64,000 nucleotides of DNA. It comes from Vulcanimicrobiota bacterium (GTDB lineage: Bacteria > Vulcanimicrobiota > Vulcanimicrobiia > Vulcanimicrobiales > Vulcanimicrobiaceae). The notes below the pieces were generated by a model. It was not told the DNA's origin. It ran no database searches and was given only the letters and a program-made list of their open reading frames with translations. The translations under genes and the position numbers were made by a program. Of the stretch, positions 1-64,000 are shown piece by piece (position 1 is the first letter of the stretch; each line of letters begins with the position of its first letter). The stretch is from contig CAWGBN010000007.1 of assembly GCA_963820825.1 (NCBI GenBank), forward strand, positions 224,001 through 288,000, given 5' to 3'.

Positions 1-170
1 CACTGGCGCGCAACGGCGCGGTAGTTGAGATTCCACGCCGCCTCGAAGAGCAGCGGCGGCAGGAAGACGTAGAGCGTCGCGTGCCCCAAGGCGTAGGCGA
101 AGCGGCCCGGTTGGATCAAGCCAAAGCCGAGTCCCAATCCGACGACGACCAGAATCTGCCAGAGCTTCAC
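1..170 (-). CDS. CPA1-family cation:proton (Na+/H+) antiporter, N-terminal part (runs off window)
   Basis: Manual translation from GTG at 170: MKLWQILVVVGLGLGFGLIQPGRFAYALGHATLYVFLPPLLFEAAWNLNYR; FLPPLLFEAA is the NhaP/CPA1 motif. Confidence 0.75.
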   Translation of the reverse strand, partial: MKLWQILVVVGLGLGFGLIQPGRFAYALGHATLYVFLPPLLFEAAWNLNYRAVARQ

Positions 171-182
171 GGCGCGGACGAA

Positions 183-1415
183 CTAGTGCGTGTGCGTGAA
201 GTTGCCGACGCGCGCGAGGCTGCCTAGGCGTTCGATTGCCTGGCGCATTCCAATCACCGCACGGGGCCGGCCGACCGCCTCGAAATAGACCGCCGGATCG
301 ATGTTGAGCGTGCGCGTCTGCATCATGAAGACCGGCGTTTCGCGAAGGAACGCCTCGCTCGCCGCGACCTCTTCCTCATCGTCGGTTACGCCCGGATGGG
401 TGAGCAGGTTCAGACTCACACGCAGGCCGCGCGCGACCGCCAGCCGGATCGAGGCGAGAACGTCGTCGAGCGTGTATCCGATCGGCCGATAGTAGGCCGC
501 GTAGACGCGCGAACGAAACGAGTTCAGACTGACGCGCACGGCGTCGAGGCCCGCATCGATGCAGCGCGCCAGCGCGCGTGGCTGACTCCCGTTGGTGTTG
601 AGGTTGACGACTCCGTTCGAACGCGCCGCGCGAATCAGCTCGATCGCGCGAGCAATCGCAACCGAACGCAGCAGCGGCTCGCCTTCGCACCCTTGCCCGA
701 ACGAGACGATCCCCTCGTCAACGCGCTCCAAATGATGGATCGCGACGGAGGCAAGCTCCTCGGCCGCCGCCTCTTCGGCGATGCGCGCTTGCGGTGACGG
801 CACGCTCTCGGGCTCCTGCTCCGAGATGCAGCCGATGCAGCGCGCGTTGCACTTCGGCGAGACCGGCAACGCCGCCTCACCTCGCTCGAGAAAGACGTTC
901 TGCGCGGTGAAGCAGGCGTAATCGCGCGAGCAGAGCGCGACCTGCCGCAAGACGCGATTCTCCGGATCGAGCGCCGTGCGCCGCGCGATCGACGCCTCGA
1001 GCTCTCCGCCACGGAAGACCCGCGGCTCCCAATCCTCGCCTTCGTCGGTTCGCATCGCCGCGACGTATAAGCGATCGTCGAGAGCACAGGCGAACGTGTA
1101 TCCGAAGAGCGGAAGCATCGGCGCGCCGCGCGCGGACGCATATGCGGGCAGCAACAAGCGCGTGTATCCCGCCGGCAGCGCGATGGCCATCGCACTGCGT
1201 TGCGCGATCGGTCCGATGGTCGTCAGCGGATGGCGCTGCGGCAACACCATCTCCAACGTCCCGTGCGGAGCCGCAATCAGTTCGTCGAGTTGCGCCTCGC
1301 GGACGATCCCGCCGTCGGCAAAGGGAACGAGCCGCGCGTCGAAGGCAATGCGGCCGCGCGCATCGCATGAGGCGAGACCGACTCCGCCGGCCTCACGACA
1401 AGACGCGGACGCCAA
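183..1415 (-). CDS. Radical SAM protein of unknown function
   Basis: CxxxCxxC (CNARCIGC), SFGQGCEGEPL, LNTNG and VRVSLNS motifs. Start trimmed from the 183-1658 ORF to an in-frame TTG at 1415 near the dapF stop; start uncertain. Confidence 0.8.
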   Translation of the reverse strand: MASASCREAGGVGLASCDARGRIAFDARLVPFADGGIVREAQLDELIAAPHGTLEMVLPQRHPLTTIGPIAQRSAMAIALPAGYTRLLLPAYASARGAPMLPLFGYTFACALDDRLYVAAMRTDEGEDWEPRVFRGGELEASIARRTALDPENRVLRQVALCSRDYACFTAQNVFLERGEAALPVSPKCNARCIGCISEQEPESVPSPQARIAEEAAAEELASVAIHHLERVDEGIVSFGQGCEGEPLLRSVAIARAIELIRAARSNGVVNLNTNGSQPRALARCIDAGLDAVRVSLNSFRSRVYAAYYRPIGYTLDDVLASIRLAVARGLRVSLNLLTHPGVTDDEEEVAASEAFLRETPVFMMQTRTLNIDPAVYFEAVGRPRAVIGMRQAIERLGSLARVGNFTHTH

Positions 1416-2181
1416 GATCGACCTCCGTGTCGAAGACGCGTGCCGCAGGACCGATGAGATAGGCGACGCCGGCGGCGTCGAACTCGACGACGAGGCGCCC
1501 GCCCGGGACGAAGACTTCCACCGGCGAGCGCACCACGTTCCGTGCGACGGCGACCGCGGCCGAGGCAACCGCGCCCGTGCCGCAGGCCATCGTCGAACCG
1601 ACGCCGCGCTCCCAGTGACGCACCTCCAACGCGTTTGGGCCGCAGCGCGAAGCCGCATGAACGTTCACGCCTTCGCGCAGCAGCGGTTCCCGCGCCACGG
1701 CTTCGGCCACGGCCTCGAGATCGATGGCATCGACGTTCTCGCGGAAGATGACGACGTGCGGGTTGCCGACGTCTACGAAGGTGGCATCGGGGAGAATCGA
1801 GATCGCGATCTCGCCGATCTTCGGACGGCCCATCGCGACGCGCACCAAGTACTCGGGCTCGCGCGCAACGATCTCGGTTCGGACGATCCCGCCCTCGGTC
1901 TCGAAGGCAATCTTCTCGCCCTCGCCGTTCTCATCGAGCCAACGCGCGGCACATCGTATGCCGTTGCCGCACATCTCGGCTTCGCTGCCGTCGGCATTGA
2001 TCGTCCGCATTCGCACGTCCGCACGTTGCGATGGTTCGAGAAGGATCGCACCGTCGGCGCCGATCCCGGCGCGTCGATCGCAGGTCCATCGCGCAAACGA
2101 CCCCACGTCGGAGATCGGCGTGGTTCGCCCATCGACGACGACGAAGTCGTTACGCGCGCCGTGCATTTTGGTGACGTGCAT
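1393..2181 (-). CDS. dapF: Diaminopimelate epimerase
   Basis: KMHGARNDF, NADGSEAEMCGNGIRC, VGNPH and ERGVGSTMACGTG motifs. Confidence 0.96.
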   Translation of the reverse strand: MHVTKMHGARNDFVVVDGRTTPISDVGSFARWTCDRRAGIGADGAILLEPSQRADVRMRTINADGSEAEMCGNGIRCAARWLDENGEGEKIAFETEGGIVRTEIVAREPEYLVRVAMGRPKIGEIAISILPDATFVDVGNPHVVIFRENVDAIDLEAVAEAVAREPLLREGVNVHAASRCGPNALEVRHWERGVGSTMACGTGAVASAAVAVARNVVRSPVEVFVPGGRLVVEFDAAGVAYLIGPAARVFDTEVDLGVRVLS

Positions 2182-3086
2182 CAGTCGCGCTTCTCAGACC
2201 ATCGCAGCTTTTCCCGCACTACCGCTCGCACCGAGCCGGGTTCGACCCAAAGCGTCGCCGGTTCGCTGCGAAACCACGCACGCTGCCGTCGCGCGTAGCG
2301 TCGCGTCGCGCGCTCCAGCGCCGCAGCCAGTTCGGCTTGCGTCAACCACCCGCGCAAATACGCGCACGCTTGCGGGTAACCGACGGCGGTCGCGGCGATC
2401 GCCTCGCTGCCCAACCGTTCGGCCTCCTCGACGAGGCCGTGCGCCAACATCGACTCGATGCGCCGGGCGATGCGCGCATCGACGATCTCCCACGGCACGT
2501 CGAGAAAGATCAGCTCCCAGGAGAGACCGGCACTGCGCAGCGTTCGCGCCGGGCCTTCGCGGACCGTCGCGGATGGCTGCGCGAGCGCGACCTCCAGGGC
2601 GCGCAGGACGCGGTAGGTATCGTTGAGACCGAGCGCGCCTGCGCGCGCCGGGTCGCGCCGCTCGAGCCAGCCGTGGAGAAACTCCGCGGGGTGAAGATGC
2701 GCTTCGCGCGCGAGACGATGGCGCAGCGTTTCGTCATATTGCGGCGCCAATGCAACGCCCCCGGTCAGCGCCCGAATGTAAAAGCCCGTGCCGCCGGCCA
2801 CAATCGCCCGTTTTCGTCGCCGCCGAATATCTTCGAGGGCGTCGAGCGCGTCGGCGGCGTACCGCCCCGCGGAGTACCGCTCGCGCGGATCGAGGAAGCC
2901 GACGAGATGGTGCGGTACCTCGCCGAGCTGTTCGGGCGACGGCGCAGCCGTGCCGACCGCCATATCGCGGTAGATCTGCCGGGAGTCGGCTCCGACGATC
3001 TCCGCGTCGAACTCGCGCGCTAGCTCGATGGCGAGTTCGGTCTTTCCGCTCGCCGTCGAGCCGGCGAGGATCAGAACCTCAGACAC
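2181..3086 (-). CDS. miaA: tRNA dimethylallyltransferase
   Basis: GSTASGKT P-loop, DSRQIYR, PHHL, GGTGFY and TRRYARRQ motifs. Confidence 0.96.
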   Translation of the reverse strand: MSEVLILAGSTASGKTELAIELAREFDAEIVGADSRQIYRDMAVGTAAPSPEQLGEVPHHLVGFLDPRERYSAGRYAADALDALEDIRRRRKRAIVAGGTGFYIRALTGGVALAPQYDETLRHRLAREAHLHPAEFLHGWLERRDPARAGALGLNDTYRVLRALEVALAQPSATVREGPARTLRSAGLSWELIFLDVPWEIVDARIARRIESMLAHGLVEEAERLGSEAIAATAVGYPQACAYLRGWLTQAELAAALERATRRYARRQRAWFRSEPATLWVEPGSVRAVVREKLRWSEKRD

Positions 3087-4710
3087 GCTTGAACATGCGA
3101 GCGATCTCGTCGGAGCTCAGGCGCACCATCGTCGGTCGCCCGTGCGGACAGTGCATCGGATTCTCGCACGCCTGCAAGCGCTCCACGAGCATCGTCATCT
3201 CCTCGCCTTCGAGCGGCTCGCCGGCCACCGTTACCGAATGACATGCAAGCGATGCCCAGACGCGTTCGCGTACGTCGCGCTGCTTCGGCTCGTCGCTCAA
3301 ATCGTCGACGAATCCCATCACGTCGAAGCGCCGTGCACCGTAGCCGAACGGGGTTGCGACGATACGATAGGTGCGCTCGCCGAACGGCTCGATCTCCAGA
3401 CCCCCTTCGCGCAGCAACTCGATCGTTCGATCGAGCACCGCGCTGCGCGCGGGATCGAGTTCGACGAGATACGGCACGAGCAGCGGCTCGCTCGCGGATT
3501 GCCCGCGCGACGCGGCGACGATATTCTCATAGGCGATACGCTCGTGCGCCCCATGCTGATCGACTAAGAGCAGCGCCTCACCGTCGGAGGCGAGGATGAA
3601 GGTGCGGTCGAGCTGCGCGAGTACGCGCAGCGCGGCGCCGTTGCGTTCCGGTGGACCAAAGGAGAACTCCGGCATCTCGCCGAGGCCCGTATGCTCGCGG
3701 AAGCGCTCTTTTGCGTGAGCGCCGAGCGTCGCGACGATCGTTCGCCGGACCGCATCGAAGACTTGATTGCCGTAGCGCAGGCGCACGTCGCTCTTGGTCG
3801 GATGTACGTTCGGATCGACGTGCTCGGGCGGTAGATCCAAGAAGAGCGCGCCGTATGGATGGCGCCCCGTCATCGCGTACGTCGCATAGCCGCTCGTCCA
3901 AGCGCCCGCGAGAAGCGTGCTGCGCAAGAGCCGTCGGTTGACGAAGAGCAGCTGCATCCGGCGATCGGGACGGTCGTCGCCGGGCGCGCTGATAAAGCCG
4001 CGCAGCCGGCCTTCCAGCATCCGGCTCGCATCGGTTTGCAGCGAAAGCATCGTGCGAGCGGCTCCCCGACCGAATACCATCGCCAAGCGCTCGCGCTCGT
4101 CGGCACTCGCCGGCATCACCCAAACGTCTTTTCCATCGTGACGCAGCGTAAAGGCCGTCTCGGGATATGCCAGCGCGAAGCTCGAGAGCCACGACGAGAT
4201 GCGGTTGAACTCCGAGCTCGCCGAACGCAAATATTCGCGTCGAACCGGAACGTTTTCGAAGAGCGCGCCGATGCGGACCGAGGTACCGATCGGCGCCGGC
4301 ACCGCCTCGGTGCCACTCGCCGACTCGCCGTGCGCGCGCACGAGCGCACCGACGGAAGCCTCCGCTCGGCGTGAGATCAACTCCATGCGAGCAACCGCCG
4401 CGATCGAGGCGAGACCCTCGCCGCGAAATCCGAGCGTTCCGATCGATTCGAGTTCGCTTGCCTGGCGAAGCTTGCTCGTTGCATGACGACGAACCGCGAG
4501 CGTCATCTCCTCGGGTGCGATTCCCATTCCATCGTCGATGACTTCGATCAACTCGAGGCCGCCGCGTTCGATATTGACGGTGATGCGGCTCGCACCGGCA
4601 TCGACCGCATTCTCGACGAGCTCCTTGACGACCGAAGCGGGACGCTCGACGATCTCGCCGGCAGCAATCTGTCCGATGGTCACGACGTCGAGTTCGCGTA
4701 TGCTCGCCAC
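3079..4710 (-). CDS. mutL: DNA mismatch repair endonuclease MutL
   Basis: IAAGEIVERPASVVKELVEN, GFRGEGL, DPNVHPTK; C-terminal endonuclease motifs DQHGAHE, ACH and CPHGRP. Confidence 0.97.
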   Translation of the reverse strand: MASIRELDVVTIGQIAAGEIVERPASVVKELVENAVDAGASRITVNIERGGLELIEVIDDGMGIAPEEMTLAVRRHATSKLRQASELESIGTLGFRGEGLASIAAVARMELISRRAEASVGALVRAHGESASGTEAVPAPIGTSVRIGALFENVPVRREYLRSASSEFNRISSWLSSFALAYPETAFTLRHDGKDVWVMPASADERERLAMVFGRGAARTMLSLQTDASRMLEGRLRGFISAPGDDRPDRRMQLLFVNRRLLRSTLLAGAWTSGYATYAMTGRHPYGALFLDLPPEHVDPNVHPTKSDVRLRYGNQVFDAVRRTIVATLGAHAKERFREHTGLGEMPEFSFGPPERNGAALRVLAQLDRTFILASDGEALLLVDQHGAHERIAYENIVAASRGQSASEPLLVPYLVELDPARSAVLDRTIELLREGGLEIEPFGERTYRIVATPFGYGARRFDVMGFVDDLSDEPKQRDVRERVWASLACHSVTVAGEPLEGEEMTMLVERLQACENPMHCPHGRPTMVRLSSDEIARMFKRV

Positions 4711-4734
4711 GCGCCGAGAGTTCGCGGCTCGGGG

Positions 4735-4762
4735 TTGACAAAGCCTCGGTCGCGAGTATCCT
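4735..4762 (+). promoter_or_regulatory. Sigma70-type promoter for the M-box/NRAMP transcript
   Basis: TTGACA (4735-4740), 16-nt spacer, TATCCT (4757-4762), about 9 nt upstream of the M-box aptamer. Confidence 0.7.
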
Positions 4763-4770
4763 GGTTAAGG

Positions 4771-4934
4771 ATTCCTCGTTAGGTGAGGCGTCTGCACGAA
4801 GAGATGCCGCTGCCCGGAAAGGTCGAGAGACCCCAACGGGTGACCAGACTCCGCCGAATCAAGGCGGAATCTAACGCGGCCGCCCCAAGCCTGGGGCTAG
4901 GTTGTGCAGTGCTAAAGCTCGACACTGAGGGAGA
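4771..4934 (+). promoter_or_regulatory. M-box (ykoK) Mg2+-sensing riboswitch aptamer
   Basis: Conserved ykoK segments in the correct order: CTCGTTAGGTGAGGC, GCTGCCCGGAAAGGTCGAGAGACCCCAACGGGT, AAGG, TAACGCGGC, CAGTGCTAAAGCTCGAC; closing TTCCTC/GAGGGA stem; upstream of an Mg2+-type NRAMP gene. Confidence 0.92.
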
Positions 4935-4965
4935 TGGCGCGGTCGTCGCCGCGCGGAGTTTCTCG

Positions 4966-5006
4966 AACTGTCGGCCCGCGAGGAGCGTCGGCAGTTTTTT
5001 ATTTTT
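4966..5006 (+). terminator. Intrinsic terminator, expression platform of the M-box
   Basis: AACTGTCGGC...GTCGGCAGTT stem (with G-U pairs) followed by a T-rich run (TTTTATTTTT). Confidence 0.8.
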
Positions 5007-5140
5007 GAAAGGGGGTGATGCCACGCCATGGACGACGGACCAGCTAGTCGATCGAGCCTGCGGCTCTTGACGAGCCGCGCATTTCACGCTGCGCCTGCGT
5101 TCGCCGGCACGGCAAACTAAGAGAGAGGGAGATCTGTGTC

Positions 5141-5287
5141 GTGAAAACGTTTCTGGCCTTTTTGTTCGATTTCGGCCGCAACCGGCTTGGAATCGGTAAC
5201 GGCTCGGCGCATGACGAGACGCTGCGCGCGAATCAAGGGGACCGTACCGGTCCGGCATTCAGCTTCTGGCGCGCCCTCGTTAGCTGA
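5141..5287 (+). CDS. Putative 48-aa small protein in the M-box leader
   Basis: GAGGGAG RBS at 5125-5131, GTG at 5141, MKTFLAFLFDFGRNRLGIGNGSAHDETLRANQGDRTGPAFSFWRALVS, TGA at 5285-5287; below the ORF-track size cutoff. Confidence 0.5.
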   Translation: MKTFLAFLFDFGRNRLGIGNGSAHDETLRANQGDRTGPAFSFWRALVS

Positions 5288-5309
5288 CTCCTAGCGCGAG
5301 CTTCCCGCG

Positions 5310-6623
5310 ATGACCTCCGCTGCGACGCGCGCCGTTCGCCCGAGCCTCTGGCGATCCGTCGTGATGTTTCTCTCGATCGTCGGACCCGGAATAATTACCG
5401 CCAACGCCGACAACGACGTCGGCGGAATTCTCACGTACTCGCAAGCCGGGGCACAGTTCGGCTACTCGCTGCTCTGGCTGCTCGTGCCGGTGACGATCGC
5501 GCTGGTCGTCGTTCAAGAGATGTGCGCGCGGATGGGGGCGATTACCGGCAAGGGTCTCGCCGACCTCATTCGCGAGAACTTCGGCGTCAAGGTCACCTTT
5601 TGGTGTCTGCTGCTCTTCGTGCTCGGCGGAATCGGGAACACGGCCACCGAGTTTGCCGGGATCGCCGCGACCGCGCCGATCTTCGGCTCCTACCTGCACG
5701 TAGCGCACGTCGAGGCCTTTAAGGTTGCGATGGTGGTCGGCGCCGCGATCTTCGTCTTCGTCGGCGTTACCCGCGGGAACGCCAAGTCGATCGAACGCAT
5801 CTCCCTCATCTTCTGCGTCGTGTATATTGCCTACGTCATCAGCGCGTTCGCCGTGCACCCGGATTGGCCCGACGTTTTGCGCCAAACCGTCGTTCCGCAC
5901 ATACAGGCCTCCAAGGCATACGTCATTATGATCATCGCCGTCATCGGAACGACGATCTCTCCCTGGATGCAGTTCTACATTCAAGCGGCGGTCGTCAACA
6001 AAGGCGTGCGCGAGGACGACTACAAGTACTCCCGCATCGACGTCGTCACCGGCGGGATCTGGACCGACGTCGTCGCCTATTTCATCATCGTCTCGTGCGC
6101 GGCGACGATCTTCATTCACAACCTGCATGCGGCGCACCCGATCGTCGTAAAGGACGTCGGCGACGTCGCCGTGGCGCTGGCGCCGATCGCCGGAAAGTTC
6201 GCTTCGCTGCTCTTCGCGCTCGGCTTGCTCAATGCCGCGGTCTTTACCGCGTCGATCCTTCCGCTCTCGACCGCCTACTACGTCTGCGAGGCGTTCGGCT
6301 TCGAGCGCGGGGTGGACCATCGCTTCTCCGAGGCGCCGATCTTTTACAGCTTCTACTTGGCGCTGATCCTCATCGGCGCGAGCGCGGTAATTCTTCCCGG
6401 CGCCCCGCTGCTGACGATTATCTTCTACTCGCAGGTGCTCAACGGCATGCTCCTGCCGATCGTCTTGGTCTTGATGCTGTTGCTGATCAATAACAAGCGC
6501 TTGATGGGCCGCTGGACGAACGGCCCGGTCTTCAACACCATCGCTTGGGCGACGGTCGCCATCGTCGGCGCGCTGACGCTCATCTCGACGGCACAGCTAG
6601 TCTTTCCGTCGTTGGGAAGCTGA
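5310..6623 (+). CDS. NRAMP-related divalent metal (likely Mg2+, NRMT-type) transporter
   Basis: GPGIITANADNDVGGILTYSQAG (DNDxGG variant of NRAMP TM1), GTTISPWM in TM6, about 11 TM helices; M-box upstream. Confidence 0.9.
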   Translation: MTSAATRAVRPSLWRSVVMFLSIVGPGIITANADNDVGGILTYSQAGAQFGYSLLWLLVPVTIALVVVQEMCARMGAITGKGLADLIRENFGVKVTFWCLLLFVLGGIGNTATEFAGIAATAPIFGSYLHVAHVEAFKVAMVVGAAIFVFVGVTRGNAKSIERISLIFCVVYIAYVISAFAVHPDWPDVLRQTVVPHIQASKAYVIMIIAVIGTTISPWMQFYIQAAVVNKGVREDDYKYSRIDVVTGGIWTDVVAYFIIVSCAATIFIHNLHAAHPIVVKDVGDVAVALAPIAGKFASLLFALGLLNAAVFTASILPLSTAYYVCEAFGFERGVDHRFSEAPIFYSFYLALILIGASAVILPGAPLLTIIFYSQVLNGMLLPIVLVLMLLLINNKRLMGRWTNGPVFNTIAWATVAIVGALTLISTAQLVFPSLGS

Positions 6624-6626
6624 CCC

Positions 6627-9098
6627 TCAGGAGAGCAGCGGCAGCTGACGCTCCGGCGGCGCGCGTTTCGGCATCTTCTTGCGGAGCGGAACGCGCGACT
6701 CCAAATCGGCCTCGCCGGAGAGCGCGTCGGCGATCTCTTGCGCGCGCTCGACGACCGCTTCGGGCAAGCCGGCCATCCGCGCCACTTCGATGCCGAACGA
6801 GCGCGACGAGCTCCCCGGCTGCACGCGATGCGAGAAGACGGGGGCGCCACCGCGCGCGGTGTCTTCGACCGCCGTAATGTGATAGTTGACGACCGTCTGC
6901 CAGTGTTCGCTCAACGCGCAGAGCTCGTGGAAATGGGTTGCAAAGAGCACCAGCGGCGTCTGTTCGTCGAGCGATAGGAGAGACTCGCAGATTGCCTGCG
7001 CGATGGCAAGCCCATCGAGCGTGCCGGTGCCGCGTCCGACTTCGTCGATCAAGAGCAGCGAGCGCTGCGTGCTGCGGCGCAGAATGTTCGCCGCTTCGGC
7101 CATCTCCATATAGAAGGTCGATTGTCCCGAGGCGAGGTCGTCGCCGGCGCCGATGCGGGTGAAGATGCGGTCGACGATGCCCAGCTCCATCTTCTTCGCC
7201 GGTACGAACGACCCGATCTGGGCCATGATCGCCAGCAATCCGGTCTGCCGCAGATAGGTCGATTTGCCGCCCATGTTCGGCCCGGTCAGAAGCACGAAGC
7301 GCCGCTCGCCGGCGCGCAGATCGAGATCGTTCGGTACGAACTTCGCGTGGAGAATCGCTTCCATCACCGGATGGCGTCCATCGTCGATTGCCACGATGCT
7401 CTCGTCGACGAAGGTCGGACGCACGTATCCGCGCTCCGCCGAAACGTGCGCGAGCGCCGCGAGGACGTCGATCTCGGCGATCGTGCCGGCAGCCTCGAGC
7501 AGGTCGTCGGCGCGCGCCGCAATCCGTTCGACGAGCGCTTCGAAGAGCTGCGCTTCGAGCCGCTCCTGGCGCGACTGCGCCGTGGAAATCGCGAGCTCGA
7601 GCTCCTTGAGCTCGGGAGTGATGTAGCGTTCGCCGTTTGCCAGCGTCTGCTTGCGCACGTACTCCGGCGGCACGGCGTCGGCATGGTTCTTGCCGACTTC
7701 GATAGCGTAGCCGAAAGGACTCGCATACTTTACTTTGAGGGTCTTGATGCCGGTGCGCTCGCGTTCGCGCTCTTCGAGCTCCGAGAGTTTCGATCGGGTG
7801 TCGCTGCGCAACGCAAGGCATTCCGCAAGCTCGGCATTCGCTTCGGGGCGAATGGCGCCGCCCTCACCGAGCTGCGCGGGCGGCTCGTCGACGAGCGTTC
7901 GCTGCAGGTCGTCGAGCAGCTCGGAAAAATCGGCGATGCGCGCGAGCAGCCCCGCGAGTGCCTCGCCAGCCATGCGGCGCAGCGGTGCGAGGATCTCGAG
8001 CGTGCGCCGGAGCGAGGCGAGATCGCGCGGACTCGCGCGGCGAAAACGCACCTTCTGCGCGATTCGCTCGAGATCGAAGGCGCCGCGTAGGATCTCGCGG
8101 ATGGATCCGCGGCGCGAATGCTCGCCAAGCAACGACGCGACGGCATCCTGGCGGGACTCGATCGCATCGCGGTCGACGAGCGGCGCGAGAATCCAGCGCG
8201 CGAGCAAGCGCGAGCCCATCGCGGTCGCGCAGGCGTCGAGCGTCGCCAGCAGCGTCGCGCGCGGATTCTGACCCTGCGCGCGCGTCAGCTCGAGATGCTT
8301 GCGCGTTGCCGGATCGAGCACCAAAAAGTGACGGCGACGATAGAGCTGGGGCCGAATCGGTCCCGCCTCGCCGTTGGTGACGCCGGTGCGTTCGACGAAG
8401 GCGCGCAGCGCTTCGAGCGCGCGGTGAACCGCGAACGACTCTTCGAGCGAGTAGCCGTCGAAGGTTTCGCGTTCGCGGGTTTCGACGATCCCTAAACTCG
8501 GTGTAGCGAGTCGCGCACCCGTCGCCTCGATCGCGGTCGCGATCGTCGCGCGAAGATCGGCCGGCACGTCGGCGACGATCTCCGAGGGGGCGACCCGGGC
8601 GAGCTCGGCGAGCAGTTCGTCGTAGGCATCCTCCCCTCCGAGCGCCGTCGCCGCGGCGTAACTCGTCGAGACGTCGGCGTAGGCCAGGGCAAAGGTTTCG
8701 CCGACCGCCGCGACCGCGGCGATGAAATTGTTCTGCTTTCCGTCGAGGAGCTGCTCTTCGATCAGCGTGCCGGGCGTAACGAGCCGCACGATTCCGCGCG
8801 CAACGAGCCGGTTTGGCTGCGGGATCTCGAGCTGCTCGGCAAGCGCGACGATGAACCGCTGCTGCACGAGTTTGGCAAGATATCCCGGCAGCGCGTGGTG
8901 GGGCACGCCGGCCATCGCGACGCGCTTGCCGCCGCCGGCCTCTTTGCTGGTGAGTGCGATCTGCAGCGCGCGCGCGATCGTTTCGGCATCCTCGCCGTAA
9001 GCCTCGTAAAAATCGCCGACGCGCGAGAGCAAGATCGCCTCGGGATGCTTGTTCTTCATCCCAAAGTACTGCTCGAGCATCGGCGAAAACTTTGCCAA
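6627..9098 (-). CDS. mutS: DNA mismatch repair protein MutS
   Basis: SPMLEQY, RVGDFYE, MAGVPHH, TGPNMGGKSTY, STFYMEM, DEVGRGT, FATHFHEL and SFGIEVA motifs. Confidence 0.98.
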   Translation of the reverse strand: MAKFSPMLEQYFGMKNKHPEAILLSRVGDFYEAYGEDAETIARALQIALTSKEAGGGKRVAMAGVPHHALPGYLAKLVQQRFIVALAEQLEIPQPNRLVARGIVRLVTPGTLIEEQLLDGKQNNFIAAVAAVGETFALAYADVSTSYAAATALGGEDAYDELLAELARVAPSEIVADVPADLRATIATAIEATGARLATPSLGIVETRERETFDGYSLEESFAVHRALEALRAFVERTGVTNGEAGPIRPQLYRRRHFLVLDPATRKHLELTRAQGQNPRATLLATLDACATAMGSRLLARWILAPLVDRDAIESRQDAVASLLGEHSRRGSIREILRGAFDLERIAQKVRFRRASPRDLASLRRTLEILAPLRRMAGEALAGLLARIADFSELLDDLQRTLVDEPPAQLGEGGAIRPEANAELAECLALRSDTRSKLSELEERERERTGIKTLKVKYASPFGYAIEVGKNHADAVPPEYVRKQTLANGERYITPELKELELAISTAQSRQERLEAQLFEALVERIAARADDLLEAAGTIAEIDVLAALAHVSAERGYVRPTFVDESIVAIDDGRHPVMEAILHAKFVPNDLDLRAGERRFVLLTGPNMGGKSTYLRQTGLLAIMAQIGSFVPAKKMELGIVDRIFTRIGAGDDLASGQSTFYMEMAEAANILRRSTQRSLLLIDEVGRGTGTLDGLAIAQAICESLLSLDEQTPLVLFATHFHELCALSEHWQTVVNYHITAVEDTARGGAPVFSHRVQPGSSSRSFGIEVARMAGLPEAVVERAQEIADALSGEADLESRVPLRKKMPKRAPPERQLPLLS

Positions 9099-9108
9099 GC
9101 CCGATTTC

Positions 9109-10510
9109 CTAAATGAGATCGATCACCGGACGGCCGACGGGCTCTCCTGCCTGCGAAAACCGCGCCGCGCGCGCGACGACCCTACCGGTGCATCCCCACA
9201 CGTGCGCGCTCTCGATCGCAACGTCGAGCCACGGCGTATTGACGGCGGGATACTCCGGCGGCTTCGGCGCGACGACGGTCACGTTGTCGGGCGTCTTGGC
9301 GGCCAGACGCGTTGCGTCTTTCTTCGATTCACCGGCGATTAGCGCGCGGACGACGCGGCCTTCCATCCGGTCATGGTAGCGCCGCGTGACAAGATTCTGC
9401 GCGTCGGCCAGCCGCGCGAATCGCGCGGCTGTAACGTCTTGAGGTACCTGCTCCCAGCGAGCGGCCGGGGTTCCGCGCCGAATCGAATAGATAAAGGTAA
9501 ACGCGTTGGCAAAGACGCCGGTCTCGACGTATGCGAGCGTCGCGTCGAAATCGTCTTCGGTCTCGCCGGGAAAGCCGACGATGAGGTCGGTCGTGATCGC
9601 GGCGTGAGGAAAGCGCGAGCGGATCGACCCGACGAGCCGGTCGAACTGCGCGAGCGTGTACTTGCGGTTCATTCGCCGCAGCACGGCATCGCTGGCCGAC
9701 TGCAACGGAAGATGAATCCGCGGATTGAGCTGCGGCAGCGCGGCGAGATCGTCGAGGATCTTCTCGGTGAAATCTTTGGGATGCGGCGAGATGAAGGTGA
9801 GCCGCTCCAAGCCGGGCGAGCTGGGTGACGGCCCGGCAGAGATCGCCGAAGTCTGCCCCGCTCGCGGGATCGCGCCACGCGTTGACGGTCTGCCCGACGA
9901 GCATGATCTCGCGCGCACCGAGCTCGATTCGCTCGCGCGCTTCGGCCAAGATCGTATCCTGCGGCCGGTGATCGAACCGACCGCGCACGTGCGGAACGAT
10001 ACAGAACGTACAATAGTACGAGCAACCTCGCTGGACCGTCACGAACGCGCGCAAGTGCGAGAACGCATCGGTGACGCCATCGGCCGTGCCGCCGAGAGCG
10101 AAACGCACGATATCGTCCTTCTTGCGATCCTGCGGCGCGCCCGGGAGCATCTCGCGGGTCGCCCAGGCGGCGAGCTGATCGCCCAGCTGCACCAGCTCGC
10201 GCGTTCCGAAGACCGCGTCGACGTGCGGCGCGCGCCGGCGCATCGTCTCGTGGTCTTGCTCGGCGAGACACCCCGTGACCACCAGACGCACGCTCGGGTC
10301 GCTCAACTTGAGCGCCTTGAAGTGATTCATGCGCCCGTAAGCGCGGCGCTCGGCGTTGTCGCGTACCGTGCAGGTATTGAGGACAACAACGTTCGCCTCT
10401 TCCGGCGAGGAAGCCACGTCGTACCCGGCCGAGCTCGCGCGCTCGGCAATGTAGCGTGAATCGGCTTCGTTCATCTGACAGCCGAACGTCTCGATGTAGA
10501 GGCTGGGCAT
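9109..10510 (-). CDS. miaB: tRNA methylthiotransferase MiaB (one apparent +1 frameshift near 9818)
   Basis: ETFGCQMNEADS, NTCTVR, CSYYCTFC in one frame; FISPHPKDF, HLPLQS, TDLIVGFPGET and TRAM region in the next frame; next to mutS. Confidence 0.88.
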
Positions 10511-10542
10511 GCTCGGAGAGCGCTGTTCGAGAACAGGGGGGC

Positions 10543-11906
10543 ATGCTCCACCCGGCGACGGTCGCAATCGTCGGACGGCCGAACGTCGGCAAAAGCGCCC
10601 TCTTCAACCGCTTGATCGGCCGACGGCTCGCAATCGTCGAGGATACGCCCGGCGTTACCCGCGACCGGCTCTACGCGCTCTGCGATTGGCGCGGCTCGAT
10701 CTTCAGCATGGTCGACACCGCCGGCATCGATCCCGATGCCGATATGGCCCACGGCGCCGAGCTGGCCGAAGCGACGCGCCGCCAAGCCGAAGCCGCCGCC
10801 GACGAATCCGACGTGATCGTGTTCGTGGTCGACGCGCAGACCGGGCTTCATCCCCTCGACGACGACGTCGCAGCGATCTTGCGCCGAAAGCGCCGCCCGA
10901 TCGTCTTGGTCGCGAACAAAGCCGAGGCGCCCGACGCCGCGGCGGCCGTCCACGCCGAGTTCTCCCGGCTCGGTTTCGGCGAGCCGGTCGCCGTCTCGGC
11001 GATCCACGGTGAGGGGACCGGCGACTTGCTCGACCGCATCGTCGCACTCTTGCCGCCGGAATCGGCGCCTTCCGAGGCGGGAGGCGAGCTCGCGCTGGCC
11101 GTGATCGGCCGGCCGAACGTCGGCAAGAGCTCGCTGCTCAACGCGCTGCTCGGCGAGGAGCGCGCACTCGTATCGGCGAGCCCCGGAACGACGCGCGATA
11201 CGGTCGACACGCTCTTTCGCTGGCACGATCGTACGCTGCGGCTGATCGACACCGCCGGATTGCGCAAGAAACCCGAAGCGCACGGCGCGATCGAATACTA
11301 TGCGGCGCTTCGCTCGCTCTCGGCGATCGCGCGCTGCGACATCGCGCTGCTCGTCTTCGACTCGATGACCGGCGTCATGATGCAAGACCGGCGACTCGCC
11401 GGCATCGCGATCGAAGAACGTAAGGGCCTGATCATCGTCGGCAACAAGTGGGATCTGGTTCGCGAGCAGACCGGCGACTTCAGCCAAGACGAGCTGGCGC
11501 AGGCCATTCGCGAGCACGATTCCATTCGCCGCGTTCGCGCCGATCACGTTTCTCTCGGCAAAGACGCAGCGCCGATTGGGAAGTCTTGATGCCGATCGTA
11601 ACGCGCGTCGCCGAGAATCTCGACCGGCGCGTTCCCACTCCGCAGCTCAACGAGATCGTGCGCGACGCGGTACTCGCCCATCCGCCGCCGGCGTGAGCGG
11701 AAGCGCGTCTTCAGCATCTACTACGCCTCGCAGCCGGCGACGCACCCGCCGATCTTCGTCTTCTCACTGCAACGATCCCGATCTCGTGCAGCCGCACTAC
11801 AAGCGCTTTCTCGAACACACGATTCGGCAGCATTTCGATTTCGAAGGCGTTCCGCTGACGCTGCGAGTTTCGGGGACGCCGCCGAGAGGACGAGGAGCAC
11901 GCGTGA
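10543..11906 (+). CDS. der: Ribosome biogenesis GTPase Der/EngA (several apparent frameshifts 11515-11865)
   Basis: Two GRPNVGKS/DTAG/NK G-domains; C-terminal KH-like segments (IPFAAFAPITFLSA, IYYASQ..HPPIFV, HCNDP..YKRFLE..IRQHFDFEGVP) are scattered over frames; reconstructed stop TGA at 11904-11906. Confidence 0.88.
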
Positions 11907-12520
11907 GTGAGACCGGGTTCGCGATCCCGATCGTTTCGTTCGCCGGTGCGTTCTTGATCGGCTCGATTCCATTCGGATACGTCATCGGCCGTTTCTTCTA
12001 CCGTACGGATATTCGCCGTCAAGGCTCGGGAAATATCGGCGCGATGAACGCGCTGCGAACGCTCGGCAAAGGCGGCGCCGTTGCAGTGCTGCTGCTCGAT
12101 GCGCTCAAAGGCTTTGCGCCGACGCTCTGGTCGCTCTTCTTCTTTAACGATCGTTCCATCGCGGCGATCGTCGCCGCCGGAGCCGTGCTCGGACACTGCT
12201 TCTCCCCGTGGTTGCGCTGGCGCGGAGGAAAGGGCGTTGCGACGTCGTTCGGGGCGGTCTTTGCCTTCAGCTGGCCGGCGGGGCTGGTCGCGGTGGCGGG
12301 ATGGATTGGAGGAGCGTTGCTGACGCGCTATTCGTCGGTGGGATCGATCCTCGGAAGCGTGCTCGCGCCCTTTGCGATTTGGTTCTTGACCCGATCGCTC
12401 CCCGAAACGGCCTATGGTGTCTTTGCAGCGCTCTTGATCATTTTCACCCATCGCGAGAATATCGCGCGCCTGCGCGGCGGCACGGAGAATCCAATTCGCC
12501 TCACCGGACGCCGCGCCTAA
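11903..12520 (+). CDS. plsY: Glycerol-3-phosphate acyltransferase PlsY
   Basis: GSIPFG, GSGNIGAMN, LLDALKG, GHCFS, GGKGVAT, HRENIARL; GTG at 11903 with GAGGAG RBS; follows der. Confidence 0.93.
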   Translation: MSETGFAIPIVSFAGAFLIGSIPFGYVIGRFFYRTDIRRQGSGNIGAMNALRTLGKGGAVAVLLLDALKGFAPTLWSLFFFNDRSIAAIVAAGAVLGHCFSPWLRWRGGKGVATSFGAVFAFSWPAGLVAVAGWIGGALLTRYSSVGSILGSVLAPFAIWFLTRSLPETAYGVFAALLIIFTHRENIARLRGGTENPIRLTGRRA

Positions 12521-12577
12521 CCGGGGCGTACCGAGCGCCAGGGCTTCGCGCGCTTCGAACCGTACTACCGGCAGCGC

Positions 12578-13138
12578 ATGATCTCCTCAAACGACCTTCG
12601 TAACGGCGTGACCATCGTCGTCGACGGCCAGCTCTGGACCGTCATCGAGTTTCTACACGTCAAACCGGGCAAAGGCTCGGCCTTCGTCCGCACGCGGCTC
12701 AAGAACGTCAAGACCGGCACGACGCTCGAGCGAACCTTTCGCGCCGGCGAGAAGCTCGAACGGGCCACCGTCGACAACCGGCAGATGCAGATGCTCTACA
12801 ACGACGCCGACGGCTATCATTTCATGGATCAGGAGTCGTTCGAGAACGTAACGCTGCAGCGCGATCTCATCGGCGACCCGGCCGACTTTCTCAAAGACGG
12901 CATGGTCGTCGACATGCAGTTCCACGACGGCGCCGCGATCGGCGTCGACCTTCCCGCCCACGTGGAATTGAAGATCGTCGAAACGGATCCCGGTTTCCGC
13001 GGCGATACGGCGACGAACACCACCAAGCCCGCGAAGCTCGAAACGGGCGCGACCGTCCAGGTTCCGCTCTTCGTCGAAAGCGGCGACGTCATCCGCATCG
13101 ACACGCGCGACCGGCGCTACATCGGCCGCTCCGGCTAG
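12578..13138 (+). CDS. efp: Translation elongation factor P
   Basis: HVKPGKGSAFVR, PGFRGDT, KPAKLETG and VPLFV motifs. Confidence 0.97.
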   Translation: MISSNDLRNGVTIVVDGQLWTVIEFLHVKPGKGSAFVRTRLKNVKTGTTLERTFRAGEKLERATVDNRQMQMLYNDADGYHFMDQESFENVTLQRDLIGDPADFLKDGMVVDMQFHDGAAIGVDLPAHVELKIVETDPGFRGDTATNTTKPAKLETGATVQVPLFVESGDVIRIDTRDRRYIGRSG

Positions 13139-13153
13139 TCGTTCGGGCGCTCC

Positions 13154-13924
13154 GTGCGCTTCGCACTCGAGCTCTTCGGCGCCGCTTTTATCGCGAGCGT
13201 CTTCGGCTCGATGGTCGGACTCGGCGGCGGCTTTATCCTGGTACCGATCCTTCGCATCTTTCTTGGGTTCTCGCCCGCGAATGCGGCGGGAACCTCGCTC
13301 GTCCTCATCGTCGCCAATAGCGCGAGCGGCGCCTTTACCTACCTGCTTCACCGGCGCGTCCATCTGAAGATCGGGATTCTCATCGCGATCGGCGGCATAC
13401 CGAGCAGCATTCTCGGCGCGATCGTATCGCTGCACATTCCCGTTCGCATCTTCGACATTCTCTTGGCAGTGGTGCTGATCGCGATCGCCGTCGACATGGC
13501 CTGGAATGCCGAGAAGCGCATTGCCGGACGCCCCGAAGGGCGCGAGATCCGCGAACTCAAGGGTATGTCGTATCGCGGCGCGCTGGCGCTCGGCTTCGTG
13601 GTCGGGATATTCTTGAGTCTCTTCGGTTTGGGCGGCGGCATCGTGCTCGTGCCGTCCTTCCTCTACTTTTCGGAACTACCGGCACACGCGATCAGCGCCA
13701 CCTCGCACTTTGCGATTCTACTCACGTCGCCGCCGGGACTCATCACTCACATCCTGCAGCACGACGTGGTCGGGAAAGACGTGGTGCCGCTCGTCGCGGG
13801 CGGATTGCTCGGCGGACCGATCGGCGCGCGCCTCTCGCTGCGCTTACGCTCGCCGCAACTCCTGATCGTCGTGGCGATCGCGCTCGTCACCGCCGCGATC
13901 ACGCTGGTCTGGCGGCAGTTGTAG
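13154..13924 (+). CDS. TSUP (TauE/SafE) family membrane transporter
   Basis: Duplicated GLGGG motifs with AAGTSL / AISATS; about 8 TM helices. Confidence 0.88.
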   Translation: MRFALELFGAAFIASVFGSMVGLGGGFILVPILRIFLGFSPANAAGTSLVLIVANSASGAFTYLLHRRVHLKIGILIAIGGIPSSILGAIVSLHIPVRIFDILLAVVLIAIAVDMAWNAEKRIAGRPEGREIRELKGMSYRGALALGFVVGIFLSLFGLGGGIVLVPSFLYFSELPAHAISATSHFAILLTSPPGLITHILQHDVVGKDVVPLVAGGLLGGPIGARLSLRLRSPQLLIVVAIALVTAAITLVWRQL

Positions 13925-15352
13925 CTAGCCGCTCGGGCGCGTCATCTTCGCCGGCACGACGATGCGCTCGTACTCTTCTTCGGTCACGTGACCCAAGCCC
14001 AAGGCGGCCTGCTTGAGCGTCGTCTTCTCGTGATGGGCCTTCTTGGCGATCTCGGCGGCTTTGTCGTAGCCGATCTTCGGCGAGAGCGCGGTGACCACCA
14101 TCAGCGATTCGTCGAGATACTTGCGAATCTGCTCCTCGTTCGCTTCGAGTCCCTCGACGGCGTGCTCGCGGAACATCGTGCAGGCGTCGCGCAGCAGATT
14201 CGTCGAGTGCAGAAAGTTGTAGACGATGACCGGGTTGAAGACATTGAGCTCGAAGTTCCCCTGCGAGGCGCCGAAACTGATCGCCAGGTCGTTGCCGAAG
14301 ACTTGCACGCAGACCATCGTCATCGCCTCGGACTGCGTCGGATTCACTTTGCCCGGCATGATCGAGCTCCCCGGCTCGTTCTCCGGCAGAATGAGCTCGC
14401 CGATCCCGGCTCGCGGGCCCGAGGCGAGCCAGCGGATATCGTTGGCGATCTTCATCAATGCCGCGGCGAGCATCTTGAGCGCGCCCGAGGCAAAGACGAA
14501 ATCGTCGTGCGAGGCGAGCGCCGTAAACTTATTTGGATGCGAGCGAAACGGGAGTCCGGTGAGCTCCGCGATCTTGGCCGCGGTGCGCTCGCCGAACTCG
14601 GGGTGCGCGTTGAGCCCTGTTCCGACCGCGGTGCCGCCGATCGCGAGATCGTAGAGCGGATCGAGCGCCTCTCCGCAGGCCTTCATCGCGCGGTCGAGTT
14701 GGGTAACGTATCCGGAGAACTCTTGCTCGAGCGTGATCGGCGTCGCGTCTTGCAGGTGCGTGCGCCCCACCTTCACAACGTGCGCCCAGCCCTTTGCCTT
14801 TGCGGCGAGCGCGTCGCGCAACGCCTTCACCGCCGGCAGCATCCCGGCCATTGCCTGCGCTCCGGCGACGTGCATCGCGGTCGGGAACGTATCGTTCGAC
14901 GACTGCGACATGTTGACGTGATCGTTTGGATGGACCGGCTTCTTCGAGCCCAGCTCGCCGCCGGCGATCTCGATCGCGCGGTTCGAGATCACCTCGTTGA
15001 CGTTCATGTTCGTCTGCGTTCCCGAGCCGGTCTGCCAGACGCGCAGCGGAAAGTGAGCGTCGAGCCGTCCTTCGGCGACTTCATCGGCAGCGCGAACGAT
15101 CAGGCCCATCTTCTCGGCATCGAGTTTGCCGAGATCGTGATTGACCAGCGCGGCGGCCTTTTTCAATACCGCCATCGCTTTGACGACCTGACGCGGCATG
15201 ACGTCGCGCGGCCACACACCGTCGCCGATGTCGAAGTGCACCAGCGAGCGCGCCGTCTGCGCGCCGTAATACTTGTCGGCGGGAACGTCTATTCGCCCCA
15301 TGGAGTCGCTCTCGGAGCGCGTCATGGAAGCCGCTTTGGTCGTCATCGTCAT
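13925..15352 (-). CDS. fumC: Class II fumarate hydratase
   Basis: [35 protein letters not shown] and [11 protein letters not shown] signature; start trimmed to ATG 15352. Confidence 0.96.
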
Positions 15353-15365
15353 GCCGCTCCGTTCG

Positions 15366-15959
15366 TCATCGCTCGCGGCCTCTCCGCGCGGCACGCGCGC
15401 CGTCGAGGGAGTTGCCCGCAGCGCGCATCTCCACGATCTCGTAGATCGTGAGCGGATATCGCTCGTCAAAGCGACGTTTGTTGCAGTGCGGACAGCTCGC
15501 CGGCCGGCGCGGCACGCTGCGGCGCAGCACTTCGAAGCTGCAGCGCTCGCAGCGCAGGATGAACCGCTTGCTCGATTCCCTCAGCGGGCCGACATTTCCG
15601 AGCTCGTGGTAGATCGAGCTGAGGCCGCATTCGCGCAGCTTGCGCTTGAATCGCGGTCCGTGACCGGTATCGCGGAATTTGGCGTAGCACCAGGCGTGGA
15701 TCATCTCGTGCAGGAGCGTCTCGGTCAGTGCCGCGGGCTGCTGCCGGAAATGCTTCGGCGAGAGCTCGATGATCATCGGATCGCGGCCGTACGTGGTGCG
15801 CCCGGCCGTATTCGAGAAGCGCTCGTTGTAGCAGATCCGGCAATCGGGAACCTCGCCGTTGAAGTGCTCGTAGTTCAACCGAGCAAAGAGCAACTGCAGA
15901 TCGGCCTCACTCGGCAACGCACGCACCACCACGCATGATTTCGTTCGCGGAGCGTCCAA
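15366..15959 (-). CDS. SprT-like zinc metalloprotease with C-terminal zinc ribbon
   Basis: [14 protein letters not shown], then CERC...CPHC; start uncertain. Confidence 0.82.
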
Positions 15960-15968
15960 CCGAATCTT

Positions 15969-16388
15969 GTGACCGAAAAAGAGCCGGGCGGTCTGCCGCC
16001 CCGGATCTACCTGCCGATCGTCGCGCTCGTCGCTGCGATCTTTCTCGCTGCGATGGCATATCTCGTGGGCGTCGGCCTCGGAGTCACCGGCTCGGTCTTC
16101 GGCAAAACCGCAAAGCCGGCCGCGAGCGCGGCACTCGAGCAGGGCTCACAGAACCGCGTTGAGGGCGGTCCGCCCGCACCGGTCGTCGCGCAGCTGCAGA
16201 GCTTGCGCGCACGCATCGCCGCCCATCCCAACGACGACGTTGCGCTCACGCAGCTTGGCGACATGTATCTGGCGGCCAATCATTTCGAAGAGGCGATTCC
16301 GCTCTATCGCCGCGCTCTTCGCGCCAATCCGCACAATGTTGCAGCATCAACCGGCCTCGCGCAGGCGCAGGAAGCGCTGCGGCAATGA
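15969..16388 (+). CDS. Membrane-anchored TPR protein
   Basis: N-terminal TM helix, then a TPR (ALTQLGDMYLAANHFEEAIPLYRRAL..NP). Confidence 0.75.
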   Translation: MTEKEPGGLPPRIYLPIVALVAAIFLAAMAYLVGVGLGVTGSVFGKTAKPAASAALEQGSQNRVEGGPPAPVVAQLQSLRARIAAHPNDDVALTQLGDMYLAANHFEEAIPLYRRALRANPHNVAASTGLAQAQEALRQ

Positions 16389-17218
16389 GGCTCTACATCT
16401 CGTGCGACATGGAGGGAACCGCCGGCGTCTGTTCGTGGAAGCAGTGCGACCCGAGCGACGCGCACGAATATCCGATCTTTCGCCGGTACATGACGCGTGA
16501 GGTCGCCGCCGCGGTCGAGGGCGCGCGCGAGGGCGGAGCGCGCGGAGTCTTGATCAACGACTCTCACTGGTCGATGCGCAATCTGCTGCTCGACGAGCTC
16601 CCGCACGACGGCGATCTGCGCGTGATCTCCGGCGCTCCCAAGCCCTGGAGCATGATGCAAGGCCTCGACGCCACGCCGGATGCGGTCTTCTTTACCGGAT
16701 ACCACGCCAAGGCGGGAGGCTGCGCGACGCTCTCGCACACGTTCAGTGAGTCGATTTACACCGTTTCGGTGAACGGGACGTTCTGCAGCGAGGCGTTGCT
16801 CAATGCCGGGCTGGCAGGCAGCTATGGCGTGCCGGTCGTGCTGATCACCGGCGACCATACGATCGTCGAGGAGACGACGCGCGCGATGCCGTGGGCGATC
16901 GGCGTCGCGGTCAAGAACGCGATCGGCTTCTCGGCGGTAAATTCGCTGACGCCACAGGCGGCGTGCGAAGCAATCCAGGCCGGCGCTCGCGAAGCGTTGG
17001 GTCGCATCGAGCGAGCGAAGCCCTTCGTCTTCGACTCGCCGTTCGAGCTGACGATCGAGACGGCCGCGGTCGAACACGCCGACTTCATCGAGCTCCTTCC
17101 CGGCTTCACGCGCATCGGCGGCCGGGCCGTGCGCTTTTCATCGACGCATTACCCGACGCTGCTGCAAGCCTTCATCGCTGCGACGCGCATCGCCGCCGCC
17201 GCCAATCCCATCGCATGA
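16385..17218 (+). CDS. dppA: M55 family D-aminopeptidase (DppA-like), copy 1
   Basis: DMEG, NDSH, GYH, SHT, SE and TGD metal/catalytic motifs. Confidence 0.9.
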   Translation: MRLYISCDMEGTAGVCSWKQCDPSDAHEYPIFRRYMTREVAAAVEGAREGGARGVLINDSHWSMRNLLLDELPHDGDLRVISGAPKPWSMMQGLDATPDAVFFTGYHAKAGGCATLSHTFSESIYTVSVNGTFCSEALLNAGLAGSYGVPVVLITGDHTIVEETTRAMPWAIGVAVKNAIGFSAVNSLTPQAACEAIQAGAREALGRIERAKPFVFDSPFELTIETAAVEHADFIELLPGFTRIGGRAVRFSSTHYPTLLQAFIAATRIAAAANPIA

Positions 17219-18042
17219 CCCGCCTCTACCTTTCCAGCGACATGGAAGGCGTGGCCGGCGTCTGTTCGTGGGAGCAGGTCGATGCGCGCACGCCGCATCC
17301 GGAGTACGCGACCTTCCGCCGGTACTACACGCAAGAGGTCGCGAGCGCGATCGCGGGCGCGCGCGCCGGCGGCGTAAACGACGTGCTGGTCAACGATTCC
17401 CACGGCCCGATGCGAAATCTGCTCTTCGACGAGCTGCCGCCCGACGTACGCGTGATCTTCGGGAACCGCAAGCCGTTTTCGATGGTGCAGGACGCCGACG
17501 GCGGATTCGACGGCGCGTTCTTCGTCGGCTACCACGGCGGGGCGGGCGACGCCGATGCCGTGCTCTGCCACACGTACACGCCCTCGGTGATCTACGAAGT
17601 CCGGATCAATGGTGTTCCCTGCAGCGAAGCGACGATCAATGCGGGTCTCTTGGGCTACCACGGTGTGCCGCTCTTACTCGTCACCGGCGACCGCACGACG
17701 GTCGAAGGCGTGCAGGCACAGATGCCCTGGGTGCGCGGCGTCGTGGTGAAGGATTCGATCGGCAACTTCGCCGCCGCGTCGATGGTGCCGCTGCGAGCGC
17801 AGCAGGCGATTTGCGAGGGCGCTGAAGCCGCGGTGCGCGATGCGAGTGCGGCGAAACTCTATCGCTTCGATCCGCCCATCACGCTCGACGTCCAGCTCGT
17901 GACCGCCGCCCAGGCGCATCTCGTCGCAACGATCCCCGGCTTCGAGCGCACCGGCTCGCGAAGCGTGCGCTTCGTGCACGACTCGTATCCGGTCGTCTTC
18001 AAAGCCTTCGTCGCTACCTGGCGATTGGGCGGTCAGGCGTAA
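17215..18042 (+). CDS. dppA: M55 family D-aminopeptidase (DppA-like), copy 2
   Basis: ATG at 17215 overlaps the previous stop (ATGA); DMEG, NDSHG, GYH, CHT, SE and TGD motifs. Confidence 0.9.
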   Translation: MTRLYLSSDMEGVAGVCSWEQVDARTPHPEYATFRRYYTQEVASAIAGARAGGVNDVLVNDSHGPMRNLLFDELPPDVRVIFGNRKPFSMVQDADGGFDGAFFVGYHGGAGDADAVLCHTYTPSVIYEVRINGVPCSEATINAGLLGYHGVPLLLVTGDRTTVEGVQAQMPWVRGVVVKDSIGNFAAASMVPLRAQQAICEGAEAAVRDASAAKLYRFDPPITLDVQLVTAAQAHLVATIPGFERTGSRSVRFVHDSYPVVFKAFVATWRLGGQA

Positions 18043-18632
18043 TCGGTCCGGGCTGAGGCGTACTCCTCGTCCTCGCTCTGCCATCGGGTGGGCACTTCGA
18101 TTCGCCGCATGCCACGGGGATACGTTCCGTCGGCGTGCGCTGCGTTCCAATCTTGCGAGAGCACGACGAGGTACTCGAAGTTTTCCCAAAGCGAAGAGCC
18201 ATAATGCGCCCGTAAAATGGCGGTTACATCGAGAAGGGCGGTCCATGCATCGATCACCAGCATCGGGTAGATATCGAGGAGAATCCGGCGATCGACGAGG
18301 CCGGTTTTGGCGAGAAGCCCGATGTTCTCGTATGAGTCGCCGACCGCTTCGATGCTCGATATGACCTCGTTGAATTTGGCCGTCCGGTCTTGGCGATGGC
18401 CGAGCTGATATCGAAACTCCGGGTCCTGGATGAGTAACGGCAACTCGGTATAAAGGCAGTGCAACGCCTTGATGAAGTGATCGGTCTGTTGGCTTTCGCG
18501 CAACTCGTTTAAGGCCGCGATCTGATTGCTGCTTCGAGCGTGACGCAGCTGGATCAGCGCCGCAACGGCCGTGGCCGCAATGACGAAAAACGTCCCGAGC
18601 GTAGCAACGGTGTTCAATACTTCAAGAGACAC
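18033..18632 (-). CDS. Hypothetical protein with N-terminal TM helix (DUF4760-like)
   Basis: Hydrophobic N-terminus (TLGTFFVIAATAVAALIQL), YENIGLLAKTGLVD and WENFEYL patterns. Confidence 0.6.
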   Translation of the reverse strand: MSLEVLNTVATLGTFFVIAATAVAALIQLRHARSSNQIAALNELRESQQTDHFIKALHCLYTELPLLIQDPEFRYQLGHRQDRTAKFNEVISSIEAVGDSYENIGLLAKTGLVDRRILLDIYPMLVIDAWTALLDVTAILRAHYGSSLWENFEYLVVLSQDWNAAHADGTYPRGMRRIEVPTRWQSEDEEYASARTDYA

Positions 18633-18724
18633 GTTCGTCCACTCTACACCGGCACTCGTAAAACCGCCTCCCGCGAACTAAGGATGACACGGTTGCGCCT
18701 GCGCGAAGCGCGTGCATGAGCGAG

Positions 18725-20116
18725 CTATGAGGCTTTGGCGGGGGTTCCAAGGGCGATTGCGATTTCGACGACGTCGTCTTCATTTAGCGAGAGGCGGCGC
18801 ATCGCCGCTTCGTAAGCCTCGATGGTCTCTTCGCTCTTGCTCGAAGCCGCGCGCTCTTCACGCAGGCGCTTGACCTCGTCGGTGACGCGATGCGCGAGCT
18901 CGGAGCTCGGCTCGACGCCCGCGCGCGCAAGACGCTCGCGTTGACGGCGCAGCGTATCTTCGACAAGCGCGGCGCCGGTGTGCTTGCCGAAGACCCAGCT
19001 GGTCCGCGCGCCGACCAACTCGGCCGGGACGGCCTCGTACATCCGGTGGTCGATCAGCATCGCTTGCGTGTGGATCCCGGACTCGTGAGCGAAGACTTTT
19101 GTACCGACGATCGGCTCGTGCTGCTGCAGCGGGATCCCGCTCATCCGCTCCATGAAGCGCGCGAGCTCGCGCAGTTTATCGTAACGGAAGCCCGGCAGTT
19201 CGAGTCCGTAGAGAACCCGCAGCGCTACGACCAGCTCGTGCAGCTTGACGTTTCCGGCGCGCTCGCCGTATCCGTTCGCGGTCACCGAGATGACCGTAAA
19301 GCCGCACGAGGCCGCGGTGATCGCGTTGATCGTGCCGAGGCCGTAGTCGTTGTGAAGGTGCGCGACGATCGGCAGATCCTTCGGCAGTCCTGCGACGATG
19401 CGCGAACAGTACCAGCGGGTCGCTTCGGGGGTCAGCGTGCCGACGGTATCCGGCCACGCCGGACGCGTGCCTCCGGCGTCGAGCCCCGCCTTGAAATACT
19501 CGATGAAGTAGTCGACGTCGCCGCGGCTACCGTCCTCGGCGCCGAACTCAATGCGCTCGATGCCGCACTCGCGCGCGTGCCCGATCGCATCGCACTGCAG
19601 CCGAATGTTGGCATCGCGGTAGAACGATAGCGGCAGGTCGAGCCACTCGCGCTCGTCGCGGCCTTCGTAGCGCAGCAGCGTCTTGCCGATCTTGTACTTC
19701 AGGTGCAGATCGCTGCCGCTCGTGAAGATGAAGAACGTGACTTCGCGCGGCTCGATGCCCGCATCGCGCAGCGTCTTGACGGTCACGTCGATGTCGTTGC
19801 GATTGCTGCGGCACATTACCACGATCTCGACCTCGCCGAGCTCGCCGCGGCGCTTCGCCTCCATCACCAGCTGCAGCGTGCGCCGATCGCCCTCCGACGC
19901 TGCCGGGAAGCCGACGCTCATGATGTGCACGCCGACGCCGGCAAGGGCCTTGGCGATCTCGAGCTTCTGCGGCGGCGTGTAGCAGACGCCCGGCATCTGC
20001 TCGCCGTCGCGAAGCGTTTCGTCGTAGATGCGAATGCGCGACGCGTCGGGGAAGGGGACGTCGCGGGTGAACTCTTTTGGATCGCGGATGAGGCGCTCGA
20101 TCGGTTCGCGGAGCAT
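18725..20116 (-). CDS. DRE-TIM acetyl-CoA condensing enzyme (homocitrate/isopropylmalate synthase-like, no regulatory domain)
   Basis: DETLRDGEQ, HLHNDYGLG, GYGERAGN, HESGIH and GKHTG motifs. Confidence 0.85.
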   Translation of the reverse strand: MLREPIERLIRDPKEFTRDVPFPDASRIRIYDETLRDGEQMPGVCYTPPQKLEIAKALAGVGVHIMSVGFPAASEGDRRTLQLVMEAKRRGELGEVEIVVMCRSNRNDIDVTVKTLRDAGIEPREVTFFIFTSGSDLHLKYKIGKTLLRYEGRDEREWLDLPLSFYRDANIRLQCDAIGHARECGIERIEFGAEDGSRGDVDYFIEYFKAGLDAGGTRPAWPDTVGTLTPEATRWYCSRIVAGLPKDLPIVAHLHNDYGLGTINAITAASCGFTVISVTANGYGERAGNVKLHELVVALRVLYGLELPGFRYDKLRELARFMERMSGIPLQQHEPIVGTKVFAHESGIHTQAMLIDHRMYEAVPAELVGARTSWVFGKHTGAALVEDTLRRQRERLARAGVEPSSELAHRVTDEVKRLREERAASSKSEETIEAYEAAMRRLSLNEDDVVEIAIALGTPAKAS

Positions 20117-20157
20117 CTTCCGAAGGTTCGCCGCCGGCGGGGGTATCTCTTCGGCTG

Positions 20158-21504
20158 CTAGTCCACCGTCACCGGAACGACGACCGAGTTACCGGTCGCG
20201 TCTCGAAAGGTCACCGTGGTACTCCCCGAGCCGGTGGCGATCACCAAGAAGATGCTCGGAGTCGACGATTGCTTTACCCTGGCAACGGCGGTATTCGCAG
20301 AAGTGGCCTTCCACGCAGTAATGCCGGTCTCGGTAACCTTCAGCCGCGCAACCGCGCGGATCTGCGGAAGCGTCACCGAGCCCGGATCCACGCGAAGCGG
20401 ATTTGGAACGTAAACGTAGACGTCGTCGTTTTTGTCGGTAATCCAGAGATTGCGGTCGGGGCCAGTCCCCAACGCTAAGGCGACGCTCGCGCCGGCGGGT
20501 AATGCAAACTTCCTCGATTTTCCGCTGCTGGGAGCGATCGTGCCGATCGCACCGGCCGAGCCGCCGGCCCTCTCGACGAACCACGGGTCGCCGTCGGGGC
20601 CGGCGGCGATTGCGTGCGGCGAATCTTCGGCGACCATGCCGCCGACTGCATACGCCCTCGTCGCACCGCTCGGCGATATCGAGTAGATGCAGCCGTTCGC
20701 GTACCCCCATACGAGTCCGTATGCAACGGCGAGCGCGTGCACCGGAAGCGCGCAGGGGACCTCGTACGTGTTCAGCACTCTCCCGCTGCCGGGGCTGATC
20801 CGCATCACCGTTGCCGCGTTCTCGGGCTGCGCCCACATAGCGCGATCGGGCCCCTCGACGAGCGAGCCAAAACCGCTCACGCCGGCCGGTAACGCAAAGT
20901 TCGTCGCGCTGCCGTCCGCGGAAAACTTCCAGAGATATGGACTCGCCGCACCGGCGCCCCAGATCGTATCTTCGGGACCCGTTGCGAGAACGCTCACGTT
21001 GCCCGCGCTCACGTCGGCCAAGTAGCACGCCGACCGCTTACCGGTCGGCGCAACGAACGTCCAGCCAAACTCGTTCACGAGTCCGGGAAACGTGATGTCG
21101 GGGTTCACGAAGACCGAGTTGCCTTCGTGATTGAGCGCGATGTCGTACGCATACAAATGATACGTGCCGGAGATCGAGCCCACGTAACTGCACGTCGGCT
21201 GGCGCGGTGCGTGCGAAACGGCGCCGTTCATATCGATGGTGGCAAAGCTCTCGTAACGGTGGACCTTCCCCCAGCCTGCCACGACGTAGATGACGCCTCT
21301 GCCGGCAAGAACGTTGGCTGCGTACGGCGTGCCTCGACCGACGGCGGTCAGCGTCACCCACCGGTTGCGTTCGTTACGCTGCAGGATCGCCGGATTTCCG
21401 TCGTGCGATCCGCCGCCGGGGAGCGAAGTCCCGGTGGTCGAGCAGGCGGAAGCGAGCGATGCAATCATCGCGAGCGCAATGGCCAAAACCGGCACTCTCT
21501 TCAC
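20158..21504 (-). CDS. Secreted lipoprotein with Vgb-lyase-like beta-propeller repeats and a C-terminal Ig-like domain
   Basis: Lipobox ASAC; repeated GP(D/E)xxxW blades (GPEDTIW, GPDRAMW, GPDGDPW, GPDRNLW); C-terminal SANTAVA..GSGSTTVT. GTG start overlaps the ndh stop. Confidence 0.7.
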   Translation of the reverse strand: MKRVPVLAIALAMIASLASACSTTGTSLPGGGSHDGNPAILQRNERNRWVTLTAVGRGTPYAANVLAGRGVIYVVAGWGKVHRYESFATIDMNGAVSHAPRQPTCSYVGSISGTYHLYAYDIALNHEGNSVFVNPDITFPGLVNEFGWTFVAPTGKRSACYLADVSAGNVSVLATGPEDTIWGAGAASPYLWKFSADGSATNFALPAGVSGFGSLVEGPDRAMWAQPENAATVMRISPGSGRVLNTYEVPCALPVHALAVAYGLVWGYANGCIYSISPSGATRAYAVGGMVAEDSPHAIAAGPDGDPWFVERAGGSAGAIGTIAPSSGKSRKFALPAGASVALALGTGPDRNLWITDKNDDVYVYVPNPLRVDPGSVTLPQIRAVARLKVTETGITAWKATSANTAVARVKQSSTPSIFLVIATGSGSTTVTFRDATGNSVVVPVTVD

Positions 21505-22784
21505 GAAGATCTCTCGCCGCCGTCGTTTCGTTCGCCGAACCGCAGCTCGGCCGTATCGCGCGGAAAGATCAGTTCCAGCGTCCAGTCGAAGGCGACGCGC
21601 ATCTTGCGATCGAGTCCCGGCAGCCGCAGCAGATAGTACGTACGCCAAAAGAACCACGCAATAAAACCGGTGATGACGCGGTTGCCGGGGAGTTGCGCGA
21701 CGGCTTTACGGCCGCCGAGCGCCGCCATCATACCGAGCGTTTGATATTGAAACGGCTTCGTCGGGCGACCGCGCAGAACCGCAACGATGTTTTCGGCGAG
21801 TCCCGGTCCCTCGCGAATGGCGTGCTGTGCGGTCATCGGATAAGCGCCGCCCGAACCATCCGGAATCGCCGCGCAATCGCCGAGCGCCCAAACGCCGTGC
21901 AGACCGGGTACGCTCATGTCGCGCGCGGTCTCGATCGCTCCGCGCTTGGTCTTGGGCACCGCGAGCTTCGCGATCGTCGGCGAAGGTTTGACCCCGGCGC
22001 TCCACACGACCGCCTCGCTTTCGATACGGCGTCCGCTCTGCAGCGTAAGGCCGGTTTCGTCGACCGAGGCGACGCCGTCGCCGGTAACCACCTCGACGCC
22101 GCGCCGCTCCAAGACGCGCCGCGAATACTCACCCATCTTCGCCGGAAGTCCGGCGAGCAGCACCGGCCCCGCCTCGACTAGGACGACGCGCACCGACTCG
22201 GCCTGCAAGAGTCTGTAGAAGCGCAGCACGCTTCGAAAGAGCTCGGCGATCTCGCCCGCGGTCTCGACGCCGGTAAATCCGCCGCCGACGACGACGATCG
22301 TGAGCAGTCGCCGGCGTCGCGCCTCGTCGTCGATCGTATCGGCGAGTTCGAGCAGCCAGACCAGATGATTGCGCAGCAGCTCGGCATCTTCGAGCGATTT
22401 GAGCGCCCAGGTGTGCTCGGCGACGCCGGGCAGTCCGAAGTCCGAGGTCGAGGATCCGAGCGCGAACACGATCTGGTCGAAGGAGAGAACGACGTTTTTG
22501 CGGGTGAGGACGTGGTGGTAGCGCAGGGTCCGGTTTTCGATATCCACCTCGTCGACGTCGGCCAAGACGAAGCGGCAGCGGCGCAGCTGCGTGCGGATCG
22601 GGGTGACGACGTGGCGCACCTCGAGCTCTCCCGACGTGACTTCGGGGAGCATCGGCGTGAAGAGCGTGTAGTTCTCGCGGCTCAGCAGCACGATCTCGGC
22701 CTCGTCCGGGCGCAGCCGCTCTTCGAGCCGGCGGGCGACGGCGATCCCGGCAAAACCTCCTCCAACGATCGCGATGACCGGCAC
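21501..22784 (-). CDS. ndh: Type II NADH dehydrogenase family FAD oxidoreductase
   Basis: GGGFAG, FTPML, VVGGGFTGVE, WALGDCA and TAQHA motifs. Confidence 0.88.
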   Translation of the reverse strand: MPVIAIVGGGFAGIAVARRLEERLRPDEAEIVLLSRENYTLFTPMLPEVTSGELEVRHVVTPIRTQLRRCRFVLADVDEVDIENRTLRYHHVLTRKNVVLSFDQIVFALGSSTSDFGLPGVAEHTWALKSLEDAELLRNHLVWLLELADTIDDEARRRRLLTIVVVGGGFTGVETAGEIAELFRSVLRFYRLLQAESVRVVLVEAGPVLLAGLPAKMGEYSRRVLERRGVEVVTGDGVASVDETGLTLQSGRRIESEAVVWSAGVKPSPTIAKLAVPKTKRGAIETARDMSVPGLHGVWALGDCAAIPDGSGGAYPMTAQHAIREGPGLAENIVAVLRGRPTKPFQYQTLGMMAALGGRKAVAQLPGNRVITGFIAWFFWRTYYLLRLPGLDRKMRVAFDWTLELIFPRDTAELRFGERNDGGERSS

Positions 22785-22807
22785 GCGATGCGGTTGAAGA
22801 GGGTCGC

Positions 22808-23626
22808 GTGCAATACCTCCCGCCCTCCGAGTCGCCGCCCGAGAGCCCGAAGCCCGCGCAACGGCGCCGCACCGGAATCGGCGCGCTCGTTGCTGCAGCC
22901 GCCGCCTTTTTGCTCAAGTTCAAGTTCTTGCTCCTCTTCGGCACCAAGCTCGTCGCGCTCAGCTGGACGTTCTTGCTCTCGCTCTGGATCTACGTCGTGA
23001 TCTTCGGCTGGAAGCTGGCCGTCGTGGTGATGCTGCTCCTGCTCGCGCACGAGCTCGGCCACTACTTTGCGTTTCGAGCCTACGGATTGCCGGCGCGGCT
23101 GCCGGCATTCGTCCCGCTCCTTGGTGCCTTCACCGCCGGCGCTGCGCCGGAAGATCTCGAGCAAGATGCCTATATCGCGCTCGCGGGCCCGCTCGTCGGC
23201 TTTGGACTAGCGGCCGTCTGCTACGTCGTCGGCAGCGCGACGCACGATAGGTTTTGGTACGCGTGCGCCGATCTCTCGGCATTCTTGAACCTCTTCAACA
23301 TGATCCCGATGCCGCCGTTCGACGGTGGAAGAATTATCGGCGCGCTCTGGCCGCCGCTCTGGATCGTTGGCTTCGCACTCTTCGTCGCATTTGCAGTCCT
23401 GCTCCACATTCCGATTCTCTTCGTCGCGATCATCGGTCTGCTCGGCCTCCCGGCGATGATCGCAGCCTGGCGGGGGCACGTCGATCCGCGCGCGCTGCGG
23501 ATGACCTTTGGAGCGCGCGTGCGCGTGAGCTGCTGGTATCTCGCGACGCTCCTCGGCCTCTTCTTCATCATGGCGCAGTCGCACGTGATTGCGACACCGG
23601 CCGCGGCGGGCACGCCCGCCTGGTGA
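22808..23626 (+). CDS. Site-2 protease (M50) family membrane metalloprotease
   Basis: HELGH, IALAGP and NLFNMIPMPPFDGG motifs. Confidence 0.9.
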   Translation: MQYLPPSESPPESPKPAQRRRTGIGALVAAAAAFLLKFKFLLLFGTKLVALSWTFLLSLWIYVVIFGWKLAVVVMLLLLAHELGHYFAFRAYGLPARLPAFVPLLGAFTAGAAPEDLEQDAYIALAGPLVGFGLAAVCYVVGSATHDRFWYACADLSAFLNLFNMIPMPPFDGGRIIGALWPPLWIVGFALFVAFAVLLHIPILFVAIIGLLGLPAMIAAWRGHVDPRALRMTFGARVRVSCWYLATLLGLFFIMAQSHVIATPAAAGTPAW

Positions 23627-25020
23627 TCCGGCGCCTCGCGCTCGCCGTCGCGTTCGCGAGCATCGCGGTCGCGATCGTCGCCGTTCGGCCGCATTCGACC
23701 CCGGGGCCGTACCTACGCGACTTTGAAGCCTACTGGTCGGCAGGCTCGGCATGGAATGCCGGCGCCGATCCGTACGGCCGCGCGATCTGGAACGCGGAGC
23801 GCACTATCGCCGGCGTCGATCGCAGTCGCGACGAACTCTTGCCGTTCGTCGGTCCACCCGCGACGCTGCTGCTTTGGTCGCTCTTCGCGCGGCTGCCCTA
23901 CCAAACTGCTGCGATGCTGTGGTCGGTGATCTTAGGGATCGCGCTGCTCGCACTCGTTGCCGGCTCCCTTCGCGCAAGCGGCGAGCGCGTTGCCTCCGCT
24001 ACCATTCTCGCCGCATTCGCGCTGGCGATCGCCTGGGGGCCCGTCACCAGCGATCTCGCGCTTGGCCAACTCGCCCTGCCGGCGTTCGCGGCGGCGCTGC
24101 TCGCCGCTCTCGTTGCCGCCGCCGCACCCGGATTCGCGGCGATCGCGTCGTGCATCGCCTTCGCCCAACCCAACGCCTCGCTCGGCCTCGTCTCACAGCT
24201 CGGCCGTAACCGCACGACCGTTGCGATCGTCCTCGGCGCAATCCTGACCTATCTCCTGGGCGTGCTGGCCGCGGGCGCCGCATGGCCGCTGACCTACGCA
24301 CGAACGCTGAGCGCGCACGCTGCGGCAGAACGCTTTGCCGCGATTCAGCTCACCCCGGGGGCGATCGCATTCGGTCTCGGCGCGTCGCCTGCCGCGGCAA
24401 AGCTCGTCGGCGTCGTCACCGCGCTGCTCGCCGTCGCCGCCGCGATCGCCGTTGCCCGGCACAATCGCGACCGGTTCGCCCGCTTTGCCGCGTTCGCGGC
24501 GCTCACGCCGTTCGTCGCGAGCTTCGTTCACGAGCACGACCTCGTCGTCGCCTACGCTGCAGCGGTTTGGTGCGGCCTGCGATGCAAGGGCGTCACGCGT
24601 TCGATCGCGTTTGCGGGCACGCTGCTCGCCGCCACCGACTGGCTCGGTCTCGCGCAGCGTCCGACCGGCGTGGCGCAGAGCGCGCTGCTCGCGCTCGCCG
24701 CATTTGCGGCGTTCGGCGCGCTCGGCGAAGAGATGCCGGCGCGTGGTACGCTCTCCGTCGCCGTGATATTTGCCGCGCTCTTCGCGCTCGCAAGCTCGAC
24801 GGCCCTAACGCATCCGGCGCCGATCTGGCCCGATGCCCTCGGCGCGTTTCACACCTCCGCTGCAGCACCGGCCGCGGCGGTCTGGTCCGACGAGCAGCGT
24901 GCGAGCGGATTGCTCGCACCCGCGCCTGCGTGGGCGCTGCTCCGCTCGCTCTCGCTGGCCGGTTGCGCGCTCCTCGCCTACGCTATATATCGACGTCCAT
25001 CATGTTGTCGAACGGCGTGA
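23623..25020 (+). CDS. GT87-like (DUF2029) polytopic glycosyltransferase
   Basis: RDFEAYWSAG...DPY, PFVGPP, LGQ and HEHD motifs with many TM helices; GTG start overlaps the previous stop. Confidence 0.7.
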   Translation: MIRRLALAVAFASIAVAIVAVRPHSTPGPYLRDFEAYWSAGSAWNAGADPYGRAIWNAERTIAGVDRSRDELLPFVGPPATLLLWSLFARLPYQTAAMLWSVILGIALLALVAGSLRASGERVASATILAAFALAIAWGPVTSDLALGQLALPAFAAALLAALVAAAAPGFAAIASCIAFAQPNASLGLVSQLGRNRTTVAIVLGAILTYLLGVLAAGAAWPLTYARTLSAHAAAERFAAIQLTPGAIAFGLGASPAAAKLVGVVTALLAVAAAIAVARHNRDRFARFAAFAALTPFVASFVHEHDLVVAYAAAVWCGLRCKGVTRSIAFAGTLLAATDWLGLAQRPTGVAQSALLALAAFAAFGALGEEMPARGTLSVAVIFAALFALASSTALTHPAPIWPDALGAFHTSAAAPAAAVWSDEQRASGLLAPAPAWALLRSLSLAGCALLAYAIYRRPSCCRTA

Positions 25021-26629
25021 TCGCGCTGGGATGGAAGTTCTTCAAGTCGCTGTTGTACGCGTAGATATCCTCGCGCAGCGAGGTCACGATCATCGGCGCG
25101 TCTTTGACGAGCTCCTTTTCGATCGCAAGCACGTCGGCGTTGCGCTGCGGCTGGCCGTAGTGCGCGAAGAGCGCGTCCATCGCTGCCTGCGCCCGAGGAT
25201 TGCACCAGCGCGTGTTGTTTTGGCCGTTCGGCGGGAACGAATGGCAAGAGAGATAGGACGAATAGTCGCCGATCGCGTCGTTGAGCCAGGCGAAGCCGAT
25301 CATGTCCCACTTGGTGCCGTAGACGATACCGCCGTCCTGTAACGGTGCGAACATCATCGCCGGCGGATAGTGGCGAACGGTGATGTCGATTCCGATCTGC
25401 TTCCACCACGACCGTTCCAGCTCGATCTGCTCGTCGACGTCGGGCGAGCCCGCCGTCGTCGCGTAATCGAGTGCGAGCCGGACGCCCTTCTTCGCTCGCA
25501 CGCCGTCGGATCCGCGCTTCCAGCCGTCCTGGTCGAGCATCGCGTTCGCCCGCGCGATGTCGAATGGAACGGGCGGAATCGACGTAACGGCGTACGGCGC
25601 GTTCTTCGGCGTCGTCACCTCTTGAAGGATTCCGACGCCGCGGCCGATCTTTTCGATGAGCGTGCGACGGTCGATGGCAAGTCGCATCGCCTCGCGCACG
25701 ACTGGATCGCCCACCCCGGGTCGCTGGATGTTGAAATCGAGATGATTGTAGAAGTAACTCGGCTGGCGGATAATCTGGTTCCCCGCCACGGCCTGCGCAC
25801 GAGCCATATAGGTGCCCGGCACTAAATTCCACATGTCGAGCTCGTGCGATTGCAGTTGCGCGAGAACGGTGTTGCGGTCGGGAACGATTTTATAAATGAC
25901 TTCTTTGAGCTTAGGCTGACCCCGCCAATAGAGGGGATTGGGTACGAGGACGATCTGCTGAGCGCGGTCCCAACGCTGATACTTGAACGGTCCGATTCCC
26001 ACCGGAAGCTCGTTGTAGGCGACGTGATTGATGTTCGGATACTGCGCCAAGAGATGTTTGGGAAGGATGCACGGATTCGCCCCGGCCGTCGAAAAGAACG
26101 TCTCGACGAAGGGCGAGTACGGCTTCTTGAGGTGATAGATGACGGTATACTTGTCGGGCTCGTCGTCTTCGTGATCGAGATCCCAGCCCAGCCGCCCGAC
26201 TTCGTTGTTTGCGGGATTGTTGACGACGTTGGTCGAGAAGACGACGTCGTCGGCATTGAACGGCGCGCCGTCCGACCAGCGCACGCCCTTGCGAAGGTGA
26301 AAGGTAATCGTCAGGCCGTCCTTGCTGACGCCGCCGTTCGCCTGCGTCGGCACCTCCGTTGCGAGCTCGGGATATGGGTTGTTGTTCTCGTCCCACTTGA
26401 TGAGATAGGCCATCGTCATCGACGAAAGATAGCCGATGGAGGCAAACTGGCCGAGGTGCGGATTGAGCGTATTGACGTCACCCGCGTCGGCGAATCGCAG
26501 CACGTGCGGCTGCGTCCACGCATTCGCTCGGCCGCCGGCGCCGGCAGCGCCTCCCGTCTTGCTGCACGCGCAGAGAAGGGCAATTACCGAACCGGCGGCG
26601 GCGATGCGCAGAAACGGTATCTTCATCAT
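24983..26629 (-). CDS. Peptide/nickel ABC transporter substrate-binding lipoprotein (family 5)
   Basis: Lipobox LCAC; TLNP, DGLTITFHLRKGVRWSDG, GIGPF, VREAMRLAID motifs; AAGGAG RBS before ATG 26629. Confidence 0.92.
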   Translation of the reverse strand: MMKIPFLRIAAAGSVIALLCACSKTGGAAGAGGRANAWTQPHVLRFADAGDVNTLNPHLGQFASIGYLSSMTMAYLIKWDENNNPYPELATEVPTQANGGVSKDGLTITFHLRKGVRWSDGAPFNADDVVFSTNVVNNPANNEVGRLGWDLDHEDDEPDKYTVIYHLKKPYSPFVETFFSTAGANPCILPKHLLAQYPNINHVAYNELPVGIGPFKYQRWDRAQQIVLVPNPLYWRGQPKLKEVIYKIVPDRNTVLAQLQSHELDMWNLVPGTYMARAQAVAGNQIIRQPSYFYNHLDFNIQRPGVGDPVVREAMRLAIDRRTLIEKIGRGVGILQEVTTPKNAPYAVTSIPPVPFDIARANAMLDQDGWKRGSDGVRAKKGVRLALDYATTAGSPDVDEQIELERSWWKQIGIDITVRHYPPAMMFAPLQDGGIVYGTKWDMIGFAWLNDAIGDYSSYLSCHSFPPNGQNNTRWCNPRAQAAMDALFAHYGQPQRNADVLAIEKELVKDAPMIVTSLREDIYAYNSDLKNFHPSAITPFDNMMDVDI

Positions 26630-26640
26630 GTCGAAGCTCC

Positions 26641-28311
26641 TTAGATCGAGTAGTTCCACGGATCCCAAAAGCCCGAGATTACCGGGGATGGATCGAAGCC
26701 CTTCAAGTCGGTGTTGTAGACGAACGGAAATCGCTGGAAGTAGATGATGATCGTCGGCACGTCGAGCGCCAGCTGCTGCTGAACGATGACGTAATCGCGT
26801 TTACGCCGGCCTTGATCGATCGTATTCAACGCATCGGTCATCGCTTTCGTGGCCGCGGGATTGTCCCAGAACATGGCGTTCTGCCCGTGCGGTGCGAAGT
26901 TCGCTCCCGAGTAGATCGCGCTGTCGTCGGGGTCGGCGGCCCCAAGCCAGCTAAAGAGCGCGACGTCGTAGTGTCCGCCCTGCAAAATGCCGTTGGTCGA
27001 GTTGTCGAAAAATTGACTGGTAGGGTAGTTCTTGATGTCGGCTTGAATCCCGACGTCGCGCCACTGCCGTTGCAGAACGGTCTCGTTCTCTTTGCCGGCG
27101 TTCGATTCGGTCTGCGTGCTCATCGTGATCTCGAGTCGCTGACCGTCCTTCACCCGGATACCGCCGGGACCCATCTTCCATCCGTCGGCATCGAGGAGCG
27201 CGGCGGCCTTGGCCGGGTCGTACGGGTAGTGCACGATGTCGTCGGTATAGGCCCACGAATAGTGCGGCTGCTGATCGGTGAACGCCGGAATCGCCGACCC
27301 GTGCGCGACCTTTTGCACGATTTCGTTGCGATCGGTCGCGTACGCCAGTGCCCGGCGAACCTGTACGTCTGAAACGATGGGGTGACGGAGGTTGAAATCG
27401 ACGTGCGCCCAGGCAAAGGCGTCGACGCGTATGGCCTTCAGGCCGTTCTTCGGATCGGCGGCCATCGCCGCGTACTCGGGCCACTTGAGTCCGGTTCCCA
27501 TCGCGAGCATGTCGAGCTCGTGCGTCTCTAGCTGCGTCGCCGCCGTGTTCTCGTCGGGAAGAATCTTGTAGATGACTTTTTTCAGCTTCGGCGGACCGAG
27601 ATAGAAGTTCGGATTCGCGACCAGCTCGACGTCCTGGGCGCGGTTCCAGGCAACGACCTTGAAGGGTCCGCTTCCGACCGGGAGCGAGTTGTACGGCGCC
27701 GTGTTGAACGAGCCTTTGTCGTCGTTATACTTCGCCAGCAAGTGTTCGGGGAGGATCGGAGCGTTGCCGTTCACGCTCCAGAGCTGCTGCAGAAACGGGG
27801 CGTAGAGCCGCTTCATGTGGATCACGGCGATGTGCGGATCGCTGCAGTCGATGCTGCCGATGTCCTTGAAGCCGTCGGTCGTCACCACGTTGTTGTGCGT
27901 ATTCATGACGACTTGCCAAGTGAACTTGAGGTCGTTGCAGGTCAGCGCCACGCCGTCTTGCCATTTGATATTTGGCCGCAGCTTGTATTTCAAGGTCAAG
28001 CCGTCTTTGCTCACGTCGCCGTTGGCGATCGTCGGAATCTCTCGAAGCGCGTCGGGCACCGGATGCGCGTTCGCATCATAGCGAACCGTCCAGGAGAAGA
28101 TGAACATCGAGAGATCGAGCGTCGGCGACGCGGAATTCAACACCGGATTGAGATTCTTCGGATCGGAGAACTCAGAGAATCGCAGCACCCCGGGTTCGGT
28201 CCACGGATGCCCCGCCGCGCCCGGGCCTCCGCCCCCGGAGACTTTCGAACACCCTGCCGCGAGAACTGCGGCGCAGAGTGCAACCGCGGCGCACCGTAGC
28301 CTAAGAGTCAC
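26641..28311 (-). CDS. Peptide/nickel ABC transporter substrate-binding lipoprotein (family 5)
   Basis: Lipobox AAGC; NLNP, DGLTLKYKLR..WQDG, GSGPF and VRRALAYA motifs. Confidence 0.92.
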   Translation of the reverse strand: MTLRLRCAAVALCAAVLAAGCSKVSGGGGPGAAGHPWTEPGVLRFSEFSDPKNLNPVLNSASPTLDLSMFIFSWTVRYDANAHPVPDALREIPTIANGDVSKDGLTLKYKLRPNIKWQDGVALTCNDLKFTWQVVMNTHNNVVTTDGFKDIGSIDCSDPHIAVIHMKRLYAPFLQQLWSVNGNAPILPEHLLAKYNDDKGSFNTAPYNSLPVGSGPFKVVAWNRAQDVELVANPNFYLGPPKLKKVIYKILPDENTAATQLETHELDMLAMGTGLKWPEYAAMAADPKNGLKAIRVDAFAWAHVDFNLRHPIVSDVQVRRALAYATDRNEIVQKVAHGSAIPAFTDQQPHYSWAYTDDIVHYPYDPAKAAALLDADGWKMGPGGIRVKDGQRLEITMSTQTESNAGKENETVLQRQWRDVGIQADIKNYPTSQFFDNSTNGILQGGHYDVALFSWLGAADPDDSAIYSGANFAPHGQNAMFWDNPAATKAMTDALNTIDQGRRKRDYVIVQQQLALDVPTIIIYFQRFPFVYNTDLKGFDPSPVISGFWDPWNYSI

Positions 28312-29471
28312 GCAGATGCTTCCTCCTCGTCGTCGCCTGCGCGCATAGCCTCGGGATCGATACCGCGAGCCACGCAGAACTCGCGATAAGCCGCGGGCGC
28401 GATCTCGGATGGTTTGATCTCGCTGCGGCCGCCCCAGAAGACGTTGGTGTAGGCGAACGGGATTCCCGCTTCGCGCAGATGTGCGTCGATCGCGGCCTTG
28501 TGCGCCAGGACGACCGGCTTCTCGATGCCGTGCGCGACGGCCATGATGTTGACGTTACGGAACTCGGGTCCGCCCTCGCGCCAGTAGGCGTGGGTCATGA
28601 TGTAGTGGCGCCCGACTTCGCAGCCGGCCTCGATCTCGCGGCCCGGCGGCACGGCCCAGTGGAAGAGGGCGTTGTAGCGCGTGACGCGCTCGTTGCCGGC
28701 GGTAGGCTTGACGTGCTCGAGGAACGTCGAGAAGCGGCCGATGACGCCGCGCGCGTCGAGGGATCGCGCGATCTCGCAGAAGGTCTCGAGATCGACGCCC
28801 GCTTCGGCCGCGCGCGCGCGCCAGAGATCGCGGACGATTTCGGCGGGAGCAAACTCGCGCTTGAGCGCGACCAGGACGCGCCACTCCAGCTCCGAGAGCC
28901 GGACGATCGAGGTGAGGAGCGGTTGCGCCGGCTCCGGCGCGCGCGCACCCGGCTCGAGGCCGCGGCGCCGAACGTGGCCGACACCCAGGGTAAAGAGCAT
29001 CTTCGCGGGCATCAGGCGGACGCGCTCGGCGCCGACTTGGCCGCGCAGCCACTCGGCGTGCTTGGGCAGCGAATAATCCTGGGGAACTTTGAGCGTCGTC
29101 CAGAGCCGATAGGTGCTGCCCGGCGAGGCGGCGTCGGTCGTGCGAATGACGACGTGGCCGGAGAAGGGGTCCTCGCGGAACATGAACTCGAAGGCCGCGT
29201 CGAGCCGATCCGGCGCGATCTCCCATGCACAGAGCGCGCCGCGCGCGAGGTTCGTCGCGAGCATCGTCTGCCGAACGCGGCGAATCGTTCCGGCCCCCAG
29301 CATCGCGGCAACGCGCTCGAGCACCCTCTCGACGGGCACGCCGCTGCGCGCGGCGATCTCGCCGAACGGATCGACTTGGAATCCGGCGAGCCGGTCTTCC
29401 GAGACCGCGAGAATCGCCGCGTTGACCGGGTCAGAGATCGTTGCCGGCGGTTCGGCGGCCGGACGGATCAT
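28308..29471 (-). CDS. Double Lrp/AsnC-fold protein, AhbA-AhbB (siroheme decarboxylase / NirDL) fusion-like
   Basis: Two wHTH+AsnC repeats (PFGEIAARSG..GTIRRV; W..RAAEAG..GVIGRF); THAYWR resembles the AhbB HxYxR motif; NIMAVAHG. Confidence 0.7.
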   Translation of the reverse strand: MIRPAAEPPATISDPVNAAILAVSEDRLAGFQVDPFGEIAARSGVPVERVLERVAAMLGAGTIRRVRQTMLATNLARGALCAWEIAPDRLDAAFEFMFREDPFSGHVVIRTTDAASPGSTYRLWTTLKVPQDYSLPKHAEWLRGQVGAERVRLMPAKMLFTLGVGHVRRRGLEPGARAPEPAQPLLTSIVRLSELEWRVLVALKREFAPAEIVRDLWRARAAEAGVDLETFCEIARSLDARGVIGRFSTFLEHVKPTAGNERVTRYNALFHWAVPPGREIEAGCEVGRHYIMTHAYWREGGPEFRNVNIMAVAHGIEKPVVLAHKAAIDAHLREAGIPFAYTNVFWGGRSEIKPSEIAPAAYREFCVARGIDPEAMRAGDDEEEASA

Positions 29472-29477
29472 CCGAGA

Positions 29478-31112
29478 CTAGAGCTGAACGTCGCTCACAC
29501 CCGTCGCGTACAGATAGTTCTGCTCGGCAGTCTGCACGCCGTAAAGCGCCGTGATGTAGGCCGACTGCGCGGTCGTGAGATTGGCCTCGGCCGTAACGAC
29601 ATTGAGAATCGTCGTCGCGCCGACTTTATACTGCGCCTGTGTCGCGCTCAACGAGACCTGTGCGGCGACGAGCTCCGAACGCGCTTGCACGAGCGACGAG
29701 CGCGCCGAGATCAACGTCGCGAGCGCCGAGCGCACGTCGGATTCGACCGTCAGCTTCGTCGAGTTGAGGTTGGCGGTCTCTTGATCGAGTTGCGATGCCG
29801 CGACCGCGACGTTGTAGTTCGTCACGCCTTGGTCGTAGATCGGAATAGACAGATTCAGGCCGATCGTCTTGCTGTTGGACCAGCTCGCCGGGATCCCGTT
29901 CGGAGCCGCCGCTCCGGCCGGACAGAGTGAGATCGGAACGACGTTGCCTTTTTTGTCCGTCTCCGTGGTCGAGAAGCAGTCGATGAATTGACGGCTCACT
30001 CCGTCGCTTGCGCCCGCGGTGAGAATCGGGAATCGGGCGAGCTTGGCATAGCGTAGGTTCTCTTGGGCCGATTGAACGTTGTAGGCGGCTGCGAGGTAGT
30101 CGGGGCGCATAATGAACGCCCGCTTGAGCGAGGCTTCGTAGGTGGGATTCGGTGCGTTCGGCTGCCCCGTGATCTGCTGGGGAACGACCTCCGCGTCGGC
30201 GTCGAGACCCAGCGTCGTCGCAAACGACGCTTGTGCACCGATCGCGGTACCTTGAGCCGTCACGAGGTTGCCGCGTGCCTGCGCCGTCTGGAACTGCGCG
30301 GCCGCGATGTCGGACCGCGCCGCGGCACCGTTGCGAATCTGAGCCGCCGTCGAGGCTTCGTTCACTTCAAACTCGTGAACGAGCTGTGCGTCGGCCGTCA
30401 CCGTCGCGTTATCCTCGAGCACCGTGTAGTAGGCGTTGGCGACGTTGAAGGCAAGCGTCTGCAGTTGACGCAGCAGCGTCGCGCGACCCGCGATGTCGGC
30501 TTCCTTCGCCGAGCGAATGTTGGCGACCGTGCGGCCGCCGTCATAGATGAGCTGCGTAACGGTGATCGTCGCCGACTCGTTGGTCACGCTCGACTGCGAG
30601 TACGCCGCCGGCGTCGCCAAGCCGAAGGCCGCCGCTGGATTCGGGCCGGGGCTGCTCGTCGCTCGTCCGACGCTCGTACTGCTCGTCGTTCCGTTCGAAT
30701 ACTCGTTTCCTGCCTGGGCGTTCGCGCTCAAACCCGGATAGTAGGCTTGGACCGAGGAGGTGTATTTCGCGTGAATCGCCGCCCACTGCGCGTTTTGCAG
30801 CGCGAAGGTCGGCGAGAGCGCGACTGCGATTCGAATCGAATCCGTGAGCGTGATCGATTGCGGCACGCCCTTCTTCTGTCTGAGCTGCGCGACGTCGGGA
30901 GCGGGCGTGCCGTACGCGGGATACGGCAGCGGCGTTCCGCTGATGGTCGGCTGGGGAAGCGGCGACGGCATAATGATCCCGGGCACGCCTTGTATCTCGC
31001 CCGAACTTGGCGGCGGCGTCGGTACGGTCTGTGCGACGGCCACGCCGGTCACGGGGGTCCCCAGCACGAGCGCCGCTACGAGCGCTCGCGCGCGAAAACG
31101 TCCGCGATTCAT
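29478..31112 (-). CDS. TolC family outer membrane efflux protein
   Basis: Signal peptide; QLIYDGG, VANAYY, RPDY, IPIYDQG and QYKVGATTILNV repeats typical of OEP domains. Confidence 0.9.
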   Translation of the reverse strand: MNRGRFRARALVAALVLGTPVTGVAVAQTVPTPPPSSGEIQGVPGIIMPSPLPQPTISGTPLPYPAYGTPAPDVAQLRQKKGVPQSITLTDSIRIAVALSPTFALQNAQWAAIHAKYTSSVQAYYPGLSANAQAGNEYSNGTTSSTSVGRATSSPGPNPAAAFGLATPAAYSQSSVTNESATITVTQLIYDGGRTVANIRSAKEADIAGRATLLRQLQTLAFNVANAYYTVLEDNATVTADAQLVHEFEVNEASTAAQIRNGAAARSDIAAAQFQTAQARGNLVTAQGTAIGAQASFATTLGLDADAEVVPQQITGQPNAPNPTYEASLKRAFIMRPDYLAAAYNVQSAQENLRYAKLARFPILTAGASDGVSRQFIDCFSTTETDKKGNVVPISLCPAGAAAPNGIPASWSNSKTIGLNLSIPIYDQGVTNYNVAVAASQLDQETANLNSTKLTVESDVRSALATLISARSSLVQARSELVAAQVSLSATQAQYKVGATTILNVVTAEANLTTAQSAYITALYGVQTAEQNYLYATGVSDVQL

Positions 31113-31114
31113 CG

Positions 31115-32398
31115 TCAGTGCACCGTGCCGCCGGCGGTGGCGGAGGGTGCACTGCCGTTGCTGACCGCGACGACGCTGCCGTCCTTGAGGGCATCGGGAC
31201 GCGTGGTTACGACCATCGTCCCGGGCTGGATCTTCGGGCTCATGACCTGCGAAAGCGTGTCGGTCTGCACGCCCACGCGCACCGGAACCGCCTGGGCCTT
31301 ATTGTCGGCGACGATGTAGACGATGTTGCCGGCCGGCGTCTGCGCTACCGCGTTGCGCGGCACGACGATCGCGTTGGCGGCGTGCGCTTTCGTCACCGTC
31401 GTCGTGACCAGCATGCCGCCGCGTAAAACATATCCCGGATTGCGCACTTCGAGCCTCGCGAGATAGGAGAGGGTTCCCGCCGTCGGCACCAGGTTCACGG
31501 TTTGGACCGGTCCGGTGAACGTCCGTCCCGGCAGCGACGTCGACTGATACGTCACGGTGATTCCCGGATGGACGTACGGCAAATCCTCGTCAGGCACGTT
31601 CACGTTGATCCAGACCCTGTCGACGCGCGCCACTTGGAGGACGGGCTGCGAGGGCGAGGCGTAGGCGCCGGGGTCGACCAGGCGGTTCGCCACGACCGCG
31701 TCGTACGGCGAATACAAGAACGTCTGCGAGAGCTGCGTTGCAAGCAGATCGGCCTGGGCCGACGCCGCGGCGGCCTGAGCCTGCTGCGACTTCACGTTCT
31801 GCGCGCTCACCACGTTATTGCGCAGGCCGACGACCGAGTTGTTATACGTCTGCTGCGCTTGGACGTAGTTCGCTTGCGACTGCTGCAGCGTCGTCTCCGA
31901 AACGTATCCTTGTTTGTAGAGCTGCTTGTTCTGGTCGTAAACGAGTTTTGCGTTCTCCAACGACGCCTTGGCGGTCTGCACCGCGGCCTCGTTAGTCTGT
32001 ACCTGCACCGGATAACCTACGACCGAGCCTTGCGCTGCAGCCGAATACTGCGCCGCCTGCGCGCGCGCTTGATCGAGCGACGCCTGAAGCGTGCGCGGAT
32101 CGATCGTTGCGAGCAGCTCTCCCTTGTGCACCATATCGCCGATGTTGACGTTGATCTTGAGAATCGTGCCGCTCTGCTGGAAGGCGAGCGTCGACTGTTC
32201 GAGCGGTGCGATCTGCCCGTCGAGCGTCAGGTACGTCGCAAGGTTCTGGCGCGTCGCCGCGGCCGCGTCGACCGTGAGGGGCGGAACCCCTGGGGGCGCC
32301 TTCTTCCCGCATCCGGTGAGAAGGGACGCCGCGGCAATGGCGGCAAGCGCCATCGACGTCGCTCTAAAAGAAACGGAGAGGGGTGTCATCCTGAGCAT
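31115..32398 (-). CDS. Efflux periplasmic adaptor (membrane fusion) lipoprotein
   Basis: Lipobox LTGC; lipoyl halves (SGTILKINVNIGDMVHKGELLA; SPYDAVV), alpha-hairpin and GMLV. Confidence 0.9.
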   Translation of the reverse strand: MLRMTPLSVSFRATSMALAAIAAASLLTGCGKKAPPGVPPLTVDAAAATRQNLATYLTLDGQIAPLEQSTLAFQQSGTILKINVNIGDMVHKGELLATIDPRTLQASLDQARAQAAQYSAAAQGSVVGYPVQVQTNEAAVQTAKASLENAKLVYDQNKQLYKQGYVSETTLQQSQANYVQAQQTYNNSVVGLRNNVVSAQNVKSQQAQAAAASAQADLLATQLSQTFLYSPYDAVVANRLVDPGAYASPSQPVLQVARVDRVWINVNVPDEDLPYVHPGITVTYQSTSLPGRTFTGPVQTVNLVPTAGTLSYLARLEVRNPGYVLRGGMLVTTTVTKAHAANAIVVPRNAVAQTPAGNIVYIVADNKAQAVPVRVGVQTDTLSQVMSPKIQPGTMVVTTRPDALKDGSVVAVSNGSAPSATAGGTVH

Positions 32399-32537
32399 CT
32401 CTTTCCTAAAATCGGTCCTTCATGGTCTCATATACGGCGCCCAAGGGCCTTTGATTCAAAGAAGCCCCCACGGGAGCCTACAGCCCCCCAGAACCTCGGC
32501 ATGAGGTCATCGGCTGCAGGGCGTATCTCCCGGGGGC

Positions 32538-32933
32538 ATGAGCGCTAAGCTCAACATCGGCCGCTCGTATAGCCTGCAGAGCCGCGTCGAGGAGTGGATG
32601 ACTGCCGAAAAGGCAGGCAACAAGGGCGTCGACGTCCTCTCCACCTCGATGCTCGTTCAACTGGTTGAGAGCGCCGCGATCCACTGCGTCGAGCCGGTCT
32701 TGCAGACCGGACAGATCACCCTTGGGACGCATGTCGATCTCGAGCATAAGAAGCCGGTCCCGGTCGGGTTCATCGTCCGGACCGAGGTCGAGGTCGTGAT
32801 GCTCGACGGCCCGCGGGTCAGCTTCGCCGTCCAAGTCTTCGACGAGCAGGAAGCGGTGGCCGAAGGCACCCACGAGCGCTACATAATCGAGAAGGCCAAG
32901 TTCCTGGCGAAGCTGCGCGAAAAGCTCGCCTGA
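32538..32933 (+). CDS. FlK-like hotdog-fold thioesterase
   Basis: VLSTSMLVQLVE, LGTHVDLEH..P and AEGTHER motifs. Confidence 0.85.
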   Translation: MSAKLNIGRSYSLQSRVEEWMTAEKAGNKGVDVLSTSMLVQLVESAAIHCVEPVLQTGQITLGTHVDLEHKKPVPVGFIVRTEVEVVMLDGPRVSFAVQVFDEQEAVAEGTHERYIIEKAKFLAKLREKLA

Positions 32934-33059
32934 CTAGCCTCCCACTGCAGGGGAGGCAATCGGCCGTCCCCGAAAAGGACGCCAAAGGTACTCACCGACC
33001 GTGCCCCGGAGGGTTCGGGCGGTTAGGCCTAAGCTCAATTAATCAGCTAGGAGGACAGA

Positions 33060-34394
33060 TTGAAGCGACTGAGCACTGGAGTCCTGGCCGTGCTGATGGC
33101 AGCCGGTCTTGGACTCACCGCGGTCGCAGCCCAGCCCGGAGCTTCGCATGGCAACATTGGAACCAACGCGATCGCTCAGGACCAGGGAGCGACGGCTGCT
33201 CCGCCGGCGAACTTCGGGTCCCCGCCGTCGGGTCAGTATCCGATTCTCTACAACGACCATCACGTCTACACCAAGCCTGATATCCTGAAGCAGGGTCGCG
33301 TGCTCGCAGCGCTCGTCCGAGGCGGAACGATTCTCATTCCGCTTCGCTCGATGTTCGAGCAAATGGGCCCGCCGTACCCGACGGTATCGTGGGACGCAGG
33401 CTCCAAGACGGCGACGGTCAGTAAACCCGGCGCCGAGGTCAAAGTCACGGTTGGAAAGCCGGAAGTCATCATCAACGGCGAATCGCGTCCGCTGGACGTT
33501 CCGCCGGAGATCTATCAAGGTACCGTTCTCGTACCGGTCCGAGTCATCTCGGAAGGCATGGGAGCTTACGTGCAGTGGGTGCCGGACCGCCGTCTGGTTG
33601 TAGTTCGCTACATCCCGGCGACCCCGCCGCCGCCGCCACCGGCTCCGCCGCCGCCACCGCCGCCAACGCCGACCCCAGTGCCGACGGCTGCACCGTATTA
33701 CGACTTCTATGTGGCGGGCGATTACATCATCTCGCCAAAGGTCTACAACGAGTTCAGCCCCGGTAACACCGGCAATAACAACAACGGCGGATTCTCATAC
33801 CGTCTGCACGGTGCGATTGAAGTCCCGGTCATGAACCTTCCGTTCATGGTCGAGGTGGATTATCGCCAGTACAACTGGCCGCACAACTGTGGCGGTTCCG
33901 GCGATCCGCAGTGCTACGTCACGACGATCGGTGGACTCGGAACGTCATTCGTTCCGGGCTTCATCGGCCGCGATTACGACTTCGATGCACGCTTGGGGAT
34001 TCGCGTCCTCTCGCCACGCATCTACATCGTCGGCGGTTACATGTCGCGTCGTAACAACTACGGCTATCCGGCCGAGAACGGCGCGGGCGTAGGTCTGGAG
34101 AAACTCCCCGACCTCGACCGCGTCTTCTCTTGGTACGGCAGCGCCGTCTACTACTTCAACGTGAACGGTAACTACGGAAGCGTTGCGGGAGCTTGCAGCC
34201 CGCCGACGAGCCCGTGTACGTACATCGTAGGATACAACATCCTCAAGTTCGATCTGGGCGTCACCTACACGTTCCCTGGATTCCCGCTCTTCATCGAGGC
34301 CGGGTTCCTGGGCGATCGGGGTTGGAACTACAACGCCGCTCCGATTGGATTCTCGGAAAGCGGCCCGTACGCGGGCATCGGATTGAAGCTCTAA
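33060..34394 (+). CDS. Secreted protein: copper amine oxidase N-terminal (stalk) domain, Pro-rich linker, probable outer-membrane beta-barrel
   Basis: AGGAGG RBS; signal peptide; ILIPLR..E.MG and VLVPVRVISEGMGA repeats; poly-Pro linker; aromatic alternating strands ending GPYAGIGLKL. Confidence 0.78.
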   Translation: MKRLSTGVLAVLMAAGLGLTAVAAQPGASHGNIGTNAIAQDQGATAAPPANFGSPPSGQYPILYNDHHVYTKPDILKQGRVLAALVRGGTILIPLRSMFEQMGPPYPTVSWDAGSKTATVSKPGAEVKVTVGKPEVIINGESRPLDVPPEIYQGTVLVPVRVISEGMGAYVQWVPDRRLVVVRYIPATPPPPPPAPPPPPPPTPTPVPTAAPYYDFYVAGDYIISPKVYNEFSPGNTGNNNNGGFSYRLHGAIEVPVMNLPFMVEVDYRQYNWPHNCGGSGDPQCYVTTIGGLGTSFVPGFIGRDYDFDARLGIRVLSPRIYIVGGYMSRRNNYGYPAENGAGVGLEKLPDLDRVFSWYGSAVYYFNVNGNYGSVAGACSPPTSPCTYIVGYNILKFDLGVTYTFPGFPLFIEAGFLGDRGWNYNAAPIGFSESGPYAGIGLKL

Positions 34395-34415
34395 GCTTCA
34401 ACTCCGCAGTAAATC

Positions 34416-34445
34416 GAAAGCCCCCGCGTCCGCGCGGGGGCTTTC
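34416..34445. terminator. Bidirectional intrinsic terminator
   Basis: Perfect 13-bp inverted repeat GAAAGCCCCCGCG-TCCG-CGCGGGGGCTTTC between convergent genes. Confidence 0.85.
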
Positions 34446-34446
34446 A

Positions 34447-35214
34447 CTATTTATGCGGCGTCGCCGATGGCGCCGGAAGCGCAGTGGGCATCGGTCCCAT
34501 CTCGGCCGGCACCGGCGAGGGCTGCACGCAGGGCGGCGTGATCACGTTGACCGCGGCCCGTCCGGGCGCCGGCGTCGGGCTCGGCGTCGCAGCGGGCGTG
34601 GCATCCGGCGTCACGCCGGGCGGAAGCGGCGTCGGGCAGATCTGCGCAATCCCGAACCAATGCTCCGTGTAACCGCCCTGGATCGAAGACTTCATCACCT
34701 TGCCGAAATAGGTATTTCCGTATTTGGTGACGAGCAGCTGGATGAACTGCCACGACATCTGCTGCTCGGCCTGGGTGTAGACTTTCCGCAGCACCTGAAC
34801 CCCGAGAAAGTACGACCGCGCGAGCTGCGGGTCGTTCGGGTATTTGGCAGCCCAGCGCTGCAGCGCTTCGGTCGCAAAATCGAGTTTCGAGATGAGCTTT
34901 GGATCGGTCGTATAGGCACCGGCGCTGATCGCGCCGTCCTTGTACGTGTTGTCGATGCCGAGATAGCTCATCTTCATGCGGCCGAAATACTCGTCCCCCG
35001 GTGCCGAGCTGTTGAACTGCTCGCACTGCAGGTGCGCCCATTTGCTCCTCGTCGAATCGCAGACGTCTTTGCTCTTCGGCTTCGCCGAAGGCGTCGGTGT
35101 CGGTGTGGCGGCAAGGGCCGGCTCGACCGATGCGACCGTCCCGAAAGAAATAGCGCCTGCGGCAAGAGCCGAAAGCGTAATCGTTGGTATCGCAAATTTC
35201 ACGTTTGGAAACAT
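34447..35214 (-). CDS. Hypothetical secreted protein
   Basis: Signal peptide, PT-rich linkers and a helical core (APGDEYFGRMKMSYLGIDN...WAAKYPNDPQLARSY). Confidence 0.7.
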   Translation of the reverse strand: MFPNVKFAIPTITLSALAAGAISFGTVASVEPALAATPTPTPSAKPKSKDVCDSTRSKWAHLQCEQFNSSAPGDEYFGRMKMSYLGIDNTYKDGAISAGAYTTDPKLISKLDFATEALQRWAAKYPNDPQLARSYFLGVQVLRKVYTQAEQQMSWQFIQLLVTKYGNTYFGKVMKSSIQGGYTEHWFGIAQICPTPLPPGVTPDATPAATPSPTPAPGRAAVNVITPPCVQPSPVPAEMGPMPTALPAPSATPHK

Positions 35215-35281
35215 CCCCCGGGGCGCAGACTTGGTCGGCTGGTAAGGGCATACCTTTCGAGCCGCGAATCAACGACCGACG

Positions 35282-36577
35282 ATGAACGCCTCTCTCCGCA
35301 TCGCGGCGATGCAGCTTCGCGCGCATGACCGCGGCGATTTTCCGAGTGCGCGCGAGCGCATTATCGAGGAAGTGCGGCGCAACGCTGCGCAGACGGACTT
35401 GCTTGTCTTGCCTGAGGCGACGTTTCCGGCGTACGTCCTCGGAGCGTCTCACTACAACGAGGAGACGGCGGTCCTCGCCGCGCTCGACCGGCTGCGCGAG
35501 ATCGCCGTCGCGACGCAAACCGTCATCGTCATCGGCGCCGCGGCACGCAGCGATACCGGAGTGCGCAACGGCGCGTTCGTCATCGACGCTGACGGCTCAC
35601 TCGCCGGGCGTGCCGACAAGCTCTTTCTCTGGCACTTCGACCGCCGCTGGTTCGCGCCGGGCACGCAACTCGCGCCGATTCGCACCGCCGCCGGCAGCCT
35701 GGGCGTGCTCGTCTGCGCCGATGGGCGCCTCCCTACGATCGCTCGAACGCTGGTCGACCGCGGTGCCGATCTCTTGGTAATGCCGACGGCATGGGTCACG
35801 AGCGGCCGAAATCCCGAGGCGCTGGAAAACGTACAGGCCGATCTCCTCGCACGCGTTCGCGCGTACGAGAACGGCGTTCCGTTCGTCGCCGCCAACAAGT
35901 GCGGGAGCGAGCTCGGCATGGTCGCGTACTGCGGCAAGAGTCAAATCGTCGACGCTCGCGGCGAGATCGTCGCGATCGCCGGGGAACGCGAGCCCGAGAC
36001 GCTGCGCGCGACCCTTCAACTCGGCGGCGGGCGGCCGCGGCGAAGCGCGGCCGGCGATCTCCCCGAGCGCGTGCCGGAATCGACCGGCGCGTTTCGCATC
36101 GCGATTTCGTTCGAACGACTCCCCGGCGACGTCGAAGAACGGCTCGAATTGCTCGACGACGCGGTCGCGCTCTCGCCGTCCGGCACCGCGACGGCACCCG
36201 GCGTAACGCTCGCCCCTCCGGTCGCGCAAGTCGGCGACGATCGCGTTCTCGACCCCGCGGGACTGGTCGCCTACCGGCGCGCGGGGTACGCCGTGATCTG
36301 CTGGACGACGAGTCTCGGCGCGCCCTGGCTCGAACGTGTCGCTCGAGCGCGCGCGCTCGAGCTGCGCCTCTACGTCGTCGTCTTCGACCGCGCGACGCAG
36401 CGCGCGTTCGCCGTCGATCCCGACGGCACGATCGTCGCCGGCACCTTCGGCGAGTACCGGCTGGCGAGTCTTCTCTTCGACCCTCGCAAGGTCGCCGAGA
36501 CGCTCGTCGTCCCGGGAAGCGACGTCGCCGAGGGGCTCGAACTCGTCGCCGGGATTGTCGCCGATGCTCGCGAGTGA
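35282..36577 (+). CDS. Carbon-nitrogen hydrolase (nitrilase superfamily)
   Basis: Catalytic triad contexts LVLPE, ADKLFL and VCADG; RAYENG; C-terminal extension. Confidence 0.85.
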   Translation: MNASLRIAAMQLRAHDRGDFPSARERIIEEVRRNAAQTDLLVLPEATFPAYVLGASHYNEETAVLAALDRLREIAVATQTVIVIGAAARSDTGVRNGAFVIDADGSLAGRADKLFLWHFDRRWFAPGTQLAPIRTAAGSLGVLVCADGRLPTIARTLVDRGADLLVMPTAWVTSGRNPEALENVQADLLARVRAYENGVPFVAANKCGSELGMVAYCGKSQIVDARGEIVAIAGEREPETLRATLQLGGGRPRRSAAGDLPERVPESTGAFRIAISFERLPGDVEERLELLDDAVALSPSGTATAPGVTLAPPVAQVGDDRVLDPAGLVAYRRAGYAVICWTTSLGAPWLERVARARALELRLYVVVFDRATQRAFAVDPDGTIVAGTFGEYRLASLLFDPRKVAETLVVPGSDVAEGLELVAGIVADARE

Positions 36578-37100
36578 AGCGCCGCGTGCCGGCAGACGCG
36601 TCGTCTCCGTTGCCGCAGCGATCGTCGCCGTGCTCGCCGCCCTCGGCACGCTCTTCTCGCATCATCGCTCGATCATGGCGCTCTCGGCGAAGAACCAGGC
36701 GATCTTGACGCAAGCCCGGGCGACCGATACCTACAATGCCTACGAGGCCAAGCAAATCCGCTACAACGTCTATCGCGCGATCCTTGCAAGCGATCTCGTG
36801 CGCAATGCCGAGAATCGCGCTCACTTGGAGTCGGTCGCAGAGAAAGAGCAGAGCTCCTCTCCGGCGGTCTTGGCGAAAGCCAAAGCGCTGGAGGAAGCGG
36901 CGCTGCGCGACGACGATCGCTCGGAATCGATCCTAAAATCGTACGAGCTCTTGCAATACGCGACGACGATGTTCGAGATCTCGATCGTTCTCATCTCGCT
37001 CTCGGCGCTCGCGACGCCGCGCCTCTTCATCCCGGTCGCCTCGGGATTGAGCTGCGTGGGACTCATTCTCTTCGTCGTCGGGCTGCTCAAGGCGCAATAG
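36564..37100 (+). CDS. DUF4337-like membrane protein
   Basis: N-terminal TM, ATDTYNAYEAKQIR (family WxxYQAK-like) motif, two C-terminal TMs; start ATG 36564. Confidence 0.65.
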   Translation: MLASEAPRAGRRVVSVAAAIVAVLAALGTLFSHHRSIMALSAKNQAILTQARATDTYNAYEAKQIRYNVYRAILASDLVRNAENRAHLESVAEKEQSSSPAVLAKAKALEEAALRDDDRSESILKSYELLQYATTMFEISIVLISLSALATPRLFIPVASGLSCVGLILFVVGLLKAQ

Positions 37101-37105
37101 AGCAC

Positions 37106-38344
37106 GTGCCGTTTCGCATCGTCGCGCTGCTCCTCGCAGCGTTCCTGATCGCCGCCGCAGCGCGCTCGCCCTACGGAGACCGCGCGACCGGAAGAATTGC
37201 GGCAACGTCGTGGCCGTATCTGCCCGGTAGCCTGATACCGCTACAGGTAAACGGCTTCGGCGCGCCCTATCATGCAATGCTGCTCGGCCCCGGACGACTC
37301 ACCGCTAACGATCTCTACGAAATTCCGCAAGACGTCCAGAGCGGAGAGGCGCTGCTCGTCGCGGGAAATGCCGCCGGCCTCGCGGCGGCGCGCCTGCGCA
37401 TCGCAACGCCGCCCTCGCCCGGCCGCGCCCTGCTCGTCGTCGCCTCGTACGACGACGGCCTCGTCGTGCATGACGCACACACCTTCTCGGTGATCGGCGT
37501 CCTGGCAACCGGCGGAAGCCCCAGCGACGCTGCAATCGACGCGCGGGGACGCGTCGCCGCGACCGATACGCAAGGCGACACGTTGACGCTCGCTACGCTC
37601 TCTCCGTGGAGCGTCGCCCGCGTCGGCGGCGTCCCGGCCGGCGACGAGGTTGCAATCGATTCGAGTACCGGCGCGATCTTCGTGACCAATCGCGACGCGA
37701 ACGGCGGGGCGCTTACGCGCGTGGCCGCCGACGGCAGCGTGACTCGCGTCGCAACCGGCGAGACCGCCGAAGGCGTCGCCATCGACGATCGCCGCCAGAT
37801 CGTCTACGTCGCCAACGCGAACGATGGAACCGTCGCCGCGGTTGATGCGCGATCGATGCGCGTCTTGCGGCGATTCTTCGTCGTCGACCGGATCTTCTCG
37901 CTCGCGCTCTCTCCCGACGGTAACCGGCTCTTCGGCATCTCGAACCAGAGCGCCGGCTCGCTCTTCGCCGCAGCCGGCTCGGCCGTTGCAGTGGCGGTGA
38001 ATGCGTCCAAGCCGCGCGTCGTGGCGCGAAGCGGCGATCTCGCTTTCCCGCTCGGCCTAGCGCTCGACCCCAACGCGATGACGCTCTTCGTAACCGACGA
38101 GAGCCTCGGCCTCATCGACGTCCTCGACGCGCGCACGCTGCGTCCCAAACGCGCGCCGCTGCATACCTGCTCGACTCCATGGAAACCCTCGCTCGATCCG
38201 ATAAGCGGACGGCTCTACGTGCCGTGTGCACGCGCAAATGCGGTCGACGCGATCGACGCGCGCACGCTGCGCCGCGTGAGCGGAGCGCCGTTTTCTACCG
38301 GAAGCTATCCGCTCGCAGTCGCGGCATGGCCCTCGAGCAAATGA
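37106..38344 (+). CDS. YncE/YVTN-type secreted beta-propeller protein
   Basis: Signal peptide; repeats such as GVAID..VYVAN..DGTVAAVD and LALSPDG. Confidence 0.8.
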   Translation: MPFRIVALLLAAFLIAAAARSPYGDRATGRIAATSWPYLPGSLIPLQVNGFGAPYHAMLLGPGRLTANDLYEIPQDVQSGEALLVAGNAAGLAAARLRIATPPSPGRALLVVASYDDGLVVHDAHTFSVIGVLATGGSPSDAAIDARGRVAATDTQGDTLTLATLSPWSVARVGGVPAGDEVAIDSSTGAIFVTNRDANGGALTRVAADGSVTRVATGETAEGVAIDDRRQIVYVANANDGTVAAVDARSMRVLRRFFVVDRIFSLALSPDGNRLFGISNQSAGSLFAAAGSAVAVAVNASKPRVVARSGDLAFPLGLALDPNAMTLFVTDESLGLIDVLDARTLRPKRAPLHTCSTPWKPSLDPISGRLYVPCARANAVDAIDARTLRRVSGAPFSTGSYPLAVAAWPSSK

Positions 38345-40455
38345 GATTCGCAGCCTGCAGCCTTCTCATTTTTTTCCTCGCGGCAGCCGGCACGGCGCGC
38401 GCCGATCTCCTCCCCGAGCGGATCGCACCGAGCGCGCCGTTCCCGGCGATCGTCGAAGAAGCGCCAACCCTTGAGAGCGTCGCACCCGGCGTAGAGTATG
38501 GCGATTACCTGCTCGAGACCGATGCCGGTCCGCTCGCCGTGCACGTCGTCGCGGTGGCGGGGCACCGCGCCGATGTGAAGCTCGGTTCGGTCGTCGCCGG
38601 CGATTCGCTCGTCTCGCACGGCGAAACGGTCGGTTCCATGGCGCGCCGCACGCGCGCGGTTGCCGGAATCAACGGCGATTTCTTCGATATCGGAAATACC
38701 AATCGCCCCGTGAACATGGTCGTACGCGACGGAGCGCTGCTCCAGCTTCCCTACAAGCGTTACGTGCTCGCGGTGGCCCGCGACGGATCCGCGCATATCG
38801 CCGAGTTCAGTTTCTCCGGAGAGATCGTCATCAACGATCGCGCGGTGCCGCTCGACGGCATCGACGAGATGCCGCAGCCCGGCGGGGGCATCTCGCTGCT
38901 GACGCCGCTCTACGGCCGCGTGCCGCCGCGCGACAACGTCACCTTACTTCCGCTTCAACTGCTCGACGGCGTTGCGCCGCTGGCACGGTACCGCGTGACC
39001 GGTGTCGCCGATAATCTCAGCCCGCAGCCGCCCGGGTATTACGCCGCGATCGGTCCCGAGGATTACTCGGTAATCGGCGTACCCGATCCCGGCACGATCG
39101 TCACGGCGAGCGGCGACTTGCAACCGTTCGGCTTGGCCAATCTCAGCGCCGCGGTGGGCGGCGGCGCACTCGTTCTGCACGGCGGGCAATGGTACGACGA
39201 TCCCGACGCGCCCTATCGTGAGGAGAACGCTCGCCGCATGCCCTGTTCGGGCGCGGCACTCGCACCGGATGGGCGAATCTTCCTCCTCGAGGTCGACGGC
39301 CGCCAGCCCGAAATCAGCGTCGGCGTCACGCGCCCGCAATTCTCCGCGCTGATGCACGCGCTTGGCGCGACGGAAGGCTTACTGCTCGACGGCGGCGGTT
39401 CGTCGACGCTGGTCGTGCGCCGGCTCGGCGAGAGCGTTGCGTCGATGGTAAACTCGCCCTCCGACGGCAAGGAGCGCCCCATTTCAGACGGGCTCTTCGT
39501 CTACAGCACCGCTCCCGCGGGACCGCCGGTTCGTCTCGTCGCGCGCCCGGGAATCGTGCGCGCGACGAGCGGCGCGGAGGTTCCGCTTCGCATCGCTGCG
39601 GTCGACGCGGCCGATCACGTCGCCGCGAGCGAAGCTCCCGTCGAGGCGAGCGTGAATCCGGCGCGGCTCGGCTATTTCCGCAAAGGCACGTTCGTCGCGC
39701 TCCATTCCGGGACCGGAGAACTCGTGCTGCGCGGAGGCGGCCTCAAAGGCAGCGTGTCGCTCGAAATCGCCGCGGCGCCGGCTCGGATCGCGATCGCGCC
39801 GGCTCGGCCGAACGTCGATCCCAATTCGACGATCGCGCTCGAGGCGCGCGCGTACGACCCGCGCGGCTACAAGCTCGCGCTTCCGCCGATTCTGCGCTGG
39901 AGCGCTACCGCCGGAACGATCGACAACTCGGGAAGATTTCACGCCGGATCGCAGGACGCGAACGTCGCGGTACGTATCGGAAGCGCGGCGGCCGGCGTGC
40001 GCGTGACCGTGGGCTCGCACCTGGCCGCAATACCGTTCGCGCAGAACGCGCGCTTCCTTACCGTGCGTCGCGGCGGTGCCGGCGGCGCGGAGCGCAATGC
40101 CGGCTGCGCGACCTGCGTCCGGCTCAACTTCTCGTTTGGAAACGGAGAACGCGCGGCCTACGCCGCGAGCAACATCTCGCTTCCCGACGATACGATCGGC
40201 CTCGCCTTCGAGCTGCAGGACGACGGAAGCGCGGCGCGCGTTCGCGTAGCGGTACGCAACGAGATCAACGAGGACGTCTTGCTCGACGCAACGCAGCTGG
40301 GGCAACCCGGCTGGCGAAACGTCGTCGTGCGCTTCCCCACCGATACGCGGGCCGCGCGCTTGATGTCGATCTACGTCCTGCCGCCCAAGGGCATCGAGCT
40401 CTCCGAGGGCAGCATCGTTCTCAGGAACGTGCGGGCAATCGTCGCGGGCCACTGA
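38341..40455 (+). CDS. Secreted phosphodiester glycosidase (NAGPA/DUF2233) family protein with C-terminal beta-sandwich domains
   Basis: GINGDFF, VDGRQ, LDGGGSS and NSPSDG motifs; signal peptide from ATG 38341. Confidence 0.85.
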   Translation: MRFAACSLLIFFLAAAGTARADLLPERIAPSAPFPAIVEEAPTLESVAPGVEYGDYLLETDAGPLAVHVVAVAGHRADVKLGSVVAGDSLVSHGETVGSMARRTRAVAGINGDFFDIGNTNRPVNMVVRDGALLQLPYKRYVLAVARDGSAHIAEFSFSGEIVINDRAVPLDGIDEMPQPGGGISLLTPLYGRVPPRDNVTLLPLQLLDGVAPLARYRVTGVADNLSPQPPGYYAAIGPEDYSVIGVPDPGTIVTASGDLQPFGLANLSAAVGGGALVLHGGQWYDDPDAPYREENARRMPCSGAALAPDGRIFLLEVDGRQPEISVGVTRPQFSALMHALGATEGLLLDGGGSSTLVVRRLGESVASMVNSPSDGKERPISDGLFVYSTAPAGPPVRLVARPGIVRATSGAEVPLRIAAVDAADHVAASEAPVEASVNPARLGYFRKGTFVALHSGTGELVLRGGGLKGSVSLEIAAAPARIAIAPARPNVDPNSTIALEARAYDPRGYKLALPPILRWSATAGTIDNSGRFHAGSQDANVAVRIGSAAAGVRVTVGSHLAAIPFAQNARFLTVRRGGAGGAERNAGCATCVRLNFSFGNGERAAYAASNISLPDDTIGLAFELQDDGSAARVRVAVRNEINEDVLLDATQLGQPGWRNVVVRFPTDTRAARLMSIYVLPPKGIELSEGSIVLRNVRAIVAGH

Positions 40456-41353
40456 GCAGCGTCGCGGCGCCGCCGAGGACGAGCAGCACGCCGCAAACGG
40501 TAGCGAGAAGATTCGGGGCCGCGATCGCTTCGACGGCGGGATAGGTCGCGATCGTTCCCTTCAAAATCAAACCGCCGGTGCTTACGGCGCGTCCGCCGGA
40601 GCTTAGCCCAATTGCATGCGCGATCGGCCGATCGTGCTCGTCGTCGACCGCGAAGAGCACCGCCGGTTCGCCGAGCTGCGCACCGCCGTGCAGCATCATC
40701 GCGGTTTGGGCGGGCGTGAACGCGATCGCCTTGACGACGCGCCGCAGCGCCGGAACGTTGAACGAATCGTACGGAACGTCGAGTCCGGCAATCGTCTGCC
40801 GGTGCTGCATCAGCAGCACCGGCGAGAGAAATACGGTACCCGAAGGCTGCGTCACGGTCAGACGATTCCCGCGAGGATCGCGCGCTTCGACGTAGACCAC
40901 GCTACGTTGGATCGTCCGGAGGATGAAGTTGCCGGAGTCGCGCCGGCGTTCGCCGATCGCGACGGACGAGCGCATCGGCCGCTCGAGCGTCACTGAATCC
41001 GCGACCGTGCTATCGGCCGATGCGAGCGGAAAGACGAGCACGCCGAGCGATTCGATGCGAATTCGCTGCCCCGGCGCGCCGACGTACGTCTGATTGTCGG
41101 GCGCGAAGAGCCCGCTCGCCACTCCGGCTAGTCCTACGATTACCGAGCCGGCGACGAAGACCAGCGCGGCGATTCGGTTGCGTATCGTATCGGCGCGGCG
41201 ATAGCATCCTCGCCCCGCGGCAACGCTCACCACGACGAGCGCGACGAGCAGCACGTTATACCATCCCGCGTGATAGACGGGTTGGCCCGGGAGGATTAAC
41301 TCGACCAGCACTGCGGCTGCAGCGGCGACGGCAGCCGCGAGAAATAGGATCAC
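40421..41353 (-). CDS. Membrane protein, ResB-like architecture (possible cytochrome c biogenesis-related)
   Basis: Three N-terminal TMs with VYHAGWY, large extracytoplasmic domain and C-terminal TM; coupled to a TlpA/ResA gene. Confidence 0.45.
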   Translation of the reverse strand: MILFLAAAVAAAAAVLVELILPGQPVYHAGWYNVLLVALVVVSVAAGRGCYRRADTIRNRIAALVFVAGSVIVGLAGVASGLFAPDNQTYVGAPGQRIRIESLGVLVFPLASADSTVADSVTLERPMRSSVAIGERRRDSGNFILRTIQRSVVYVEARDPRGNRLTVTQPSGTVFLSPVLLMQHRQTIAGLDVPYDSFNVPALRRVVKAIAFTPAQTAMMLHGGAQLGEPAVLFAVDDEHDRPIAHAIGLSSGGRAVSTGGLILKGTIATYPAVEAIAAPNLLATVCGVLLVLGGAATLLSGPRRLPARS

Positions 41354-41883
41354 TTCGACGCAACGAGCGGCGCGACGGCCGACTCCATCTGTGCGTAGGT
41401 TAACGCGCCGTCGAATCCGCGCACGACGACTCCGCGCCGGTCGAGGATCACCGTCGTCGGCAGACCGAGCGCCGCGTAGGTTCGGCCGTAGCGCTGCGAG
41501 ACGTCGACCCAAATCGGAAAGGCAATGCGCAGCGAGTCGGCGTAGGCGCGCGCGCGCTCCGGCGACTCACCCTCGTTGACGCCGACGATTACGATCGGTT
41601 TTCCGGCGTAGGCATTGGCGAGCCGCTGCAAGTCGGGCATCTCGGCGCGGCACGGCGGACACCACGACGCCCAGAGATTCATCAGGACCACACGTCCGCG
41701 GTAGCGATCGAGCGAGACGCTCGCCCCGCGATCGTCGCGCAACGCAAAGACCGGCGCCGCTTCGCCCACGAGGCCCTCCGGACCGCCGGGGCGGTTCGTC
41801 GGCGAGATGAAGAACGGCTCCAGCACGAAGAATGCGACGACGATCGTAACCGCGCCGACGGCCCAGACGATATAACGGGACAT
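41350..41883 (-). CDS. TlpA/ResA family thiol-disulfide oxidoreductase
   Basis: N-terminal TM, NLWASWCPPCRAEMP and GLPTT motifs. Confidence 0.92.
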   Translation of the reverse strand: MSRYIVWAVGAVTIVVAFFVLEPFFISPTNRPGGPEGLVGEAAPVFALRDDRGASVSLDRYRGRVVLMNLWASWCPPCRAEMPDLQRLANAYAGKPIVIVGVNEGESPERARAYADSLRIAFPIWVDVSQRYGRTYAALGLPTTVILDRRGVVVRGFDGALTYAQMESAVAPLVASK

Positions 41884-41971
41884 TCGTGAGCCGTCTGCGG
41901 CGCGAGCCGCGGCTAACCCTACCGCACCGCCGACTAGGTTCCGATCCGCCGTCGAACGAAACGCCGACGGC

Positions 41972-42826
41972 GTGCCTGCCCTGATTCTCGACGGAAGAAC
42001 GCTCGCCGCCGACTTGCGCACCGAACTCGTCGCTCGTACGAGCGCGCTGCGCGCTGCGGGCGTTCACCCCAAACTCGTCGTGGTCTTCGTCGGCGAGAAC
42101 GAATCGAGCCTCGCCTACATCCGCAATCTCGAACGAATGGGCGAGCGGGTCGGGATTGCCGTCGAGGTCGACTGCCTGGCCGAAAGTGCGCCGGCTTCGG
42201 AGATCCGCGAACGTTTGGAGTTGCTGCACGGCGACGCGCGCGTGCACGGCGTGATGCTGCAACAGCCCTTGCCGCCGCACCTCGCGATACGCGAGATCGC
42301 CGACGCCATTCCACCGCACAAAGACGTCGACGGCGCGCATCCGACGAATCAAGGTCATCTCGCGTTCGGCAGCGGCACGGAGTACGTACCCGCCACGCCG
42401 GCCGCGGTAATGCTCCTGCTCGAGCGCAGCCCGCACTGGCCGCTGCGCGGACGTCGCGCCGTCATGATCGGCCGCTCGATCGTCGTGGGCGCACCGGTCG
42501 CGATGCTGATGCTCGCGCAAGATGCAACCGTCACGATCCTTCACAAAGAATCGGCGAGCTTACAGCCCTACGTCAAAATGGCCGAGATCGTCGTGGTCGC
42601 GGCGGGAGTGCCGGGATTGATACGCGGCGACGACATCGCGCCCGGCACAACGGTCATCGACGTCGGCACCACGCTCGTCGACGGCGTCCTCAAAGGCGAC
42701 GTGCACTTTACCAGCGCGGCCGAGGTTGCCGGAGCGATCACACCGGTTCCGGGAGGCGTCGGACCGGTTACCAATGTTGCGCTCCTGCGCAACGTCGTCA
42801 AGGCCGCCGAACGCGCAGGTTGGTAG
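41972..42826 (+). CDS. folD: Methylenetetrahydrofolate dehydrogenase/cyclohydrolase FolD
   Basis: KDVDG, PATP, GRSIVVG, IDVG and ITPVPGGVGP motifs. Confidence 0.93.
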   Translation: MPALILDGRTLAADLRTELVARTSALRAAGVHPKLVVVFVGENESSLAYIRNLERMGERVGIAVEVDCLAESAPASEIRERLELLHGDARVHGVMLQQPLPPHLAIREIADAIPPHKDVDGAHPTNQGHLAFGSGTEYVPATPAAVMLLLERSPHWPLRGRRAVMIGRSIVVGAPVAMLMLAQDATVTILHKESASLQPYVKMAEIVVVAAGVPGLIRGDDIAPGTTVIDVGTTLVDGVLKGDVHFTSAAEVAGAITPVPGGVGPVTNVALLRNVVKAAERAGW

Positions 42827-42851
42827 TCGCGCTGCGCCCAAAGCGAGTCGG

Positions 42852-43427
42852 GTGATCTCCGAGGAGCGGCTGCGCGAACTCGACGCAGTGCACCCACCGC
42901 CGCACCCTTTGCTGATCGAACTCGAGACGCGCAGCGTGCACGCCGGCGTCCCGCTCGTTTCGCGCATCACCGGTCGCTTCTTGGCGACGATCGTGACCGC
43001 GATGCAGGCAAACCGCATTTTGGAGGTCGGAACCGGATACGGATACTCGACCCTCTGGATGGCGCTCGCGCAGCCCAGCGCCGGCCGGATCTGGACGATC
43101 GATCCGGACGCCTCGCGCACCGACGTCGCTCGCTTCTACTTCTCGCAAGCGGCCGAAGACGATAACATCGAGGTCTTCAATACACCCGCGCTGGAGTTGC
43201 TCGAGAACTTTCCGCACCGCAATCTCGACGTCGTCTTCGTTGCCGCGAACAAGCGCGAATATCCCGACTATCTCGAGCTCGTGATTCCGATGCTCAAGCT
43301 CTCGGGAGTCGTCATCTTCGACGATTCTCTGGCGATGCCCGAGTTTGCGCACCGGTTTCTCAATCACCCGGCACTCGACGCGACGGTTCTTCCGCTCGGC
43401 ATCGGTATCGGTGCGCGGCGCCAATGA
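42852..43427 (+). CDS. Class I SAM-dependent O-methyltransferase
   Basis: ILEVGTGYGYSTLW motif I; GTG start at 42852. Confidence 0.85.
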   Translation: MISEERLRELDAVHPPPHPLLIELETRSVHAGVPLVSRITGRFLATIVTAMQANRILEVGTGYGYSTLWMALAQPSAGRIWTIDPDASRTDVARFYFSQAAEDDNIEVFNTPALELLENFPHRNLDVVFVAANKREYPDYLELVIPMLKLSGVVIFDDSLAMPEFAHRFLNHPALDATVLPLGIGIGARRQ

Positions 43428-43906
43428 CCAGCGCCGAGGCGTTCCGCCACGCGATGCGGCGCGTTCCGACCGGGGTCACCGTTGTGACGACGCTCAAGGA
43501 GGGCGAGCCACGCGGCATCACCGTCAACGCCTTTGCCAGCGTCTCGCTCGACCCGCCCTCGCTGCTGATCTGCGTCAACCGTGAGGCGCGCAGCTACCTC
43601 TTCATATCGAGCTCGCGGATCTTCTGCGTCAACGTGCTCGCCGGGGATCAGCGCCGGCTCGCCGAGCATTTTTCCGGAAAGGTGCGCGACCGCCAGTTTG
43701 CCGAGATCGGCTACACGGTCGACGCGACCGGCGCGCCGGTCTTAAACGGAGCGATCGCACACTTCGATTGCGAGCTCGCCGGCGAACATCACATCGGTTC
43801 GCACTCGATTCTCGTCGGGACCGTGATTTCGTGCAACGCGCGCCCCGGCTCGCCGCTGGGGTACTTCAACGGCGGCTTTCACGACTTCGGCATTCAGATC
43901 GAGTAG
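43424..43906 (+). CDS. Flavin reductase family protein
   Basis: FRHAM..VPTGVTVVT, SVSLDPP and GSHSILVG motifs. Confidence 0.92.
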   Translation: MTSAEAFRHAMRRVPTGVTVVTTLKEGEPRGITVNAFASVSLDPPSLLICVNREARSYLFISSSRIFCVNVLAGDQRRLAEHFSGKVRDRQFAEIGYTVDATGAPVLNGAIAHFDCELAGEHHIGSHSILVGTVISCNARPGSPLGYFNGGFHDFGIQIE

Positions 43907-43913
43907 GTGAACC

Positions 43914-44552
43914 TTGATCGTTGAGACGTTTCCCGTCGGGCCGTTGGCGTGTAACTGCACGATCTTCGCCGACGAAGCGACGAACGAGGCGATCGTCGTC
44001 GATGGGGGCGATGGCGTCGACGACGTTGCCGCTCGGCTCAAGCGTAACGGCTGGCGCGCGAAATTCTTGCTTCATACCCACGCGCACATCGACCACATCG
44101 GCGATCTCGGGCGGTTGCGCGAGCTCACCGGCGCGGCCGGCTTGCTTCATCCCGACGATCTGCCGCTCTATCGCGCCCTCCCGATGCAATCGCTCATGCT
44201 CGGCCTCCCGCAAGCGCCGGCGGTCGTCGCGCTCGACGGCGAGCTGCGCGACGGCGATCTCATCGAGGTGGGCGGCGTCCGTGGCCGAGTGCTCCACACG
44301 CCGGGACACACGCCGGGCAGCGTCTGCTTCGAAATCGGGGGCGAGAGACCGGTGCTGCTTACCGGCGACACGCTCTTCGCCGGCTCGATCGGGCGCTGGG
44401 ATCTCGGCGGCACGTCCATGGAGGATATCGTCGACTCGATTCACCGCAAGCTGCTGCCGTACGACGATGCGACGCCGGTCGTTCCCGGACACGGACCCTC
44501 TACGACGATCGGAATCGAGCGCCGTACGAACCCCTATCTCGTCAATGGCTGA
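43914..44552 (+). CDS. MBL-fold hydrolase (glyoxalase II-like)
   Basis: THAHIDH, TPGHTPG, TGDTLF..SIGR and PGHG motifs. Confidence 0.92.
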   Translation: MIVETFPVGPLACNCTIFADEATNEAIVVDGGDGVDDVAARLKRNGWRAKFLLHTHAHIDHIGDLGRLRELTGAAGLLHPDDLPLYRALPMQSLMLGLPQAPAVVALDGELRDGDLIEVGGVRGRVLHTPGHTPGSVCFEIGGERPVLLTGDTLFAGSIGRWDLGGTSMEDIVDSIHRKLLPYDDATPVVPGHGPSTTIGIERRTNPYLVNG

Positions 44553-45123
44553 AAGGGCTTCGCGCAAGCGGCGGCTCTTCGTTGGAATCGATCTGGACGA
44601 ATCGGCGCGCGTGGCTTGCGCGGCGCTCTCCGGCGAGCTGCGCCGAACCGGATTCGACGCGCGCTATGACGCGCCTGAGAAACTGCACGTAACGCTGGCG
44701 TTCTTGGGCTTCGTCGAGCCGTCGCGCTGCGACGCGATCGCGGAGAGCCTTGCCACGGTCGCGGCCGGCGCGGCGCCGCTGACCGTTTCGCTCGACCGGC
44801 TCGGGGCCTTTCCGCACGAGCGAAAGCCGCGCATCGTCTACATCGGCGCGCGCGAGCAAGGTGCGGCGTTTCGCACCCTCGCCAGCCGAGTCCGCGCCGA
44901 ATACGCAAGCCTCGGTTTCGACTTCCGCAACGACCCCGTCGCCCACGTCACCATCGCGCGCGTCAAGGAGCGCAGCAGACCGCTTCCACTCATTGAGTTT
45001 GCACCCGTCGCGCTCGAGGTTCGAGAACTCGCGCTCTTCGAATCGCTCCCCGACCCCGCGAACGACACCTCCCGCTACGAGATCCTAACCCGGGCACCAC
45101 TCGCATCTATACCGTCGGGCTAG
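44545..45123 (+). CDS. thpR: RNA 2',3'-cyclic phosphodiesterase (2H family)
   Basis: RLFVGI and two HxT motifs (LHVTLAFLG, AHVTIAR). Confidence 0.88.
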   Translation: MAERASRKRRLFVGIDLDESARVACAALSGELRRTGFDARYDAPEKLHVTLAFLGFVEPSRCDAIAESLATVAAGAAPLTVSLDRLGAFPHERKPRIVYIGAREQGAAFRTLASRVRAEYASLGFDFRNDPVAHVTIARVKERSRPLPLIEFAPVALEVRELALFESLPDPANDTSRYEILTRAPLASIPSG

Positions 45124-45620
45124 TGCAAGTTGATAGTGAGCTTGCCGCCGCCCGCGCCGTTGGAAGCAGACGCCGCAACGGCGGGCTCCGCTTTCGCCGG
45201 CGCTTCGCCGGCAGGACGCGCCATCGCCGCGTAGTCGGGTACTTTGCCCGAAGCGACTCTCTCGCGATAATCGTCGATCGCGACGTGGAGCGCCTCGAGG
45301 GCGCGTTCGGGATAATCCTTCTTCTTCTCGGGGTAGCCGTCGAGTTCGCGCTCGATGTCGCCGCTGGTAATCGCGGCCGCTTCGTCGATCGTCTTTCCCC
45401 TGGCAAGGTTTACGACCAGGCTGCACGTCGCCGTGCCGAAGCCGCAGCCCGTGGTAAAGTACGAGATGTCCTCGATCACCGCGGCCGGGCCGACCTTCAA
45501 GAAAAAGTTATACATGTCGCCGCACGAGTCGCTGAAATACTCGCCGCTTGCCGTCGGGTTCTCCATCGTCCGGAACCCGCTGCGCTCTTCGACCAATCGT
45601 TGAAACTTCGGAAAATCCAT
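45120..45620 (-). CDS. IscU/NifU-N-like Fe-S scaffold protein (atypical)
   Basis: SCGD and TGCGFGTATCS motifs, GKTIDEA, IERELDG; start ATG 45620. Confidence 0.8.
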   Translation of the reverse strand: MDFPKFQRLVEERSGFRTMENPTASGEYFSDSCGDMYNFFLKVGPAAVIEDISYFTTGCGFGTATCSLVVNLARGKTIDEAAAITSGDIERELDGYPEKKKDYPERALEALHVAIDDYRERVASGKVPDYAAMARPAGEAPAKAEPAVAASASNGAGGGKLTINLH

Positions 45621-45625
45621 TACGT

Positions 45626-46267
45626 TTAAATAACTTTCTGTTCGGGATGAAGCTCGAAGCGGCACTCTTTTCCGCCGTGCGCGAGCGATTCGGTCTGCGC
45701 GTGCTCTCCGCCGAGCGTCTCGTCGATCACGTGGTGGATTACTTGGCAGACCTCGGGGTGCTCCTTCGCGGCACTCGAGTACGGGCAGCTGTGTTCGTGC
45801 AGGGCGAAGCCGCCGTCGATCAAACTGTACTCCGCGACGACGCCGCTTTTGCGAAGCATCTCGGTGAGCTGCGCGACCTTCTCTTCGGCCTCGGTCGCCG
45901 TCACCGAGAGACGCGCGCGCTCGACGGCACGCCGCGATAGCCCCTCGAAGACCTGCTCGACGCCGGCGGAGCCGAACTGCGAGCGCAGCTCGCGCAATAC
46001 GGCGGTGAGCATCTTGTCGTAAGCCTGCGGAAAGAGCTTGTCGGCGTCGGCCGTCAGCGAAAACTCGTAGGTCGGCTTGGTCGGGCCGCGCCGGACCGGC
46101 GTCTCAGCGACGAGGCCGTCGCGCTCGAGCACCACGAGCTGCTGGCGCACCGCGTTGGGCGAGAGCCCGAACGACCGAGCCAGATCGGTGGCGGAAGCCG
46201 AGCCTCGGCGGCGCAGCTCGCTCACGATCTTGCCTCGGGTCGTCTGAAAAAAGCGGTCGGCGTGCAT
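45626..46267 (-). CDS. sufR: SufR-like Fe-S-sensing HTH transcriptional regulator
   Basis: N-terminal wHTH (TRGKIV..AVRQQL..LERDGLV), C-terminal HSCPY..HPEVC..ECRF; divergent from sufC. Confidence 0.78.
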   Translation of the reverse strand: MHADRFFQTTRGKIVSELRRRGSASATDLARSFGLSPNAVRQQLVVLERDGLVAETPVRRGPTKPTYEFSLTADADKLFPQAYDKMLTAVLRELRSQFGSAGVEQVFEGLSRRAVERARLSVTATEAEEKVAQLTEMLRKSGVVAEYSLIDGGFALHEHSCPYSSAAKEHPEVCQVIHHVIDETLGGEHAQTESLAHGGKECRFELHPEQKVI

Positions 46268-46278
46268 CTATGGACGCT

Positions 46279-46346
46279 ATCCTAGCACGGGGAGCGCGAG
46301 ATAGTAAAGTTTTTCCTTGACTTTCTAAGAGAGCCTCGGCTACCAT
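46279..46346. promoter_or_regulatory. Divergent sufR/sufC promoters with a palindromic operator
   Basis: Plus strand: TTGACT (46317-22), 18 nt, TACCAT (46341-46). Minus strand: TTTACT...TGCTAGGAT. Imperfect palindrome AGATAGTAAAG-N6-CTTGACTTTCT (46299-46326). Confidence 0.55.
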
Positions 46347-46353
46347 AAATCGC

Positions 46354-47119
<766 letters not shown>

Positions 47120-47127
<8 letters not shown>

Positions 47128-48319
47128 CGCGCTCACCTCGCCCCCGGCGCAGACGCACGAGCTCTACGCGCGGCTCGCCGCGCTCGATGAAACGCTGGTC
47201 GACGCACGAGCGCGAGCCGACGCACTCGATCGTTTCTTCGCGCTGCCGAGCGGTCGTGAAAAGCCCGGACGCTTTTGGCGCGTCGATTTCGAATCGATCG
47301 TTCCCGAAGCCACGGCGACCGACCCCGCTGCGGCCGAGATCGGCGTCGAGTATCGCGATGCGGCCGTCATTGCCTGCGATCTCGCGACCGCCGCACGCAA
47401 GTATCCCGAACTCCTCGCCCGCGCCTTCGGCACGAGCGGAATCGCCGCGAGCAAGTTCGGTGCGCTCGCGTACGCCTTTGCCGGACGCGGGATCTTCGTG
47501 TACGTTCCGGCCGACCACGCCTGCGACGAACCGATCGTCGCGCGCTACCACGCGCCGGCCGGCGTCGCGATCTTTCCCTGGAGCGTCGTGCTCGCGGAAC
47601 GCGGGGCGCGGATCACGTTCGTCGAGCGAATCACCGCCGACGCCGGCGCCTTCGTCTGCGGGGCAACCGAGATCGTCGGCGCGGAGCACTCCGACGTCAC
47701 CTGCGCGGTGCTGCAAGATGCACATTCGGAGGCGCGCGTGATTGTAAACCGCGTCGCCCGCCCCGGCCGCGACGCGCGAATCGCGTGGTGCATCGCCGAG
47801 CTCGGAGGCGCGCTTGCCGCCGGCGATCTGCGCGTCTCGATCGAAGAACCGGGCGCGGACGCGCGCGCGACGGCGCTCTTCTTCCCGCGCGGAACGCAGC
47901 ACGTCGACGTGATCAGCAGCATGGATCACCTGGCGGGCGAAGCGACTTCGGAGACGCTGGTCAAATCGGCCGCCCGCGAGCGCGGCCAAGCGCGATTCCT
48001 CGGAAATATCCGCATCGCGCCGCACGCACAGGGCAGCGACGCGCGCCTGCGCGACGACGCGCTGCTGCTCTCGGCGACCGCGCACGTCGACTCGATTCCG
48101 GCGCTGGAGATCGGCGCGAATGACGTGAAGGCCTACCACGGCGCCACGGTCGGAGCGATCGACGCCGAGCAAATCTTCTACATGGAGAGCCGCGGCATCG
48201 AACGCGCCGCTGCCGAAGAGATGATCGCGCTGGGATTCTTCGAGCCGGCGATCGAACGCTTTCCGACGAGCGGCCTTCGCGACGAAATTCGCGCCGCGCT
48301 TGCGGCAAAGCTCGCCTGA
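47120..48319 (+). CDS. sufD: Fe-S assembly protein SufD
   Basis: Beta-helix region; IPALEIGANDVKAYHGATVG..EQIFYMESRGI C-terminus; 399 aa. Confidence 0.88.
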
Positions 48320-49560
48320 TGCTGGCCATCGACCGCAAGACCGAACGGATCGTTGCGGATTTTCCCATCCTCGCGCGGCCCACGTCGCGCGGAAAACGCC
48401 TCGTCTATCTCGACTCGGCGGCGACCTCGCAAAAACCCCGCGTCGTCATTCAAGCGCTGGTCGATTACTACGAACAGTACAATGCCAACATTCATCGCGG
48501 CGTCTACGAAATCGCCGCGCGCGCAACCGCCGAGTTCGAAGCGGCCCGGGTGAAGGTCGCGGGCTTTATCGGCGCTGAGGTTCCGGAGATCGTTTGGGTC
48601 CGCAATACCACCGAAGCGATCAATCTCGTCGCCTATTCGTGGGGTAATACCAATATTCGCCGGGGCGACGCGATTCTGCTCACCGAGCTCGAGCATCACT
48701 CCGATCTGGTGCCCTGGCAACTGCTGTCGCAGCGCACCGGCGCCGAGCTGCGCTTCATTCCCGTCGACGACCGCGGGCTGTACGTGCTCGACGACCTCGA
48801 CGCGCTGCTCGACGGCTGCAGGCTCGTCGCCTGCGCGCACGTCAGCAACACCCTCGGCACGATTATGCCGCTCGAGACGATCGTGCCGCGCGCGCACGCC
48901 GCCGGCGCGGTCGTATTGGTCGACGGCGCCCAAGGTGCGCCGCACCTGCCGGTCGACGTGAAAGCACTCGACGTGGATTTTTATACCTTTAGCGGACACA
49001 AGATGCTGGGACCGACGGGCATCGGCGCGCTCTACGGAAAGCACGCGCTGCTCGAAGCGATGCCGCCCTTCTTCTCAGGCGGCGACATGATTCGCCGAGT
49101 CGAGTACGATCGAACGACGTTCAACGATCCGCCGAGACGGTTTGAGGCCGGAACGAGCAACATCGCCGATGCGATCGCCTTCGGCGTCGCCATCGAGTAC
49201 CTCGAAGGCGTCGGCATGGATTGGGTTCGCGACCACGAGCGCCGGCTGACCGCATACGCGCTCGAGCGGCTCGCGCAGTTCGAATCGCGCGGGCTAGCGA
49301 TTTACGGGCCGCGCGATCCGGAGCTGATCTCGGGCGTCATCTCCTTCAACCTCGCCGACGTCCACGCGCACGATCTTGCCTCCATCTTGGATACCGAGGG
49401 CGTCTGCATCCGTGCCGGCCATCACTGCACGATGCCGCTCATGGAGAAAATGGGCTGGGCCGCGACCGCGCGCGCGTCGTTCTACATCTACAATACCGAG
49501 GCCGATATCGACGTACTCTGCACCGGTCTCGAAAAGGCCGCGCGTCTTTTCAAGATCTAG
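48319..49560 (+). CDS. sufS: Cysteine desulfurase SufS
   Basis: YLDSAATSQKP, SGHKMLGPTG, EAGT and RAGHHC motifs. Confidence 0.96.
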   Translation: MLAIDRKTERIVADFPILARPTSRGKRLVYLDSAATSQKPRVVIQALVDYYEQYNANIHRGVYEIAARATAEFEAARVKVAGFIGAEVPEIVWVRNTTEAINLVAYSWGNTNIRRGDAILLTELEHHSDLVPWQLLSQRTGAELRFIPVDDRGLYVLDDLDALLDGCRLVACAHVSNTLGTIMPLETIVPRAHAAGAVVLVDGAQGAPHLPVDVKALDVDFYTFSGHKMLGPTGIGALYGKHALLEAMPPFFSGGDMIRRVEYDRTTFNDPPRRFEAGTSNIADAIAFGVAIEYLEGVGMDWVRDHERRLTAYALERLAQFESRGLAIYGPRDPELISGVISFNLADVHAHDLASILDTEGVCIRAGHHCTMPLMEKMGWAATARASFYIYNTEADIDVLCTGLEKAARLFKI

Positions 49561-49571
49561 CGGCGGTCACT

Positions 49572-49961
49572 GTGGACGACTTCTACCGCGATTACATCCT
49601 CGAACACTATCGCCACCCGCACAACTTCGGAACCCTCGAGCGTCCCGACGCGGCGGCAGAGGATATCAACCCGCTCTGCGGCGATCAGATCCGCATGGAG
49701 CTCAAACTCGACGACGGCGTAGTGAGCGACGTACGCTTCTCCGGCAAAGGCTGCGCGATCAGTCAGGCCGCGGCGTCGATGCTTACCGAGCGGATCAAAG
49801 GCATGAGACTCGCCGACGTCGCCAAACTCTCCAAGGACGTCGTTCTCGAGGACGTCGGCATCGGGATTAGCCCCACGCGCATGAAGTGCGCGATGCTCGG
49901 TCTGCGCGTGCTCAAGAGCGCCGCGATCGGCGAGCTTGCCGGCTGGCCCGACGAGGAGTGA
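49572..49961 (+). CDS. sufU: SufU/IscU-type scaffold / sulfur acceptor
   Basis: YRDYILEHY..P.NFG, NPLCGD, GCAISQA and RMKCA (all three Cys); GTG start. Confidence 0.9.
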   Translation: MDDFYRDYILEHYRHPHNFGTLERPDAAAEDINPLCGDQIRMELKLDDGVVSDVRFSGKGCAISQAAASMLTERIKGMRLADVAKLSKDVVLEDVGIGISPTRMKCAMLGLRVLKSAAIGELAGWPDEE

Positions 49962-50293
49962 AACCGCACGTCAAGCCGACAAGTTGGGAGGCGCTCGCGG
50001 CCGAGCCTGAGTTTCGCGCCCTCCTTCGCGCGCGCCGCCGCTTCGTAATGCCGGCAACGATCTTCTTCGTCGTCTACTATCTGGCGCTGCCGATTTCGGT
50101 AGGGTTCTGGCCGGCGGCGATGAGCCGCCCCGTTCTCGGCCCGGTGACCGCCGCTTATTGCTTCGCGCTCTCACAGTTCGCGATGGCCTGGATACTCCTC
50201 GCGCTCTACCTGCGCCGCGCGCGCCGCTTCGACATCGCTGCGGCCCAAATGCGCCGGCGCGAGACGCACGAGCTGCTCGAGGCCGAACGTTGA
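49958..50293 (+). CDS. DUF485 (YjcH-like) membrane protein
   Basis: PEFRALLRARRRF, two TMs, QF..W..YLRRARRFD; directly upstream of actP. Confidence 0.88.
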   Translation: MKPHVKPTSWEALAAEPEFRALLRARRRFVMPATIFFVVYYLALPISVGFWPAAMSRPVLGPVTAAYCFALSQFAMAWILLALYLRRARRFDIAAAQMRRRETHELLEAER

Positions 50294-51918
50294 CCGCACA
50301 ACCCTCGCTTGCGATGTTCGCGGTCTTCGTCGGGATCACGCTGGTGGTCACGTACTGGGCATCGGGGAAGAGTCAGACGAGCCGCGGGTTCTACGCCGCG
50401 CATCGACGCATCGGCGGCCTGCAGAACGGCTGGGCTATCGCCGGCGACTACGTCTCGGCCGCATCGTTTCTCGGCATCACCGGGCTCGTTGCGTTCTACG
50501 GCTTCGACGGATTCATGTATTCGGTGGGATGGCTGGTCGCCTATCTCGCGGTCCTATTTCTGGTCGCGGAGCCGCTGCGCAATACCGGCAAATATACGGT
50601 CGCCGATCTCATGTCGTTCCGCTTGCGCGGTCGCGGCGTACGCGCGATTGCGGCGCTCTCCACCCTCGCGATCACGCTCTTCTATTTGATCGCGCAGATG
50701 GTCGGGGTGAGCGCGATCGTCAACCTGTTGCTGCCGCGCTTCGGCGACATCTTTGCGATCTTCGCGGTCGGCGTGCTGATGCTCGTCTACGTGCTCTTCG
50801 GCGGTATGCTCGCCACAACGTGGGTGCAGATCATCAAGGCCGGACTCTTGCTGCTGACGGCCATCGGCCTCTCGCTGCTCGCGGTCGGACACTTCCAGTT
50901 CTCGCTGGGCGCGTTCTTCAACGCGGCCTCAGCCGTATCGTCCGGCGGTAGCGCCGCAAATCTGCTCCAGCCCGGCCTGCTCTTTCACGGGCCGCTCGGC
51001 GCGTGGAATCTCATCTCACTCGGGCTCGCGCTCGTGCTCGGCACGGCCGGACTGCCGCACATCTTGATGCGCTTCTTTACCGTGCCGTCTGCGCGGGCCG
51101 CGCGAACCTCGGTGGCATGGGCGATGGTGCTCGTCGGCGTCTTCTATCTCACGGTGTCGTTCATGGGTCTCGGTGCCGCGACGATCGTCGGCAAGGATCA
51201 CATCGGACGCCGCCTGGATGCCGGTCCGGCGATCCGTTACATTGCAAATCACCCGCAGCAGCAGCAAGTGCTCAACACCCAGCTCAAGCGCGACGGCTAC
51301 ATCGTGCCGACGCCCGACAGCAATCTCGCCGCGCCGCTGCTCGCCCAGCAGCTCGGAGGCTCGCTGCTGGCCGCGTTCGTCGCCGCCGTCGCGTTCGCGA
51401 CGATCCTTGCCGTCGTCGCCGGACTAACCATTACGGCGTCATCGGCCTTCGCGCACGATATCTGGTTCAGCCTCGTGCGAAACGGCCACGGCGACGAGAC
51501 GGAGCATCTCTTCGTGGCGCGCGGCACCGCGCTCGTCGTTGGGGCGCTCGCCATCACGCTCTCGATCGCGCTGCGCGGATTTAACGTCGCCTTCCTGGTG
51601 GGCCTCGCCTTCGCGGTGGCGGCCAGCGCCAACGTTCCGGTGATTCTGCTCGTCCTCTCGTGGCGCCGTTTCACGCGAACCGGCGCGATTGCCGGAATGC
51701 TCGCCGGGCTCGTCTCCTCGCTGCTGCTCATCGCGATCAGCCCGGTGCTGATGGGAACTCACGCGATCTTCCCGCTCGAAAATCCCGGCATCGTCTCGAT
51801 ACCGATCGGCTTGGCCGGCGCGATACTTGGAACGCTCCTCGCCCGCGATCGCGACTCCGAAGCAATGTTCGATCAGCTGCAAGTGCGCTCGGTCACCGGC
51901 ATCGGCGCCGAGGTATAA
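50290..51918 (+). CDS. actP: Cation/acetate symporter (SSS family)
   Basis: QNGWAIAGDYVSAASFLG, GGMLATTWVQ, GTAGLPHILMRFFTVP and AFATILAVVAGL motifs; start approximate. Confidence 0.92.
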   Translation: MTAQPSLAMFAVFVGITLVVTYWASGKSQTSRGFYAAHRRIGGLQNGWAIAGDYVSAASFLGITGLVAFYGFDGFMYSVGWLVAYLAVLFLVAEPLRNTGKYTVADLMSFRLRGRGVRAIAALSTLAITLFYLIAQMVGVSAIVNLLLPRFGDIFAIFAVGVLMLVYVLFGGMLATTWVQIIKAGLLLLTAIGLSLLAVGHFQFSLGAFFNAASAVSSGGSAANLLQPGLLFHGPLGAWNLISLGLALVLGTAGLPHILMRFFTVPSARAARTSVAWAMVLVGVFYLTVSFMGLGAATIVGKDHIGRRLDAGPAIRYIANHPQQQQVLNTQLKRDGYIVPTPDSNLAAPLLAQQLGGSLLAAFVAAVAFATILAVVAGLTITASSAFAHDIWFSLVRNGHGDETEHLFVARGTALVVGALAITLSIALRGFNVAFLVGLAFAVAASANVPVILLVLSWRRFTRTGAIAGMLAGLVSSLLLIAISPVLMGTHAIFPLENPGIVSIPIGLAGAILGTLLARDRDSEAMFDQLQVRSVTGIGAEV

Positions 51919-51922
51919 ACAC

Positions 51923-52024
51923 AAAAGGCTCCGATTTCGTTCAGATCGAGGGGCCGAGGGTTGAAGTTTACTAAGGTAAATGAGACCCGAGGTGACGAGG
52001 AGCTGAGCGAAATCCGAGGCTTTT
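51923..52024 (+). other. Long imperfect hairpin filling the convergent intergenic region (terminator or structured RNA)
   Basis: 22-nt arms AAAAGGCTCCGATTTCGTTCAG / CTGAGCGAAATCCGAGGCTTTT plus an apical stem. Confidence 0.6.
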
Positions 52025-52784
52025 ATTGCGGCTTGATGGAGTAGTGGTCGGTAATCTGTAATCCCGACGGGCTCGATTCGACGGTGAACGTTACGTAGTA
52101 CTCGCCGCTGGTCGTTTGCACGTCGGCCGTCACTTGGTACTGCTGAGATCCGACTTTGGCCGATCGCAACGATTGGATCTGCGCCTGCTGGTTCATGAAA
52201 CTCTCGCTCGGGGATCCATGCGCGAGATAGGTTGACGCGGTTGCGCGGTCGCCGCGCGCCAGCGCGTGCAGGTACGAGCGGACGAGTGCGGTCGCCTGGT
52301 CTTCGCTCCGCGCCGCTACGGTGCTCGCCGGGGCCGGCGTCCTCGCCGGCGGGGCGGGCGTTTTCGCCGGCGGCGCAGTCGCGGCCACGTGCACCGGCGT
52401 TGCGCTGCTCGCGGGCGAAGGCCGCACGGCGGCCGAGATGGTGGGCGCTACGCTTGGAGTCGCGGCCGGCCTCGCGCTAGGCGTCACGCTCGGCATTGTG
52501 CTCGGCGTCGCGCTGGGTGTTACCGTCGGCGCCGGCTTCGCCGTGCGCGACGGCGTCGGTGCCAGGGTCGGCGCGGACGCGACGTACGGCGTCTCGGTGG
52601 GTGAGGGCATCGCTGCCGCGACGGGCGGCGGCGAGGCCGCCGGCGTCGTGTTACCCCCGAAGAAGTGCGCGAGCGCGCCGCCGAGGAGCAGTCCAGCCAA
52701 GATAACGACGATGACGAGCGGAACGAGCGGAAGTCCGCCTCGGGAATCGTCGTCGGATCGACGACGCCGGCGTTGATCGCTCAG
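52023..52784 (-). CDS. Membrane-anchored Pro/Thr/Ala-rich protein with small C-terminal domain
   Basis: Frame extends upstream of the TTG at 52700 as LSDQRRRRRSDDDSRGGLPLVPLVIVVILAG (CTG at 52784), giving a complete TM anchor. Confidence 0.65.
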   Translation of the reverse strand: MSDQRRRRRSDDDSRGGLPLVPLVIVVILAGLLLGGALAHFFGGNTTPAASPPPVAAAMPSPTETPYVASAPTLAPTPSRTAKPAPTVTPSATPSTMPSVTPSARPAATPSVAPTISAAVRPSPASSATPVHVAATAPPAKTPAPPARTPAPASTVAARSEDQATALVRSYLHALARGDRATASTYLAHGSPSESFMNQQAQIQSLRSAKVGSQQYQVTADVQTTSGEYYVTFTVESSPSGLQITDHYSIKPQ

Positions 52785-52794
52785 GTCGACACCG

Positions 52795-53193
52795 CTATTG
52801 CAGCGTGCGCGTCAAGCGCTCCGCCAGGGCTTCGCGAAGTGTCGGGGGCAGTGCGGCGACGACGTCGGGACGCTGCTGGACGAAGGTCGCCGTCGCTTCC
52901 TTGAGGATATCGGGATTCGTGCGAGCGTACGCGAGCAGCGCGCCGAGCGCGCCGGCTTCGTGCCGGGAGATTCCGTCGAGCGTGGTGCCTGCGCCCTCCG
53001 CGGCGTCCTCGGACGATTCGCCCCGATCGCGAAACGCCTCAAAGAGCGCGCCGACAAACGCGTCGACGATCTCCGACGGCATCGCCGAAAGCTCGCGTTC
53101 GTAGAAGGCGGCGAGATCGGTCTCGTCCATCTTCGCGAGAAGCTTCTCGACTGCACCGGCCAACATGTCGGGCGGTACGTTCCCGAAGGACAT
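52795..53193 (-). CDS. Hypothetical helical protein
   Basis: Protein-like ORF MSFGNVPPDMLAGAVEKLLAKM...; no family recognised. Confidence 0.65.
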   Translation of the reverse strand: MSFGNVPPDMLAGAVEKLLAKMDETDLAAFYERELSAMPSEIVDAFVGALFEAFRDRGESSEDAAEGAGTTLDGISRHEAGALGALLAYARTNPDILKEATATFVQQRPDVVAALPPTLREALAERLTRTLQ

Positions 53194-53254
53194 TGGCCCA
53201 ACCATTTATCCCCGGCGGCAGGCAGCTCCTCGATGCGGCAGAAAAAGTCACTCG

Positions 53255-53572
53255 ATGATCCGCGTGAAGGTGCCGGTGGACCTGCACGCCGTCTCGATCG
53301 GCGGCTCGGGCGTCTTCGCGCTCGCGACACCGGTGCGCGTCCGCGACCTGCTGCACTTTGCCGTTCGCGAGTCAATCGGCTCGCGGGCACCATATGATAA
53401 ATTCTTACGAAGCGTCCGCCGCACGCTTGCCGGGCTCGCGGCCGGAGACTTCATCGTCGACATTAACGGCCGCTACTTCTCCGATGCCGAGACGGTCGTC
53501 GTGTGCGAGGGAACGGCCGATATACGCTTCTTCTTGACGACGCGGCGTCGTCCGGCGCTCCGCCGACGGTAA
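53255..53572 (+). CDS. Small hypothetical protein, possible beta-grasp (ubiquitin-like) fold
   Basis: MIRVKV...VRVRDLL...FIVDINGRYF..ETVV..GTADIRFF strand/helix pattern. Confidence 0.5.
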   Translation: MIRVKVPVDLHAVSIGGSGVFALATPVRVRDLLHFAVRESIGSRAPYDKFLRSVRRTLAGLAAGDFIVDINGRYFSDAETVVVCEGTADIRFFLTTRRRPALRRR

Positions 53573-53642
53573 TGCTCGTAGCCCGCTCTTGCAACGGGTG
53601 ATACTGTAGAAGAAAAGATTCGCGCAAGAAACGGAGCTCACA

Positions 53643-54428
53643 ATCAAACTCGCCGTCGCCCTGGTTGCCGTGTTTTTGTCGGTGGCCGGAACGGCTTCTG
53701 CCGACGTGCGGTACGCGACGTCCGGTGAAGACCTTTATCGCATTCAAGCCGCCGGTACGTTCTCGAAGGTTACCTACGCCGGCACCGAGCGGCTCGACGT
53801 TCAACCGCAGGGCAAGGCTTGGCGCTTTGAAGCGCGGGCCCGCTATACGCGCGATGGGCCCGATGGGAAGGAGCACGCCCAGGCGCGCTTCGTCCAGCTC
53901 CTCGCGCCCGACGGCACGTTCGAGGACCGCGTCGACGACGACCCCGACTTCCTAACGATTCTCAACCAGCCGTTTGCGGTGAAGCTCGACGCACCGACGC
54001 TGCACGACCTACGAGTCCTCCACGGAGCGGTTCCCTTTTCGGCGACTTCGCCGCTGGGAGCGCAGGCCGTGCTCCGCGGATACTTGCGCCCGGCGACCGG
54101 CGGACCGATCGACGGTCGCCCGTGCGTCGCCGTGCGCTTCGAAGCCGACGGCGCGATGACGGGCCCGCTCCCCGGATACGCCGAGATGCTCGTCTCGGGC
54201 ACCATGCGGATGGATGGAACGGCGTACTACGCACTCGACGATGCGATGCTCTTGGGTTTGAACGTCGCGCTGACGCTCGACGCGCGGCTGGCCGAAGGCC
54301 GGCCCGCGGTCTCGGTACCGGTGCGTATCGTTTACCGGCGTGCGATCAGAGCGACCGCGAGCGCTAAAACGCTCCCACCAACTCCACTTGCAAAGGGTGC
54401 CGGAACGGTTCCTCCCGCATCTCCGTAA
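53643..54428 (+). CDS. Hypothetical secreted beta-rich protein
   Basis: Signal peptide (I/M)KLAVALVAVFLSVAGTASA from ATC 53643 after GGAG; first canonical start is GTG 53670. Confidence 0.65.
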   Translation: MKLAVALVAVFLSVAGTASADVRYATSGEDLYRIQAAGTFSKVTYAGTERLDVQPQGKAWRFEARARYTRDGPDGKEHAQARFVQLLAPDGTFEDRVDDDPDFLTILNQPFAVKLDAPTLHDLRVLHGAVPFSATSPLGAQAVLRGYLRPATGGPIDGRPCVAVRFEADGAMTGPLPGYAEMLVSGTMRMDGTAYYALDDAMLLGLNVALTLDARLAEGRPAVSVPVRIVYRRAIRATASAKTLPPTPLAKGAGTVPPASP

Positions 54429-54756
54429 GCGGCGTGAATGCCAGGTGGTTCTGATGGCAGTCGATGAGCATCTCGATGCCGCGCTTGACGCACCCGGTCT
54501 CCTCGACGTATTTGGTGAGCTTCTTCTTGAAGTAAGCGCGCGGGTCGCGCAGCACTTTCGCGTAGTACGGGTCGTCGGTTAAACCCGCGGGATCGACGCC
54601 TTCTTTTGGAACCAGCCACACGAACCACGGATCCTCGCTCTGCCGGTAACCGATGAGTGCGAGCGGGATCGCTCGCGCGGACTTAATGTCCGGTAAAAAA
54701 CTACACATCGTGTAGGCATCTAGCGAGATCTCCGTAGGCTCGATCGCTTGCTGCAT
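54364..54756 (-). CDS. Hypothetical protein
   Basis: AAAGG RBS about 9 nt upstream of ATG 54756; MQQAIEPTEISLDAYTMCSFLPDIK...; no family recognised. Confidence 0.65.
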   Translation of the reverse strand: MQQAIEPTEISLDAYTMCSFLPDIKSARAIPLALIGYRQSEDPWFVWLVPKEGVDPAGLTDDPYYAKVLRDPRAYFKKKLTKYVEETGCVKRGIEMLIDCHQNHLAFTPLTEMREEPFRHPLQVELVGAF

Positions 54757-54788
54757 AGACCGCACCTTTCATTCCATCAGACGAGCGC

Positions 54789-54823
54789 AAAGAAAAACCG
54801 CTTGACTCTTACGAGCGAAGCGG
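54789..54823 (-). terminator. Intrinsic terminator in the leader of the 54756 gene
   Basis: Minus strand CCGCTT-CG-CTC-GTAA-GAG-TC-AAGCGG followed by TTTTTCTTT. Confidence 0.6.
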
Positions 54824-54912
54824 CTTCACGGTACCGGCGGGCGAGGGGCCCTGAGCGAGAGCGGCATGCCGACCGATTAGGAACCCCCGGCTAAACCCCT
54901 TCACCCCATTGG

Positions 54913-55023
54913 TGTCATCCTTGAGCGCAGCGAGCAAAGCGAGCGGAGTCGAGGGGCTGAGCGCAGCGCCGCCCTACTCTTTGTCATCCTGAGCGAAGCG
55001 CCCTAGGCGCGGAGTCGAAGGGC
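54913..55023 (+). repeat. Two tandem REP-like elements
   Basis: TGTCATCCTTGAGCGCAGCG...GCGGAGTCGAGGG (54913-54956) and TGTCATCCTGAGCGAAGCG...GCGGAGTCGAAGGG (54982-55022); AAGGATGACA remnant also at 18680-18689. Confidence 0.7.
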
Positions 55024-55110
55024 GAGGGCGAAGGGCAAAGGAGCGCGGGCGGGGAGTTTTTTGGGAGAGCGTGAAACCTCGGCCCGAGCAGTGGTGGTCC
55101 GGTGCACTGT

Positions 55111-55779
55111 ATGAGCGCGCTCGCACCACTCCTTACGGGAGTACACGTGCCAACAGCGACGACGCCCGGGCGGACCGCGGCGACGCGGGCCCCGGCCGAT
55201 TCCACACCGAGCGTAGCGAACTTCGACCGGATCGTCGACGATTACCAGCGCCGCCTCTACGGTTTCGCGCTGCGAATGACCGGAAATCGCGAGGACGCCG
55301 AAGAGATCGTGCAGGACGCCTTCGTGCGCGCCTACCGCGCGCTTGGAAAGATGTCCGCGGAACAACGGGTCGACCTCCGTCTGCAGCCCTGGCTCTATAC
55401 CATCACGTTGAACGTGACGCGTAACCGCTTGCGGACCAAGCGGCCGTCGAACGTGGCGCTCGACGCTCTGGCCGACCCCGACGCGCTCCTGCGCGAATCG
55501 CACGAAGGCCCGCCGCAACCCGAGGCGATCGTCGAACAGAATACCGAGATCGCGCTGGTCGAGCGAGCGCTTCTTCAGCTTCCGATGCACCTTCGAGCCG
55601 CAGCAACGCTGCGATTCATCGAAGGGCGCAGTCATCCGGAGATTGCCGAGATTCTCAACCAACCGATCGGCACGGTTAAGTCCCACGTCCATCGAGCCGT
55701 GCGCATTCTGCGGCGCATTCTCGGCCCCCAAATCGGACGTTTTGCCCCCGAAGGAGTCCCCCAACATGCGTTGTCGTGA
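55111..55779 (+). CDS. ECF-type RNA polymerase sigma factor
   Basis: Region 2 (LYGFALRMTGNREDAEEIVQDAFVRAY..PWLYTITLN) and region 4 (LP..R...LRFIEGRSHPEIAEILNQPIGTVKSHVHRA). Confidence 0.93.
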   Translation: MSALAPLLTGVHVPTATTPGRTAATRAPADSTPSVANFDRIVDDYQRRLYGFALRMTGNREDAEEIVQDAFVRAYRALGKMSAEQRVDLRLQPWLYTITLNVTRNRLRTKRPSNVALDALADPDALLRESHEGPPQPEAIVEQNTEIALVERALLQLPMHLRAAATLRFIEGRSHPEIAEILNQPIGTVKSHVHRAVRILRRILGPQIGRFAPEGVPQHALS

Positions 55780-56494
55780 CGTCGAGGCGCTCTGGGACGA
55801 GCTTCGTGGCGAGTGCCAAGCCTCGCTCAAGGAGACCGTTCACAGCCACCTGCGCGCGTGCCCATCTTGCCAAGTGATGTACGAGCAATACGAAGGCGTC
55901 GCATACTGCCTCTCGTCGCTGCCGCGTCCCGAGCCGTCGTGCGATCTCGCAAAGAAGGTCGTCCATCACATCGCCGCCCAGAAGGGCCGGGCCTATCCAA
56001 TCGCGCTCGCCGCGCTCACCACGCCGATCGGGCAGCTCTACGTCGGCTTCAAGTGCGACCGCATCGCATATCTGAGCCTCGACACCGGCGAATCGCTCAA
56101 CGAGGTGATCGCACGAGCCGAGCGCCGGCTGCACCGGCGCGTCGTGGAAGGCGAGGCCCCGGCTTGGGTCGTGCGTGCGCTCGATCGTTTCTTCAACACC
56201 TGGACCCTCGAGGACGCGCTGCTCGACATCAGCGATCTCACGCCGTTCGAGCAGGCCGCGCTTCGCGCGGCGGCGCGCATTCCGCCCGGAGAGGTGCGCT
56301 CCTATGCGTGGGTTGCAACGCAGATCGGACGGCCAAACGCCGCGCGCGCCGTCGGCCGCGTCATGGCGCGCAATCCGCTTCCGCTACTCTTTCCGTGCCA
56401 CCGCGTCGTCGATTCGTCGGGCGATCTGCACGATTATTATTACGGAGTCGAGATGAAAGCTCGTCTTCTCCAGATGGAGGGCTACCGGGGCTAG
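55766..56494 (+). CDS. Zinc-binding anti-sigma (ZAS/zf-HC2) domain fused to O6-methylguanine-DNA methyltransferase (Ogt/MGMT)
   Basis: AAGGAG RBS; N-terminal MRC...HLRACPSC (Hx3Cx2C); TPIG; C-terminal IPPGEVRSY, AARAVG, NPLP...PCHRVV, K..LL..E. Confidence 0.9.
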   Translation: MRCRDVEALWDELRGECQASLKETVHSHLRACPSCQVMYEQYEGVAYCLSSLPRPEPSCDLAKKVVHHIAAQKGRAYPIALAALTTPIGQLYVGFKCDRIAYLSLDTGESLNEVIARAERRLHRRVVEGEAPAWVVRALDRFFNTWTLEDALLDISDLTPFEQAALRAAARIPPGEVRSYAWVATQIGRPNAARAVGRVMARNPLPLLFPCHRVVDSSGDLHDYYYGVEMKARLLQMEGYRG

Positions 56495-56512
56495 ACGCCA
56501 ACCTTAGCGAAG

Positions 56513-58087
56513 GTGGCGAATCTGGATCCTAGAATCGCGGCCATTCCCGACGTGCACGGCCATGCCAAGGGCGAGCACCGGCCGTACACCGAGGAACGAC
56601 CGATCGCGTACTCGGCGCGAATGCTCTTTCTTTGGTTCTACCACGCCTGCCGCCGCGACTCGCCGCGGTTCCTCATGGTCGCCGACCATGCGAACTACCT
56701 AACCTTCGAAGACCCCGGTGCCGTCAATACGGTCCGCCGCGCGCTGAACCTCGCGCAAGCCGGCGACCTGCTCGGCGCGGCCGAGACCGCCGGCGTCGAC
56801 ATCGGGCACGCGGCGGTCGTCTCCGAAGGGCTGCGCCGGGGCATGCGTTTCTCGATCGGCGCGGAGATGGATAACGACCCGCGCGCCCGCCCCGACGCGC
56901 AGAACATCATCGATGCGTTGCGCCCCGACGGAATCATCCGCTCGGTGCACTTCGTCCCCATCCAGCATCCCGAGAAGGGAGCCGATTGGCTCTGGCCCTT
57001 CGACAACGAGGAGTTCAGCGGGCTCTCCGAGATCGTCGGGACGGAGAAGCTCTGGGAACTCTACATAACCCGGCTGCTCGACGATCTCGAAAAACTGCCG
57101 GCGCACGTCGTCGGCCATTTTTACGTGCCGGCCGTCTTCGGGCGCTGGCCCGCCCAGAAGAAGCTCGAAGAGTACGAAGACCGCATGCTCGACGTGGCGC
57201 ACCGCCGCGGCCTGGCCGTCGAGGTCAACACGCGCTTCCTCTATCGCGATCATCCCGAGGAGCGGGTGAAGAAATACCTCGAGGCCAACGCGCGCCTCGT
57301 TCGCAAAGCGAAGGCGCGCGGCGTCGGAATAGCGATCGGCTCCGACGCGCATAGCCCGAAGGATCAGGGCAACGGCTTTGACGTCATCCTCAAGCTCCTC
57401 GACGACGCGCGAATCAACGAAGTCGTCTTCCCCGTCGCAGGGCGTTTAGCGCGCGTGGCGCTGCGCGCAACCCGCGAGCATCTCGAAGCGGAGGCGCAAG
57501 CCCGACGCCAGTCGAGCGCTCCGGGAAGCAGCATCACCGGCTATAGCCGCGCCGAGCTGGGACTTCCCGAAGAGGCCGAGGCCGCGGCGCGCGCCGGCGG
57601 CCGTGCAACGCGTGAGGCCGGGCCGAAGAAACGGGCCAGCGATTCGTCCCGCCCCTCGAAACGCACCGGAGCGGCTGCGCCGCCGAGCGCGAGCACCTCG
57701 CGCCGTAGCGCCGATTCGTCTTCGTCCGCCTCAAAAGCGAAGGCGGCCCGCGTCGCGAAGCCCGCACCCGCGCCGAAGAAGAAAAAGCCGGCGGTGAAAG
57801 CGCCCGCAACTCGCCCAGTCGCGGCGAAGAAATCGTCGCCGAAACGCGAGCCGGTGCGCAAGAAGACGGCGGCTGCGAAGAAACCGCCGATCAAGAAGCC
57901 GGTCGCCAAGAAGCCCGCGACCAAAAAACCCGCGGTCAAGAAGGCTTCGGCCAAGAAACCGCCGGCAGCGAAGAAAGCCGCCGCCAAGAAGCCGGCGGCG
58001 CGCAAGGCTCCAACGGCGCTACGGCCTAAAGCCGGGTACGCGAAGAAGAGCGTCAAAAAGAAGAAACCCGCGGCGAAGCGCCGCTAG
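56513..58087 (+). CDS. PHP-domain phosphoesterase (HisJ/PolX-PHP-like) with histone H1-like Lys/Ala/Pro-rich C-terminal tail
   Basis: DVHGH, DHAN, GAEMD, SVH, GHF, EVNT and GSDAH metal motifs; tail with repeated KKP(A/V)(A/V)KK. Confidence 0.8.
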
Positions 58088-58116
58088 CAACCATTTTCTC
58101 TATAGGGGACAAGGCA

Positions 58117-60162
58117 TTGGCGGATATCGAGCGCCTCAGGAATATCGCTTTCGTCGGACCGCACCACGCGGGGAAGACGACCCTCGTCGAGGCGATCCTC
58201 GCTCACACCGGAGCGATCAGTCGACGCGGCTCGATCGCCGATGGGACGACCGTCACGGATCACGAGCCCGAGGATACTGCTCATCTGCAATCCACGACCG
58301 TCGGCCTCGCCCACACCGCCGACGAAGGCATCGACATCACGATCGTAGACGCACCCGGCTTCGTCGATTTCTTCGAAGAGACGAAACAGGCACTGGCCGG
58401 CGTCGATGCGGCCGTCGTCGTTATCGAGGCCGATCCGGGCCGAATCGTTCAAACGCAAGCGATCCTCGACCATCTCGAATCGATGCAGATGCCGCACATC
58501 TTCGTCGTCAACAAGATGGATCGGCCCGGAGCCGATTTCGCGGGCACGCTTGCGGCATTGCAGAACGCGTACGGGCGGCACGTCGTTGCCGAACAACTGC
58601 CGCTCGGCAGCGCCGAGCATTTCAGCGGCTACGTCGATCTCGCAAAAATGACGGCCTTCAGATTCGCCCCGGAGTCGGGCGGCGACAAGGAAGAAGCAAC
58701 TCCCGCCGAGGCGACCGCGCAAGCGCAGCAGCTGCACGTCGAGCTGCTCGAGGCGATGGCCGATTTCGACGACCACCTGATGGAAGAGTTGCTCGAGGGC
58801 GTCGAACCGCCGTTTGAAGAGATCGAGCGCGACCTCTGCAGCGAGTGCTCGCACGATCAAGTCGTTCCGGTACTGGTCGCGGCAGGCGCGTCGGGAGCCG
58901 GAGTCGCGGCGCTCGTGCGCGCGATCGAGAAATGGTTTCCCTCGCCCGCGGATGCGCCGTTCACCGATGCGGAGGGGCGTCCGATCGCGCCCGACCCGAG
59001 CGCGCCGGTCATTGCCCGCATCATCAAGACGGCGATCCATCCGCAGAGTGGAAAGCTCTCGATTGCGCGCGTGCTCTCCGGAACGATCAAAGCCGACGCG
59101 ACGCTGACCAACGTCAGCAAGCGCGACGAGAAGGTCCGGCTCGGCGGCCTCTATCGGCTTCAAGGCAAGAAACAGGAGGCGATTGCCGAGGCGGGACCCG
59201 GAACGATCGTCGCGCTGGCGCGCCTCGACTCGGTATCCACCGGTGACACGCTTACCTCGAACGGTCATAAGGTGCTGCTCCCCCGCGTCCCGGTTGCGGA
59301 ACCGGTCTTCGCCGTTGCAATCAAACCGAAGGAGCGCATCGACGAGGCCAAGATCTCGACGATGCTCGCCCGCATCGTCGACGAGGATCCGGCGCTTCGG
59401 CTCGGCCGCGCCGACGTAACGCACGAGCTGCTCTTACTCGGCTGCGGCGAACAGCACGTCGCCATCGCCGTCGAGCGTCTGGCCCGCAAGTATAAGGTCG
59501 AAGTCGAAACGGCCGCCCCGACGATCCCCTACCAGGAGACGATCACCGGCGGAACCGAGATACACTCGCGCTACAAGCACCAGACCGGCGGCCACGGCCA
59601 ATTCGGCGACGTGTGGCTTCGATTCGAACCGCGCGAACGCGGCGCCGGCGTCACCTTCGAGGAGAAGATCGTCGGCGGCGTCGTCCCGCGTCAGTTCATC
59701 CCCGCGGTCGAGAAAGGCGTGCGCGAAGCGTTGCTGCACGGCGCGAGCGGTTACCCCGTCACCGATCTGCACGTAACGCTCTTCGACGGCCAGTACCACG
59801 ACGTCGATTCCAGCGAGATGTCGTTTAAAACGGCGGCCGGCATGGGCGTACGCGAAGCGCTTCCGAAATGCAATCCGGTCGTGCTCGAACCGATCGCGCA
59901 CGTGACGGTGACGGTTCCGACCATCCACACCTCGACGGTCATTCAGCAGCTCACCGGCAAGCGCGGTCAGATCCTCGGCATGAACCCGGCCGATAATCGC
60001 ACGGGCGTCGACGTCGTGGAAGCCTACGTTCCCGCCGTCGAGCTCTCGCGCTACATCACCGAGCTTCGCACCGCAACGCAAGGTCTCGGCACCTACAGCT
60101 GGCGCCACGAGCGCTACGACCCGGTACCCGGCAACAGAGTCGCACCGAAAGCCGCCGTGTGA
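58117..60162 (+). CDS. Elongation factor G paralogue (EF-G2/FusA2-type)
   Basis: RNIAFVGPHHAGKTTL, DAPG, NKMD, domains II-V (HQTGGHGQFG, YHDVDSSE, LEPI); degenerate switch I; stand-alone location. Confidence 0.92.
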   Translation: MADIERLRNIAFVGPHHAGKTTLVEAILAHTGAISRRGSIADGTTVTDHEPEDTAHLQSTTVGLAHTADEGIDITIVDAPGFVDFFEETKQALAGVDAAVVVIEADPGRIVQTQAILDHLESMQMPHIFVVNKMDRPGADFAGTLAALQNAYGRHVVAEQLPLGSAEHFSGYVDLAKMTAFRFAPESGGDKEEATPAEATAQAQQLHVELLEAMADFDDHLMEELLEGVEPPFEEIERDLCSECSHDQVVPVLVAAGASGAGVAALVRAIEKWFPSPADAPFTDAEGRPIAPDPSAPVIARIIKTAIHPQSGKLSIARVLSGTIKADATLTNVSKRDEKVRLGGLYRLQGKKQEAIAEAGPGTIVALARLDSVSTGDTLTSNGHKVLLPRVPVAEPVFAVAIKPKERIDEAKISTMLARIVDEDPALRLGRADVTHELLLLGCGEQHVAIAVERLARKYKVEVETAAPTIPYQETITGGTEIHSRYKHQTGGHGQFGDVWLRFEPRERGAGVTFEEKIVGGVVPRQFIPAVEKGVREALLHGASGYPVTDLHVTLFDGQYHDVDSSEMSFKTAAGMGVREALPKCNPVVLEPIAHVTVTVPTIHTSTVIQQLTGKRGQILGMNPADNRTGVDVVEAYVPAVELSRYITELRTATQGLGTYSWRHERYDPVPGNRVAPKAAV

Positions 60163-60175
60163 TCCTCCGGTTTTC

Positions 60176-60328
60176 GGCGCGGATCACGTGGTGCTTGGAC
60201 CGCTCGTCGCTCCACCTCAATGTTCCGCTCCGGCTGCGCCGCCCTCGCGCCACCCGCTAAGGAGAATTTTCCGACATCCTGTCAACGGCGCTCGGGTCGG
60301 AGCCCCTGCGCACCACGTAACCCGCGCC
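60176..60328 (-). other. About 153-nt structured element closed by a 19-bp stem (candidate ncRNA or MITE-like repeat)
   Basis: GGCGCGGATCACGTGGTGC (60176-94) pairs with GCACCACGTAACCCGCGCC (60310-28); the two mismatches become G-U on the minus strand. Confidence 0.5.
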
Positions 60329-60333
60329 TCGAC

Positions 60334-61968
60334 CTGCGGAACTTTATCGTCGCCTCGAGCGCGTTCGCCATTGCGCTTTCCGGGTGCTCTAGGGTTTCGA
60401 ATGAGGCGGGCGCCGGGCAACGCCACTCGTGGACGCAGCCCGGCGTTCTGCGCGTCGCGATTCAGAGCGACTTGAAGAATCTCAATCCGCTGCTGAACTC
60501 GAATACCACCGACGTCTTCATCGACCGGCTCATGTTCGAGCCGCTGCTGACGGCCGATCGCAAGGGGAATCCCCTACCGATGCTCGCGGTGCGGGTGCCG
60601 ACGCTCGAGAATCACGACATCAGTGCCGACGGTTTGACGATTACCTATCGGCTGCGCCGCAACGCGCGATGGACCGACGGCGTGCCGGTCACGTCGGGCG
60701 ACGTCAAATGGTCGTGGCAAGCGATCATGAATCCCGACAACAACGTCGTTTCGCGCCACGGTTACGACGACGTCGCGTCGATCGATACGCCGAGTCCCAA
60801 TACCGTCGTCATTCATTTGAAGAGCCGGTTCTCGCCCTTCGTCAACACCTTCTTCGCCGAGAGCGACCAGCCGTATATGGTCGCGCCGGCTCACGTGCTG
60901 GCCAAGTATCCGAACCTCAACCAGATTCCGTTCAACAGCGCGCCCACGGTGAGCGACGGACCGTTCAAGTTCGCCGAATGGTCGCGCGGCGATCACCTCA
61001 CGTTCGCGCGCAACGACGGCTTCTTCATGGGCAAACCGAGACTCGACCGGGTCGTCGCGCGAATCGTCCCCGACGAGAACACATCGGTAAACCTCTTGAA
61101 GACGCACGCGATAGATTACATGTTCCAGGCATCGCAGCAGACGTACCAGGCATTGCGCTCGGTGCCCGACGTTAAGCTCGCCTGGGTCAACGTCAACGGG
61201 TACTCCTACGTACAGCTCAATCTTGCACGGCCGCTCCTCTCCGATCCGCGCGTTCGGATGGCGATCGCCTATGCAATCGACAAAGAAGAGTTGGTTCGCA
61301 CCTTGACCTTCGGCACGCAGACGCTGGCGACGGCAGATATTCCCGATTGGATGTGGGCCTTCGACCCGCGCGTGCGCTCGACGCCGCACGATCCCGCGGA
61401 GGCGCATCGGCTCTTGCGAGAGGCCGGCTGGTCGCCGGGACCCGATGGAATCATGCGTAAGGGCGGGGAGCGCCTCTCCCTGGTCACGGTCACGAACAAC
61501 TCGAACGCGACGCGACGCCAGGAGGCGCTGCAGGTCCAGGCGATGCTCCGCCAGATCGGCATCGAAGACGCAATCAAATACTATCCCGGTGACGTGCTCT
61601 TCGCCCCGGCCGGAATGGGCGGCATCCTTCAACTCGGAAAGTTCGACATCACCGTCTCCGGATGGTACGCGGGAATCGATCCCGACGACAGCACCCAATT
61701 TACGTGCGAGAACTTTCCGCCCAGCGGATACAACTACTCGCGCTACTGCAGCCCGGCGATGCAGGCCGCTCAGCAAATCGCGCTCACGCGCTACGATCGC
61801 CCGTCGCGAATCACGGCCTACTATCAGATCCAAGAGCTGCTCGTGCGCGACAATCCCGCACTCTTCATCTACTGGCTGCGGCAGATGGAACCGATCAGCG
61901 TAGACTTCCGGGGGTTCGACCCCAACCCGGTCGTCGAGTCATGGAACGCGTGGCAATGGACCGTTTAG
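60334..61968 (+). CDS. Peptide/nickel ABC transporter substrate-binding lipoprotein (family 5)
   Basis: Lipobox LSGC; NLNP, DGLTITYRLR..WTDG, DGPF and VRMAIAYAID motifs. ORF is open from ATG 60220, but signal-peptide geometry suggests a start near 60334. Confidence 0.88.
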   Translation: MRNFIVASSAFAIALSGCSRVSNEAGAGQRHSWTQPGVLRVAIQSDLKNLNPLLNSNTTDVFIDRLMFEPLLTADRKGNPLPMLAVRVPTLENHDISADGLTITYRLRRNARWTDGVPVTSGDVKWSWQAIMNPDNNVVSRHGYDDVASIDTPSPNTVVIHLKSRFSPFVNTFFAESDQPYMVAPAHVLAKYPNLNQIPFNSAPTVSDGPFKFAEWSRGDHLTFARNDGFFMGKPRLDRVVARIVPDENTSVNLLKTHAIDYMFQASQQTYQALRSVPDVKLAWVNVNGYSYVQLNLARPLLSDPRVRMAIAYAIDKEELVRTLTFGTQTLATADIPDWMWAFDPRVRSTPHDPAEAHRLLREAGWSPGPDGIMRKGGERLSLVTVTNNSNATRRQEALQVQAMLRQIGIEDAIKYYPGDVLFAPAGMGGILQLGKFDITVSGWYAGIDPDDSTQFTCENFPPSGYNYSRYCSPAMQAAQQIALTRYDRPSRITAYYQIQELLVRDNPALFIYWLRQMEPISVDFRGFDPNPVVESWNAWQWTV

Positions 61969-62486
61969 GATCCTTGGAGGTTACCTGGCTTCGCAAAATC
62001 ATTGCGGAGCGCGCGCTGACGCGCGGCGATTACGTTTTGGCCGGCGGCGCGCGCAGCGATTACTACATCGATAAGTTTCGGCTCTTCTCCGATCCGCAGG
62101 TGCTGCGCCGCATCGCGCGGCTCTTCGGCCCGGTCATCGCCGAGTTCAATCCCGACGTCATCGCCGGCACCGAACTGGGCGGCGTCGTTGTGGCGACGGC
62201 CGTAGCCGCGATGTCGAACCTCCCGATGCTGGCCGTGCGCAAGAAGCCTAAGGCCTACGGGGCATTCGCAAACGACTACGTTGAGGGTCCGTACCACGCC
62301 GGCCAGCACGTACTGCTGCTCGAGGACGTGGTCACCAACGGGCGCGAGCTCCTCACCGCCGCAGCGCGTCTGCGCGAACTCGGCTTACGGGTGACGCCCT
62401 ACGCGGTGATCAGCCGCGGCCTCGCGCCGGTGCGGGCCTTGATTCAGTTCTCGCTCCCCTCCGACGACCCGAAGACCGACAACTAA
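61956..62486 (+). CDS. pyrE: Orotate phosphoribosyltransferase-like PRTase
   Basis: GDYVLAGGARSDYYID, GTELGG, VRKKPKAYG and LLEDVVTNG (PRPP loop); start uncertain. Confidence 0.8.
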   Translation: MDRLGSLEVTWLRKIIAERALTRGDYVLAGGARSDYYIDKFRLFSDPQVLRRIARLFGPVIAEFNPDVIAGTELGGVVVATAVAAMSNLPMLAVRKKPKAYGAFANDYVEGPYHAGQHVLLLEDVVTNGRELLTAAARLRELGLRVTPYAVISRGLAPVRALIQFSLPSDDPKTDN

Positions 62487-63244
62487 ACGACGAGCTCCAT
62501 CCCGTCCTCGGCAACCTGAACCGGACCGCCGAAGGCTGCGCTCGCCGCGCCGACGAGATCGGTTGGTGCGTCGCCGGCTGGATAGTGGGTCAGCAGCAGG
62601 CGCGCCACGCCCGCGCGTGCGGCCATCTCGCCCGCCTCCCATGCGCTGGAATGCCCGCGCTCTCCCACTTCCGTACCGAGCCCGAGTGCGGCTTCGCAGA
62701 GAAAGAGCGCGCTTGCGCGCGCGAGGCCGACGACCGGATCGCAGGGCGCGCTATCGGCGGAATACGTGATCGCTGCGCCGTCGCATTCGCAACGCATCGC
62801 AAAGGCTTCGATGTAGTGCCGAGCCGGGACGAAGCGCAGCGAGATATCCCGCACCGCAAGCGTCGTCGCCGGATCGTATTCGCGCGCGGCAAAGACGCTA
62901 TCGAAGAAGTCTTCTTCGGCATCTGCCGAGACGGCTCGGCGCAGCGCATCGAGCCGCGCGAGCCCGCCGGGCGGAAGCCAGACGGGGAGGCGCCGCTCGA
63001 TCGGAAGGCCTCCGTACTTGAGCGCGTAGCGAAGCGGCACGAGGTCGAAGAAATGATCGGCGTGCATATGCGAGACGACGATTGCATCGATCTTCGTGTA
63101 CGCGATCGCGAACTGCAGCTTCGAAAACGCACCGGTCCCGAAGTCGAGCACCACCGCGGTTTCGCCGCTGCGGATCAAGTACGAGCTCGAGGCCCCGCCG
63201 GGCCGGGGCGTGGCGGGGCTCGATCCGACGACGCGAAGCTTCAA
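62483..63244 (-). CDS. MBL-fold hydrolase (RNase Z/BN, YhfI-like)
   Basis: SSYL, DFGTG, SHMHADH, YSADS, LCEA, GHSS and LLTH motifs. Confidence 0.88.
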   Translation of the reverse strand: MKLRVVGSSPATPRPGGASSSYLIRSGETAVVLDFGTGAFSKLQFAIAYTKIDAIVVSHMHADHFFDLVPLRYALKYGGLPIERRLPVWLPPGGLARLDALRRAVSADAEEDFFDSVFAAREYDPATTLAVRDISLRFVPARHYIEAFAMRCECDGAAITYSADSAPCDPVVGLARASALFLCEAALGLGTEVGERGHSSAWEAGEMAARAGVARLLLTHYPAGDAPTDLVGAASAAFGGPVQVAEDGMELVV

Positions 63245-63657
63245 GGCAACGCCGCGAGCACTTCTTCCGCGTGCTGGTTCACGTTGACTTTCGGCCAGAC
63301 TTTGAGGATGCGGCCCTCGCCGTCGACGAGGAACGTCGAGCGCGCGTTGACTTCCAGCGCCCCATAAAGCTTCGACTCGGTATCGGCCAGGAGCGTGAAC
63401 GGAATCGCATACTTCTTCTTGAAACGCTGGTGCGATTCGACCGAGTCCCGGCTGACGCCGACGACGCGCGCCTTCTTCTCTTCAAAACGCCGATAGATGT
63501 CGCGAAACTGCGAGGCTTCGCTGGTGCAGCCGGGCGTATCGTCTTTCGGATAGAAGTAGAGCACGAGCGGACCGCCGAGCAAGTCGGTCGTCGTTACCGA
63601 CTCGCCTCGATCGTCGAGTACCGTCACGGCCGGGAGCCGATCGCCTTCGCCAAGCAT
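63241..63657 (-). CDS. bcp: Peroxiredoxin (Bcp/PrxQ, 1-Cys)
   Basis: LYFYPKDDTPGCTSEA, GVSRD and RSTF motifs; start ATG 63657. Confidence 0.92.
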   Translation of the reverse strand: MLGEGDRLPAVTVLDDRGESVTTTDLLGGPLVLYFYPKDDTPGCTSEASQFRDIYRRFEEKKARVVGVSRDSVESHQRFKKKYAIPFTLLADTESKLYGALEVNARSTFLVDGEGRILKVWPKVNVNQHAEEVLAALP

Positions 63658-63687
63658 TCTTAGACCTTTCCAGAAGTGAGGGGTATA

Positions 63688-64000
63688 GTGTCTTCGCCTC
63701 ACCCATTGGCGCAACGCCTTATCGAACGCCTGCAGTCGCGCCCGGCAAGCCGGGTTCTCGACTTCGCAGCGGGCAGCGGGCGCAACGCCGAGGCGCTGCG
63801 CCGTGCCGGTTTCACCGTGGTGACGGTCGCCGACGACGAGGCCGCGTCGGAGAACCCGTTGGCGCACGATCGCGGACCGTTTGCCGCGATCGTTTCGAGT
63901 CACGGATTTCTGCACGGCACGTCGGCTGCCGTCGCCGCTCGCGTGCGCTCGGTCGCCGAAGCGCTCGAGCGGGGCGGCCGGCTCTACGCCACCTTCGGTT
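63688..64000 (+). CDS. Class I SAM-dependent methyltransferase, N-terminal part (runs off window)
   Basis: Manual translation from GTG 63688 (GAGGGG RBS): MSSPHPLAQRLIERLQSRPASRVLDFAAGSGRNAEALRRAGFTV. Confidence 0.7.
   Translation, partial: MSSPHPLAQRLIERLQSRPASRVLDFAAGSGRNAEALRRAGFTVVTVADDEAASENPLAHDRGPFAAIVSSHGFLHGTSAAVAARVRSVAEALERGGRLYATFG

Follow-up and report, generated by a model that had tools for sequence, protein, structure and literature searches.

A predicted anti-sigma–alkyltransferase fusion encoded in overlap with an ECF sigma factor gene in Vulcanimicrobiota: a candidate consumable anti-sigma factor

Analysis of the window, a stretch of 64,000 nucleotides of contig CAWGBN010000007.1 from a Vulcanimicrobiota bacterium (assembly GCA_963820825.1), revealed an ECF sigma factor gene followed by the gene of a fusion protein that combines a zinc anti-sigma domain (ZAS) with an O6-alkylguanine alkyltransferase (Table 1). 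On balance, we lean towards reading this fusion protein as a consumable anti-sigma factor, in which the single-use alkyltransferase would serve as sensor and output at the same time. The preliminary description of the locus had reported that both genes overlap by 14 nt, and that the 242-aa product features C3, H28, C32, and C35 as well as the motifs AARAVG and PCHRVV without containing a transmembrane segment. These statements hold: the ATG of the fusion gene at 55766 precedes the last base of the sigma stop codon at 55779, the overlap is kept in 80 out of 80 genome loci, the residues and motifs are present in the sequence, and the best 19-residue Kyte–Doolittle window of the fusion protein reached 1.2, indicating no transmembrane segment.

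Table 1. Features of the sigma–fusion locus (positions refer to the window).
Feature	Position	Strand	Description
Candidate autoregulated ECF promoter	55071–55100	+	Two conserved blocks upstream of the sigma gene
ECF sigma factor gene	55111–55779	+	222 aa from ATG 55111; in-frame GTG at 55102
Shine–Dalgarno sequence GAAGGAG of the fusion gene	55750–55756	+	Within the 3' end of the sigma gene; read from sequence
Fusion gene	55766–56494	+	242-aa soluble protein: N-terminal zinc anti-sigma domain and O6-alkylguanine alkyltransferase
Predicted class-I zinc anti-sigma domain (ZAS), residues 1–76	55766–55993	+	AF2 model, fold and profile matches
Two-domain O6-alkylguanine-DNA alkyltransferase, residues 77–242 and stop	55994–56494	+	PF01035, fold matches
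PHP-family histidinol-phosphatase-like gene	56513–58087	+	524 aa; Lys/Ala/Pro-rich tail; 3' neighbor of the fusion gene

The sigma factor ends in QHALS, followed by the TGA stop codon at 55777–55779. Of the Sigma70 regions, it contains only region 2 (Sigma70_r2, residues 42–111, E = 1.2e-15) and region 4 (Sigma70_r4_2, residues 149–198, E = 2.6e-13), and it scored above the cut-off of the sigma70-ECF model TIGR02937 (95.6 versus 42.9 bits), as is characteristic of ECF sigma factors. Both regions are nearly invariant among 20 aligned orthologues. The best NCBIfam name assigned was SigW, with a score under the cut-off of that model.

For the N-terminal domain of the fusion protein, the AF2 model features helices at residues 3–14, 19–31, 33–50, and 61–73, representing the four-helix anti-sigma fold, and the sequence contains the HxxxCxxC motif with an upstream cysteine (MRC...HLRACPSC). 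The putative ligands C3, H28, C32, and C35, which on sequence grounds probably bind zinc, do not vary across the 53 aligned sequences, and extra cysteines were found in the close family (C17, C48, and C59 in 35 of the 53 sequences, C51 in 26). When residues 2–71 were compared with solved structures using VIA-align, RsiW of the Bacillus subtilis RsiW–sigmaW pair (PDB 5wuq) was the best match (Z 6.7, 69 residues aligned), further matches being PupR (6.6), MucA (6.1), RslA (5.2), RskA (4.8), and RseA (4.2). Single Z-scores between 4.2 and 6.7 are middling for helical domains; the weight lies in the enrichment of anti-sigma structures, six of which were placed within the top 34 of 48,161 chains. 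A comparison of the domain profile with PDB sequences recovered RsiW (E = 8.6e-4) and RslA (E = 0.016). Foldseek yielded no match at E ≤ 0.001 for the isolated N-terminal model, with RsiW on top (E = 0.33) and ChrR (2z2s_D) on the fifth place. The RsrA model TIGR03988 matched the fusion protein weakly (E = 0.0022). From the HMM scan that had been suggested for both halves of the protein, the alkyltransferase half emerged clearly (DNA_binding_1, PF01035; 97.9 bits versus a cut-off of 27), whereas zf-HC2 (PF13490, residues 6–36) missed its cut-off (18.2 versus 22.2 bits; E = 0.0028).

The predicted complex of sigma factor and ZAS domain achieved ipSAE values of 0.79, 0.80, and 0.79 in three runs, compared to 0.00 for the best control. 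This mark was attained by 116 out of 157 solved complexes and by 2 out of 215 mismatched pairs; since solved complexes of a similar kind exist, the pass may reflect likeness alone. At least 76% of the contacts were common to the runs, and the pLDDT of the partners was at least 79. In the model, the interface is formed by sigma residues 38–76 and 146–209, the ZAS domain sits between regions 2 and 4, and most sigma contacts fall in anti-sigma residues 41–72. The ZAS domain is thus predicted to bind sigma regions 2 and 4. By fold, by the RsiW and RslA profile matches, and by the complex model, the earlier proposal whereby the N-terminal domain represents an anti-sigma domain and forms a complex with the sigma factor is supported in silico.

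Residues 77–242 were aligned by VIA-align with the C-terminal part of Ada (1sfe, Z 20.6, 161 residues aligned), Ogt from M. tuberculosis (4bhb, Z 18.9), and human AGT (1eh6, Z 16.6). The match to PF01035 covers residues 160–239 (E = 2.9e-28), and the NCBIfam model ogt (TIGR00589) was exceeded with 89.6 bits (cut-off 46.4), in agreement with the complete Ogt/MGMT domain noticed previously. In the alignment frame of human AGT (residues 172–241 corresponding to human 106–175), Y180, R194, N203, and C211 represent Y114, R128, N137, and C145 of the human enzyme, and H212, Y224, K231, and E238 represent H146, Y158, K165, and E172. All catalytic residues are intact, as deduced from alignment with M. 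tuberculosis Ogt and human AGT, including the Arg finger motif and PCHRVV with the active-site Cys211 (codon 56396–56398). Moreover, C211, H212, R213, R194, N203, Y180, and E238 show no or almost no variation in the alignment. The alkyltransferase is predicted to be catalytically competent. As a point against a sensing role, Cys211 would be conserved to the same extent in an alkyltransferase that is only cargo. Neither Ada_Zn_binding (PF02805) nor an AraC helix-turn-helix was detected by Pfam in the fusion protein, and the Ada zinc domain was not found anywhere in the 85%-complete genome. The same genome also encodes a plain Ogt, an AraC–MGMT fusion, and an ATL-like gene, so that the sigma-linked copy is not the sole repair route.

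In the proposed mechanism, translation of the fusion protein would be coupled to that of its cognate ECF sigma factor, and anti-sigma helices 1, 3, and 4 would be inserted between sigma regions 2 and 4, rendering the sigma factor inactive. Repair of an alkylated base would transfer the alkyl group irreversibly onto Cys211, and this alkylation would disturb the interface of the N- and C-terminal domains of the alkyltransferase and destabilize the protein; the alkyltransferase N-domain begins five residues past anti-sigma helix 4. The alkylated fusion protein would unfold or be degraded, and the sigma factor thus freed would use the TGAAAC-N16-GTGG promoter to transcribe its own operon, providing fresh sigma factor and alkyltransferase. 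As an outcome, the suicide enzyme would be resupplied in proportion to demand, corresponding to the Ada logic built from sigma/anti-sigma parts. The sigma-release step is supplied by the published destabilization model, which describes for human AGT and SsOGT that alkylation perturbs the connection between the N- and C-terminal domains, resulting in unfolding and degradation (PMC4605297). On these elements, we infer alkylation-triggered sigma release and autoregulation.

The motifs MxC..HxxxCxxC, PCHR, and A[AS]RAVG, together with the identical 14-nt overlap, were detected in 80 of 80 species-level genome loci, a count that is not independent evidence because the whole region is syntenic within the family; every one of the 71 genomes sampled from this family contains the domain. 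The source names of the relatives refer to Eremiobacterota/Vulcanimicrobiota. An assembly artefact or a chance fusion was ruled out, since the architecture is kept in all 80 genome loci. Conserved adjacency to an ECF gene, as expected in the preliminary description, also extends to distant relatives: among 57 informative metagenome loci, i.e., those of 33–56%-identical relatives with enough upstream DNA, 55 feature an ECF sigma gene directly upstream on the same strand. A 4-nt start/stop overlap occurs at 40 out of 59 sigma-adjacent metagenome loci. To judge from these sequences, the pairing of sigma factor and fusion protein is old.

It is rather unlikely, although worth serious consideration, that the signal is read by the zinc-thiolate site of the anti-sigma factor as in RsrA, and that the fused alkyltransferase represents cargo or output. 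Oxidants or electrophiles, including direct S-alkylation by SN2 methylating agents, would in this case expel the zinc and free the sigma factor. The invariance of C3, H28, C32, and C35, the extra cysteines of the close family, and the weak match to the RsrA model are in line with such a site, and zinc-thiolates are good nucleophiles, as exemplified by Cys38 of Ada. However, helices 1–2 and the zinc site are missing in most of the sigma-linked relatives, whose alkyltransferase is nonetheless retained and translationally coupled, indicating that the conserved sigma partner is the enzyme and not the zinc finger. Direct alkylation of the ZAS thiolates, initially suggested as a trigger, was for this reason abandoned as a general one. 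Relatives without the zinc site retain exactly the segment comprising helix 3C, loop, and helix 4, in which most sigma contacts of the complex model reside (residues 41–72). Furthermore, a C-terminal Ada_Zn_binding domain, known for sensing methylation, was added in 12 out of 22 distant full-length relatives, which points to the sensing of DNA alkylation and strengthens the presumed link of the system to this signal. In the relatives, zf-HC2 was detected at E ≤ 0.01 in 12 out of 22 cases (best E 5.5e-8).

The candidate promoter consists of a -35 block GTGAAACC (55071–55078), a 14-nt spacer, and a -10-like block GGTGGTCC (55093–55100), and an alignment of 26 upstream regions shows both blocks conserved in 25, with variable flanks. 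Its 3' end is located 10 nt upstream of the sigma ATG, and the leader would accordingly be very short or absent. With its TGAAAC -35 element and the N16 spacing, the candidate resembles the sigma-W promoter type. The second block could, judged by its letters, represent a distant Shine–Dalgarno-like element instead. A promoter search revealed no sigma-70-type promoter at the locus. Within the genome, the operon's own element was the top PWM match (28.2, runner-up 23.8), and the strict motif GTGAAAC[CT]-N13-17-GTGGT occurred once, at the operon's own site. The further PWM matches (23.8, 21.6, and 20.9) are situated inside long ORFs with no gene start downstream and were rejected. The alkylation regulon that had been envisaged initially was consequently not recovered in the genome search beyond the operon, whose own candidate ECF-type promoter is the only conserved one in this genome. 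Only 11 of 41 sampled family genomes contained the strict motif, a count in which G019 and G021, two unpublished genomes, are included. Upstream of the sigma genes of distant relatives, the motif was not conserved, GAAAC being present in 10 of 43 cases.

The lack of a regulon past the operon fits a reading without any sensing, which we regard as improbable: the anti-sigma domain would only buffer the sigma factor, titrate it 1:1, or tether it near DNA, the alkyltransferase would simply be expressed from an ECF-dependent operon, and control of the operon would lie elsewhere. The further alkyltransferase paralogues in the genome are compatible with it, as are the catalogued groups ECF122 and ECF203, which are described without an assigned regulator in the group descriptions discussed below. 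However, a sigma-binding segment is found covalently fused to the enzyme again and again, across several phyla and in three architectures, and the near-universal start/stop overlap is hard to explain without a link between the state of the enzyme and the sigma factor. An alternative conserved neighbor fit to act as regulator was also not observed, as sigma factor and fusion protein are the sole conserved unit across the loci and the other flanking genes vary. Searching 80 metagenome loci with the anti-sigma domain profile, at limited sensitivity, returned five fusion proteins alone, and a Pfam scan, likewise of limited sensitivity, revealed no anti-sigma family in the 139 flanking ORFs (out of 196) that it covered, which belong to 13 of the 17 chosen loci (all except L098, L112, L119, and L155).

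Very improbable is the view that residues 1–76 constitute a zinc module with a structural role in the alkyltransferase and that the sigma adjacency is incidental. The N-domain of human AGT does contain a structural zinc site, and zf-HC2 stayed under the Pfam cut-off; however, residues 77–242 cover the entire two-domain enzyme (residues 12–176 of 1sfe) and mark residues 1–76 as an addition, the best fold and profile matches of which are anti-sigma factors, while the complex model passes its controls and the sigma gene is adjacent in nearly all of the distant loci.

The consumable anti-sigma factor may, as a more tentative proposal that we hold at somewhat less than an even chance, represent a multi-phylum class distributed over Eremiobacterota, Chloroflexota, Acidobacteriota, and Methylomirabilota and occurring in the forms ZAS–MGMT, ZAS–MGMT–AdaZn, and helix 3C/4–MGMT–AdaZn. 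In such a class, the repair enzyme would inhibit its own sigma factor and lesions would be counted stoichiometrically: one repair event would destroy one inhibitor and free one sigma factor, and exactly the spent enzyme would be resynthesized.

The adjacency of an MGMT gene at position +1 of an ECF sigma gene was catalogued previously for the groups ECF122 and ECF203 (Casas-Pastor et al. 2021, PMC7826278; PMC8999054), and the contexts of ECF203 also include Ada_Zn_binding (PMC7826278). Both groups are there assigned entirely (100%) to Actinobacteria, and 'no putative AS factors' are given for them (PMC7826278). Compared by these group descriptions, the present locus shares the MGMT gene at +1; in contrast, its host belongs to an Eremiobacterota (Vulcanimicrobiota) MAG lineage, the methyltransferase itself bears a recognizable anti-sigma domain, and the promoter elements (TGAAAC/GTGGTC) differ from those of ECF122 (CTCAC at -35, CGTCTAC at -10). 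The reservation expressed at the outset, namely that the architecture might already be catalogued, was therefore justified with respect to the adjacency, whereas in the descriptions of ECF122 and ECF203 the MGMT is not recognized as an anti-sigma factor. The main text of PMC7406223 names neither methylguanine nor methyltransferase, MGMT, or PF01035. Literature searches for 'anti-sigma' together with 'alkyltransferase' returned, judged by title, incidental co-mentions only; for ECF sigma factors, alkylation damage, and Ogt, nothing relevant was found among the papers listed, and for ECF122 only the 2022 review.

The present pair resembles known cytoplasmic systems in featuring a soluble HxxxCxxC anti-sigma protein encoded beside its own ECF sigma factor. 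In ChrR–sigmaE of Rhodobacter sphaeroides and RsrA–sigmaR of Streptomyces, a cytoplasmic ZAS protein with this motif adjoins the ECF sigma gene; ChrR combines the anti-sigma domain with a C-terminal cupin sensor, RsrA has no extra domain, and the signals are singlet oxygen or disulfide stress. Like ChrR, the fusion protein would have a C-terminal sensor domain; unlike in both systems, this domain is a DNA-repair suicide enzyme, and the proposed signal is covalent self-alkylation. RsiW is membrane-bound, and its release depends on regulated proteolysis; the fusion protein, in contrast, has no transmembrane segment. With Ada of Escherichia coli, the fusion protein would share a suicide methyltransferase whose methylation switches on its own replacement; however, it contains neither of the additional Ada domains and is not a member of the Ada family, and its output would be sigma release rather than direct promoter binding. 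The two-domain fold and the active-site network are shared with human AGT and SsOGT, whose degradation is not known to have a regulatory output via a sigma factor.

ECF sigma factors represent a major bacterial signaling route, and several catalogued groups have no known regulator. If the MGMT neighbor is an anti-sigma factor, the orphan groups ECF122 and ECF203 would be explained. The proposed mechanism, if true, would constitute a second, independent adaptive response to alkylation beside Ada and a new sensing principle, in which the inhibitor is consumed by the damage repaired and which has so far not been shown for any sigma/anti-sigma pair. The system is compact, comprising two genes and one promoter, and is directly testable because O6-benzylguanine alkylates the active-site cysteine only; with this specificity, the pair is also of interest as an orthogonal switch triggered by a chemical. 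As deduced from its presence in every sampled family genome (71 of 71), the gene pair belongs to the core of an uncultivated lineage of soil and peat.

Across 54300–58200, no RNA family was detected in Rfam at E ≤ 0.1, and according to a terminator search of the locus, the sigma, fusion, and PHP-like genes are not separated by any terminator-like site. The PHP-like gene starts 18 nt past the fusion stop and may be co-transcribed with the sigma–fusion operon. Its Pfam PHP score (19.9 bits) was below the cut-off; the protein matched histidinol phosphatase from T. thermophilus (2yxo) with E = 1.1e-10. The gene is located downstream in 77 of the 80 genome loci, with a gap varying between approximately 20 and 1000 nt.

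The fusion of an anti-sigma-like domain (ZAS, residues 1–76) to an O6-alkylguanine-DNA alkyltransferase (MGMT/Ogt) is real and conserved, and, by the features tested, the 242-aa product is a member of both the ZAS anti-sigma and the MGMT families. The coordinates bear out the 14-nt overlap with the upstream ECF sigma gene named in the preliminary description, and the zinc ligands (C3, H28, C32, and C35), AARAVG, and PCHRVV listed there were all found in the product. Absence of a TM segment, likewise stated there, agrees with the best 19-residue Kyte-Doolittle window of only 1.2, from which the protein is regarded as soluble. The HMM assignments suggested at that stage held for DNA_binding_1 (Pfam; residues 160–239, E 2.9e-28), but not for zf-HC2 (residues 6–36), which remained at 18.2 bits, below the cut-off of 22.2. 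In NCBIfam, ogt scored above its cut-off, and an anti-sigma model and RsrA matched weakly. The sigma factor contains regions 2 and 4 and passed TIGR02937 (Pfam, NCBIfam). The first approximately 12 residues of its N-terminal extension are kept family-wide, including the distant metagenome locus L155.

Features of the sigma–fusion operon, its surroundings, and a paralogue in the same genome
Feature	Position	Strand	Remarks
Dispersed repeat, two copies	54915–55030		Short; core GTCATCCTGAGCG ... AGTCGAAGG
T-rich block AGGAGTTTT	~55040–55060		~−50 from putative start; upstream of −35 element in most orthologous loci
ECF sigma gene	55111–55779	+	In-frame GTG at 55102; C-terminus QHALS; TGA at 55777–55779
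N-terminal extension of sigma	55111–55215	+	~35 residues ahead of region 2 (MSALAPLLTGV...)
Ribosome-binding site GAAGGAG of fusion gene	55750–55756	+	Read from sequence
Fusion gene	55766–56494	+	Start ATG at 55766; 14-nt overlap with sigma gene
PHP-like gene	56513–58087	+	Begins 18 nt after fusion gene
AraC-HTH-MGMT fusion (L082)	C6:93685–94548	−	287 aa; without Ada zinc domain

The AF2 model of the fusion protein (53-sequence alignment, mean pLDDT 90.5) comprises helices 3–14, 19–31, 33–50, and 61–73, followed by a two-domain alkyltransferase, and was aligned to 48,161 PDB representatives. Over residues 77–242, the model matches Ada-C (1sfe) with Z 20.6 across 161 aligned residues, M. tuberculosis Ogt with Z 18.9, and human AGT with Z 16.6; the enzyme is thus complete without residues 1–76, which represent an extra domain rather than its own zinc site. 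When aligned to human AGT (query 172–241 corresponding to human 106–175), the sequence shows the full set of catalytic residues: Y180, R194, N203, C211, H212, Y224, K231, and E238 correspond to human Y114, R128, N137, C145, H146, Y158, K165, and E172. The best fold matches of residues 2–71 were anti-sigma factors, with RsiW in first place (Z 6.7, 69 residues aligned), followed by PupR (6.6), MucA (6.1), RslA (5.2), RskA (4.8), and RseA (4.2). Each of these Z values is middling for a helical domain, and the predicted anti-sigma fold draws its support from the enrichment of six such structures in the top 34 matches among the 48,161 representatives. RsiW (E 8.6e-4) and RslA (E 0.016) also ranked first when the domain sequence profile was compared with all PDB sequences; Foldseek placed RsiW on top for the isolated domain, yet only with E 0.33.

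Modelling of the sigma (20-sequence alignment) together with fusion residues 1–80 (22-sequence alignment), as proposed in the preliminary description, yielded ipSAE values of 0.79, 0.80, and 0.79 in three runs versus 0.00 for the best of three controls, a pass that speaks for likeness and does not demonstrate that this particular copy binds, because such complexes have already been solved. Of 157 solved complexes, 116 reached the ipSAE mark, as did 2 of 215 mismatched pairs; at least 76% of the contacts were common to the runs, and partner pLDDT was at least 79. The modelled interface involves sigma residues 38–76 (region 2) and 146–209 (region 4) and anti-sigma residues 7–12, 41–58, and 61–72, matching the sandwich arrangement known for class-I anti-sigma domains. 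The fusion protein very probably binds its sigma.

A word-indexed search yielded 2139 homologues. The top 120 share 74–91% identity, are nearly all 242–244 aa long, originate from Eremiobacterota MAGs (Vulcanimicrobiota, Baltobacteraceae, 'Candidatus Cybelea'), and are annotated as MGMT only. The expected ECF adjacency was confirmed: in all 80 species-level genome loci, the sigma gene lies upstream with an identical 14-nt overlap, and MxC..HxxxCxxC, PCHR, and A[AS]RAVG are kept, the PHP gene being downstream in 77; since the whole block is syntenic, these loci are not mutually independent. A profile built from residues 1–80 matched with E ≤ 4e-19 in every one of the 71 genomes sampled from the window's family, indicating that the fusion gene is core to the lineage. 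The single sampled genome of a sister family matched as well; matches in other families of the phylum were weak and represented generic ZAS only.

Among 1.84 billion cluster representatives, full-length relatives were detected at 33–49% identity, named members belonging to Chloroflexota, 'bacterium HR23', and Vulcanimicrobiaceae; similar ESM Atlas clusters came from Vulcanimicrobiota, Chloroflexota, Acidobacteriota, and Methylomirabilota. Across 22 aligned distant relatives, C3, H28, C32, C35, and PCHR are each at least 90% conserved, with DNA_binding_1 matched in 21, zf-HC2 in 12 (best E 5.5e-8), and a C-terminal Ada_Zn_binding domain in 12. A metagenome scan using the triple-fusion alignment returned 80 loci, all with PCHR and most with Ada zinc motifs; the ZAS motif occurred in only five (L124, L136, L144, L151, and L155). 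In 55 of the 57 metagenome loci whose upstream DNA extends to 700 nt or more (exceptions: L126 and L142), a same-strand ECF sigma ORF ends just 5' of the enzyme gene, and 40 of the 59 sigma-adjacent loci show a 4-nt start/stop overlap. The ZAS-less relatives carry 17–50 extra N-terminal residues (pattern L..L....AP..L...VL...GL.D.Y) that align with the C-terminal end of helix 3 and, beyond it, with the loop and helix 4 of the anti-sigma domain, the segment making most of the modelled sigma contacts. Because these forms keep the segment, the flanking genes differ between loci, and no anti-sigma Pfam family was found among 139 flanking ORFs of 13 metagenome loci, the conserved unit is considered to be the sigma plus an alkyltransferase with a putative sigma-binding segment. 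The zinc bundle is an optional module, and so is the Ada zinc domain.

Several of these loci show further genes. In L096, L102, L103, L106, L116, and L122, a second ECF sigma gene, transcribed divergently, sits immediately 5' of the sigma–MGMT-AdaZn pair. In L124 (3944–4663) and L136 (3408–4118), the gene immediately after ZAS-MGMT-AdaZn encodes a SpoIIE/PP2C-type phosphatase; in L143, a 3-methyladenine glycosylase (Tag) gene lies 3' of the MGMT-AdaZn gene.

On balance, we favor the fusion protein as a consumable anti-sigma factor, in which alkylation of Cys211 would release the sigma and lead to replacement of the enzyme. The protein would sequester its sigma until repair places the alkyl group onto Cys211 and destabilizes the enzyme; the destabilized fusion would free the sigma, which would re-express the operon and replace the spent enzyme. 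For SsOGT and human AGT, published work shows that alkylation disturbs how the N- and C-terminal domains contact each other, leading to unfolding and degradation (PMC4605297). In the fusion protein, the alkyltransferase N-domain begins five residues past anti-sigma helix 4. Proposed to work like Ada, it is nevertheless not an Ada. The main rival, in which the zinc-thiolate site is the sensor, is unlikely; as a general rule it conflicts with the lack of this site in most sigma-linked relatives, although in the window's lineage, with its invariant ligands, the site may give a second input. A 'cargo' role without sensing is a rather improbable, lower-ranking reading, and a purely structural zinc in the N-terminal domain is very improbable.

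The caution that the architecture might already be catalogued was justified, as ECF sigma–MGMT adjacency is recorded for ECF122 and ECF203 in the PMC7826278 supplement. There, both groups are reported from Actinobacteria only and with 'no putative AS factor', the ECF203 context comprising MGMT, Ada_Zn_binding, and TetR; a 2022 review counts the ECF122 enzyme among possibly regulatory neighbors (PMC8999054). Our literature search found no paper naming an ECF-adjacent alkyltransferase an anti-sigma factor or testing it as such.

Upstream of the sigma gene, GTGAAACC and GGTGGTCC, mostly 14 nt apart, are kept in 25 of 26 aligned regions, the surroundings being variable except for the AGGAGTTTT block, which may be an UP element or regulator site. 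The TGAAAC-N16 geometry resembles the sigma-W-type promoter consensus. GGTGGTCC ends 10 nt before the sigma ATG, implying a near-leaderless transcript; this second block might alternatively act as a Shine-Dalgarno-like element at a distance, and the whole is therefore termed a candidate autoregulated promoter. No wider alkylation regulon of the kind presumed emerged: in the window's genome, the strict motif matches only the operon's own element, which also has the highest PWM score (28.2), and the next PWM matches were rejected as regulon promoters as they lie inside open reading frames. Of 41 sampled family genomes (unpublished G019 and G021 included), 11 have the strict motif, usually once each.

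This genome (2.98 Mb, 85% complete) encodes AlkB and three more MGMT-domain proteins (L082, L084, and L081), comprising the AraC-HTH-MGMT fusion, a 180-aa ATL-like paralogue with PAHRVI replacing PCHR, and a plain Ogt of 188 aa; an Ada zinc domain was not found in it. No terminator-like site was found between the fusion gene and the PHP-like gene, and their spacing varies among genome loci. The PHP-family product looks like a histidinol phosphatase (E 1.1e-10 versus T. thermophilus 2yxo) and has a Lys/Ala/Pro-rich, histone H1-like C-terminal tail of about 130 aa. The dispersed repeat, located between the upstream divergent gene and the sigma promoter, has no Rfam match and occupies the same place in some orthologous loci (L001, L002, and L017), being absent from others. 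With its 13-mer occurring 32 times in the genome, it resembles a REP or MITE-like element.
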